A DNA stretch of 62,231 bases, the filler included, from Rhabdomonas costata (taxonomy: Eukaryota), in assembly GCA_019059605.1 (NCBI GenBank). It is 31 parts of 31 records of this genome, joined end to end, with 100 filler letters (N's around TTAATTAATTAA, not from the genome) between each part and the next. Parts side by side here need not be neighbours in the genome. Positions count along the whole stretch, not along the records: positions 28,174 to 30,069 come from JAHMHO010007472.1; 30 more parts are not named here. One strand, written 5' to 3'. How positions within the stretch are numbered: the first letter of the stretch is position 1; every line of letters starts with the position of its first letter. The position numbers and the translations under genes are program-made. The notes beneath the pieces were generated by a model. It ran no database searches. It saw only the letters and a list, made by a program, of their open reading frames with translations, and was not told the origin of the DNA. Positions 1-62,231 of this stretch are shown here, piece after piece.

Positions 1-555
1 ATGGGTTCGCGAAATTAAAAAAAGAAGAAGAGGTCGAGTTACCTTGCGAGGACCAAATACCAGTACTAAGTAACAATTAATTATCTCCGAAAAGCTTTTC
101 CAGGCGAGCTGTACGACAGCTCCCGCACTCAGCCTGGAGACGTTGTGTTGGGGCTTGGGTTTCGATTACGCTCGCTTGTTGGATTCGACTGCCCCGCTCG
201 TTACCGTTTGTTGCACTCAGTTTCAGCGGAGTGGACAGAGACCGTCTTCAACGGGTTCCCCCTCCCTTCTCAAAAGCAGACTGGCGGGGGGCTCGCGCTG
301 TACGGACTACTTCCCCACCCTCTGCACTCCCTGGGCGTGCTCGGTACTCTCTCGGTACTCCCTTTAGCTCAGCACTGGCGACAATAAAAGATGAAAAAAG
401 CGACCCGGAGGGAAACGCCACCCCAATGATGGGTTCGCGAAATTAAAAAAAGAAGAAGAGGTCGAGTTACCTTGCGAGGACCAAATACCAGTACTAAGTA
501 ACAATTAATTATCTCCGAAAAGCTTTTCCAGGCGAGCTGTACGACAGCTCCCGCA
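1..555. repeat. Direct repeat, 428-bp period (1-127 identical to 429-555), probably intronic
   Basis: ATGGGTTCGCGAAATT...CAGCTCCCGCA occurs identically at 1-127 and 429-555; the first copy is cut by the contig start. Confidence 0.9.
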
Positions 556-729
556 GGACTCCTGGTGCGCTCCACGACAATTTTCATAGACATTTCAAAA
601 TAGCATATCTATCCTGGTTACCTGATGTCTCTCCATGGCATCATTTGGTTACATTACCTTCCAGCTTTCCTTACGCCGAACTTTGGACGGCAGCAGAAGA
701 GAAACAGACAGCGCGCGCTAAAAAAAAAC

Positions 730-816
730 CTGGTGGCTCTCTTTGTGCTGCCGCGAAGTTGCCCCTTGGCCAGTCAGCACAAGCATCGGCGAGCGGTCCA
801 TGTTGCAGTTGGCCAC
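730..816 (-). CDS. Internal exon of a ThDP-dependent acetolactate synthase large-subunit-like enzyme
   Basis: 87-nt exon bounded by caacag| and |gttttt encodes VANCNMDRSPMLVLTGQGATSRQHKESHQ, matching the ALS N-terminal motif GVANA.lD..P.v.lTGQ....r.hkESHQ. Confidence 0.8.
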
Positions 817-1913
817 CTGTTGGAGTGGCGGGAACCCAGTACTCGAAGAAGCTGCGCATGACAGCCGTGCACACATTGACCCGGTGCCCATGTGTGCTTT
901 GGGTTCACCCCCTTTTACTAACGGACCATTGGACATCACGATGGTCACAGTTTAAGAAATAGCAGCGCACACACAAGGAGCACAGGCGAAAAACAACGTG
1001 CAATGGAGAGCAGAAATCAGAAGGACAAGAGACGGGAGAAGCAACACCACGCCAGAAGAAGAGGGTGGGACTGACGCGAGACGAGCGAACCCACTGTACG
1101 CTTCCTTAATGACAAAACCGCCAGGCGCTGGGGTGTGTGTGTGTGTGTGAAGGTATGTGTGTGTGGCACATTGCGCGCTGGCTGTTGCCTCTTTGACTGT
1201 TGGTGACCACTGACGGGTGCACGCGCTGTTGGCCGCGGGTGGTCGCGAGAGGTACCGCTGGAGCGAACGTTGCCGCGGGGAACCGAAACCGGTTCACCGC
1301 CTAACGTTCCACATCTGGTAACTTCCCTTCTTCCTCACGGGTCCCGGACCATTGTCGCGCAGCTGCATTTTCCAGCGGCTACCTGCATTGCTCCATTGTT
1401 GCTCAGGTCTCTGAAACATCTCATTCCTTCTTTGGGAGGCTGGGGCCTTTGCTCATGGGAACTTGGAGCTTTTCTTTCGGATGGTTTGAACGGGCAGCAC
1501 AGGCGTTGCCGTGCCAGCACATCACTCTGTAGTTGCGTTGCGGGCTGTTCCTGCCCTCTTCCGCTGAATCTCCTCTACATCGGGGTTGCCTCACTGACTC
1601 TTTGCCCTGGTGCGTCTGCGAGTACTGTCGATGGTAGCATGACTGATTTCTTGCGATGCTCGATGGTCAGTTTGTGCCTCTGCGCAGTGGGTCCGACTCT
1701 ACGCGGGTTCGTTCCAGGCGCCCCTCCCTCACCGTTAGAACCTGCATGCCATCCCGTGCAAGCATCGCACTCCTGAGGCACGCGTGCTCGTCTTCCCCCT
1801 TCTTTCGGCTGCGGCTTTCATGTCTCTCCCCCGGGAGTCTCGGGGGCCGTCGGCCTCTCCTGCTCTGCGTCTCTGTTCTCCCTGGATGCTCCGTTCTTGA
1901 TCCCCCCACCACC

Positions 1914-2013
1914 NNNNNNNNNNNNNNNNNNNNNNNNNNNNNNNNNNNNNNNNNNNNTTAATTAATTAANNNNNNNNNNNNNNNNNNNNNNNNNNNNNNN
2001 NNNNNNNNNNNNN
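1914..2013. other. Artificial contig spacer (first of 30): N44-TTAATTAATTAA-N44
   Basis: An identical 100-nt six-frame-stop linker recurs about every 2.01 kb, separating 31 contigs of about 1.9 kb. Confidence 0.99.
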
Positions 2014-3377
2014 GTGTGGTGTGTTTGGTTTGTTGGGTCAGCCCTAGGACGTTGAGTTAGAGGACAATGAGAGTAGCAGCCTTTAGCGGAAGGGATTGTG
2101 TCAGTGCAGTGTCAGCTCCTAGCATCCGTCTTTTTCTTTGCGCATGTGTGTGTGTGTGTGTGTGCTTTGTGCTATCTCGTCATATCTTCCTGTTCCGTCG
2201 ACTTTGGAGCGTTCCCGACTTCCACTGTTTGTGGGGAGCGAAAGCGTTACTATGCTCCTGGCAGTTTATTGTAGCTCTCTCTCTCTTGCCATGAATGTTG
2301 CTGCGTTCTTTGTGCGTACATGGATGTATGCGTTCTCTTGACCATCGTGCCGGTAGTGCTAGAACGAAGGCTTTTTTTCTTGTGCGTGTGCAGTTGGAGG
2401 TGTTCAGTGCTCGATATTTTCGTGTGCGCACACCCACAGACAAGCGATTTGGGCGCATTACGTGCATCTCATGGTGCTGGACTGCGTCCACTCATTTTTC
2501 TGAGGCGACGATGGATTGCCGTTTTCTGGTTTTGTTTGTTTCTCATCTTATTTTCTAGGTGGCAAGTGCTTTTCATGTCCAGCGTTGAGACTGCGACAGG
2601 CGTTTCACGCACCTTCGGCCACGCGTTACAGTTTGGGAGGATGCACTGCTCACGTGCATTTGTGTTGGTGTAGTGTCAAATGAGTCCGTGCGTTGGTTCA
2701 AGTGCACGTCCACGGAACGGTGGACGAGATGTGCCTTCCACGCACAGAGTGTCCTCCCTTTCATGCCGCTTGTGTGAATGTGCTTAAATGGTTTCTGTTT
2801 CCTTGTGACCCTGGTTGTGCTTGGAATTGCTTGGTACTCAGTTCTACTGTGGAGGATTTTTCTATGTAGTCTTTCTGTATAGTCTTTCTGCGCAAAAAGC
2901 TCTAATCGTAGCCGCCAAAGAAATTTTAGCAGATGGGCAGATGTGCTAAGTTTACGTCTGTGTTTTTGGATACGCGTGCTCTTTTGACTTTGAAAATCGG
3001 AAAAAGACGGAAGCCTAGGAGCATTTGAGACATTTTATGCGCTAGTATTTTGCCGGTGAATACAAAAATAGCACCATAGGGTCAGCTGCCGCAGGGTTCC
3101 TCTCTTAGATCCGTTTCTTTCTCCTCTTAGAATTTGGTTTGTCAACAGCCTTTGTGTGCAGAGGTATGGTTAGGGTCCCCTTTCCGTTCTGATCCGCAGG
3201 TTCGGCCGCACCGGGCCAACAACGGACTCAGAGGATTTTCCATCAATTCCCCGAATGAAACCTCCCAAACAACACCTAACACCGTAGAGCGCCCCAACCG
3301 ATATTCCCTTTCGAAAACAGATTTTAGAGAAGAGACCTGGATAAAATACGCCGCCGTTGCACGGATAACATCCGCTT

Positions 3378-3531
3378 CACCTGAAAAGCGGGCGTAAACT
3401 AGCCGTTCAGGCCCGCATCCCCATATGCTTTCGCAAAGTGGGCGCTGTCCCGGCCACCTGAAAAGCGGGCGTAAACTAGCTGTTGAGGCCCGCATCCCGA
3501 TATGCTTTCGCAAAGTGGGCGCTGTCCCGGC
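3378..3531. repeat. Tandem repeat, 2 x 77 bp
   Basis: CACCTGAAAAGCGGGCGTAAACTAGC...GCTGTCCCGGC at 3378 and 3455 with few mismatches. Confidence 0.9.
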
Positions 3532-4026
3532 TTACTTAAGGCGTCCCGAAGCGCGCGCCTTTATTACGGCTGTGGTGGCTCAGCCTACGTAAAAGGAACG
3601 TTTTGCAATAGTAGCTGCGAGTGGAAACCTGGGAAAGCATACCGCCATTTTGTCGTCGCAACGCGGCTTGGGGAATGGGTTGGGAAGATCAAGAGCGCGT
3701 TGTGCCGGCCAAGATAAGAGGACTCGGTCCTCCGAACCTCGTATTAGGCTCAGGGTTTACTGGACCAACTTTCCTTTACAAAATACTTTGCTGATTCGGT
3801 CGAGATTTAGTTGAAACCCCCTACCCTTTCCCATTCCCAAAAAAAAAACCGTCAGAAGGAACCAAAACGCACACATTGTAACCACGGTTCTTCCGATTGA
3901 AAAAACCACAACCAAACACACCCACCNNNNNNNNNNNNNNNNNNNNNNNNNNNNNNNNNNNNNNNNNNNNTTAATTAATTAANNNNNNNNNNNNNNNNNN
4001 NNNNNNNNNNNNNNNNNNNNNNNNNN

Positions 4027-5939
4027 TGTTGGGGGTAACGCCAGGTATCTCTGTGTCTGGTAGTGCTTGGGAAGTAGTTTCAGGTTGAGTAGGAGAAGGC
4101 TGGTAACAAACTCTTAAAGTAGGCGTCATGTTATGAAAGCCGTCCTGACAAAAAGCTATCAATAAATATAACAAGACAAGAACAACACAGTCTGGCACTA
4201 CTGTACAACAGACGCGCGCTTGTACCACGCTAAAACATTATGATAGATCTATCACATCCAAAAGCGAGCGGGGATGATGATATGTACTACTAAGGATCCT
4301 TGCTATGTAATGGAGACAATATGTCTCGCAATCCTCCAACTTTGAATTCTAGAAGTCGTCAGGTGAAGTAACCATGTCCAAACCAGTGTGTATCAGTGCG
4401 ACTTTGAACTACAAGGTGACCGGTAATTTGATCTCTGTGGTGGCAAGAGGAGTTTCAGTCTGGTCAGCAACTTGCATGTGGTGGGAATTCAACTGCTGTT
4501 ATTTTTGCGTCGAACTGGGAATTATTGACCAGTTCTGCATGGGCAGATGTTTCTGTCTTACTTTTGGAATAATACTTGTTTTGTGGTCGGTATGGCAACA
4601 ATAGCGCCCCATTAACGATAGTGATGCTGTTGTGCCACTTTGGCTGTTGTAAAATCTCGATAAAGGTTGTCGTATATATGGGTAGTTGATCATAAAGTAC
4701 TGCGCCTCAATCCGCCAAACAAATAGTACCACATTGCTTGTGACAACTCAGTAACTACCAACAAAGCAGTAAATCTTCTGCAGGTCGTCGTATTTAAAAC
4801 ACGATATAACAACGACATATGAATGTTTGAGTTCCAGATATCTGATGACCAGGTGTAGTTGAAGACTTCAACTCTCAAGAAGCGTTTTACATGGACGTTT
4901 GTGTGGCTCGCAAATAAGTTGATAGTATGGTAGCACACGCTCACTCGTAAACATTTCTCACGGTCATGACCTCTTCTTTGGGTTTCAAGTAAGGCAAAGA
5001 CATGTGAACAAAGCCGTTGAATTATAACTGGTGGGATGTAAAATGGTGTTTTTTGCTGCCGTTTAGCTGAAAAGACACCTGAGTACACTTGACATGTTCA
5101 CTGTTTGCTGAATGGAAAGGTCCGTCAGGCGTTCATGCCTCTTACAGCGCTTTTGGAAACACCTTTGGCATGCCCGGTTTCCACTTCAAGCTTCAGATTT
5201 CGCCTTTTTGAATGTGAGGGCTTGTTGTGGACTCATTTTCGGCTCTTTTTGGTGCTTCTCTGTCTGTTCATGAGGAGACGTATGCTCGCCAAAAATACGG
5301 ACTCATACAGTTTTAAAAGAAGTTGCATTAATTTTTAATTGTCAATGAGTCATTGAACTCCTCTTCAACAACGTCCACAGACTGATCTGGATCCCGCACG
5401 TATGTGTAGCGTGCGGTGACCTGGTCCTTATTCTGGCATGGTGAGTGTGGTTCCTTCGTGTATGATCTGCTGCGTGTGCTGGGATGCTGATTATTGCGAG
5501 CAGGTATGGAGTTAATCCTGATCTTATGAAGTTCTGCGCTCACGCTGTCGGAGGTGACGAGGTTGTGTGTCATGCAGACGTTTCAGGTTATCGTTGTAAA
5601 ATTTCTGCGGTAGAAATTGTCGTCCGCTTTTGGCACGCATTTGACAGCCTGATTGTTTTCCATGACATCAGGTAGAAGTGTCACTTTGTGCCACCTTTTT
5701 TAACCGAACATGTGCAATAATGTGCTCAACAAGCACTGTGGTTTTTTGCTGCCAGAGTTTGGAGCAATGTATATTTCCACGATTTAGGAGAAAACCGTGC
5801 AAACCTAAACTCAGTTGCACTCAAGAAAACTCAAAAACATATTCATCCAATGTGCAATCTTGATTGCACTCAGAAACGGTAAATGAGTCCTTGAAGCACA
5901 GGTCGCTGATTTGAACACTTGACAATGATCACACCCCCC
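4027..5939 (-). pseudogene. AT-richer decayed coding-like DNA, possibly a DNA-transposon relic
   Basis: Broken protein-like minus-strand frames with stops and frameshifts. VRIFGEHTSPH near 5270-5300 resembles the V...GEHxH end of WRKY/FAR1-type fingers of MULE transposases. No catalytic motif was confirmed. Confidence 0.25.
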
Positions 5940-6792
5940 NNNNNNNNNNNNNNNNNNNNNNNNNNNNNNNNNNNNNNNNNNNNTTAATTAATTAANNNNN
6001 NNNNNNNNNNNNNNNNNNNNNNNNNNNNNNNNNNNNNNNGGGTTTGTGGGGACGAGTAGGACAGTATGTTTCGGGGCGAAGGCCAGCGACGCCGCGGCCG
6101 GAGCGGGACGTGACCTGGAGGGTCGTTAAGGACTTTTAAAATGCATTTCCCATTTCAAGACCCACCACTGATAGCGCTCTTCAAAATTACTGTTACGACT
6201 CCCCTTCACGGCACCCGTGGGTGATGGCCCCCTTGGGGGCACACGGCACTGCGGCGCAGGCTCAGGAGATTTGTAACGGTTGGGGTTCGGTTTTTTTCAC
6301 ACTCTCAATCTCACCTGGTTGGACTCCGATACCCAAGCGCCCATGTCGGAAGTCATGGAATGGAGAATGCGGAGAAGATTTCTGCTGTAATAATAGTTCT
6401 AGGGGGTCCTACCCGCCCCCTCGCCCCCCATTTCCGTGATGAATTCTGGGTTGCGTTCAGCCCGCCGGATTGCCAGTGAAGAAACGCGTTGACCGTGGCT
6501 TCTGGACAAGGGGAACCCACAATTTTCACTTCTCACTTCACTGGTGGATCCGTGCAAGGTATATGGAAACGTTTCTAATCTCTCTAGGTTTGCGGGGAAA
6601 CGGGCACAAACTCAGAGGGAAGAGGTGATTGATTTGGCATTGAGGAGCAAGATGCTTATTTACACGCAGTCGTATTAGGATCCGCGGGACAGTACTTTTT
6701 CACAATAGTGCAACCCCGGTTGTGCCTTCAAAGGTTCACCGGTTCATCGTTGTGTTTGCATTCTGAGAGCTCCCAGTCTTTCTTTCGTTCAG

Positions 6793-6903
6793 GGTTGCCC
6801 ACATGCCGCAGCAGCGGCTTCACATGTCCCATCGTGTACCTCTCGAAGAACGCTAGCACAGTGTGCGCCACGACTAACTGCACCCAGACGGACTGCTGCA
6901 CGG
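6793..6903 (+). CDS. Cys-rich module exon of a probable surface/secreted protein
   Basis: ttcgttcag| ... |gtacgc; 111 nt, phase 1-1; encodes LPTCRSSGFTCPIVYLSKNASTVCATTNCTQTDCCT (6 Cys, one N-A-S sequon). Confidence 0.65.
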
Positions 6904-8059
6904 GTACGCTTTTGGCCTCCCACCCATCCCGATCCCTCCCCGTTGTCAACCCCGAGGTGAAGGTTTTCAACGCGGTTGCCGCACTCCGTCATCGTGTGTC
7001 CTATTGCCCTCACAGGCACTTTGGGCTTCGCTGCAAGTTACTACCTCGCCATTACGCTCAACTGGGTGTGACCGTTGATACGTTGACCCCCATCCCATGG
7101 CATGGCATGCCAAGTTCTGCCAAATTAAATACCATTACCACCAGCCTTTGACTTCCGAACTCTTCGAACGTTGCAAAACTCTGACTGTATTTCTTACTCC
7201 GGTTTCCGGAGTGTTTTACTGATTGCTGCTGCTGCTTGCATTCTCATTTGAAAATTACTTGAAGGTCTGTATTTTCTGCTGTATTTTCCAAAGATTCCGA
7301 CCCGGTTTTTTTTACAACAGCTTGTTCCGCTGGGCATATCGTGGTCTCACGCAACTCGCGGGAATCTCACGTCTGGTCTTGTATTCTTTACATACACGCG
7401 TCGGGGCACTGATTGAAGATGCCAGGGAATATTTGGGACATAGTGGCTGCACAAAAGAATGGATGACAAATTGCTGGGTGGAACATATGAGTTAAAGCAG
7501 GGGGTGGAATTGGTGGTGCCCTGCAGAGCCAAGTTGTGGGATGTCTTCCCGATGGATGGTTAATGTTCTGGGTTGTACAGGACTGCACCGCGCTCAGCCA
7601 GGCCACTTTTCTCCTGAGAATTCAGGCTGCCACATCCATTCCAGTCCAGGTTTGTGAACGCCACCCCCGATCTCTACCTCGCTTCCACCCCTCTGCCCTC
7701 TCGAAACCGCTTCAACCGGGTTTAAAGGTTTTTCTGGAGTGACGCTCTCACCCCGCCACCCTGGACCACTCCACTTTCTGTTTTTGGCATCGCGTCAGCC
7801 AGTGCGCTGTGTGCTCAACACGCACACGCACGCTCGCACATACACAAGCCCACGCCAACACACACACGACACACGACAACGGCAGGCGGCAAATCCCACG
7901 CCGCTGCCAAGCTCGTTCTCCTGTGCCTATGCCTACGCATCTCCAACCCACANNNNNNNNNNNNNNNNNNNNNNNNNNNNNNNNNNNNNNNNNNNNTTAA
8001 TTAATTAANNNNNNNNNNNNNNNNNNNNNNNNNNNNNNNNNNNNNNNNNNNNTGTGTTG

Positions 8060-8537
8060 TGGTGCAGATGAGGATGGACGCCATCATCATCTGCACCGCA
8101 ACAGCAACTCGTACGCGTTCGGCTTGGTCGTCGTACAGCCCCGTCAGCATGATGCCGCAGAGGGCGAGACACCGCGGCCAGGAGGACGCCATGCAGCAAG
8201 GCAGCATGGCATTCGCGGCGCAGTCCCACCAGAGGTGCTGCAGGTCCTCGGGTACCTCGTTGGCGCAGTGGGGGCAGCTTGGAGAATGGTAGTTCTTGGG
8301 CTCCGAGCGGTGCCGCCTGTCCTGCGTCCAGACGTTCCACGCGAAGATGGAGCGGATGACACCAGCCACCAAAGATGAGCTGGCCATCCAGCACGCGCAA
8401 GAGGCGGTGCGGTCAATCACCAGCTCGATGCCCGACATGTCGTTGGGTCGGAGCACGCTGGAGGATTGCCACTGTCGAAGGCGTAGAGGATGGAGCGGAT
8501 GACCACAGCCACCAAGGATGAGCTCGCACGCCAGCAG
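8060..8537 (-). mobile_element. Non-LTR retrotransposon (LINE) fragment with C-terminal zf-RVT CCHC region
   Basis: Encodes SIFAWNVWTQDR...CPHCANEVPEDLQHLWWDC...WPRCLALCG; GC-richer than the adjacent gypsy DNA. Confidence 0.75.
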
Positions 8538-9960
8538 TCAGTGGGAAGAAGAGCATTGAATCATGCTTACTGTCTGATAAATACCACAGTGATCTGCGAC
8601 GATCTGATCGTTGTGCGCGTTGATAGTCTCGTTTATACAATTCTTCGGCCGAGTATTTTTCACCGGCCCAAAGTCGGCCGTACTTGTAGTTCTTTCGCTT
8701 GTTCTCGTGAAGTTTGTTGGTGTTGGGCTCAAAAAAATATTCGAAGATTTCGGGATCTTGTCTGCAGTCGTCCAGCCAGTCGTCCAACATGATTTGAAAT
8801 GGTCCAGCCAAACACCGGAACACATTATTTGCGAATGTCTGCGTGGAGGTGTCCCAACACTCCTGTTGCTCGTGCATGCTGGAGAGGATGTCGGAGACAA
8901 CACTCGACTTACTCGGAATGTGTGTGATGGTAAAATCAAATTCCTGCAATCAATGTAGCCAACAAATATGGCAGTGGCTAGGCTTCGCCATGGTGTGAAG
9001 TTACCGGAGGCCAGTGTTGTCGGTGAATACTTCGACTTTGGCACCTTGAAAGTAGTGCTACCAACAATCGACATCTTCGACGAGATCCAGCAGTTTATTT
9101 TCGTGTGCGAGGTAATTAATTTCATGTTTATTCAACTTCAGATAGGTGCACATAACCAGGCAAATGCAATTCGGGTCGTCAGTCTGGCACAACATTGCTC
9201 CGGTCTTGTGGTCAGTCACTCCGAAATTCACTGCAGTTTTCCGGAACTTGGCGGATTTATCCGCTACGGACGATGTAACCGAGGAGTTTTATTTCAGGCT
9301 GTGCAAAATATCTCTTCTTCATTTTTACAAAATGGTGATTTGGTTCATGTGCTCATCGTAGGTTTTCGAAAACACAACAATGTCGTCTACGTTGATGTCG
9401 GTGAAGTACGTCATGTTAGCAAAGGCAAAGTTCATTGTTTGCTGGAATGTGGATGGGGCGTTGGTTAATCCGAATGGTATCACGGTCCATTCGAACGAGC
9501 CGAAACTTGTCTACAAGGCTGTATTTGCTCGTATCCGCGCTGATTCTAATCTGGTAAAAACCACTAGACAAGTCCATCTTCGTGAAGTAGCGAGCTGTTG
9601 CTAAACGTTCCAGCATCTAATCGATTCTCGGCAGAGTGTACTTGTCATTGACTTTGATTTGATTCAGGGCACTATAATCAATTAAGATTCGACGGGACTT
9701 GTTCTTCTTGTCACGGAACATGAAGCTCGCTCCGAAAGGAACCATAGATGGTCGGATTCTGCTGGCATCTATCATTTCGTTGAGTTGCTTCCGGACCTCT
9801 GTTTAATCAATGTGAGACATCATGTACAACATTTGTGCAGGAGGCTTCGTACTGGGTGCAATGTCAATTCTGTGGTTTGTCGATCTGGGCGGTGGAATTC
9901 AGGCTGGAAACTTGTCTGGAAAGAAGTCTCTGAACTCATTGACCAGTTCGACAAACCACA
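8538..9960 (-). mobile_element. Degenerate Ty3/gypsy LTR-retrotransposon pol (RT, RNase H, start of integrase)
   Basis: Minus-strand frames give IRPSMVPFGAS..RILIDYSALN..DKYTLPRID, FTKMDLSSGFYQI, FEWTVIPFGLTNAPSTFQ, NVDDIVVFS (decayed YxDD), FDFTITHIPSKSSVVSDILS and AHNDQIVADHCGIYQT; stops and frameshifts present. Confidence 0.92.
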
Positions 9961-10349
9961 CAACANNNNNNNNNNNNNNNNNNNNNNNNNNNNNNNNNNN
10001 NNNNNNNNNTTAATTAATTAANNNNNNNNNNNNNNNNNNNNNNNNNNNNNNNNNNNNNNNNNNNNACATTTTCGCGACTCTGAGGAGGTCCGTTGGTAAT
10101 GTCATGTAGAATGACGTGGACGTGTAATTGGCGAATGGAGTGAAGTAGATAAAAGAGCAAATGTATGGACTGTAGGGTGTGTGCCGGAAGATGAGGCCGC
10201 AGATTTGAGCCAAATGGGAATATGTTGTGTTTTTGGTGGGAAAAGGTGCGTTGGGAGTCCGGATGTGCGTGGAAGTCATTGCGTTACATTGCGGGCCCTG
10301 TGGGGTTGACACTGGCGGTTCTGGGGGAGGTCTGTGTGTGGGGGTCCAG

Positions 10350-11522
10350 GTACCACATTGAGATGTTTGCGTGGTTGGGCAAGATCACTCTGGAGACGTA
10401 CATCTCGCAGTTCCACGTCTGGCTGTGCACCACGGGCCCCAACACGAACCCGAAGAAGTATGTGGACCCCATTGGCCTCCCAATGTACGAAACTCTTCTG
10501 GAAACGAAAGGACGTATGGTCATGGGCACATGTATGCGCCCAGCCAAGCCAGTGCCCCGTTGCAGTTCACCCCGCGGCATGTCGATACTGATTTCCAGAT
10601 TTCCTGTGAACACGGTCCCCTTTACCCCACAATATCCATGTTGTGGTCTCATAAGCAGAGCAGAGGCTTTTTCCGCATTATTTATGGGAAAGGGTTTGGG
10701 TTTAAAGCGTTCGCGCCTTTTGCAAATCGTTGCGATGTCTTTTGAATCTCAATCTGGATACAGTACAGCGAGTCCGCGAGGAGAGGGGGGGGGTAGTGCT
10801 TGACGTGGCACAGAGAAGTGCCAAAGATGAAAGGAGGGATGAATGCGAATGAAATGTTGGGAAGTAAAGGGGTGTCCCTCAGGGAAACCGTTATGAGCCG
10901 TGGGGTGCATGCTCGCCACATATCTGGCCAAGGTCCACCCCCTAACATAAATGAGGGGGTGGGAAAGAGGATTGAAGGCAGAATTTCTCCTTTTTCCGGA
11001 TATGCCTGCTTTCTACCGAAACTTATCGGATGCCGTTGCTTCCCGGGAGTGATTGTATAACGTCTCCCCCGACCCAACCCTCACCACCACCAGGGGCCAG
11101 CAGCGGTGATGCTATCCCCCGTTATGACAAGATTTGGGCTTTCCATATTTGCTTACCATGTTTTCTTGTTTTCTCTTTCACCTTTTTATAGGACTTTTCC
11201 TGCGCAGGTGTCACAGTAAAATCTAGTAAGGAGTAGAATTTACGTACGTTTCCGTTCCATCTTCTCTCCCTGTGCATGTGCGCTCAGGCTCCTGAGGATT
11301 CTCCCGGAGGGCTACCCTCTGATGAACTTTGCGCTGGTCTCGTGCTTCTACATCTACTTCAGCCTCCGGGTGTTCCGCATCACCGGCACCCTGAAAAACT
11401 TCGCCATCCCCTCGAAGGACGGGTCCCGTTTGAGGCGCAATCTTCTGGCCATCCTTGTCCTGGCCCCCTCGCTGTACGCCCTGTCCCTGACCCTGAACAT
11501 GACCGCCGAGATGGGCTTCTGA
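10350..11522 (+). CDS. CASD1: CASD1 / Reduced Wall Acetylation (Cas1_AcylT) O-acetyltransferase, last two exons (10350-10457, 11288-11522)
   Basis: GT-AG splicing gives [21 protein letters not shown]...[40 protein letters not shown], the conserved RWA/CASD1 C-terminus. Confidence 0.92.
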
Positions 11523-13184
11523 GACCCTTCTCCAAAACGGGAAGGGGTTTTCTGGGGACACGGTGGCTCTCCTGCGCTTTCCTCGCCAGGACTCGGGAGG
11601 GGAAACCCCTCAAAGCTACCAAATGTGTGAGGAAGGGACGCGGGCGACCCCGTCGCCCTAGGGCGGGGGACGGCGATTTCTGTACGGATTTCTCGCCCCC
11701 CGATCCGTTTTCTTGCGGTTCCTTCCTTACGTGCTGGAACCCTCTTTCTCTTTGTGTGTGTCTTCCTAGATTCCACTTGGTGGTGTGCCACCCCCTGTGT
11801 AATCGGGGGAAGGGGACTAGGTGGCCTGCTCAACACCCATTCTGCGGCCCTTCTGACCTTAGAGACTCAGCGGTGGGGACAAGGGTTCCCACAACCCTTT
11901 CCCTTGGGCCCTGGTTCTTCCCCGCTTGCTTTAGCTTTCATGGGCCCCAGAATGGGTGTTGAGCAGGCCACCCAACCNNNNNNNNNNNNNNNNNNNNNNN
12001 NNNNNNNNNNNNNNNNNNNNNTTAATTAATTAANNNNNNNNNNNNNNNNNNNNNNNNNNNNNNNNNNNNNNNNNNNNGGGTGGGGGGTGGACTTGACACA
12101 CACAAGGTCAAGGCACAGACGAAGAAGTTGTTCGGCGCATTGTAGTCGGTTGTTCACGGATCGTGCCTTCGGAAGAAGCGAGAGGTTGCTCGCCTGACTT
12201 CACGTTGTGAGCGTGAGATTTTTTAATGCGTTGGCTTGGACAAAACTCATTCCGTCTCGGCGCACCATCGCACTCTTTTGAAATGTTTTGTCTTGCTTTG
12301 TTTTCTTTGTCACGAGTGGAAAAGAAGGCAAGCGAAATTGATGTATGCGAAGCTGCGAAACAGCAAGAAGATGACCTGGTGACACGTTTGGAGAATCTCC
12401 ACTTGGGCCGTTCGAGCTTGTCCTCGGGTGCGGCCCTTGGATGCAGGCGTCCGTTGTCGCAGTATGGTGGTGGTTCCGGGCCTGCGGGCGGGCGGATGAG
12501 GGTGTGCTCAAAGTGGACATCCGCATTCCCTACGACTGCAAAGCCTGCTTCCGTAGGTTGCAACGGCACAGCCCACAACTCCTGCGATGTGCCATGGAGC
12601 GTCTCAGGGGAGTGCAACTCGTGCTTGGGTATTCACGAGACGGAAACCACCGAAACTCAGTGTAAGCATATTTCCTTCACAATTTCCATCCACTTCAAAA
12701 CACTGAATTTTATGTGGTGCAGCGGTTTTTTAATTCGAAGTAGCAGAGAATTTTGGATTCTGGATAAGCAGAGATTGGAATTTATTTGACCCCCAAGCAC
12801 ACTCGCAAATTCTTTGCATCTCCTCTGCATAATTCCCCAATTACTGAATACTAAACTTCCCGAACCCAAACCAACATCAGTAAGCTAATCACCATTTCGC
12901 CGCCATTTTATTTTGTGATTTGTGGTTAGGGTGATTGCTCGATCAAACCCACACCTCCACCCATCCTTTTCTTTAACCGGCGGCGTGAATTGTTCAAGCT
13001 AAATGAAATATTAGACGTTGACGACGAGAAGATGCAGAGTGAATAAGGGGGAGGAGTCAAACACATCTTAAATAACTACAGGTTTTCTTCCATTCTTTTG
13101 TTTCGCACACGGAAAGTCTCTTCAACTTGAACAGTGACCCAGTAGCGGGAAAGTTGATAGGGCAGGCATTTGTAGCATTCCCAG

Positions 13185-13397
13185 GAGTTGAAGTGCGTTT
13201 CCAGTGCAGAGGAGCTACCGGAGTTCATCTGCAAGGATATGAGCGAAATGTGGACCTATACTAGCGGGAAATACCAGCTCCAAACGAGCTGCTCTCATCA
13301 TTCGTCCACGACCTCCACGGCGACGCGATTGAACCAGTGGTGGGAGGCGCTAATCGACGCCCAGATGGAGAAAGCATGGTTGAAACAGCCAGCTTGA
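13185..13397 (+). CDS. Probable terminal exon of an unknown protein (another candidate exon at 12447-12628)
   Basis: ccag| then open frame ELKCVSSAEELPEF...LNQWWEALIDAQMEKAWLKQPA*, followed by pyrimidine-rich UTR-like DNA; no family recognised. Confidence 0.35.
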   Translation, partial: ELKCVSSAEELPEFICKDMSEMWTYTSGKYQLQTSCSHHSSTTSTATRLNQWWEALIDAQMEKAWLKQPA

Positions 13398-14559
13398 CTA
13401 CAGAAACTCTTTCAAGGACTGCTTTTCCCTTCTCTCTCGCCCTCTTTCGTTGCACAAGCAGTCGCCCGTTATCTTCGCGATTTCGGCTCTTCTCTCCTCC
13501 ACCTCACCGCGTGCTAATAGTTGGGTGTTCGCGGCTGGCGTCTTTCCACCGCATGCCCACAACACGCAAGCACGCTCGCGTGCACGCACACAGGCACGCA
13601 TATACTCCACTCGAAACATTGCACCCTCTCCCCGTCCTCCCTCTTCTCCCTTCCTCTCTCCCTTCTTTCTTATTTGGTCCTGTCCGTCATGTCCATGACC
13701 TTTTTTCTTCGTTTTGGTCCCTTATCCTTCCCTCCGTCTGTTTTTGCACGCGCTTCACCCTCTCCTTCGTTCATTTCCTCACTGTTCAGGTTCTTTTCCT
13801 CTCCTCCCCTATCTCTATCTCCCATCACACACGCCCACTTCTCCTGCCTCCCCCTGCAAAATAATGGCTCTGCCACCACACAACCTGATGTCGTTAAATG
13901 CTTTCATCATCGAAGCTCTGAAGGTGACTCACTCAAAAGGCTCTGCTCTTTTACAACATGAAACGAAAGTGGTACTGCTGAATAAATCTNNNNNNNNNNN
14001 NNNNNNNNNNNNNNNNNNNNNNNNNNNNNNNNNTTAATTAATTAANNNNNNNNNNNNNNNNNNNNNNNNNNNNNNNNNNNNNNNNNNNNGGGAGATGAAC
14101 GATCGTACGGAGGGCGTTGGGATGGGTGGGTGGGGGGTATGTTCTGTACCGTATTTGACCGCTCCACCAATAGCTTTTCCTAGAGCCTTGGTACATCCGC
14201 GGGCTGATTGTTTTTAGCGTCATGATGAGGACTAGGACTGCGGTATACTATTGTTTTTCTGACCTTTACTTTCTCGCCCTTCAGCATTGTATTTTCCATG
14301 GCCCTGCGTTGGAGTTGCACTGCCTTCCCCTGCTTTCCTGCCCACGCGCTTTGAGTGTCTGTTTGTTTGTTTTCTGTTTGTGTGATTCCCGTGTGTACCC
14401 GTACCCCTTGCGAAGGCATCCCTACTCCTCGCCCTTCCGCCTTTCTTCCTCTTTGTAGGCGATGTCCTCTTCAGCGCAGGAGCTGTGAGAGTTGTCATCA
14501 TCAGTTCATTAGTATCTCCCGCCCAGGCTTCACCCTGTGAGGGGAAAGGTCTCGAAGCA

Positions 14560-15297
14560 ATGCAGCCGAATGGGCGGGCAATGGACCTGGAGTATATGCG
14601 TATACATCAGGTGCCCAAGCTGTTCAACACGTTGGCGTCCGATCTTCTCAGAGGTTGGCAACACCACAGACTCGCTCACACATGCACCTGGGTGCAGGAG
14701 CGCGGGACACCATTACTTCTCTTAATAACTCACCTTTGCTTGGATGTTAGCGTGGTCATGGTACCCTAACTCGTGACACGCGTGCAATGGTTGCATGCTC
14801 AAATATCTATGTTCATGCAATGAATGGTGGATTGGCTCCGTGAGTCAGCACCTATTGCGCAAAAGATCTCTGGACGCAACCACGATCCCCACCTCTACAT
14901 CCACATCCTGCTTCCGCATCAGTGGGTGTTATCACAGGATCGATACAGCTTATTGGCACAAGAACAAGAACAAGAGCGCAATGTGCTGTTAGTATTTGAC
15001 TGCTGGGTCCTTCCCACCGATGACAGATACCACAGGAGAATGAGATTGACACAAACAGCAATTGGAGCAGATGCAGTATATGTTTAAGCCACTATCACCA
15101 CCCCTTCTCTCTCTCGTCCGCTGAATTACCCTCCCCCCCCTCAAGACCGGCCGGAGGATATTCTATCGTACCTCTCGCACTGGGCGGTGGCGAAGCTTCC
15201 CGCGCCCAGCAAGGACCTGTCTGCGTCCATCGCGGTGCCCGAGACGACGAAGGCGAAGTACCCTGGCCCAAGTATCTGCGGGGTGACTCGCGATAGG
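14560..15297 (+). CDS. Protein with N-terminal RIIa/Dpy-30-like dimerisation-docking domain (exons 14560-14653, 15146-about 15270/15297)
   Basis: In-frame GT-AG join gives MDLEYMRIHQVPKLFNTLASDLLRDRPEDILSYLSHW, matching the Y....i..l...l...ll..rPedp..fl..y pattern. Confidence 0.75.
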
Positions 15298-16101
15298 GTA
15301 AAGCCGGAGAGCTGTTGAAGGGGTGATGCCTTGGAGAGAAGTGCATTTATCTGTTTGGTCGGGCATGGTGCTCATAACCAACTTTCTTGACCACCCAGTT
15401 GACAATATGAAACCCGCTCTTTCGGGTTTGGGATCAAGAGGCTTCGCGAACACTTGCGGACAAAGGCGGAACATCCAGCAGACACATCAGGTGGCCCAGT
15501 GTAGTGCTGACACACTCGAATATGAGAGACGGTGATCGAAGTAAATCCGTGCCTCAGGGCAATAACTGCCATCATCATCCAACAAAAATGCCGTTTTATT
15601 GAAATGTGAAGTGCGCTTCGCTGGCGTCTCCTGTATTTTCGATGGACTAGGATGTACCAGCGACTAGTCGTTTGGTTGCTGCCATTTTTTTTCACAAAAA
15701 AGCGCCGAAAGGGCCCATATCGAGCCTAATGTGAGGATAGAGCCAGCTCCTCGACGCGGTTATGTATGGCTGGGACGTGTGCGCCCACATGTGTATCGGG
15801 TTGTTACGATTGCTGCTTGTTGCGATGTGACGCACAGCTCTAAACCGGCAGTCCAGCATCAACTTTCACCGCCGCACCAGCCGAGCAGAGGTCCCTCCGG
15901 AAAGGCTTTCCTACCCGCCATTGCCTCACCCCTCCCGAGGTATGCTATGCTTCCTCATGAAGACTTGACTTTTGCTAGTCCTTTTGATGACACCACACAC
16001 ANNNNNNNNNNNNNNNNNNNNNNNNNNNNNNNNNNNNNNNNNNNNTTAATTAATTAANNNNNNNNNNNNNNNNNNNNNNNNNNNNNNNNNNNNNNNNNNN
16101 N

Positions 16102-18012
16102 AGCGTATTTGATGGTGCTGGGTGGATTGGTGAAGCTTTCTGTGGTTCCGTTGTATGTGTGTGTGCAGGGTGTAGGTGTTGTGTGCAGGGTATTCGTTGG
16201 TCGGTGTGATCCCGTGCTGTGGTGTGGCTTTCATTGTGCTCTCTGGGTTGTGCCTGGTCAGTGGATTGTGGGTTTGGCATTCTCTTTCTCGTCAGGTCCG
16301 TGGGGTTAGTGTGGTGGATGTTCCGGTGCTGGTATTGGTCTGTGTTACGCCGGTGTTTGTGCTGAGTTGTGGTATTCCTGATGTGTCTGCTGTGGGTTCG
16401 TTGTGTGTTCTCGAAGTTCTTTCCTATCCGGCTTTGCACTCCCAAGATGGTATCCAAGTGTTTGTTGGCTTTGCTTCCTCGCGCGTATGTTCTTATTGTA
16501 TTCTTATGTAGGGTTATGCTGTAGGTGCAGGTGTAGTCGTAGTTTTAGCTGTAGTCATAGGGATTGGTGTTGTTGGTGCGTAGTGTGTCGGAGTCAACCA
16601 TGCTCTCTGTGCCTGTCTCTGTTGCTTTGGGTTGGTGTGCTTGCTGTTGGTCGGTCTCACGTTGGTCCTGTTGCTGTGCGTTGGGTTGGTTGGTGTCGTG
16701 TCGTGTGTCCTGTTGATCGGAGGGTTGGTGTCGGTGGTGGTGGTGGGATTGGCGTCGTTGGTGTCGGTGGTGTGTTGGCTGTGCTTGGTGTGTGCTGGTG
16801 CTGTGGCTGCTGTGGGTCTGGTGGTGGGTCAGGGTCTGGTGGTCTGGTGGGTTGTGGAGTCGGTGTTGTTGCTGTGGTGGTAGTGGGCTGTGGTGCTGTA
16901 GTGCTGTCAGGGTGTGAGGGGCTGTCAGGATCGGAGGGTTAGGATGTTGCTGGTTGGGTTTCTTGCTTCTGTGGTAGTAGCGTAGTGACCTGTTGTTAGT
17001 GCTGCTGTTGTGCTTGTAGGGTGGTGGTTGTGGCGATGTTGGAGGGTGGAGGGTGCGTGTTTGTTGGAGGGTGCGTGTGGTTCCTGCTGTAGTGTTGGGT
17101 ACGTGCTGTTGTTGTCCTGGTCTGTAGTGCTCTGTGTTGGAGTGAGGGTGAGTGAGGTGGGTTGGTGGCGGAGTGTGTCGAAGGGTGTGAGTGTTGTCTG
17201 TAGCGCTTCTGTAGTGGTGTCATGGTGAGTGTGGATGTTGGGCTGCTGGTGGTGAGTATGGAGGGGTTGTGTCAGGAATCAAGGGTGTCAGAGGGTATGA
17301 GTCAAGGGAACTCAGCATGACTCTAACATGACTCTCTACCTGAAGCATGAACTCACCCTCTATCGCGATGCCCTCTACTACGGATGGCTCGCTGACGGAC
17401 CCATCCTTCGTACTGTAGGGATAGAGTGTAAGGGTGAAGGCTGACATCCCCTCCCACCAGCTGAGCCCTTGACATCCACTTCACTGTTGGGGTATTCACC
17501 GTAGGGATAGTGGTGATGGTGTTGGAGTGGGGATGTCAGCCTTCCTACTCCTACTACGCTACGCTTCGTGACTCTATTCCTTCTACGGGCATGCCTCCTG
17601 ACGTCGACATGCCCATGTATTCCTATTCGCTGCGCTCATGCACTACTCCTACTTCGCGATGTCCACAGCGTGACCATCGCTACGTGACCAATGGAAAGTG
17701 TGAGCGTAAAGGCCCCGCAGGGTGAGAAGACGCTCCGGCGACGCTCTCACTACGTTCGTTACGCTTCGCTCCACTCACTACGTTCTAAAGTTGAACTCAA
17801 AGGGTGTATTCTTCTTGTCGGGATGTCCTTCACTGCGTTACGGCCATCCCTCCACTTGTATTCCTACTCGCTACGCTCGTGCGTACCGGTGTACGCTCAT
17901 GCTACGCCTTGTAAGGCGCTCGCTGTCGGTAAACAGGGAGCCCGGCTATCCATGAAACTGAGTGTGTTACAAGCCTCACAGACGTAATTTGCCCTTATTT
18001 AGCCACACAACA
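16102..18012 (-). mobile_element. Unclassified strand-skewed element, copy A: C/A-rich decayed ORF region (16102-17280) plus hairpin-rich non-coding region (17380-17910)
   Basis: Extreme G+T skew on +; repeated TCGCTNCGCTC / TCACTNCGTTC motifs and nested inverted repeats; same architecture as 28174-30069. Confidence 0.5.
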
Positions 18013-18118
18013 NNNNNNNNNNNNNNNNNNNNNNNNNNNNNNNNNNNNNNNNNNNNTTAATTAATTAANNNNNNNNNNNNNNNNNNNNNNNNNNNNNNNN
18101 NNNNNNNNNNNNTTTTTT

Positions 18119-18601
18119 TTGTTCGTCCTACAAAATCTTAAGCAAAAGGAGGTGTTCCTGCCGTTGCGCTTCTCGACCCCTGGGCAGGGCAGTGTGAGCT
18201 GCTACTTTAAAGGCCAGCACCTTGCCTTCTTCTTCACAGTTGATCCACACCCCACCCGGAATACGGATCGCGAGGTGTACATGATCTGCATTGGAATGAA
18301 CCGAGGTTCCTTCTCTTACATCCGAAAGTGCAACAAGAAAGGCGAGCCTGTGTTGGTTGGGAAACGCGATGAAGTTCCGCAATTCCAAAAGACCTTTGGC
18401 CCTCTGTGGATCTCCATCCTGAATGGAGATATTGCTGTCGGAAGAGGCACCAGCTTTTCCGCTGAGGAGGTGTTCATGAGTTACCGCGACAGCAGTCCGC
18501 TGCAGTTCACCCATCTTGCGGTAAGCAACTACGAGTCCAGCGTGGAGCTGCGCGACTTGGTGTTGCAGGACGCTCCAAAGTCTGCTGCTCATACTTCGTA
18601 A
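18119..18601 (+). CDS. C-terminal farnesoic acid O-methyltransferase-like (Methyltransf_FA) domain
   Basis: YMICIGMNRGSFSYIRK...LWISILNGDIAVGRG...FMSYRDSSPLQFTHLAVS matches Y.i.iG...n..S.IR...fWi....G.i.VG.g...fm.w.D..p; 5' end truncated. Confidence 0.75.
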   Translation: MFVLQNLKQKEVFLPLRFSTPGQGSVSCYFKGQHLAFFFTVDPHPTRNTDREVYMICIGMNRGSFSYIRKCNKKGEPVLVGKRDEVPQFQKTFGPLWISILNGDIAVGRGTSFSAEEVFMSYRDSSPLQFTHLAVSNYESSVELRDLVLQDAPKSAAHTS

Positions 18602-19889
18602 TCCCTAAGGGGCTTTTGGGGGGGGGCATCACTACTGGATGTGTGTTTGTTCCTTCGCGTGGTTGTGTGGTAGTTTTTGTTGGTTCGGTGCTGTGTTGGG
18701 TTGCTTTGCCGCCCCGAAGTTGATCTGCCGCAATACACCTAGATACGGTTGCCTCGTTGCGTTGAGAATCGCGATAATGTTTCCTTTCGAAATTGCATTG
18801 CATTGTCTGAACTGGTGTGTGTGGTGTATGTGTGTGTGGTGTGTGTGGTGTGTACGTTGCGTGTGGCCATGTTGCGGGAGTATTCGAAAGCCCGCTGGAG
18901 GAAGAAAAGACCACCCACCCACCCAAACCATGCCGTGTTCACAAATTGGGACTGGGCGAGCGCAGATGGATGGAGCTCCAATGAACTGCGGTTTGATGCG
19001 CCCGTATGGTTTCTCAAGATCCCCCGCCGTACCCCGAGAAGCGGCCAGGCAGCGGAAGAGAATTTGAACTCCCGCTCGAGGCAGAAAAGAATTCCACCAA
19101 AACAAAACAATGCATTGTGGACATGGTGTGTGGGTGGACGTGGGTGGGTGGTTGTGTTTACTTCGATTCCTGCCAAGTTACTGTTAACTGAGAGCTGTGG
19201 CGTGTTCTGCTTCAACCTTTGAATTTCCTTCGCCAAGCCGCGCGGTGCTGTCTCGCTTCCCCAACCGTGCAAGCAGGCTGCCGACTCCCTCCTTAACTGG
19301 CGGCATTTAGCAATCTTTATATGGATAGTTACACCCCAAAACTCAGAAAAATGTATGTGTCGTATTTTAAAACCTGGATAAGATGCGATTTGCGTTTTTT
19401 TTTAAAATTTGTCATGCCCCAGGCTGCGTGATGGAGCGGGGGCATTTCTGGGGGTGTTATTAACGAGCGACGAAATTGAGATTGTGTTGTCGTGAATTGA
19501 GCACAACATGCGCGGTGTCATGTTGAAGGAAACCTGACAAATAAAACCAAGGATTTGTAAGAAGTATGGGCATTTCATCATAGCCTGTCAAAGCTCTTTG
19601 AATAATGCAAAACGACCGCATATGCAAAGCTTCACAAAAGGGTGGACCCAGGCAATACAAATAGGACATAGGAAACCAAACCCAAAAATGACCCCAAAAC
19701 GACTGAAAGTTGCTTGAAAGGAACAGAACCAAACCGAAAAAAGAGCTGACGGGACGGATTTCCATGTGAGGGTGAAGTGCTTCTTATTGGAGAGTCTGAA
19801 ATTTATATAGGGGAGACTCTCCATGTGATTTTTGACCCCCCCCCCTCGCCCTTGCATTACCCCTGCTGCTTTGTTTGGATCTATGTGAA

Positions 19890-20020
19890 GTGGTGCAGTT
19901 TGAAACACCTTTTTCTTCACTTCAAAACTTCAAGAGCGATGCAGACCTCTTCCCCGGCAAGAGGTCTGCATCGCTCTTGAAGTTTTGAAGTGAAGAAAAA
20001 GGTGTTTCAAACTGCACCAC
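19890..20020. repeat. Perfect inverted repeat at contig end (62-bp arms, 7-nt loop), likely amplification fold-back
   Basis: 19890-19951 is the exact reverse complement of 19959-20020. Confidence 0.9.
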
Positions 20021-22142
20021 CACCNNNNNNNNNNNNNNNNNNNNNNNNNNNNNNNNNNNNNNNNNNNNTTAATTAATTAANNNNNNNNNNNNNNNNNNNN
20101 NNNNNNNNNNNNNNNNNNNNNNNNGTTGTGTGTTTCACCTGTCACCTGTAAAACAGAATAATAATAACAAATATTTCATGGTGGTTGGTGGCTATGGCTC
20201 TGACCACTGACACGTTTCACTGGAAAAAGCAGTGTTGTATATTACCATAAAACAGCTGGAGAGCAATGCTTATCTGAGTGTGAAAAGTCTTGCGTCGGCT
20301 TGGCGAGCTGGTTCTTCGTCGGTTTATGTGAACGAGTCCTTGCCTTGAGAAAAAAGTCTGCTTCCTCCGCTTTTGCGGCTGGATAGAAACGACTTGCCTT
20401 GGAGATGAGGTAAACATGCATACACAAATACAAGCAAAGCTGGAATGGCGTAGGTCGTAACTTTTTAGTTTGCTATCAAGTGTGGCGGATTAGGACCTCG
20501 GCGTGTAAAAGTAACACGCACAGCCTTACAGGATATTGTTATTGGTGATGGGTGACACAAAAGAAAGATTAACAATCAATCTGTATAATGTGATTTATGG
20601 CAAACTAAAATCACACACCCAAAAATACAAAGAAAACACAATTTTATAGGGGTTTTGCCGCCTGCTTCCCATGATCTCTAGTTCATTCAGTCACGGAACT
20701 GCATTAAAAGACCACATAAAAGCAACCAATAAGTTCACATAGTATCACAGAATACGAAGCAAATCAACCGAAGAGATAATGATTAAAAGGAGCAGCTTTG
20801 GCTTGGTCAGCGGTCCGAATCACTCGGTCTTTGTTTCCGGGTTTTTGTGCAGATCGACCAAACATTTATCCGGTTATCGAGCCGGTCAAAGCGTTGTTTT
20901 GATTTGTTTCTTGGCTTACAGAATTATCTAATTGGCATTTCTGTAGGATGACGCGGCGAGAATTTCTGTGTTATACAGTCCATTTTCAGATCAAAGGCAA
21001 AAGCAAACTGCCATTATCCGTTTTCTGATTCGGACTACAGTAACGGGAAGCTAGATGAGACTTTTTTTCTGAAAGTCTAGCGCCAAAACATGCACACACA
21101 GCCCGAGGAAAGCTAGGAGCATCGATCTAACCTGAAGTCTCTGATGATGGAGACGGTTTTGTGGGAACTTTGACTAGATATTATAGATGATAGTCGAGAG
21201 CAAGACCCTACATGCCAAAGCCATATATCAGGGCACGTCGCCGTTGTGCTTCTTTTTTCACTCCTGGCACCTTTTTTGTCCATTAATCGTTTTTACAACA
21301 TATTTTGGAAGTACGTGTGCATACACAATAGGAATAAGGATGCTGAAAGCGGTCTCCGTAACTCCCCTTCATAAAGCAACCTCCATCCGAGTCCCAGACA
21401 GAAATTGCAAGTCTCTTTCAGGTCGACGCTCCTACTTTGCTATTTCATCATTTCCCCACATACCACAGCATCCATGGAAGAACGAGCCTGGTTTCGGAAT
21501 GGACGTTTGTTCGTACAAACGCCCTCGCATGTTAACATTTTACAATCCAGTGTGTCCGATACTTTCTATTGGCCACAGGACGGAAAAGCAGGCAAATTTT
21601 CGCCAATTTGAAACATGTTATTATCTGAATACATTCAATTCCGTACAGCAAACACATATTCCATACAGCACATGCTCTCCTTGAATTTTTTCCGTAGTTT
21701 TTCTCTTACCCGATCCTCTTTGGCATTCGTCCTGTGTAATGATTTGTGTCAACAGCCTTGGTGGAAGGCGGACTCGGCGCAAATGCTTTCACCCAACATC
21801 CCTATGCAGAGGTACTTTTTGAGCAAATGACCTTTCAATCCATTCCCCATTCATTGCTACTGTTTCTCTCCCTGCACAATACCCGTTGTCTTTTTCGTGC
21901 TTTTCTTCCTGCTTTTTTATTCCTTTGGTACCTTTCCCCCGCAAATTTTTTGGTCACTTGACATTACCGGCTAGTTTTGAAATTCGCCACCGCATTAGCC
22001 CAAAACCAAATGAATCTAACTGGTAACCACACAAAANNNNNNNNNNNNNNNNNNNNNNNNNNNNNNNNNNNNNNNNNNNNTTAATTAATTAANNNNNNNN
22101 NNNNNNNNNNNNNNNNNNNNNNNNNNNNNNNNNNNNTTGGGT

Positions 22143-22263
22143 GACACAGCAAATCTTGCTGCTGTGCTCTTCTCCTGGCGTTCTGACAAGGGTGACGGCG
22201 ACGGTGCGTGCCTACAGGCAAAACGCCACAGGAGAAGAGCACAGCAGCAAGATTTGCTGTGTC
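22143..22263. repeat. Inverted repeat at contig start (35-bp perfect arms), likely fold-back
   Basis: 22143-22177 is the reverse complement of 22229-22263. Confidence 0.85.
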
Positions 22264-23700
22264 GCCCTACCAGCAACACAATCGGACAGACAGAAGACAG
22301 AACGGAAGCGGGCGGGGGCGGGCATTGGGCAGAGGAGTGGGCGAGATCCGGACATCACGGGCAGAGAAAGATGAAGGAGTGACGGCAGTGGTAGTGAAAC
22401 CGAACCCACTGGGTTCCTACAAGAAATGAGTGACAGCCAGAAACCAAAATGAAAGGCGTTGGTCGCCGCAGCGAGGGATGCATTCGTGGGAGCCGTGATG
22501 ACCGCACGTCGGGAGAATGAATGGATGCAGACATGAGAAAGCGAATGTAAAAGACGCTGAGAGAAAATAGGACAAGCACTAAAACACCGTTGCGAAAGCG
22601 TGGAAAAAAGGGTCAGTCAGAATGCCGCGACAGTCTAAAGAGATCTCTCGGGTTGGGGCAGATCGAAAAGGCAGAGGGAGGGAACCAACCCATGACACCA
22701 TGGCTTGTACCACCATGACAACCATGACAATCACAATCCATCCAATGGAAAGAACAGGCTGTCAGTTCTGGCGAATAAAGGCAACGGTTGTGACGGTGGT
22801 GAAGGATGCTGAAGGATGTGACAAAAATCTGACAACTGGATTCTGGGGGAAAAGGGTGCAAAGAAGACCAGGGGTAAAGAGGGCAAGCGGACCAGTAAAG
22901 TTGAAAACCAAAATGTAGCACTCCCCGGGGAGGGGGGGGGATGGCAAATTCGGAGATGCATGAGAGAGGCGAGTGCATGAGAAAGCGCAAAACCCGGGGG
23001 GTAGGCAGCATTCGTATTGGACAAGAATGAAGGAGAATAAGAATCGGGTGGATGTACACGGAGCACGTCTCCAAGCAACGCTCCATAAGAGCAGAGCACA
23101 GAAATGCAGACAGAACCACAACGCCTGGTTTGTCGACGTGGCGGCTGACACAGTCGAAGGAGGGAGATGTGGGCGAGAAGTAAGGCGGAGGGCGGAGGAG
23201 CAGATTCCAGAAAACATTGTCGGGTAAGCATGACGGAGTGGCGGTAGCGGTGGTGGTTGCGCGGAAACGCCACAGTTCCCACAAAAGATAAGGTCAGGAG
23301 CACTGGCGAAAGTTCAAAAACAGCAAGGGCTAACTCGAGCTTGCCCAAGAAATGAGCAGGCATCGGAGTTCGTTGCAACTGTGGGGGACACATTCCCGAT
23401 AGCCCCGATGACGGCGGATGGGGGCGGGGTTATCGAGACATGGCAAAGAAAAAAGGCATGAGAAAGCCAAGGAAAAAGCACTGCGAGAAAAAAACCAAGG
23501 ACAAGCACTAAAACAACGCAGCAAAGGCATGAACGCATCCCATTGAGAAGGTAGAAACACTCTAAAGAAAAATACTCTTGGGGAGTAGCTAAACCGAAAA
23601 CGTCAGGGAGAGAACCCGGAAACTCATTCACCGGACGCAAAGACTTTTGCACCCAATTCTAGGGGTAGGGGCGGCCCGCTAGACGGTGGACAACGGCCTT

Positions 23701-24049
23701 TCAGCGAAAAGTGAAGTAGATCAGGTATTCCGGAAGGGCCTGCGACTTCTCAAAGATGACGAACTCCCGGTGGATCTGCCGCCCCGCAGCTCCGCCAACC
23801 CCACTGGGGATCCCCGGGTTCACCACAAGGCTGTCATGCAGAATCCCCTGGGTGTCGGTTTCTGGGGGGCGCTTCAGCTCCTCGCACCTTCCCGTGGCAT
23901 ACGACACCAGCCCAAGGGTGACCCGGCAGTACAGCAGGCACCGGTGCCCATCCCGGTTCGCGACCTTGCAGTCAGCAAGGGACATGCAGGCCTCCTGCGC
24001 GAAGTAGATCCCTTTGCCGTACAGCCCCTCCTTGGATAGGCGAAGGTCG
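23701..24049 (-). CDS. PARP/ADP-ribosyltransferase catalytic domain, C-terminal half
   Basis: DLRLSKEGLYGKGIYFAQE...RCLLYCRVTLG...HDSLV...HREFVIFEKSQALPEYLIYF*; carries the catalytic Tyr and Glu motifs. Confidence 0.92.
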
Positions 24050-24777
24050 NNNNNNNNNNNNNNNNNNNNNNNNNNNNNNNNNNNNNNNNNNNNTTAATTA
24101 ATTAANNNNNNNNNNNNNNNNNNNNNNNNNNNNNNNNNNNNNNNNNNNNGGGGTTGTGTGTGTGTTTGGTGGTTGTGTCGGAGGAGCGAGCCAACGTGCG
24201 CAGCATGGAGGACTTTGAAATGGTGCATTTTCGTGAGGGGGGGAGGCTGCGTGAGCGGTTGCGAGTAAAAGGGTCCTTCTGTATTTTTATTAATGCCTAG
24301 CTTTGCTTGGCGGCTCATCGCGTTCTGAGTAGTCCTGATTTTGTTGACCAGCACAACGTGATCTGTTATGAAGCTATGAGAACACATGTGATGCTGGTCA
24401 CCCCGCGAGCTACCCGGCAAATCGTCACTTCCGAGCAAACCTGGCGGGTCTGAATGTTTGCCGCGCAAATAGGGGAGAAAGGGTTTGCTATTGTTGCACT
24501 TGACTTTCCCCAGAGCTCTTCTCCCATTCCCTTTATCTCCCTGTCCATCGCAAATCTCAATTCCTGCACCACAACTGTTTCGGGGTCACCACAACCGTAC
24601 AGGTCTTGGCAAAAATACCGGGAAATAGCTGCTCTTCTCTGCACCGAAATTAGCAGGAAGGCGCGTTGCCTAACCCGATTGATGGCCGTTTAACCTTCAT
24701 CTGGGGTTGGCCCGAGTTTTGGCGACGATTGGCTCTGCCATCAAGTCCTCTCGTCGGGGATGCGCACCCCATCTCAG

Positions 24778-25920
24778 GTGCAGCAGCTTCTGGCTGTGGC
24801 GCCCCTGGTGCAGCTGTCCGTGGTCAATGTGGTGAGCTTGAGGTTCTTCGAGACGGACCGGCCTGGCCTAGGCCTTAGCGTGGTGACGAAGCCTGTGACC
24901 CTTGGGAAGCTGGCGAAGGCCCTGGACGCGCTGCACCCGAAGTGCTTTGGGGACCTCCTGCCGGCCTCTTCCGGCAGCCGCAGCCTGGGCATTTCTGCGA
25001 GCACGGTCAGCGTGCTGGTCGTCGATGACATTGGTCTGAGCAGCTGCACTTTTGTGTCCGTTGAGAACCCCTTTTAACCGCCTTTTCTCAAGATGGACAA
25101 AGTTAGAAGGTCGACTTCATGTTTCTTCGGCCTGGTGATGCCCCGATATTTCACCTCAGACCGAGGCTCACATGTCAGAGGCTCGTTGGTGTATTTAAAT
25201 GAAGGGAAGGGCAGTCCTGTCGTGAGACACACATGGGTGTTAGCAGTTCTCAGTAACAAATGCTTTGCACGCTCACAAATGCAAGAGGGAGGGGTCGAGA
25301 TTCATCGGGGCCAAACATGGCTGATCAGTATAATATTCATCTGCAGAGATGATGGTATCGTGACTCTCCATCTCTCCATCACCCCCACTCTTCTGTCGTG
25401 AGAGCATGTTAAATGAACTGGAGCCTGTGAGTGTGTGCGCGCCTTGGTATGGTTGCGCGGATTTCACATCACCTCTGATTTTTTCTGGAATTCCTGAATT
25501 CCTGGTGTTCCGCTGCCCCCTCTTTGTCTTCTTTTGATCCGTTCTCTCTCTCTATCGCAGAGCTTAACCGCCGCGTCATTCTGCTGAAGCTGGCGCAGAT
25601 GGGTATCACTGAGGTGCGGGCCGTGAGCGGGGGCGTGGAGGCCCTTCGAGCGGCTCGCTCCGCCGTTACCCCCTTCGACTTAGTTCTGATGGACGTATGA
25701 CCGGGGAGAGGGGCAGATAGGGGCACATCGTTTGACACAGGGTTCGCTTTTTTTTTGGAAAGCAACTGTGCAGCTTTTTCTGCCAAGTATCATGGTCTCC
25801 TAGCACAACGCTCAGTCCGTTCCTGTAACTGTGTTGTTTGCAACTCGGCCAAGAGCGGTGGCCAGTGCCCAGTTCAGAACCGACATGCTAAAATTTGCAG
25901 GTGATGATGCCGGAAATGGA
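24778..25920 (+). CDS. Response-regulator receiver region of a probable hybrid histidine kinase (exons 24778-25033, 25561-25694, 25901-25920)
   Basis: Spliced product ...VVTKPVTLGKL...VSVLVVDDIELNRRVILLKLAQMG...GGVEAL...FDLVLMDVMMPEM; acidic pair and phospho-acceptor Asp intact; GT-AG junctions in frame. Confidence 0.88.
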
Positions 25921-26214
25921 GTCCAACCACGGCCCCGGGGGCCCCGGTGGGTTGGCGGGCCCTGGCGGATTGCTCCCTCCCCTGCTGCGCCTGGTCCTGG
26001 TCCCCGTCGCCCTGTGGGCCCTCTCCCGTCGCGCCCGCAACCGCCTCCTCCACGCCCACCCNNNNNNNNNNNNNNNNNNNNNNNNNNNNNNNNNNNNNNN
26101 NNNNNTTAATTAATTAANNNNNNNNNNNNNNNNNNNNNNNNNNNNNNNNNNNNNNNNNNNNTGTTTTGTGTTTTTAATAACCGGGAATGGATTTTCGGTC
26201 GTGGGTGCTTCAAG

Positions 26215-26385
26215 GGACTGCGTGAGTATGTCGCTGGGGATCTGGAGAAGGCAGAGCAGGCCTTTTTGCGCGCCGCCATGCTGTCCCCGGAGGACGGCCC
26301 CACGAAGCTGCTGCTGCAGCTGTGCCAGGAAGGAAAGAAGCCTGGCGTGCGATGGGACGGTGTCATCCATTTTGAGCACAAGTGA
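26215..26385 (+). CDS. Terminal exon resembling the C-terminal tail of class III adenylate/guanylate cyclases
   Basis: Absent from the ORF track. caag| GLREYVAGDLEKAEQAFLRAAMLSPEDGPTKLLLQLCQEGKKPGVRWDGVIHFEHK* matches the GL..Y..gdw..A...F......P.DgP......C......WdGv.....K tail. Confidence 0.75.
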   Translation, partial: GLREYVAGDLEKAEQAFLRAAMLSPEDGPTKLLLQLCQEGKKPGVRWDGVIHFEHK

Positions 26386-28173
26386 AGGGGTAGCCTGCTC
26401 CCAATACCTTTGTTTCCTTGCAGTGTCTTTCCGTTCTTTCTTTGTTTATCTTTTCTGTGAAACGTCGTGGGTGCTGTTGTAAACCCTCCATTGCGTGGGA
26501 CAAGAAGCGGCACGAAAGGGATACCAAAGAGCCGCCCAAAGGGCACCACATCCGGCCGAGGGTGAAAGTTCAGAAAATTCTGACTCCAAAGACCGGTCAC
26601 GCAGCGTTTCGGGAGGCCTGTTGTATAAAAAAGACCCCAGGCCTGCCTCGGCTTAGCCCTCTGTGTCTTGCTGTGTCTTCAAAAAAACTTTTCTGTGATA
26701 TGTTGGACGGTCCCCCCCCCCTTTCCTGTCTCCGCTGCCTGCACAGCTTGAACAAAGCACTGGGTTTGGGCAGCTGCGGCTTTTGTTTTGTTTCCTGCAC
26801 TTCGGAATTTTTATTTTCTTCATTGGGCCGTGGGTGAACCCATCTGTTTCCCTCGTTTGCGAGGAAAATTCTGCCGTTAGTGCGCCCACCCACTGTCACA
26901 ATTTGATTTGCTACTTTGTGCGACTCTGGTTTATGGAACCGTGGCCATGTGGCCAGTGAGCGTTGTGACTCCGTTGACGATGAACGGCGCAACAGATGGA
27001 AATCATGCCCGTTCATTTTTTGAACGCAGGTCCACAGGTAATAAAGGCATGCAGATGCTCACCATTATTTTCGGTGTTTTGTGGTTCTAATGTTGAAGGT
27101 TGATGGCATTGACACATGGGACGGAACAATTTGAAGGTAAACGGTAGAACTAATTTTGATGTATGTTCGCAAATCACTGTTTTGATTCGCATTATAAGTG
27201 TTGCCAGTCATGAACAAAACATTATAAGGGAGTTTAAAATTCATGGAACCGTCTTGAACTTCTGATTTGACCTCTGATTCCTTACCAGGTGTCCTATTTT
27301 TAAAATGAGGTAATTTATTTTGGAATAACTCACGGAAAGAACACTGTTTTGTGTCTGTTATGGGGTGGGTGGTGCAGCGGGAGATGTGGGAGAAAATTTC
27401 TGGACACTGACCTGGGGTTCACGCATTTGCGTGATTAAATATAGAGAGTTTTGGCAGGAAGTGGTTGGTGGAGAAATAGACAGAGACCTGTGGTAAAAAA
27501 AAAGACGAGGTTACGGGCACCGCAGGACTGCCTCCACGTGTCCGCCACGCTGGGAGGAGGATTGCCATCGTTGCCTAAATAGTTAAGGTTCGGGAATAGC
27601 CTTTTTGCACTTTTTATTCCGAAATTAAATTGCCTCATTTTAAATGTGATACCTGGTTTGAATGGCGGCATTGCAGGGTTATGACCCGTTCGCTACCATT
27701 CCCGCCTCTGCTCTCTTTTTGTAGTGTCTTGCCATCTGCTTCCTTTCTCCCTCTTTTTTCTTCCTTCCTTCATTTCTTATTTTACTTTTGCTTTTACCTT
27801 TACCTTTACTTCCTGTATTGTAACACTTCCCTCTGTATTTTTAAGTATCTCTGTTCCCCCCTTTGTGATTATTTTCCTGTGCGTGCACGAACCTCCGCTT
27901 GCCGCTTGCGGCGTAAAGTCTTCGGTAGCATTTCTACCTGCGTCTGCATCAACCTGTGAGCGGGGGATGTTGCCCGCTGCGGATTCCTTGGGCAGCTTCA
28001 GCCTTCCTGCCCGGACGGCCAGCCTGTTTTCGGCGGTGTGCAGCCCACAGATGGGGCCCCGGGACCTCAGGGANNNNNNNNNNNNNNNNNNNNNNNNNNN
28101 NNNNNNNNNNNNNNNNNTTAATTAATTAANNNNNNNNNNNNNNNNNNNNNNNNNNNNNNNNNNNNNNNNNNNN

Positions 28174-30069
28174 TGAGTCTCTGAGTTCAGTGTATGTGTG
28201 GGTATCTTGGGTCTTGGGTGTAGAAGTGGTAGTTTATGAGTAGGTCCAGGTGATGGCGTCTTGGAGTGCATCGTATCTTGGAATCTTGTGGTGTGGAGTT
28301 AGGGGTCAGGGTTTGGAATTTAGCGTCGGTATTTGGTTTCGGTTTTTGCATTCGGGTTCGTTTTTCGGTCTTCTTGTTTCCATGGGAGGTGTTGTATGGG
28401 GCTGGGTTTACGCGCATTGATTTGAGTACGAAAGGAACGCAACTGGTTGACCACTGGAACACTGGACTGGTGTCTTAGGCCCCGCTGGGAGCACACCAAG
28501 TGATGTGTGGTTAAGCCAGCTGATGGAAAGAGTCACCCTTAGCATCTTAGAGTACAGCGCTAAAGGCCACACTTAACCACTTCAACCCCAAGAGAGGAGT
28601 TCTTCGTGGCTTCGACATGACGGAGTATTGCTAATGGTTGTGTGAGCGAAACCGTGAAGCGGTGCAGCGATCCGGCATGAGTTGTAAGTGTAGGGTTAGT
28701 GGTTGAGAGAGTGTACCGGCTTATGCCTGGTAGTATTCATGTTCATGTTCCTCTCCTGGTCGCTGCGTCACTCCCTCCGCGATGCTCCGGTCGTTCCTTG
28801 CTCCTAGTCGACATTCACTTTTGTCACTGCGTTCCTCGTATTCATGTGTCCATTTCTTTAGATCACGTTGATGGTTCACACTTGACATTCGCGTTGTTCG
28901 TGTCTCCTGCTCACTCTTTTTGACGTCACATTCGCTACGCTCATGTTACTCTATCCACATGTACACTCACTGCGTTCGTGCTCCTTCAAGTCGCTGCGCT
29001 TCGCTCCGCCACTCTCCTTTCTTTTGATCACGTGTCGACTCTCAACATTCGCTGCGCTCATGTTTCGTGTCTCCTGTATTTAGAATGGTTGTATTCTGTC
29101 ACTCGTCGCTGCGCTCCTTCGTTCCTTGTAGTGGTATTCATGATGTCGGCATGTACTCCACTGCTTTACGGCCATTCCTCCTACTATCACCACTCATACT
29201 CTCTACGGTAGTGTTTGTGGGGCCCCTTGGTGTATGCTGGTCGTATACTCGTCACTACGTTCCTCGTATACTCCCTAAATGTGATTGTTCGTATGCTCCA
29301 CCGCTTACGCATACTCACTCTATACACCAAGACTCACTCGGTACCCTCTTGATTCTTGGGGGTAATGAGAGATGCATGCTACCCCTGCCGGGGGCTCTGG
29401 CGGTGTATGCTGGTCGTATACTCCATAAGAGTGATGATTCCATGCGCTCCACCGCCATAGGGCGCGTACGCGCATGCCACCTACCACATGCACGGGTGCA
29501 TGCAGGACCACCAGATACACCCAAGACCCACTCCCTATGGTCGTGATTCTTGGGAAATAAATGTTTGGATCTCCGGTGGTGCATGGCTTCCGTTGGGTCT
29601 TGTGTTGCTGCCTGTGTTGGGTTCCATGTTGGTGTTGCTTGCGGTATGTTTGGTGTTGCAGTGGGTTCATAGTGGTGTGGCTTCATGTGCTGTGATGGGT
29701 CGTGGGTGCGGGTATTTGGATATGAGGTTAGCCTTTGAGTTCGTGCGTAGGGGTTGGACAAGGATGGTGTGGTGCTTTGGATCAGGTGGGTTGGATATGT
29801 GGTAGTTTTGGATGCCAGGGCTAATTGCACGGTTGTGGTGGTGTGACTAGGGGAGCGGTTGATAGCTGGTACAGGGCAGTTTGGTGGTGGCTCGGTGTGG
29901 TATGTCCGTGGGGTGATGTGGGCGCAGTGGTCGGAGGTGCCTTGGGGGCTAGAGTTCTGTGTAGAAACAAGGCGTATGACACGCTTTCAAAATCTTTGGG
30001 CTGTGGTTGGTGGGCCATGTCGGTGGGTGGAGCGATGGGTTCGGCGAAGTACATCCAACCCCACCACAA
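28174..30069 (-). mobile_element. Unclassified strand-skewed element, copy B: C/A-rich ORF-like flanks around a hairpin-rich spacer (28470-29480)
   Basis: G+T skew on +; at least 7 TCGCTNCGCTC / TCACTNCGTTC-type motifs; 22-bp direct repeat at 29229 and 29402. Confidence 0.5.
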
Positions 30070-30171
30070 NNNNNNNNNNNNNNNNNNNNNNNNNNNNNNN
30101 NNNNNNNNNNNNNTTAATTAATTAANNNNNNNNNNNNNNNNNNNNNNNNNNNNNNNNNNNNNNNNNNNNTG

Positions 30172-30273
30172 AGGGGTCATTGCGGGCCGGTGTGGGGGTG
30201 CGCGGTGGCAGGGGAGCTGCTGCTGAGCTGCGGCTCGGACGGCACGCTGCGGACGTGGCTGCTGCCTCCGTAA
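30172..30273 (+). CDS. WD40 repeat fragment
   Basis: RGHCGPVWGCAVAGELLLSCGSDGTLRTW; ends at TAA, or splices at the overlapping gtaagt donor. Confidence 0.8.
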   Translation, partial: RGHCGPVWGCAVAGELLLSCGSDGTLRTWLLPP

Positions 30274-32294
30274 GTTAAGGGGTTGTGGCAGAATTCTCTT
30301 TTTATCTCTCTCTCTGGTGGAACTCGACTGATGTAGCTGTGCAAGTTGAAATGATCTCGGTAACACATTAGCAGGCTCCGCCTGGAATTGCGATTTTTTG
30401 CAATTGCATAAATCGCAAAAAAAAAAAAAGCTGTGCAAACTCAATTCGTTGTAATGTGTTCAGAACCTGTGTCCTCCGGAATCTTCGAGGCAAGGGAGGG
30501 TAGAGTGGGTGCCACCCGCTGCCTTGGGAGCCGAAGTGCATTCGCTCCCTACCACATCCACGTCGTGGGCACACATACACGCATCCACCAACACCATCAA
30601 AAAGCACACATATACACACAGGTTTTCTTTTTCTTCATCAATCGGAATGTGACAAAGATGACTACTCTCATGTTGTTTTTGGCAGAGGCGGAAAGCGGGT
30701 CACATCATTCGATGTCCTCTGAAATTGATACGCAGAAGTTGACACACACGTACACACAAATTGCGTTTTGCTGGGTTTTCTTGGTTGGAGGGGAGGTTTA
30801 TTTAGGTGCCTTCCCCTTTCCTTCTCTTGGGAGGAAACATTCGCAGGGAAGGGGGAGGGGACGTTTGCGGGGTTGTGCTTCCCCTTTCAAGTGAGAAGGT
30901 TTACATTTTGCGGTGGATTCGGTGCCACACAGTGCCCGGAATGCATTATACATCTTTTTCACTTTATCACTGTGCATTTTCTGGCTCATTTCCTGCCGCC
31001 TTCGCCCAACCTCGCGAGAGAGACACGTTCTCTTGCTGACTTTACAGTGATTTCTCGTTCTGGAATGACTGAACGTCGGCGGCAGTGTTCGCCTTTTCTT
31101 TTTCGGTGCACCCTGACGTCTCCCACTCGCAAGATGTGCTACCTTTATGCCCGATTCCCGATTCTGCCGTGTGCGTCGGTTTATGGGTGTGCATGCCAGT
31201 GCCACATACACCAACGTGTGTGAGTGAGAATTTTACTTTGTCTCCATGAGTTAAGATTTTTCGTTGGGTTCTGCGGGTTTTTGGTCGACAATGATCGTCG
31301 GCGAGACAAATGAGAGCGACAGTGTGCTTGTGGATTTTTCAGAGTTGGCAGGTTTTCTTTTCATTTTTTGTTTTTGATGTTTTTATTGTGGGTGGGGTGG
31401 AGCTTTGAGCGCCCGGCCTGTGGAAACCATGCAAATCACTGCACGCCCTTTAGGGGCTCGGAGGAGGGAGGGGGTGAGGATCAGCGGAAGTCTACCATAC
31501 TGGCAGCTACATGCTGTGTGAACTTGATTTCTGTCTCGGATCAGAGGTGGGCTCAAGGAAAGGTCTTGCCGTTGTGCTGCTGCGCAGCTCTCGGGGGGTT
31601 TCTCGCCGGACTGCCAGACTTTTTTTTGAGGGGGGGTAAGGAGAGAAAATATTTTAGCTGGATTATTCTTGCGATGACTTCAGGGAAACTCACATAAGTT
31701 GACACGGACTCTAACTTCTCCAATCTGCAGCCTGGATTTAAAGTGTTAGGGGTGTTAAGTTTTATTACGACCCCCGTTGATATGGCCAATAAGGAGGACA
31801 AACGTTCAGAAGAACTGGAACTTAAAACATAGCGGAGACGCAGGCAAGGCACCGGCACTTTAAAAATGTACAAGAACAAACACGCAATTTTGAGATAAAA
31901 CTGTCAAGGTTCCCCCTCGATTGAAATTGGGTGAGAGGATACAATCCATATCCTATTCCCTATCGCACGGAAGCAACACCGAATGAGGAACATGGCTGGA
32001 ACGACTCGTCCACTTACGAATGGAGATTTGATTGTCACCAACACACCCACTAACAAAACGTCCCGCCAGACAGGATGCGATNNNNNNNNNNNNNNNNNNN
32101 NNNNNNNNNNNNNNNNNNNNNNNNNTTAATTAATTAANNNNNNNNNNNNNNNNNNNNNNNNNNNNNNNNNNNNNNNNNNNNGTGTTGGTGTTTTTGGGGT
32201 GTTTTGTCAAGGTGAAAGCCCCTAGCAGGTTGGCTGTGACGGAAAGACGCGGTGTGTGTGTGGGGCACCACATGTCAATAACCACTCTGTTTAG

Positions 32295-33795
32295 GTGGGG
32301 GCAGAAGGTCTTGCCGTGGTGGCTGAGCTGCTGCAGAAAAACAGCTGCCCAGGGCTGAAGACCTTGGACCTCTCTGAGGCAGGCATCGGTAATGTTCTTT
32401 TTCATTTCCTTATCCTTTGACTTGTTTCAGACTTTTTTCGGTTTGTTTCACACCTTGTCACCTTTCGGTGCCAATGAACACGGGTGAGAATGTGCACGCT
32501 CACCACTTATGTCAAGGCACCAAGTATCTGAGATAGTCCTTTTTTCAGACGACCATGTTGCGTTGATGCTCGCGACGATGCTGCAGACCAACAAAAGCCT
32601 CAGAAGCCTCATTCTGCGCAAAAACAAGGTGCAATGCCACTGACTGTTCTCAGTGCATTTCATCAGTTTCCATTTTACTTGAAACGAATTCTACAGTGTG
32701 TGGTGCATTTTTGAATACCCCGCTTCCCCTTTTTTCTACTACTGGCTTTTCGCTTCTGATGGCGTCCTCTCAGATTGCGACTGCCGGGGAGGCCTTCGTT
32801 CGCGCGCTAAGCTACAACAACCACACATTGACCCAGCTGGACCTCTCTGGGAATCCTGTTCCTATGGCAGATCTGCGGGACATTGACCTCCTCACTCGCT
32901 TGAATGCCCGTATATGCACACCCGAAATGCCCGTTATTTTCGGCTGCTTCCGTGCCGTTTCGCGGTCCTCCCCCTGTTCGCTCCGGCCGGTCACTTTTTT
33001 GTTGGCAGGATTTGTGCAGGATTTGTGTTGAAAAGGGCAATTATAAACGTGAAAGGGAGGTAATGTATGCAGCGGTAGGTATACAGATGTTGTGCCATGA
33101 ATTCCTGCATTTGTCATTGGGGGGGAGGGGTCTTTCAAAAGCATAAAGGGGGTCACCCCGGAAATGCGGCTAATTCATTGTTCATCGCACCAGTTTTCAG
33201 CCGGTTCGACCCTTCTCTCCACCTTTGTCTTTTTGCACACAGCGATATAAAATCATAAAATTGGCAAACTCTCATACTGCCCAAGTGACACACGTCACCC
33301 CGGAGTTAGTGGTCCCCCCCCTCGCTAACGGAGTCCTGTTCGACGCATCTTCCCTGCCCTGGGGCTGTGACGGTGACTGCGAACGCAGGGTTGCGGTCCA
33401 GGTTCAGCTTGAGCTGTGGCATCTGCGCGCCTGTGTGGCTGTTTGTAGACTTCACGTGGCACTTCAAGCCGTGTCGACCAAGCAGGGTCCACTTTGAAAC
33501 TTTCTTGCATGGTGGAGCGGATGAGGTTTGTGTTGCTGTTGTTAGAGACTCTTTTTTTCCCCACCGCTCATGATTGCAGAGGCCGAGCACGTCAAGAAGT
33601 ACGTGCTGGAGCTCTTCGCGAACTGCCCCAGGCTGACCTCCTTGGCGCTGAATGACTCGCAGCCTTCAGGGCTGGCGCAGTACAAGTACTCCCACCGCCA
33701 CGACGACTCCACGGTGGGCCTGCTGTGCGAAGCTCTCCGGCAGAACACTGCGCTGACCTCTCTGAACCTCTCTGCGAACCGAGTTACAGACCTGG
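32295..33795 (+). CDS. Ribonuclease-inhibitor-like LRR protein (exons 32295-32388, 32549-32628, 32774-32909, 33580-33795)
   Basis: Four phase-compatible GT-AG exons: LKTLDLSEAGI, NKSLRSLILRKNKI, NHTLTQLDLSGN, NTALTSLNLSANRVTD. Confidence 0.9.
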
Positions 33796-34615
33796 GTACT
33801 GACCAGCGCTTGCGCATACTCCCCCAAGCCGCGAGTACCTCGGCGTTCTCCTCTCCCTCCACCGCGAATTATTCGGTGGCAGTGGCAGTCCTTGCGGCAC
33901 AATGAAATAATGAGCAGAGTGGTCAGGTGCACCCGTATCCCGACATGAGGCTGAGGTCTGGGAGGGTAGGTAGGGGGGTAGTGGAGGGGGGTAGTCGGGA
34001 TGCACCTGGTACCCCCCTGGACCTCTTCCCTACCCCCTTGCGGCCATCTAGGGTACCAGGGGGGTATGGAGGCCCCACAACCACNNNNNNNNNNNNNNNN
34101 NNNNNNNNNNNNNNNNNNNNNNNNNNNNTTAATTAATTAANNNNNNNNNNNNNNNNNNNNNNNNNNNNNNNNNNNNNNNNNNNNTTGTTTTGGTAATGTG
34201 AGTGCTCATCTTGGTACGGTTCGAGCCACGGGCCTTCGTGATTGGGTCCCAATTTTCGAACATACTGGCTTGTGTATGGTAAATTCTAGTTCCAGTTGGG
34301 CCTGCTTTGCACCTTAAAGGCTGCAGCTAATCTCTGCATCACCAAGAAATGGTGACATCTTCCGGGCAGGCTCGGACCAGGCTGAGGCATACAGATTTAT
34401 ACACACACGGCTGGCAAAGAAATCGACTGGAGGGGCGACGCTTATGCTTCACCGTTGACACGCCAGTGGATAATGCCGGGGTCGTCCGGAGAGGAGGAAA
34501 CCCCCTCACAATGAGAGTATCGAGATCGGCTCTCTCTGCCAGAGGGTGGACGTGCGAGCGTTTGGGTTACTAGAGGTTGTCGGGTACAAAAAAGTTTCAG
34601 GCGGAGAGCAAGTAC

Positions 34616-34741
34616 CTTGATGCGGTAGGGGCTCAGCAGGACCTCTAGGTCGGCATGCGTCACCCCCAGGGGCAGATTGGTGAGCAGCACGCTGGCTCTG
34701 GGCAGCGCCGCCACAAGGCGCACCAACGCCCGAGAAAACAT
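34616..34741 (-). CDS. First exon of a probable mitochondrion-targeted RRM protein
   Basis: MFSRALVRLVAALPRA (presequence-like) then SVLLTNLPLGVTHADLEVLLSPY (RNP2 plus helix); |gtactt donor. Confidence 0.6.
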
Positions 34742-37700
34742 CCGCACCCGCCCCCTCCTCCTCCCGCAGGTCTGCCAGAAATGCCACCCTCACTTCCCCC
34801 CCATACAAACACACACACCATCCTTACTGGATAGTGCTCACCATTCAACAGCACAACAGCAGTTCAATTAAGAGGGCTGAATGTCCAAGCGTCTGCAAGG
34901 GGTGTCAGATCAGATCTGCAAGGGCTGTACCTCTGTTTCCCCGTCCCCTGGGATTCCAAACGAAGGGTGTTAGACGCGCAGAGTCTGGCGAGGGTGCTGC
35001 ACTCAAACGCACAGCCTTTCAGCCTTAATACAAACCTTATCACCTTATCTCATGAATCTATCGAACGTTTTGAGCGAAGTTGCTGGGCTGTGCTGGCATT
35101 AACTTCAAGAAAAGAAGCAAGAATAAAAATTATTGTTTAGCGTCAGTGTGCTTTGTGTGAGTGTTTTCGCGAGGGCGTTCATTTTGAAATTGTTGCGGTC
35201 CGAGTGGATTCTATAATGACGTCTGCACTCTGGGATAACCATGCAAGAACCTTTTTAACACCTCCAGCAGCCCAATATATTATTGTATCTTTTCAGCGAG
35301 GCTAAACTTGAGCATCTGCCGAAATTGAGCATCTGCTGGAGTGTCCGTGCGAAACTGCGAAAACTGTGAAGTATTACAAATTTCTTTCAAGTCCGAAATG
35401 TTCTGAAGCGACAAATTGAAATGTGGATGTGAATACAGAAAAGAGAAAGTGGGTGGATGTCCTTTTGTAATTTAGCTCAATTTCGGCCTCCCCCCTCTGG
35501 CACCTTCATCAGAAGAGGAAGAGACTGAGTTTGACCTCACGTCCTCTGCCGCGCCGCCGGTTCCTGGAGGCAGGTTAATCGCCCGCTGTGTTCCCACCTG
35601 CACATACGAAAACATTGTTAGACCGCTGTAAAAGCTAAAATGTGCTGCATTGCACCAACAACGCTGTCCTGGTGAACAACGGCCTTTTTACTATTCCCCC
35701 ACCCCCTTCCTCCTGTTCATCCAAATGGTGACTTGGGTCCCCATTAGCACTTTTATGTTCTGCATCTGTTTTCCCGAAAATCATTTTGTCCACTAATTGA
35801 AATTGGACTTATCGAGCACATATTGCTTGGAACTGCGATTCGTTGCAGGGCTTCAGTTTTTTTTTCGGTTCTAGTGAACAAATTACGTAATTCCAGGTTT
35901 TTTTCATTGTGTGTTCGACTCGAAGAGGTGGCGTGAGGAGTGTACTGGATCTCACTTCTCCCTCCCGCGGTGTTGTTCCCTAATACGGTACCTGACTTCG
36001 CCTTTCCCCTTTCAGTGCGTGGGTGATTCCTGCCTATGGAGAAGAGTTTTGACCTGGACAAGGTCCTGCACATCCTTTATCGTTCAAAGTGTAACNNNNN
36101 NNNNNNNNNNNNNNNNNNNNNNNNNNNNNNNNNNNNNNNTTAATTAATTAANNNNNNNNNNNNNNNNNNNNNNNNNNNNNNNNNNNNNNNNNNNNTGTGG
36201 TTTGTTCTTCTACTATTGCAAAAGGGGAGGGGGTGCTGTTTCCCGAGCGTCCAAAGGACCCGAAGGACGCACAGCTGGTAAGGCAGAGCCCTTGCGAGCC
36301 TGGGAAGTACTGCAGGGTGCATTACCCATGCTGGTTAACTCACAAATTGGATTAGCAATGCTGGGTTTCCACTGTATCGCTGAACCTCAGCAAACACTAT
36401 TGTGGTTGGCAAGATTCTGCGTATGCTGCAACGGTACGAGTGCGGTCAAAGTTGCTGCTAGAGTTAGCTCGATCGGGTACTGCAACTCCTACGTCAGCAA
36501 GGACTGCTCACAGGCAACGATTCGCACCTAAGACAAAATTTAAAAACTTATGCAAGGCGCACTATGTTTCCGCAACAGTAGCAATTTAGAAGACTGTCTT
36601 TCGATATAAGTCCAACCTCAGAATGCCCTAAGTGCCGTGCAGTCCTTTCACATCTAACGAGCCCAATGAAAGAAGCCTCCGGTGTGACACGGTGAGGTAA
36701 GGCAGACCAGCTGAAGAAGGCTCATAACCTGCGGAGGGTACCCTACTTTCAAAAGACACCACCGTGAAGCAGAAATCCGAAAGAGCAGACGTCTTTGGTG
36801 GGTGGTGAATCTGAGGCACAATATCCAACAATCCCCAAAGCTTTGCGGGAAGGAAAGTTATCGTGCTGAAGATCCTGTCTCCTAAGGGAGTGATCAACTG
36901 CTCCACACGTGGAGCCGTGGAGTGAAAACATCCTTGTACTGGTCATTGTGCTCCAGAAACCGCGCATTCAATCTTGGTACCCCAACCTTCTTGCTTTATC
37001 AAAGGATGGACATAACCCGTGCTGCAGTTTTACATAGGGTTGCGGAACGGCCTGCCAGCCTGTCGAGACGGAGGTACGTGGGGTAGCAAGACACCTGATG
37101 GTGTGGCCGAAGCCCCCAACGCTGCAACACCACCGCGGGGCTGGGCCGCTGAGGCGGGGGAGGAAGCCGGAGTGGTAGAGGTGGCCAGGAAGAGTTGCGC
37201 CAGAAAAGCCCCGCGGTCTTCAGGCGGAAGCCTGGAGGCGAACTGCAGCGCAGCCTGCGCCGTCAGAGGATCCATTTTCAGGCACAACCCTCTCCACAGA
37301 CTACCCCGCGGAAGAAGAGGACGAAGAGAAGGAGGGAAGGTGAGGCAGAACAGAAATTGTAACTGAGCGCAACGAATAGACAAAAGAGCCCGGTGTGAGC
37401 AGCTTTGGAAAAAAGAAATGGAGAAAGATCAACGCCAATAGGGCCCAAGAGCAAGGTTCACGAAACCAAGTGGGGGAGCCACCACACGCGAAATCGACTG
37501 AAGCACGAAGATTGAGAGCAAGGTCAGTGTGTTCTGTAATGCAAAAGTTGTGTCATGTCTTGCTTTTGGAACGCGGGCTTTCTTCCAATGCCCGGTCATG
37601 TGCTGCTGCTCGAAACCAGCGAAAAAAAGACTAAAAAGGATTGTTGGGGCAATATTCGGCCCCGGCCATGTCAAAAGTGAGAAAGAAGCGAGAAACCAAA

Positions 37701-40354
37701 GCTTGCGTCACTCGCACATCTGCAAAACGTCGGCATATCTCAGAAAGAAGTGACCTGAAGTTAGAAGGTTCAAATGCATACGAAACTACTGTGCTGACGT
37801 GGTTTACAAAGCGAGACTTTTTTGCGCTCACTATAACCCTTGTAAGTCCAAAAGGTAGCATTTGGGTAAAACTTTTTTCACCGCTTACTTTTGATGTTTC
37901 AGGGGCAACAACTGCAGAGAACCCGGTGCAGGTTCGCGTAACGCAGGACGCGAATTAGATGGCATTAACAGATTAACACGTTCACTGATCATGACAAACG
38001 GGGAAAGGGAGGACCCAGCGCAGGGAACAGATCGGTCCGAGCAAGTAACAGTTTATCCCTACATCTCCCTTTCACTTTCCGCAAGAAAACTCTACCACAA
38101 ACCCCCNNNNNNNNNNNNNNNNNNNNNNNNNNNNNNNNNNNNNNNNNNNNTTAATTAATTAANNNNNNNNNNNNNNNNNNNNNNNNNNNNNNNNNNNNNN
38201 NNNNNNTGTGTGGTGTCACTCCGCGCCCTGTGTGTGTGTGTGTGGTGCGAGCGCAGAGGGTTGAATGTCTATAGAATCGCGGTTTTGTGAAGTTTCCCAT
38301 GAACCCCTACCTACAATAATCGTCAGGGTCAATCCAAAATGGGAGGGTGGGGCACTTTCTTCGGCTCAAACCCTATTCACTGGGTGGCTTCCGAAATCGG
38401 ACCCCTGAGAACAGAGCCGGAGCCCGAGACCCGAGCCGAATCGGAGGACCTGGCACGGACATCGTGAGCCGGACTTGCCGGTGGGGGGCCCATCCTTGGT
38501 GGGATGGTAGTTCTCCTGAGTGAGTTTACTGGTGGCTTCCCGGCCTCTGTGGGCATCTCGACGCCTAGTTGTGGCATCCTGAACAGTTTCCTTTTCGGCC
38601 TTTTGAGGATGTTTCCCCTTAGCCATTTCCAGGGCTGAGATGCATTTTTTGGGCGTTTCCAGGTGTGTGAGATGATGGGTGATGAGTCTTTCGCTTTCGG
38701 CCGGGCTTAGCACACCTCAGAGCCCAGGAGTTTTTTATGGTGGCATCGGAGTGGGTCGGAATGCTTCAGTTTGCAGCTACCCTGCGTGGCATTTCTGGAA
38801 CTTTTGCGCGTTGCGGGCCTGGCAAAAGTGGAATTTATGTTTGTTGGCACACCAGCAGCGCCCCAATTGCACCGAACAGCCGATTTGCATGTGTGTGTTT
38901 GGGTGGGTGAAAACGCGGCCTGCATGTGTGGTCGTTCTCTCCCTTTTCACCAATTGTGCCAGGGTTCCCACAGATTTTCACTACGACACCTTCTCCAGCA
39001 GCGGAGTGCTGCCTTCGAAACTGGTTTGACCTTCCTTGCTTGATCTCATTACTCTAGGTGCGTAGGAACCAATTTTGCGACGAAGGCCCGAGAGACAGAC
39101 ATGATACGCTGTATCCCCCCCTTTTTTGCCGCTCCGGCCACACCGCAGACTAGCCCATTAAATAATGGGATCCTTATTAATGGGTAAAACCCAGCAGGAG
39201 TTAGTTCCCGCCGGCAATAATGACCAACGTGAAAGACTACGGAAAGACAAGAAATCGTTTTTGATTTTCCGCTTCTGACCGCATAACGTCATTATATCGT
39301 TTAACGCCCCCACCCCACCCCAGTAGACCAGATGTGTGGTCCAATATGGGAAAATATTTTTAGTTGGTATTTGTATATACGGTTACCAGTGGTAGCTGTA
39401 TCCCCACACACTCAGTTGCACCAGAAATGTAGTTTATTCTGGTGTGTTTTTGGAGGTCGTGGTGGCACGCGCAGGTTGTCATTCCGGAGCCAATCGACAC
39501 GGGCTTCTGGAGCCCAGTCTCCGTGCGCGGTGTGGCCCCAATGAAGCTCCCAAGCCGAAAGCTGGACCGCCGCTTCCAACGAGAAAGGCTCTCGTCCCCA
39601 CTCCTCCCCCGTTCCAGCCCACAAGTTCCCTCTTATGTTGCGTTGCTTAATGCTGAATGAGGTGCAGGGCCTTTTCTCGCTATGAAGGTCTCAGCATAGG
39701 GGCACCGGTGGACCCATCCTTTCTGATAACCTCTCTGTTCCCAGCTACACCCCCACCTTTCACGCAGACTTCTGACGCGTTCAAATGAGGAAGACCTGCA
39801 TCATTCGTTGCGCTGTACCCTCAAAAGGCACCCAAACCCACACCCAACAACGACACAGTTGCCCAGGAACAGGCACCATGAACCTATCTGTGCGCTGTGC
39901 TTACCAGCAGAGTGTGGGCACACTCGCAGTCCGAGCGATGTCAACAGCCCGGCCCCCGCGCAGACCCCCGCGCAATGTGATCAACGCCCAGATGTGCTCG
40001 CAGACAGAAGGCAAGCTTTTTGTCTTACCATCCTATACTACATCTAGGCTATTCTAACCGCTGCATCTACTAAACTCTCTACTCTTCTGCTGTTTTTACT
40101 AAAGACCCCAACCCACANNNNNNNNNNNNNNNNNNNNNNNNNNNNNNNNNNNNNNNNNNNNTTAATTAATTAANNNNNNNNNNNNNNNNNNNNNNNNNNN
40201 NNNNNNNNNNNNNNNNNGGGTTGGCTGGCTGCCATCATGTGATAATTCCTCTGAAACATCTGTGCAACTCGCGATGAAATGCCGCCCAATGACTTCTCAC
40301 CACGCAACCTATGATTAGTCCGTACGTGGGTTGCACACAAAGAATGCTCGAGAC

Positions 40355-41511
40355 CTCGGGGTGGGCTGGCGGTTCATGAATGGGGTGCGCCAAGGCACGG
40401 TGCATCCGGGGGGTGGGACATCGAGGAATCCTCCGAGGGGTCCTGCGTGGATGTTCAAAACGAAGGGCCGAGGAAAACCGCGTGCTGTGCGAAATGTGAA
40501 ACGTCATCACACCGACCCCTGTCAGACATAGAGAAAGAGCAAAACCAAACAAGGGCGCCAGGAACACTTCGTTTCGTACATCGCCAATGATATCCAAACC
40601 TAGCGAAACTCAGCCACCCTATCGGAGCGCCCAGGTAGATGCCAGCTGCCTCCGCCTCAAAACCAAACCAGCCCCAAAGTCGCAAAATCATGCAGGAAAA
40701 ATGAGATTCCGTGAACAATAACAAACCAAAACGAACGACGAGAAAAATCAAATGGGCCAATGCACTGATGAGGCGTGGCCGTAAACGAAAAAAAAAGTTG
40801 AGTATGAAATATCAACAAACCAGAAGAAAGAAAGAAAGAAAGGCCAAGGGTAGTAACTGGAGATGAGACTGAGGAGAACAGCAAACTGATGCTCTGACCT
40901 TGGAAAGAGGGGAAGGCTTGCCACACTGCGCAGGGGCATCGGCTCCAGCTCCGCAGGGGTCTGCTGCGGCTGCTCAAACGTGACGTGAGAGGCCTATGTC
41001 AGCGACAGAATTCACGCTACTAGCTTTTTTACCTTTCCTTTCTGCAGCAGCAAAAAGAATAGTGGGTACTCCATTTCAAGTTTCCCTGCTTCTCGTGGCA
41101 AGGCTTTGCATCTTGTGGGATGGCTTGGCTTCAACTTTCACGAGCGGAAGGAGACAAAATCCGCAGAAACAAAAAACACACGGGAGGTGCATCCAACTTA
41201 AGGCGAGGTTCTTTGTGGCTCCCTGCTTAGCTGCATCCCCGTTTGCCGGTAACGCAGGCTCTAATGTGAGTCCGTTGAAAAGGACGACACGAAGAGCGGA
41301 TAAAGGGGTGGGGAATGCGGACCTTGCGGGATCGCGTGGTTCGATTGGTTAATCGCAGTACCTCAAAGCTCCCGGTGGTTTCCCTGAGCAGCACGTACAA
41401 ATCTCCGCGGACGCTGACACAGTATTTAGAAGAGGTTTGGTTCACGAAGAGGGGCACTTGCTCACCTCCCTCCCTCAAACGCTTGAAACGCGCGGAGAGG
41501 TGTGTGGCGTT
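40355..41511 (-). CDS. Multi-exon gene of unknown function (approximate span)
   Basis: Several GC-rich blocks ending in GT donors, e.g. NATHLSARFKRLREGGEQVPLFVNQTSSKYCVSVRGDLYVLLRE, PMPLRSVASLPLFP and GFLDVPPPGCTVPWRTPFMNRQP. Confidence 0.4.
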
Positions 41512-43390
41512 CTGTACCATCGCGTCAACATCATAGAGTACAGTCGATGGTGGATGCGAATGGCATCGTTGTGTGTACGTGAAGGTGTTAAGGAGTGGGG
41601 ATGGGTGCACGAAGTGTGCGGCCAACCCATTTGATTTTACTATAAAGCCCCAAGCCATGGAAAGTATCATTTTGTTCCATTTATCTCTCATTCTCACTCG
41701 CATCCTCACTCTTACTCTCTCACTGAATTACTTCCCCACACACCAACGCATCGGAGCCCACCTCGTCCACAGGGTTGGCAGGCTTCGTGTGGCGCGAAGC
41801 GGGGCGTCTGTCTGGGTGTCCTGATCTTGCGAGTAGTCTTGCTGAGAGGCATGAGAGGGTAACTGGAGAACAACAACAGAGCTGAATTCGGCTAATCGTG
41901 GTTGCGGTTGGTGCCGGCCAACTCTACGGACTCGGGAAATCCCAGCGAATGCACCGCTCTCGGGCGTCCCCCACGCAGCGGTCTAAATCTGAAAACCCCC
42001 CAACGTTTTCCATAATACTTTGAACAACCAAGGTTTTGGCCCCCCTCCCCCCCTTATCAATGTTGGGTAAGACCGTTTTGCTAACCAACATTGAAAACTG
42101 AGGGGGGGAGGGGGGGTTGTTCAATTCNNNNNNNNNNNNNNNNNNNNNNNNNNNNNNNNNNNNNNNNNNNNTTAATTAATTAANNNNNNNNNNNNNNNNN
42201 NNNNNNNNNNNNNNNNNNNNNNNNNNNCTACCGCACAGCCTTTTTGCTTTCGCAGAATTAAGATGGCAGCAGGATAAGTTCAGGTTGAAAACTAGTAGGT
42301 AAAAAACAGAATGAAATGAAAATAAGGTATGGGGGGATGACGAATGCAAAGCCAAGTTCTTTTGCGTCGGCTCATTTGGAAAGCTGTTGGGACCATTGAC
42401 ATCCATTTTCCGGAGATATGTTTTTCCGTTGAATAATTGAGAGTGCCTTGAAAACGCTCCAGTGTCCCGTGTCCATTGTCGAGCAAAATCACAAAGCAAG
42501 AGTGATGCTTCCCATGGGAATTGACTCGGGTTTTTCTAGAATGGTTCTTGCACCAAAAAAAAAAGAAATCATGGGTGGGGAGAAGGAGGAGGGGCAATGG
42601 AGTCCGAATGGGAGGATTGAAGAAAACCTTTTTCTGCCGTACCGTGTGGCCCAGCGGGCAGCGCTGGAGTGGGGGCCAAGGCCCGCAGAAGGCGGCAGGC
42701 TAGCGAGGCCGCGGCAGAGGCCATGGGGGCCTCGCCAGCGAGACCCTGCTCCTGCCCAGCCACGCACTCCAGGATAGCGCTGGCCTTCTCCGGGGCAACC
42801 ACTCCACCTGCCGCGTCCCCACACCACACCGTCCAACGCAAAAACACAAAAGGGCGGTGCCGCACCCGCGAAAATGCATACTTCCGTTTCCCAACGACCG
42901 TAGAAGGAAAGAAACTCTTTTGCTCTTCATTTCCTTTCCATCATCCCGATCTTCAGGCGGCCACAAATTTTGGAAGCGCCCAACGCACATGAAGGTCCAG
43001 CCATCCCCATTCTTGGTCCTCTCCCGCACTACCCACTTCCACATGATTTCCGCCAGTTACCCATTCCGCCTTTGCCTGCTGATTTGAAGCCTTGTTGCTG
43101 CACGTACCAAGCTCGGGCATTAAGGGCAGGGGGTGCAACCACCCCAAACGAGCTGCACTCAAACGAACCCATTAAAGCCCATTGTATCCCGCTTCTCTTT
43201 TTTCATATCGTGGGGACTCTGAAGTTAGATCCGGGCGAGCGTTTAGCACTCTCAATCCCGTCCTCCTTATCTAAAAAGCACGCCCGTGCTTGCTTCAGTA
43301 CGTCATCTTCAGGAGGGCAATCTGACCTGCTGGGCGCAAGCCATGAGTGCGCATCAGGTCCAACAGGAGGTAGGTACAAGCCAGCCCCAC

Positions 43391-43672
43391 CTCAGGTTCA
43401 GCGGTGGCCCTCTGCAAGACCTCATCGTGGAGCATCCCAAGAACAACCTGTATCACCGCGCCGGGCCCCGTGATGGCCATTGCAGGGGAACCTCGGACAA
43501 CCGCCCAGGCCAGGCCTCGCAGCTCAAGGTCGGGGTGAGCAAGGCGGGCCGCAGCGGCCTGCAGGGCATGCCGAAGCCCAGAGGCAAGGTCACCAGGCTT
43601 GGTTTTTGAAAGTAGGACGGAGCTGCCCAAGAGGGCCTGCAGAAGGGCCCAGGCCTGCGCCACGACGGGAAC
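43391..43672 (-). CDS. Ala/Leu-rich helical-repeat-like exon (further candidate exon near 42642-42807)
   Basis: cgcag| 282 nt |gtgggg; VPVVAQAWALLQALLGSS...RLAHPDLELRGLAWAVV. Confidence 0.45.
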
Positions 43673-44509
43673 CTGCGAGCCCAGGAGTCAAGGAATTCGG
43701 AGAGCACGGTGATCAATGGGAATCACAGGACAGGCAGTGGTCCGTGGCGAGTGATTAGCGTGAAACAGGGCGCAGGTCAATGTACTGAATGTACCGATGC
43801 GAAAGGCAACACGGACCAATATGGGACACATAACCAATCGGAATTTTGCCTTATTTCAGACCCATCTCCACGACTACAAAGAAGAAAAAACGTCTTCAAG
43901 AAAGAGCGGCTTGCGCGCAATTCCGACGACATAGCTCTACAGCCCATTTGGAGCACGATATCTTTGCCAAAGCAAAAGAATTTCACCCAGAAAGTATTCT
44001 CCGGAGTGATTGGCATCGACAGCCTTCTTGCGGCTCCCCGCGCACTGCACCCCAACGTTTTTATGCCACACAGCTCAATTGATCAAAAAAGAGAAAACAC
44101 GTGCCTCAGCGTCCCCAAGGCCCACTGCACACACCCCCNNNNNNNNNNNNNNNNNNNNNNNNNNNNNNNNNNNNNNNNNNNNTTAATTAATTAANNNNNN
44201 NNNNNNNNNNNNNNNNNNNNNNNNNNNNNNNNNNNNNNTGTTTCGCTCGTGTCGGGTCGCGTCCCGACTTTTCAGTGCAGTTGAATGAAGCATGAAAGTT
44301 TTAGGGACATTTCGAAGAAGTTTTGCAATGCCGCACATTTATGCTGTTCTCACAGGACAGCTTTCGGATGATTCTGAGCCATGGAATACAGAACCGAGCA
44401 TTCATCGGTCCAAACTGCGATCATACTCGTACGGGTCAATTGGGCCAAACGGAACAAAGCAAAAGCAAAAGAAATGGTTTGAATAGGAAGGAGGGGGTCA
44501 GTGCGGCAC

Positions 44510-45852
44510 CGAAGGCAAGGGCGTCGGAGTCGTCAGATACTACCGCGGCACACAGCCCTGAGCTGACCAGCCCAACGCACGTCATCTCGGCCTCACTTAC
44601 CGCCTGTGGGGTGATGAGAAAACCCAACAAAAACAGCAAAAACGGGAATCCTTTCGGAATCACTTCCCCATTGCCGATGGGGATTTGAGAAAAAGAATGG
44701 AAAAAGTAAAAGAAGCCCGAAATACTAAACCGGAACAGCAGCGATGTATGAATTGGGAAATGCATGACTGATGGACAACCACTGTTAGCGGTTACTCACG
44801 TCATGAATCCCTGTTGCCTGTCTTTGCAGAGCCCGTTATTCCTTCTTTGTATGATGCACCACACTGCGCCTCTGCGCTTATATATCGGTATCGGAAGTGT
44901 CTCAGAGCGTCTCTTTGGCACCGTCAGAAAGGAAGCAAGTTCACAGGCAGCAGTGAATGGGCGGGAAGGAAAGTCATCCAGAGCAGGGAAACTGAGGAGA
45001 CCAGTAGCTGCGGCGCCCCAGACAGAGAAAGACAGATGCGAGGCCCCTTGCATCACCGTGTATCGTTGCATGGTTCCTGCATGAGTCGGAAACGGCCAGA
45101 CATAAAAAGGGAGGTCTTCGATTGCAAGCGGACTGGTTTGCACGTCTTAAGCCCAAATCCTAACCGAAGGTGCGTTCATGTTGTGGATGCGACGGTGGTG
45201 ACAGGAAGGACGGTTAGAGCGCGGAAACCTCCACGACGGGCACCCCGATCAGCCTGAGCATTCGCTTCAGGTCATCCGCCACCTTCTCTGGGGCCATGCT
45301 GGTGATCTGGTTCTCCAACTTCTTGGCAATCGCCTGAAGTATCCCCCCCAGAAGACATCATTCCCACCGTATGCAATACGTGCTCCTCAAAAAGTCGGCC
45401 GAAAGAGCTGCGCAACACCAGAGCCGGTTGTGTTGAGCTGTGCGGTCATGAAGATAGGGGCATTTCGGGTTCCACGGAGAAGGAAGGGTCCCTTCAAAAC
45501 GACCGCGGCTGCGGATTTCAATGTATTTCCGAGATGAAACACATCGTCCTTTACGGCAGAGCAGACAACTTGAACCTGACAACCAGCTCCGAAATCAGTC
45601 CTTCTTTCTGCAGTATCCCACTTTGCCAAATATTATTCCATCCATTGAGCGTGGTGGCAGCGAAGAAACCTGCTGGCCCTCTTCCAGAGCATTCTGGCGG
45701 CGCCGTTGCAACTCCTCCAGGGAGGCTTTGTTTTGGTCCAGCTTGTGCTGCTTCAGCGCAGGAGGGGACCCGTCGAATACGAACACCGGAGTGACGTCGT
45801 GCTGACGCAGCCGCTCGACCTTCGCCCAGGTCACCCAGAACAGCCCATGAAG
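44510..45852 (-). CDS. FEN1/XPG-family 5' nuclease (exons 45852-45670, 45333-45229, 44603-44510)
   Basis: Spliced LHGLFW...VTPVFVFDGSPPALK...DLKRMLRLIGVPVVEAVSEAEMTCVGLVSSGLCAAVVSDDSDALAFG contains the XPG-N FDG and XPG-I EAE / DxD motifs. Confidence 0.92.
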
Positions 45853-46535
45853 CTATGGTACAACGTCGAGGAAATAAAACAAGTCGGGGGAGGGGAGTGG
45901 CGGTGCAAGTAGTATGAAACGTTCTCAGTTACAGAGTCCGATGAATTCGGAAGGAAAGTGTGTGTGGAAGGGAGAACCGTTTTCAAACCGTTTTCTGGGT
46001 CGACGAAACTCTCCTTTCTTTTCAATACAAACCAGACGGGTTTCCTTTCGAACTACTCATACAGCCCGAATATTCCGCCTTTGTTTTGCAGAAAACCTGG
46101 ACATGCAAGTGGTACATGTTCCATCCTCCTGGGGACCCGGGGACCTCTTNNNNNNNNNNNNNNNNNNNNNNNNNNNNNNNNNNNNNNNNNNNNTTAATTA
46201 ATTAANNNNNNNNNNNNNNNNNNNNNNNNNNNNNNNNNNNNNNNNNNNNTTTTTTGTTTTCGTGTTTGTGTGGACAAGTGGGGAAACGGGGTGAGCAGAA
46301 ATGCGTGATTTTTAAATCCTGCACAACGGGCTTCTAGAATTGCCTTGACTTTTGTATACTTTCTTCCGCGACGTCATTTTCTCTTCAGACTTCCGTAACT
46401 CGTTTTTTTTAGTTTGAATTCACCATGCACCATACCCGATTCTAGATCGGGGATCAACTGCCTTTGCCTTAACATTTGACCATCTACAGCATGCGACATT
46501 TTTTTTTGCATAGGTGGCATTGTCTTCAACAACAA

Positions 46536-47613
46536 ATGTCTTGGGCCGGGCTCGTCTACTCTGGGTTCCCGCACAAGGATCACCCCGTAAACGCAGTTGC
46601 CATTCAAAAGGGGACGGTCACTGCCAGTGACGGCACAACAAAGCAATGCCACATCAACGTTTACGCCTTCTGGAATGGGTCCGACCCAACTCTCGAAATT
46701 AAGGAGAATGACCCCTGGCAGCCCTACCCTCCAGATGTAAGCGGCAGCATTGACCAAGCTGGTGAGGCCGATGTCGTCGACATTGGAAGAGGCTACGTCT
46801 TCAACAAGGGAGCTGGCTTTCAATACCCCAAGGATAACCCCCACAGAATTCGTTGGGTTCGGTGCTGCTCGATCTGTTGGCTGTGGAATGCGGGCGAGGT
46901 CAGGGATGAGAATTACACACCCTACGAAAAGGAAATGCAGTTGATTTTGGAGGAAGCGTTTGCCTCTGATAAGCCACATGCCGACCTGACGATTGCGGGC
47001 CAGGAGTACCGGGTCTTCTTTCGCCGTGCACCCATGGCCCAGGTGTGCCTCAGAGATCGCTCCCGCGTTCGGCATGTGCGCCGCATCGGCCCGAGGGTCC
47101 GGGGAATACGCCCTGTGCCCTATCCTGAGCACTGGGGTGGGTACGACCCCTCCAAATTTGTTTACGACCCCTCCAGCTCATTCCGCTCTTCCCCAACGGA
47201 GATGTCTTCGTCCGCATCCGAGTTCGTCTCGCTGGCTGCCGACCATGAAATCTTTCAGTGGATCCAGCGACTCCTCAACATGTGCATTGCGACGGGTGCC
47301 CATCGGAAGAAGTGCGGTGAGGTGTGGGCGGCAGACCCCAATGGCCGCCCACATCCGAAGAGCTTCCGGGTCAAGGCCGTTAGCCTCGTGAAGAACCGTC
47401 ACCTGTGGCTGCAATACCATGACCGCCGCCGCGAAATGGAGGAGCTCTACAAGGGACAATCTCTGGCATGCGATGCCCTCGCTGCGGCCCCGCTGCGCAC
47501 CTCCGGTGTTTCTGCTGCGGTTCCCGTGAACAGCGCTATCAACGAGTGCTGGCTCTTCCACGGGGCGGGCCCGATTAGCGAAGAACAGGACGCAATCACA
47601 CTGATCACCAGTG
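46536..47613 (+). CDS. Tandem-WWE plus PARP catalytic domain protein, first exon
   Basis: WWE-like segments (WQPYPPDVSGSIDQA; WLWNAG...YTPYEKEMQLILEEAF...YRVFF..MAQ....SRVRHVRR), then VKNRHLWLQY and INECWLFHG (catalytic His). Homology ends near 47613. Confidence 0.88.
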
Positions 47614-49136
47614 GCGAGGCTTTTTCGGAGTCTTCTCTCTTCTTGGACATGCAGGCGTTTTCCTATGGCTTGAGCGCGAGGTTTTCCTTTTCACTTGGGT
47701 TGAACAAATGTAGTAACTGTTTCTTTTCATGTCTGCCTCCAGGGATGGAAGTCTGAGCTGGGAGAGTAATTAGAGCGATTCTTTTCGTTTGCATGGGGTG
47801 TGGCGATCATCATTCCAGAAGTGTTATAGTTTTATGCGGAAGGCCATGTGAAGTGCGTGGTTTGCTTTGATGATGGACAACGTTAAACCCTCGTGACATT
47901 TGCTTGCTAGCTATATCGCAAACACCTCATCACTGAATAAACGAAGCTGGTGGGCGCACACGCTCGTGCAGCCTCGATTTGAAACAGTGGCTGCCTACAT
48001 AGTCACGCGTGTTTAGACGTCTGGTTCAGATGCAATAGTCTCACCGACGTCCTCCGAAAATTTACCCCAGAACGCAAGAAATGGTTGATCCACGATTCCT
48101 TCAAATACTCGCTCCTTTTCGTCGGTGGCACTTTTCAGTCATATGGATAACCACCCCCCCNNNNNNNNNNNNNNNNNNNNNNNNNNNNNNNNNNNNNNNN
48201 NNNNTTAATTAATTAANNNNNNNNNNNNNNNNNNNNNNNNNNNNNNNNNNNNNNNNNNNNGGGTTGTTTGACAGTTTTGGCCGCGTTACCGCTGTCACTA
48301 GTGAGGTCTACACCACCAGAAACCCAAACTGTTTGTCCTGTTTGTGCATCCGGATGTGGGAGTGGAGAATTTCCAATGGATTTGACGGACCTTGATGATT
48401 TTCCCCCAACTCCCGGAAAAATTGAGGAGCTGTGGAGCTGTGGAGAGCTGTGCATTACTCACCAAAATCACGCTAAAGGGCCTGTGCATCTGTGAAACCC
48501 ATGAAACAGACCTGGGTGCCTGTGCCAAAAAAGGGAGCCCTCCTCTTTTGGGGACTTGCTGTGTAAGCCTTTCCAGCGCGGAGCGTGTCTGCTGACGTTA
48601 CGTTGACATTTCGTGTGATGTCTTCACAGTACTGCGGAACCCTTCCTGTGGTTCAGACACAATCCACTGCGTCACTTCAGAGCGTGCGGGCTACCCCATC
48701 CCTTCCAAGGCCTTTGCTACCACTGTCCTGGAACTTCCCCACGACAGAAGTATTGCACGCTAAGCGGCCGCTGAGCTATTTTGTGGTCTTGGAGTTGAAC
48801 TAACCTCAGAACGGAATTATGTTGAAATGCGGTTGTCTGACTTTCGGTGGCCGGGAGGGGGAGCAAAATAGCACCCGGCTTTTAGGCTAAGAGATCTCCC
48901 CAGAGTGGTGATGGGTCTCTCTGCCGTATGGACTCCCTCGCTATCTCCCAGCCGTGTCGTCTTGCACGCTCTGCCTTCCGTGGCTTTTTTCTCCCGGTGG
49001 GTGAGGCGCTCTCGTGTGCGTGCGTTGGGGTGAGACAGTGATTGAGTGCGGCTGCTCAGGCCGCATCCCGAAATAAAATAGTTTAAATAGTGTTTTGCAG
49101 CCCTCCCTAGCCTCCCTCACACCTCTGTCGGTCCGG

Positions 49137-49378
49137 ATGTACTCCAGCAGCCGCAGTCGTCACAGTGGCGGGAGCTCCGCCAGTCCCTCGAAGAACCAGC
49201 ACCAGCCCTCTCCTCAGCAGCAGCCCAGGCTCTTCCCTGCCTCGCAGCAGTCCCCCCAGCAGGTGAAGCTGCAGCAGCAATCGCCGGCCTCAGCTAAGGC
49301 CTTCGCGGCATCGTCCCCGGTGGCGGCAACTTCCCCTGTGGCCGCCATTCTGCAACCTACCACAGCTTCTCCTTCCAG
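49137..49378 (+). CDS. Ser/Pro/Gln-rich low-complexity probable first exon
   Basis: ttgcag at 49100, then MYSSSRSRHSGGSSASPSKNQHQPSPQQQP...; GC-rich codons; 3' boundary uncertain. Confidence 0.35.
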
Positions 49379-50373
49379 GCTTGCATTGCCTCTACCACCC
49401 GCACATACATACACATACATTTACTTGCCCTTTCGGGATCGCACACAGTCGTGAAACCCGCGAAGTGCGACCGGCTCCTAAAAAAGAACCCCAGGGCTCC
49501 GGGGCTGGTAGAAAATCACCCACCCACCCACACATGCACACACACACACTTCAAGACAAGAATGAAAGAAATTGAAAATGTATATCCCCCTCAGATTTGT
49601 TTCTTCTTGTTAATTGTTTGTATTTGGTGCTGCACCCCAGACTCTTCAGGAACTCCTGTGCCTCTGCCGCAGCTGCCGTGTTTTTTCCCTCTTAAAAAAC
49701 GAGAAAGAATGAAGAGAGAAGCCTCCACGGCGCACAATCACGTGAAGAGAGGCCAGATTTCGGTGTCGGTGACACTAAAGTACCTTGGGGGCCTGGACAA
49801 CGGCAGTTTTCCACGCATCCACTCCATTGATATCGTCCCAGGAGCTTTTTTCAATGGGTTGTGCCCTGGTGCCGTCATGCTTGCGCTTGTGCTTTTGCGC
49901 CATTGTTGCTGCCGTGTAAATCCCGTGTGCATCCAACCCTCTGCTTTGCGCAACTGCTACTTTTGCACCCCGTTTGTGCGGGCATGCCGTGGATATCGTT
50001 GCCTCTCTTGTGCCCTGCTGGTTCTGTTTGCAACCCTTCTGCCTGTCAGCCTGCAGACCTCGCCTGGCGCCTCCCTCCCGGCGACCATTCCTGCCACGGG
50101 CTGGGGGTCTCCAGGCGCCTCGCTCGGTAGGGTGACCCCTACTCAAAGCAGGTATCACTTGCCCACCCCCCNNNNNNNNNNNNNNNNNNNNNNNNNNNNN
50201 NNNNNNNNNNNNNNNTTAATTAATTAANNNNNNNNNNNNNNNNNNNNNNNNNNNNNNNNNNNNNNNNNNNNGGTGTGCGAATATCATCGATAGCTTTTTG
50301 AAGGGCCGGGGCCAGTGCACTGACCAACGAGGGAGGATAAGGCAAAAGCAAATCTGTTTCATATTCTTCCAAG

Positions 50374-51886
50374 GTCCCCTGTGCTCGTTTCCGGTCCCAC
50401 TCCCGTGCGGAGCGAGACTCAGAACTTTACACAATACGGGCCTGGAGAGCTCAGCACGGAGCTTGCGGAGGCCGTGAACGCCAGCAATGCCTTCGACGGC
50501 ATGTACCCCGCGAAGTGTGACGGCCGCCCCTTCAGCCTGGCCCACTCGGTGCACTGGAAGCTCAGGCTGGCGCACCTCTTTCTGGAGCAGCTCGGGGTGG
50601 ACCACCGGGACACCCGTGAGGTGCGAACCTCACAGGGGCACTCGGACTACCCTGGGCAGACCGAGGAGGAGCGGAAAGAGCTTCCTGGGCTTCCCGTGGT
50701 GAAGCTGCGGGGCCATCTGAGTCATTCCAGCACGCAGAAAATCGAGATCTCTGCGAAAAATCTGGAAAGCTTGGTGCGTGTGTGTGTGATGTATGGCGAG
50801 AGTTGGTATGAAGGTGGCACTGTGGAAAGAAGTAGGCAACCAAGCCGACACGTGCACCCTCCCTCCCGCCGGCTCTCACCAGTGCCGGAATGGGAGCGAG
50901 GTTGCAGCTTGCAAGGATAGATTTTTTTGGCTCAGTAGTCACCTGAGCAGGTGCCTTGCTTTCGTGCGTCCTTCCGCCTCACCGCATATGTTCGTTAATA
51001 AGTTAATAAGGGGTGATTTAAGATACAACGCAGTCAGTTTTGGCGGGCGGTGTTTATCGGTGGTGCATGCACTCAAGCGCTGTGGTATGTGTAAAACTAT
51101 TGAGACGGAACGCTGTGGACAGGAGGAATCCGTGGAGAAAGCTCCCTTTTATTTTTCGGAATTAACAGACGATTAAACGTCGGTTTGCTCACGCAGTGAC
51201 CTTGGAGGGGAATTGGGGCCTAAGGTGAGGAAGCGATATCCTGAGGAAGCCGACAAGCTGCTGAAGGACTGCGGGTGCCGCGATTCCGATGGGAAGGCTG
51301 TGGAGGGCCCAGGCGTGCGCAGCCTGACCGAAATTTACGGCAACGGGACCTTCACCGTCACCATGGATGAGCTGCGGAAGCTGGAGCAGGATGTCAAAAT
51401 TCTGGTCGGGAAGGAACTTCCCTTGCGATTCTACCTCCGGCTGATCAACATTGTCTCCCGCGATAACAATGTGCAGGTTGACTCCCCCGGGTGATGCTTT
51501 TTATTTTTCACTTTGACTTTGCAACATTTCCATCCCATCCCTCCATTGAACGCCCTCTTGCAGTTCTACTACGAGAGGCGGGCAGTGCCACTGATGTGGC
51601 TGAGCCAGGTGGAGCCCCCGTGTGAGCTGGGGGAGCTGATCAAGTCCCTCCTGGACTCCCCTGAGAAGCGCAAGGCGCTGGGCTTTCGCGACCTGCGGCA
51701 CCTGCAGCGCACCCTGCTGCAGAGCCTGACGGAGCTCTCGACTCAGGTTTGCGTGGCCTGCCCGGGGTACTTTTTCGTGGGCAACGACAACCAGATCGAG
51801 GAGAAGCCGCAGTGCCCGGTGCTGTTTCTGTCCGCCGCGGGAATTGACTTCAACCAAGGGGGCTCGGCCCGCACAGAGTTGACAAA
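50374..51886 (+). CDS. Multi-exon protein of unknown family (exons about 50374-50773, 51197-51476, 51564-51886)
   Basis: Three long GC3-rich open blocks with AG/GT ends. The last two join in phase 0; the first two are phase-incompatible, implying a missed exon. Confidence 0.7.
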
Positions 51887-52288
51887 GTGTGTTGGTGCTT
51901 TCCTTATTTTTGGCATCGCTTGAATGCCAGAGGCTCTGTAAAGATAAAAGCAACTGTCTCAGACCGTGTAGCTATAGGATGTAGTATGTCAGAGTAATAG
52001 TGTACCTATTTTTCCATAATTGCCCTTCCCAGGGAAATGGGACATTAAACCAGCAGTGGCGAACGTCACTCCCTGCCGGCACTCCCTGCCGGCACTCCCT
52101 GCCCGAACTTGAGCGACCAAGTCGTTGGAAATGTTCTGTGGTGGTTGAGGTTTGTGCCTGCTTTTTTTCTGCTGTTCCCTCNNNNNNNNNNNNNNNNNNN
52201 NNNNNNNNNNNNNNNNNNNNNNNNNTTAATTAATTAANNNNNNNNNNNNNNNNNNNNNNNNNNNNNNNNNNNNNNNNNNNNGTGTTGG

Positions 52289-52460
52289 TTGAAGGTCATA
52301 GATGCCTTACGATCTTATTTTGGCCTCATGCTGGCTCAGGTAATGCCGCTGAGTAGCACTGCCCAATGCCCATCGCGCCCATCAGAATGACCATGCACAC
52401 CCGCATTACCTGAGCCAGCATGAGGCCAAAATAAGATCGTAAGGCATCTATGACCTTCAA
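52289..52460. repeat. Perfect inverted repeat at contig start (58-bp arms, 56-nt loop), fold-back chimera
   Basis: 52289-52346 is the reverse complement of 52403-52460; the loop is a truncated ABCB exon. Confidence 0.9.
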
Positions 52461-52990
52461 ACAATCGCAAACACTTTGACCATATCAAACATTTTCAAAA
52501 TATCCTCAACCGAATATTTGAGAGCAGCTCATGTTGACGGCTGCCTTCGCACCAGACCCAGAAACGTGGCCTGCAACTTGGTCGTCACAGCCGGGTGTCC
52601 TCTTTTCTCAATAGCATATCGTAAGTTTCGTGTTCGCGTTGTGTCACCAAAACCTCGGGCCAAAAAAATTTGTGAGCCCGCCAGACGCACCCAATATGTC
52701 AAAAAACAACCACCAACTGACGCAAGGGGTGTTGTAGAGTAGAGGGCATTGCTTTCCTGAATGTTCAAAAGCGCTTTGTTGGCGGATGACCGCACCACAG
52801 CATCACTGTGGTCTCCTCCCAGCAGTCCCAAGAATGCCCCGAAAACAAATGGTTGCACACTGTCCACCCCTCCACCTGAGCAAAGGTTGCTTCCCCGGTC
52901 GCGATCAGCTGCCCCCCGAACCAAAGGGAAAGAGCAAAGGCCCCGTACAGCAAGAACTGCGAGAACCCCGAGGAGAAGCCCCCGGAGAGC
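52344..52990 (-). CDS. ABCB/MDR P-glycoprotein transmembrane-domain exons (52990-52876, 52409-about 52340)
   Basis: In-frame GT-AG join LSGGFSSGFSQFLLYGAFALSLWFGGQLIATGEATFAQ|VMRVCMVILMGAMGIGQ, the last two helices of a P-gp TMD. Confidence 0.88.
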
Positions 52991-53150
52991 CTGAAAGCAA
53001 TCACCAGGAAAAAAGGAGAGAATTCACGCAAAAGAGCAAAAAGAAAAAGAAAAAGAAATAAAGAGAATTAATTAAAAGATCATATAGCACTTCAAAGAGC
53101 AGGGCATGTTCTTGAGAAAGATCCTCACACCACCGGTGATGAGATTACAG

Positions 53151-53884
53151 GTCGTGGTCCTGGGAAGTGCTGTGTTGGGGTGCACCACATGTCGGGTTAC
53201 GATGCCCTTTTGGGAGCAGAGGGCAGGACCTCACCCGTTAGTCCTCTCGTGGAAAGCAGCCAGGTGCTGGTCCTGATCGATCCCCCGTTCCAGTCGCTGG
53301 CTGAGTTTGATGAGGTGAGTGGGGCGGTGGTGGCGGCCCACAGGCGGTGGCCTTCCGCGGTGCTTGCCGTGTGGTACCCCGTGATGGTGGACTGGGGCGG
53401 GGACGTGGAGAAACTAATACAGAGGCTTCGAGCTGCAGGTGTCCGGGTGCTTGTTGCCCTCCAGTAATAGCGCTGATGGCGGGTGAGGTGGAGGGGGGTT
53501 AAAAAGCTACTAGGTGCTCGATGGAGTTTGCCTGTTTTCTCTCGCCTAAATGTTTTACCAGATAAGAACCGAGCTTCTGCCGTCCCTATGTTGAAATACA
53601 ATGCAATCATCTGCTGCCTTCAGCAAATCGGTGGGTAGTCAATGGCTCGACTCTGTGACAAGCTGATTTGCCCTTTCTCAGGAGTTTCAAGCGTACTGAA
53701 TGCGGAGCTGCTCTTGGAGCGCCCCACAAACTCGTCATCTCGGATGCTGGGCACTGGAATGCTTCTGGTGAATCCCCCGCTGACCGTGCAAAAGGCCCTG
53801 CCACGGCTGATGCAGTATCTGGGAAGTACCTTGCCTGTCACCTCAACACAGCTTTCCAGATGCAGGGTGCAGTGGTTCAGATAA
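53151..53884 (+). CDS. rlmJ: RlmJ-family rRNA adenine-N6 methyltransferase, last two exons (53151-53438, 53682-53884)
   Basis: VHHMSGYDAL...VLVLIDPPFQ...AHRRWPSAVLAVWYPV...G|VSSVLNAEL...MLGTGMLLVNPP...VQW*; all C-terminal RlmJ motifs in order, with an in-frame 243-nt GT-AG intron. Confidence 0.9.
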
Positions 53885-55353
53885 CAGCCCACTCGTCCCA
53901 GTTCGATCACACCTCACTGCAGTGCTGATGAGCAGTGTAGTTTTCACTCCTCTCCACTGCTCATCAGCTATCTTATGTTCTCAGGGACGGGTGCATATTC
54001 CCTCCTTTTCGCCCACCACAAATTTGATGCTGTGAGTGAAGGGATTTGGAGGTGAGATTCAGCATATTCCTTTTTCTGACTGAGGTCATTCCAGGGTGCA
54101 GATACAGTAGACTATCGCTTGCGTCTCACCAAGCCATTCGTTACCATTAGGCTTTGCTTCTGCCAGATCATCTTCTTCGTTCCCCAAACCCNNNNNNNNN
54201 NNNNNNNNNNNNNNNNNNNNNNNNNNNNNNNNNNNTTAATTAATTAANNNNNNNNNNNNNNNNNNNNNNNNNNNNNNNNNNNNNNNNNNNNGGTGGTTTT
54301 TCTGAATGCCGCTAATTCCCACTTTTAATGTCAAACGGTCCACGTTTCCTTAGAGGATGGTAAAATATAGATGGCCAAATATTACATAAACTCTGTGCCA
54401 ATTTGACGCCTTTTCAACGGACGAATATCTTCATTTGACAAAGGCCCTGATAGGACATTGCTGGAGGAGCAGGACAGCAGTCCGTCAAACGGCGGGCGGT
54501 GCCGTGATGGCGGGGAAGGGTTTCGGTCGCCTCAACGGTCCTTAATGCTTGGCCCAATCTGGAAATCTGTTGGCGGCGATGCATGGTTCCAGGGATAAGG
54601 CGAATGATTCCAGGATGTCGTGGGCCACATTGACCCCTCCCTCCGCGCTCGGTGGCCCAAGAACGTTGGCCATCAATGATTCAGGCTACTTGGTGAGTTC
54701 TGGGTTTACAGAAAGCCATGGTGCCCCTGTACCCGTACTGGAGTAGTCGCACTACTCACAGGAACCCTTGCTTGGAAGGGTACTTGCGCAGTCAACTATC
54801 CCAGGGGGTGCTTGCATCGCCCTCTAGCCCCGCGCGAATCGTGCGCTCAAATCATATGGACGACGCCGTGGCCTCGAATCCAATGCAAACCCTCTGAAAG
54901 AATCACTGTTGTCATTCGCCGCCAGCGAGCAACAGGAGAACCCAGGTATCCCACCCCACTTCAACCCAGTCTTGCACGTGTATTACAGGGTGTTGCGTGC
55001 TCAATACGAGACTCCATACTTCATCAGGCTACTTGCGTACTTGCGGTTTGACATGTCTTGACAGGTCCTGGGTGCAAGGTGGGCTTGACCATCGCTGCAG
55101 ATGCGTCTCCGCAGCAAGATCCCTCGCGGTAGGAGGCGATGCCGAGGCTGGGCGATGAGCAGGTGCGACTACCGCAAAAACGGGTGTGCAGATGCTCAGA
55201 CGTGGATCCTGGCTCGCTCGAGGGAAGCACATGGGACACAGATCTTGCAGAGCGCCTTCCCATTGTTGGCCCACAGTTTTACGCACGTTCCAAGTGTTTT
55301 GATTTGATTTCGGTCACAACCCCTCCCCTACTCCCCCCGTGCCATCCACGCAC

Positions 55354-55601
55354 CTGCCGCAGACGTTGAAGCCGTTCAAGTGGTCCACAGCGTTCTTGGC
55401 ATCAAAGATGTCCTCGTACACCACGAAGGCCGTGCCTTTTGTCTCGGGGCTGACCCCGATCCGGATCTGCCGCACCGGCCCGAACTTCCCGAAGATGTCG
55501 TACATCTCCTCGCTGCTGATCTTGTACGGGAGGTTCCGCACGAAAATGCTCCGGCACACCTCCGGGGGAAGCCGGATATTTGCCCTGGCTCGGGCGGACA
55601 T
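55354..55601 (-). CDS. SF3B6: Splicing factor 3B subunit 6 (p14), first exon
   Basis: [10 protein letters not shown]...[28 protein letters not shown]...[29 protein letters not shown]; |gtgcgt donor. Confidence 0.97.
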
Positions 55602-56661
55602 TGATATAGAAACTCACACGGCACCACAGCACGAACACCACCCACTGCCACGGAATATGGATAGATTGTGCGCGCGCCTTCTTGGGAAGAGAGGAGACGT
55701 AAAGGTACTGCGAAGAGAAAAGAAGGCTTTCAAAAGGTCCCTCGAAAAAGACATTAAAGACCTTAATTAAGCCAACTTTGGGCGGTCAAATGTCGATAGT
55801 GGACCCACTGAAGTGTTGACACCACAATCGCCCGTGAAACCACAATCGCTCGTTCTTTGCCAACCAAAAATCATAACCTTCCAAACAGGAAGAAAATACA
55901 ATTATCGATAAAAATAAACAGTAGGACTTGAATTGCACTTCGAAAAACCACCCCGACACCTTAATTAAAGGCACAGCAGCTGAGCCACTGCAAGCCGCAC
56001 TGAGGCCTCAAAGAGCCGATTGAGTGGGCACTGCACAAAAAAAACAAGACTTTCGAAAGTTCCCGAAAACCTAACTAACGACCTTAAGACAAAGCATGGG
56101 GACATTGCGAGCCACCGAAAAGTAAAAAAAAACCTTTTTGCGAATCAAGTCATTTTCGGAAAGCACAGTCACCATTGCAAGGAAAACACCACACCAAACA
56201 CNNNNNNNNNNNNNNNNNNNNNNNNNNNNNNNNNNNNNNNNNNNNTTAATTAATTAANNNNNNNNNNNNNNNNNNNNNNNNNNNNNNNNNNNNNNNNNNN
56301 NTGTTTGTGGGGGAGAAAGGTCATCATGTTGCTAGTAACTGCCTGAGACTTTTCGGTACGTGTATGGTGTTCCGTACGAAAGACGATTTGAAATGGGTTT
56401 ATGACATTTTGTATCGCACATATTCTATTCTTTTTTTGTTCTGAACGCATTTTTGTTGTGCGCTGTGATTTTTTTACCCGCGCTGAGAGCTCTTCCACGA
56501 TATGTGGGAGGTTGGAACTCAAATGAGTATTCCCACAGAAGCTGGGCGCCGTACTTGCCGCAGGAGATTTTCACACTTTTCTCCAGTTTTATTTGCCAAC
56601 GGAATGACTGAGAGCAGCTGGGCTGTATTTCTTTTCATTTTTTTGCTTGGCCGCACGCCAG

Positions 56662-57909
56662 CATCAAGCGGAGAAGATCATTGACATGAGAGGGCCCCAG
56701 GTGCAGCTCTTATCCGACCTCAGTGGAGTGCAGAAAGTCATTGAGCAGCCTCAGATCGAGGGGTATGTGGCCCCGCACCTTCACCTCCTCCCTCCGAGGC
56801 TGTGGTTTGGTCACGCAAAATTAAAAAAAACCTGTCCACTTTTCCGAAGTAGAAGAGGCGCCTGGACTTTTTATTCCCTCCTTCTTGTTTTCTTCCTTAC
56901 TTTTTTTTATAGCTTGTGGTGTTTGCAAAAAAGTTCACCCGGTTGCCACCCCAGTTTAGCTGTATACCTTTATGTGTCATTGTTGCGCGGAATGCTTACT
57001 GGTGCGGGTTTATATGCCTTCCGATTCTGATCGTTGTTTGTTGCTTGTGCTTCTGTTTTTTTTGCCTGAATAAATTCCTTCGGTCCTCCCATTAAGTCAC
57101 GGGACAGAATCATAGTTGTGGTGTCAATGTGCGCGCGAGTGTGCGAGAGAATGCGCGTGGACGAGAAAGTGAATTGTAATGGTGCTGTGGTGCAGCTCTT
57201 TGAAGGAGCTCCGCCACAACGTCCACCTGCTACTCCAGATGACGGAATGGGACATGCAGATGCTGGACAGCAAGCTCAGCCACGAGCAGGCCCAGCTGCA
57301 AAGCCTCGAGAGGGTCCGGCGTGCTCACCCCTTGTTTGTTTGTTTTTACCGCGCCACCGCCATCCTTCGCATCCGATTTCCTTGGAGGGATGCTCGCTGA
57401 CTGGGTGGACATGACGCTCGTCGACGCTCTTTTTGAGGAGGCGCATGAGGTTCCAGCGGATAAGGGATGTGAATCTCGTTCACAGAGAATGTGCTGAGTG
57501 GCCACCTCTGGGGCCATCATAATCCTGTCTATGTATTTCGATCCCAGTCGTGCAGCATTGCCATCATGCGGTCAACGCTCAGTGATTAACGTTAGAATTC
57601 CTTCCTACACTAGAAGTCCACAGAAGCACTCACCGCTGCTGCTGGGAGTCATGCAATACATCCTCTCCACTCCCCACGCCCCGTCGTGTGTTCTGTTGTA
57701 TTGGGGGGATGCAGGAGAGCGGGCAGGTCTCCGCGGAGACGCTTCGGCAGGAGCGGGTGGTGGGTCAGTTGGAGGACCTCTCGCGGTGCCTTGCCCAGAT
57801 GCGCGCCCGGATCGACGCCGTGCCCACCTCGGCGTTCACCGCGGAGCCTGGCGCGGCCTCCCCGGAAATCAACCTGGGCAGCCTGGCCAGGGCCTTCGGC
57901 TCCTTCCAG
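56662..57909 (+). CDS. TFIP11: Tuftelin-interacting protein 11 / Ntr1 spliceosome disassembly factor, internal exons (56662-56762, 57196-57313, 57715-57909)
   Basis: KIIDMRGPQVQLL...LKELRHNVHLLLQMTEWDMQMLDSKLSHE matches kvIDM.G....l / pEL.HNl.ll....E.di...d..l..E; phases are consistent. Confidence 0.85.
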
Positions 57910-58340
57910 GTCCCTCCCTCACAGCAGACTGTTGACATGTCATGCACTCTCTTTATTCCTTTGGATTTCCTCGCACCGAAGCAGAGATTTCCTGTTTTTG
58001 CGCTTGAGCAACGAAGGGAGGGCGGGAAATAAAGGCAAAAAAAACGAGCTTGTGATGACTCGGTAACCTAAACAGTCATCGAAATCTCAGATCTTCCCTG
58101 CTGTTGGTTTGTGCCGTCAAGACCGCCGCCTTTGGAGAAGCATTTGCACTTTATCATCCTAGAAAAATGAGCCTCCATCGTCAGTCTTTTCTGAGAAGGA
58201 CCCCACAACACNNNNNNNNNNNNNNNNNNNNNNNNNNNNNNNNNNNNNNNNNNNNTTAATTAATTAANNNNNNNNNNNNNNNNNNNNNNNNNNNNNNNNN
58301 NNNNNNNNNNNGTGGTGGGTGTGTTTGGGTTGGGTGTGTG

Positions 58341-58372
58341 TTAGGGTTAGGGGTTAGGGGTTAGGGGTTAGG
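58341..58372 (+). repeat. Short telomere-like tract TTAGGG(TTAGGGG)3TTAGG
   Basis: Read directly near the contig start; the G-strand points into the contig. Confidence 0.75.
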
Positions 58373-60321
58373 TCCTAAGCAAACCCAAGGCTGATCTTGA
58401 CCAGCCAACGTAGCGTAGTCCCTGACCTAGTCCCCGACCTATAGTATGCCACAACCAAGCTGTCCCTATCTGCGGGGAAAGCAAGGGAAAAGGAGTGAAT
58501 TCAAATTGCCCCCCAGCATGACGCCGCCACGTTGTGCAAATCATTCGGAAAAATGGGTCGCCCACCACACACAACTTCAGTGCCCTTTCGCAACATAAGT
58601 GAGTCGGTGTATCTAATCTAGGACTGGCATGGGGGGTGGGGGGTGGGGCATATGGAGCAGGGTACCACATCGTTCCCCGCGCGAAAAAAAAAAACAGAGA
58701 CTCCCGCGGCGGCAGCGAGAGCAATGAGCTCCATTGTCCTGGGTAGATCCTTCAGATTAGAGTGGAGAACCAAAACCTACGCAACTTCACAAGAGCCCCT
58801 GCGGAGCAGACGTGGTGACAATCGAAACATTACAAATTGTGATGCAAGTTTTGCACGTTTTTGAGGCCAAACTAAACATAAGTAAACACCACACAACCCG
58901 AAAAAAACCTCACAGCCTCAGCTTCACACCATCCTGGAACCTCCGCTTCCCTCCAGTAAGGGCTCAAATCCGAACACATGTATCGCTCGTCACCAGTGGC
59001 AGTGAAGGAAGAAGAAAAAACAATGGGGGGATTCGTCCGTCCGATAGGTGGCCACCAATCAGGCAAGAGGGAGCAGGAAGCGCACACGCCTTGCGCAGGG
59101 TGGTCCGGTATTGGACCAAAAGCGAAAAAACTGGAACCGGGGGGAGGGGACAGTCTAGGGGAAGAGATGTGGCTCACAGCAACCCTCCCCGCACTGTGGC
59201 ACGGACCCCGCCAGCCGCGCCCACCAGCCAGACTCACTCACACCACAGCCGGGATCACCGGCCGTGCTGCCCCACACCTCGAGCCGCAAGGTTCCTGGCT
59301 TGTCCATTCTCTGGCTGCGGGAACCCACCATCAGGTCGGCGCAGCAGAAAAGCAGTATTTTCTTGACACAGGTAGATACATTCCACATGGCAGAGCGGAA
59401 CGATATCTTTTGCTTTTTTTTTGCCGGCTCAGATAAACAAAGTTATAGAAAGGCCAGGGAAACCCCAAGAAAAAAGGGGAGGGAGGCGGGAGGAATAGAA
59501 AAGCTTAGCCAAGACTTCGATACAAATCGCTGACAAACATCGCGGAGAGGGATGACGGGGGCGGACGGCGAAGGGCAGCCAACCCAAGGTGAGCACATGG
59601 GGAGGAACAAACAAAGAGAAAGTGTGGGCAGTAGAAAGATCACATGGCAGAGGTGCCGAGAAGATATCTATAGAAAGAGCTATCGAGCCAAGAGGGGTCG
59701 AGATCCTCGCAGAGTCAATGATAGCTGTAAAAATGGCAAGAAATAGAGAGGGGGGCAGGGAAAGGGTAAGTAGGGTAAGCGGGGGCCCAAGGCCACCTGT
59801 AGAAGAGTGGGAAAGAGCAACCGCCAAGGAGGGGCGAAGTCGAATTTCCGTCCTCAGCTGTAGAGGCCCACCTCAGAAGGGCGTGGGCATCCAACACCCT
59901 TGCCGACCGCAGTGCAGGAAGCCTGAACACCCGCTAAAAAGAAAGGGTAAGGTAGCAAGCCGCGGATATCCCTTGCAGTCAGTTTTCCATGTCATGCCCA
60001 ATATGCATCCGCAAAAACGGTCCGCGATGGAACCGCACCGTCTGTGAAAACAAAGGGCGGCCCCGCAGATGCTGTCAGTCCCTGCGCCAGCAGGAGGAAC
60101 TCGGCGGGGACCCAGCTGCTGAGCAGGCCAAGCATGCAACGAGTGTTAGAGAGAATAGAGAGTATTTACACGGAACGACTACAGAGCTCAAGAACCCGCA
60201 GACCTCAGGAAAACAAAAAACNNNNNNNNNNNNNNNNNNNNNNNNNNNNNNNNNNNNNNNNNNNNTTAATTAATTAANNNNNNNNNNNNNNNNNNNNNNN
60301 NNNNNNNNNNNNNNNNNNNNN

Positions 60322-61988
60322 TGTTGTGGTGAAGCTCGGTCAGCCCAGGGGGCAGGGAAGTCAAGTCCACCAGGCCGTAGAAGCGATTATGGCTGAGGTC
60401 CAAGTAAGTAAGAGTTGCCGGCAGGGAGGTCAAATCCACCGTGGCCTCGAAGTTGTTTTGTCTCAGCGAGAGTAAGGAGAGGTTCGGCGGTAGGGTGGAG
60501 AGGTTCAGGAACAGTGTTCTCGACGTGAAGCTGTTCATGGCGAGGTTGAGCTCGAGGAGAGACCTGGGAAGCCTGGCGGCATCAAAACCAGAAAAACCAG
60601 AGTACAGCTGGCAGTTTGCGAACCGGGCCACCTCAATCCCCGACGGGAGCGCAGAGATTTCGAAGAAGGACTGCAGGGCCGGGTTGCCGCTCAGATCCAG
60701 GAAGGTCAGGGTTAGTTCCGAGGAGCCGCCCCCAAAGTACCACAAAAACATGTTCGAGGAGAGATCCAGGTATCCCAGGGAGAGGGGAAGGGTGTTGAGA
60801 AGAAGATTGCCCTCAAAGGCGTTGTGGCTAAGGTCCAGCCGCTGCAGACCCTCGGGCATTCCCGAGAGATCCACTGTCCCAGAGAAGAAGTTCGTCGCCA
60901 GGCTAAGCGAGACCAAGAAAACGGGGAGGGTGCTGAAGTTCAGGGCCCCGTATAGCTTGCACTCGCTCAGGTCCAGGAGTTGCAGGAATGGGGGAAGCGT
61001 GGAAAGATCCACAGAGCCTTGAAGCCGCGGGTTTCCTCCTAATGAGAAGCTTCGGAGAGTCCTGGGGAGGTCTAAGAAGCTCACAAGGTTGATTTTGGAG
61101 TAGAAGTCGTTCCCGCTCAGGTCAAGCGCACGGAGTGGAAGAGTCGTCAGCGCTGCTATGGCGAGGTCAAACCTCCCGACACAGCCCATATGGAAAAGGT
61201 TCAGGCCTGTGACCCTGGCGCTCGAGGAACAGGTGACCCCAATCCACGCTCCTGTGCCGTCACAGGGCTCTGAACCAGGCAATAACCAGGAGGACAAGTC
61301 GCATTGCTGCACTTGCTGATAGAATTCCAGGAGGGCGTCCCGAGATGGACCTGAGAAAGAGAACACCGGATACAAAGACACGACACACTGACTCATTATG
61401 AAATCAATTATGTAGTGCAAAAGAATGGATGGTGAAACGAGTAGCCGGTGTCCACCCTCTTGGTGGCACTTCATTTTTTCAGAACTTGTGCCGCTGGTAT
61501 ACAGTCAGGTGAGGGTCAGCGTCCAAAGTCCGTCAGAACACCGAATGCAATGACGCACGAAACAGCAAGAAGTAGTGAGAGGAACGAGGGCGTTTCCTGC
61601 GCTTCTTTCCCTAACGCAGCGGAGGGCTAATCGTAGGTGCTTTCCCATATGTTTTCCCTTAAGCAACGGACTCCACACCCCACACCAGCGCACGACGTCT
61701 GCACTCTGGGGTCAGTAACGTTCTGGGAGTAAACCAGCACTGTCCACGGGACGGCGGTGATGAGGTCTGGTGTCATCACATCTTGGACGTTGAAGGCGAG
61801 GAAGTGGAGGGAGCCAAGCTCTACGCCAACCGTCCACCCCAGAGCTGGGGTGTGGTACAGGTACAGGTTCAGGTACGGAACGGTTTTTGGGTAGAACGGA
61901 CGGCCTTCATACATGCCCCCAACACGGTAAATACCGTTGATCTGGGTCATAGTCGCCCCGACACGGCCGCTCAGGGTGATGTTGCACA
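60322..61988 (-). CDS. GP46/PSA-2-like extracellular LRR protein (exon 61988-61686, small beta domain; exon from 61350, LRRNT cap plus LRRs, 3' truncated)
   Basis: RDALLEFY...W....EPC....WIGVTC cap followed by many G.vDLt.LP..L..LdLS.N.F repeats; phase-1 GT-AG junction in frame. Confidence 0.9.
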
Positions 61989-62231
61989 CTGAAAGGAAAT
62001 TGGCGCCAGCCCAATAAACCTCAGGGGGGCTGAGCAGGGCAAGCGGGGGGACTCCCGCTTCGCCATAACTGCTTCACACTCAAGCCTCAAAGAATCTCAA
62101 GAAGTACCAATTGCTTCAGAGCAACTCGAAACAGAATCAATTTTCGCAAGCCATTTCGAAAATTATCGATCTTTTTCATGGGCACCAGCCCAATAACATG
62201 CACATCCAGATGGTTGTACGCACCACACAAA

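What the first reader, a model, noticed from the sequence alone, without database searches (positions are those of the whole stretch)
28755..29275. Dense cluster of ssDNA-type hairpins (GNA triloops with tandem G.A steps) on the minus strand
Seen, reading the minus strand: 29243-29271 is GTATAC-GA-G-GA-AC-GTA-GT-GA-C-GA-GTATAC; 29044-29064 is AACAT-GA-GC-GCA-GC-GA-ATGTT; 28928-28946 is ACAT-GA-GC-GTA-GC-GA-ATGT; 28964-28980 is CAC-GA-AC-GCA-GT-GA-GTG. More occur near 28760, 28823, 28991 and 29105. The stems covary (GC/GC vs AC/GT, different outer arms) while the loop type and GA/GA steps are fixed. Known: C-GNA-G triloops, as in d(GCGAAGC), and sheared tandem G.A pairs are very stable in ssDNA and mark ssDNA origins and HUH/rolling-circle substrates. 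The plus strand would have unstable TC/TC mismatches. Inference: this is a structured ssDNA control region (origin or terminus) of an unclassified mobile element or extrachromosomal replicon.
Basis: partly seen in the sequence, partly recalled or inferred. Interest (0 to 1): 0.8.

Follow-up and report, generated by a model that had tools for sequence, protein, structure and literature searches.

The report
Dispersed repeat built from ssDNA hairpins
The hairpin cluster is one part of a multi-kilobase, non-coding repeat, found at well over a hundred places in a protist genome, whose sequence keeps a fold that suits single-stranded DNA; it looks like a mobile element of an undescribed type, but the enzyme that moves it was not found.

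Summary
Observation confirmed: six G·A-zipped C-GNA-G hairpins on the minus strand, none on plus; shuffles give 0.01. The cluster is not unique. It is the middle of a dispersed, polar, non-coding repeat family: 232 exact hits of a 17-mer versus 0 control. Stems covary and loops are DNA-type (153 GNA, 8 GNRA, 0 UNCG among 308 hairpins). The scan had already noted such arrays on other contigs of this genome; added here is the architecture. A repeated unit (hairpin H1, linker RCATYTA, hairpin H2, GGGGCCCC/H3) leads into tip arrays, further hairpins and long A/C-rich tails; in many copies the same unit returns inverted at the far end. Copies interrupt gypsy retroelements, so the family moved. Four resolved junctions fall at four different points; no target duplication was seen. 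No transposase lies beside it; Helitron-like RepHel–GIY-YIG genes exist in the genome but share no sequence with it. Best reading: non-autonomous element moved through ssDNA (0.5). It fails the tested hallmarks of Helitrons, bacterial SRM and REP/RAYT. Interest 0.55.

The parts
29560..30069 (-). A/C-rich, T-poor stretch upstream of the modules; resembles the family's tails in composition (tandem or nested neighbour, not resolved)
   Evidence: A+C 0.71, T 0.14; only 29562-29674 matches another element contig
29520..29554 (-). H3-type hairpin, the 5'-most recognisable module
29412..29476 (-). First unit: H1 (29436-29476), then a worn linker and an H2 that lacks its tip (29412-29431)
   Evidence: read by eye against other units
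29327..29360 (-). H3-type hairpin between the two units
29287..29318 (-). Second unit, hairpin H1 (GT-GA-stem-GTA ... GGA-stem-GA-AC)
   Evidence: family arm covariation 175 of 252 WC versus 94 shuffled
29274..29282 (-). Conserved linker ACATTTA running into the GG base of H2; candidate recognition site
   Evidence: linker-H2 pattern 99 hits versus 7 control; RCATYTAGSGAG 241 versus 51
29239..29275 (-).
   Evidence: family arm covariation 386 of 456 WC versus 231 shuffled
29188..29226 (-). GGGGCCCC (29219-29226) and hairpin H3
28755..29120 (-). Tip array: G·A ladders at 29103-29120, 29034-29074, 28964-28980, 28925-28949, 28823-28837; triple triloop near 28990-29009; end module 28758-28796; CGTGATC motif at 29024 and 28859
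28707..28738 (+). H1-type hairpin in the opposite orientation, just past the array
   Evidence: similar stretch in L003 (82%) and L011 (69%)
28495..28701 (-). Post-array region with the M3-like motif (28606-28616), shared with other copies
   Evidence: matches to L011, L163, L141
28174..28420 (-). Start of the 'P-type' A/C-rich tail, cut by the contig end
   Evidence: A+C 0.75; 28286-28386 matches tails of 8 other contigs
16102..17878 (-). Second family member on another contig of the window: four tips (17627-17878), hairpin 17378-17409, A/C-rich tail with the AAGAACATACGCGCG landmark (16480-16494)

Best explanation
The region is part of a non-autonomous mobile DNA family whose copies pass through a single-stranded DNA stage. 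SHOWN: the family is dispersed, non-coding in all contigs sampled, polar, modular, and interrupts other repeats; its stems covary while G·A tandems, GNA/GNA inner loops and GNA triloops stay fixed; the H1-linker-H2-H3 unit occurs at the front on one strand and often inverted behind the tail. INFERRED: these folds form only when the strand is displaced and do not extrude from duplex DNA; they protect, prime or are read by a nicking enzyme, with the conserved linker plus H2 as the likeliest recognition site; ragged ends reflect one-ended or microhomology-finished insertion, or later deletion. GUESSED: the enzyme is a host-genome HUH or GIY-YIG protein, the Helitron-like RepHel-GIY-YIG family being the only abundant candidate found.
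For: Dispersal: 232 versus 0, 99 versus 7, 58 versus 5. Selection on the fold: 368 of 392 tips WC-concordant, 16 G·T, 8 A·C; H2 and H1 arm shuffles. DNA-type loops: 153 GNA, 8 GNRA, 0 UNCG of 308 hairpins; reversed control 18 hairpins; only GNA triloops form the DNA mini-hairpin (PMC13037366, passages). Mobility: gypsy copies without the insert place four junctions. One internal region has copies 96-99% identical. Module order.
Against: No partner enzyme is linked: 24 Helitron/GIY-YIG loci (49,937 bases) and 12 other enzyme loci share nothing with element contigs except one chance 36-mer. Only 1 of 4 resolved junctions lies at the linker, and the excess of breakpoints there is weak (7 of 73 within 10 nt, 28 within 11-120 nt). 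No target duplication in 27 bounded blocks, with fuzzy ends. No full-length copy was seen; the architecture is pieced together from contigs under 6 kb. No direct evidence of ssDNA.
Confidence: 0.5

Rival explanations
1. The family is an extrachromosomal replicon (linear plasmid, virus-like or organelle DNA) with hairpin-packed ends or origins on both strands; the nuclear copies are passively captured fragments.
For: Ragged ends at both sides and possible short microhomology at one junction; unit present on both strands at opposite ends; GCA/GTA loops closed by sheared G·A resemble Streptomyces telomeres (PMC4513846, passages); tips occur in a 2,389-bp viral contig with a helicase-domain ORF.
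Against: No replicon gene beside any copy; the 3 pPolB loci carry no tips; copies are highly divergent and form subfamilies, unlike one resident replicon; in the inferred layout the folded units lie at the 5' side of each strand, whereas Streptomyces hairpins are on 3' overhangs.
Confidence: 0.2
2. It is a chromosomal structural repeat (centromeric or subtelomeric) whose purine strand folds back when transiently unwound; dispersal is secondary.
Against: Tandem Repeats Finder reports nothing in this contig; no array of three or more TTAGGG/TTTAGGG in 195 element contigs; copies sit in gypsy coding DNA and in an intron-like position.
Confidence: 0.12
3. The fold works as RNA in a non-autonomous retroelement (Penelope-like or LINE-dependent), which would explain 5' truncation and head-to-head inversions.
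For: Variable 5' ends, inverted segments, A-rich sense-like strand; tandem GA and GUA/GAA loops are also RNA motifs (own knowledge).
Against: GNA triloops outnumber GNRA 153 to 8 and UNCG is absent; no Rfam match; no poly(A) end or target duplication seen; 30 RT loci carry no tips; the GIY-YIG hits inspected belong to Helitron-like ORFs, not RT ORFs.
Confidence: 0.1
4. It is a Foldback/MULE-like cut-and-paste element with long modular inverted repeats, and the G·A design serves only transposase binding or safe passage through replication.
For: Tandem units at both ends in inverted orientation, as recalled for Foldback elements.
Against: No fixed terminus in 4 resolved junctions and no target duplication; duplex-binding transposases give no reason for compensatory stem changes. 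DDE families were not searched.
Confidence: 0.08

Closest known systems
DNA mini-hairpins d(GCGNAGC) and their natural sites (phage G4/St-1/alpha3 origins, ssiA, N4 promoter); PMC13037366, passages read
   Same: C-GNA-G triloop on short G-C stems (138 of 308 hairpins).
   Different: Here the tips cap long ladders of tandem G·A pairs, occur in arrays within a multi-kb repeat, and favour GCA and GTA over the more stable GAA.
Neisseria NTS/dRS3 and Ssn-related motifs with the GIY-YIG ssDNA nuclease SsnA; PMC11893778, passages read
   Same: Dispersed one-strand hairpin repeats with variable tips and a conserved leader; a precedent for a GIY-YIG enzyme cutting ssDNA beside a hairpin.
   Different: The SRM consensus has 0 hits in 195 element contigs; no small GIY-YIG gene is flanked by these hairpins; the element is far longer and eukaryotic.
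Bacterial REP/BIME/REPIN with RAYT (TnpA-REP) (features recalled; lead from e1-7141160)
   Same: Modular hairpin units in tandem and head-to-head pairs.
   Different: No Y1_Tnp or REP_Tyr_transpos match in this incomplete assembly; no 5' GTAG tag on the units; long A/C-rich tails.
Helitron-like elements HLE1 and HLE2; PMC11417382 and PMC13085455, passages read
   Same: ssDNA transposition, no target duplication, ORF-less derivatives rich in internal repeats; the genome holds RepHel genes, some fused to GIY-YIG.
   Different: No 5'-TC, CTRR or T|T junction at the four resolved junctions; the inverted unit is about 150 nt, not 12-17 nt; no shared sequence with the local Helitron loci.
Streptomyces linear-replicon telomeres and autonomous parvovirus hairpin ends; PMC4513846, passages read
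   Same: Tightly packed palindromes with GCA loops closed by sheared G·A pairs.
   Different: No terminal protein, pPolB or Rep gene is linked; copies are chromosomal insertions at many sites.

Membership tests
DNA mini-hairpin (GNA triloop) motif | C-GNA-G loop on a G-C stem | tested here: met
   6 in the region; 138 of 308 family hairpins. Folding itself is predicted from sequence, not measured.
HLE1 (canonical Helitron) | 5'-TC start, 3' hairpin plus CTRR, insertion between A and T | tested here: inconclusive
   None of 4 resolved junctions shows these, but they may be truncation points; true termini were not established.
HLE2 (Helitron2/Helentron) | 12-17-nt terminal inverted repeats and insertion between T and T | tested here: not met
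   Inverted unit is about 150 nt with tandem copies; junctions read G|A, C|C and others, not T|T.
HLE1/HLE2 | Ends shared with an autonomous RepHel element | tested here: not met
   24 Helitron/GIY-YIG loci share no sequence with 195 element contigs; these loci rarely include the transposon ends, so the test is weak.
SRM/NTS-Ssn system | SRM degenerate consensus | tested here: not met
   0 hits in 321,102 bases.
SRM/NTS-Ssn system | Small GIY-YIG gene flanked by the hairpins | tested here: not met
   12 GIY-YIG loci carry no tip or linker.
REP/REPIN-RAYT | Y1 HUH transposase in the genome next to the repeats | tested here: not met
   0 matches for PF01797 and NF047646, controls rang; assembly incomplete.
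Linear replicon or parvovirus-type telomere | Position at a free DNA end with linked replication gene | not testable with these tools
   No reads were available; 3 pPolB loci have no tips; Viral_Rep 0 but its control was silent.
Penelope-like retroelement | RT plus GIY-YIG ORF, or hammerhead ribozyme in the repeat | tested here: not met
   Rfam 0 hits in the window; 30 of 150 listed RT loci examined, no tips; other RT loci not examined.
Foldback/MULE-type TIR transposon | Fixed termini with target-site duplication | tested here: inconclusive
   No duplication in 27 bounded blocks with fuzzy ends; DDE families not searched.
Plain satellite | Head-to-tail array of one unit | tested here: not met
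   No TRF row in 28174-30069.

The most novel reading that the evidence does not exclude
A eukaryotic class of multi-kilobase non-autonomous elements encoded almost wholly as ssDNA architecture: each strand starts with tandem G·A-zipped H1-linker-H2-H3 units that a GIY-YIG or HUH enzyme (possibly the Helitron-like RepHel-GIY-YIG fusion) nicks at the RCATYTA linker, a nuclear counterpart of the bacterial Ssn/REP systems.
Probability: 0.2. Interest if true: 0.85.

Novelty: new variant of a known kind. Interest (0 to 1): 0.55.

Why it matters
Sheared G·A DNA structures are known mostly from oligonucleotide work and a few small origins and telomeres. This family gives hundreds of natural, covarying examples of three G·A motifs used together, which is comparative evidence that they fold in cells. 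If an enzyme that reads them is found, it would be a new eukaryotic ssDNA-mobility system and possibly a structure-guided ssDNA nuclease. If none exists, it is still an undescribed protist repeat that annotators should mask.

Tried and rejected
Nearest-neighbour folding gave no signal. Rfam: 0. Pfam on 40 window ORFs and on 147 of 199 ORFs from element contigs: only host or gypsy domains. Six-frame self-comparison of element contigs gave no protein-like conserved frame. Enzyme searches in G000: Helitron_like_N 15 places, GIY-YIG 12, tyrosine recombinase 2, Y1_Tnp 0, RVT_1 150 scored of 490 candidates, Viral_Rep 0 (control silent), pPolB 3, TnpB 3, RAYT 0; none of the loci examined is linked. 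Walking out from two Helitron-like ORFs gave one further contig, without modules. The AAGAACATACGCGCG motif, first taken for the 3' end, is an internal landmark. The idea of a precise end at the linker is only weakly supported. A resemblance of the linker's reverse strand to a relaxase nick site (recalled) was dropped: the stable fold is on the other strand. Outside the genome: linker-H2 gave 2 unrelated viral hits and 0 metagenome hits; a 25-mer ladder gave 5 metagenome hits, each with only 1-2 tips in the locus; plasmids gave no hit below E 2. An AT-rich flank is a broken gene of unknown kind. No read or RNA data were available, and the host lineage was not tested.

Full report
Setting. The window is a chain of 31 unrelated contigs of about 1.9 kb joined by N-linkers. 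The finding lies in 28174-30069, which is G000:C7472 of a 97-Mb eukaryotic assembly in 104,289 contigs. Earlier notes call the host a euglenid; I did not test that.

Observation. The four quoted hairpins are there letter for letter. Counting tandem GA/GA as a pair, six C-GNA-G hairpins lie on the minus strand of 28755-29275 and none on plus; 5000 shuffles give a mean of 0.010 and never more than one. Standard folding programs see nothing unusual, and Rfam has no match.

It is a family. The 621-base region matches 50 places among 40 of 86 candidates scored. The 17-mer GAGGARCGNAGYGACGA has 232 exact hits against 0 for the reversed control; 98 of the 100 listed hits have Watson-Crick-concordant stems by my reading of the list. 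In 195 element contigs, picked by these patterns, 368 of 392 tips are concordant, 16 are G·T and 8 are A·C, and neighbouring tips share a strand in 245 of 263 pairs. In 156 contigs a loop census finds 308 distinct G·A-containing hairpins against 18 in reversed sequence: 153 have GNA loops, 8 GNRA, none UNCG. Only GNA triloops form the DNA mini-hairpin, and the DNA form is markedly more stable than its RNA counterpart (PMC13037366, passages). Copies are related by descent, so these counts are not independent events; the point is that many different stem sequences keep pairing.

Architecture. The linker-H2 pattern has 99 hits against 7. H2 arms pair at 386 of 456 positions in 76 matches, against 231 with partners shuffled (maximum 275). 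H1 arms pair at 175 of 252 positions in 42 matches, against 94 (maximum 121), and many of the unpaired positions are themselves GA/GA tandems. Both counts include a few mis-registered matches. The finding's contig holds one worn and one intact unit. Downstream come tip arrays, further hairpins and long A/C-rich tails. One tail type carries an internal landmark with 58 hits against 5. The other ('P-type', which starts at the end of this contig) is followed by the same unit inverted in 8 of 11 contigs that I chose for G/T-rich context near a linker, and in L088, L299 and L080. A stricter automatic count over 16 tail zones gave 4 with forward modules before, 4 with inverted modules after and 3 with forward modules after, so the layout is common but not uniform. 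No contig holds a whole element. Some head-to-head inversions, such as the perfect fold-back in L099, could be amplification chimeras (own knowledge); I do not know how this DNA was prepared.

Mobility and ends. Four copies abut gypsy retroelement DNA for which insert-free copies exist. The junction is at the linker in L074 (with a nearby indel), inside H1 in L043 and L097 and upstream of the unit in L080. So the family has moved or been rearranged into younger or coeval repeats, but no fixed terminus is shown. Across 73 linkers, similarity to other copies ends within 10 nt upstream in 7 and within 11-120 nt in 28, a weak excess. No target duplication was seen in 27 bounded blocks, whose ends are fuzzy. 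A 137-nt fragment lies between exon-like stretches in L030 that read like a splicing-factor gene (name recalled, Pfam gave no hit). One internal non-coding region, from a sister subfamily, has six copies 96-99% identical, which suggests recent spread but could include alleles.

Partner enzyme. Of 147 ORFs from element contigs five hit Pfam, none a transposase. The genome has 15 Helitron_like_N and 12 GIY-YIG places, some in the same contigs, but 24 such loci share no sequence with element contigs apart from one chance 36-mer. Tyrosine recombinase, pPolB and TnpB loci carry no tips; 30 RT loci carry none; Y1 and RAYT transposases were not found. Short contigs limit all of these tests.

Elsewhere. 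The design is convergent. Paired tips occur in 11 viral stretches, among them two cassettes with Avd and RT genes and a 2,389-bp contig with a helicase-domain ORF. A 25-mer ladder recurs in 5 metagenome contigs as solitary hairpins. The linker-H2 unit was not found outside this genome.

Mechanism. Shown: a selected, one-strand, DNA-type fold in a dispersed non-coding family. Inferred: the strand is displaced during mobilisation or replication, the ladders fold, and a protein reads the linker-H2 junction, as SsnA cuts ssDNA beside its hairpin (PMC11893778, passages). Guessed: the protein is the RepHel-GIY-YIG fusion. I put 0.5 on a non-autonomous ssDNA-stage element, 0.2 on fragments of a free replicon, 0.12 on a structural chromosomal repeat, 0.1 on an RNA-stage retroelement and 0.08 on a Foldback-like element.

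Comparison and novelty. It works like bacterial SRM/REP repeats or hairpin telomeres but fails their tested hallmarks, and it lacks HLE2 ends (PMC11417382, passages). Six literature searches (listings and abstract starts) showed no description of such a repeat in a protist; a euglenid draft-genome paper has no occurrence of 'transpos' in its main text (PMC8219788, passages; supplements not read). The library lacks most subscription papers and I could not search Repbase or Dfam. The scan had noted the arrays on at least six other contigs; the unit, the polarity, the inverted far end and the junction tests are what this report adds. Verdict: real, new variant of a known kind, interest 0.55.

Noticed in passing
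G000:C86 (L064), C39, C6391, C31193, C12319, C1765, C5230: Helitron-like helicase ORFs ending in a GIY-YIG domain, in several divergent copies; already noted by the scan (e1-7140774, e1-7140762).
   Followed up: partly
window 16102-18012 (-): Second member of the same family, of the other tail type, on a different contig.
   Followed up: yes
L351-L353, L303-L305, L118: TnpB/Fanzor-like (3), pPolB (3) and tandem GIY-YIG hits, five of the first six on contigs of 26-29% GC: possibly endogenous virus-like DNA or contamination.
   Followed up: no
L244, L249 (viral contigs): G·A-zipped tips sit between the target gene and the avd gene of two diversity-generating-retroelement-like cassettes.
   Followed up: partly
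L354:about 4000 (metagenome contig): The same 25-mer ladder directly follows what reads as a tRNA gene in prokaryote-like DNA.
   Followed up: no
L035, L048, L068, L075, L092: Short hairpin blocks are followed by an AT-rich stretch, in several with ACGGAGTAGAGC-like words: another subfamily or a second repeat.
   Followed up: no
L050:1-1240: AT-rich, frameshifted gene starting a dozen bases from a hairpin array; kind unknown.
   Followed up: partly
window 58340-58372: (GTTAGGG) x 4.9, telomere-like, near a contig start.
   Followed up: no
window 46473-47756 (+) and 60266-61504 (-): Long ORFs with a WWE domain and leucine-rich repeats; ordinary host genes.
   Followed up: partly
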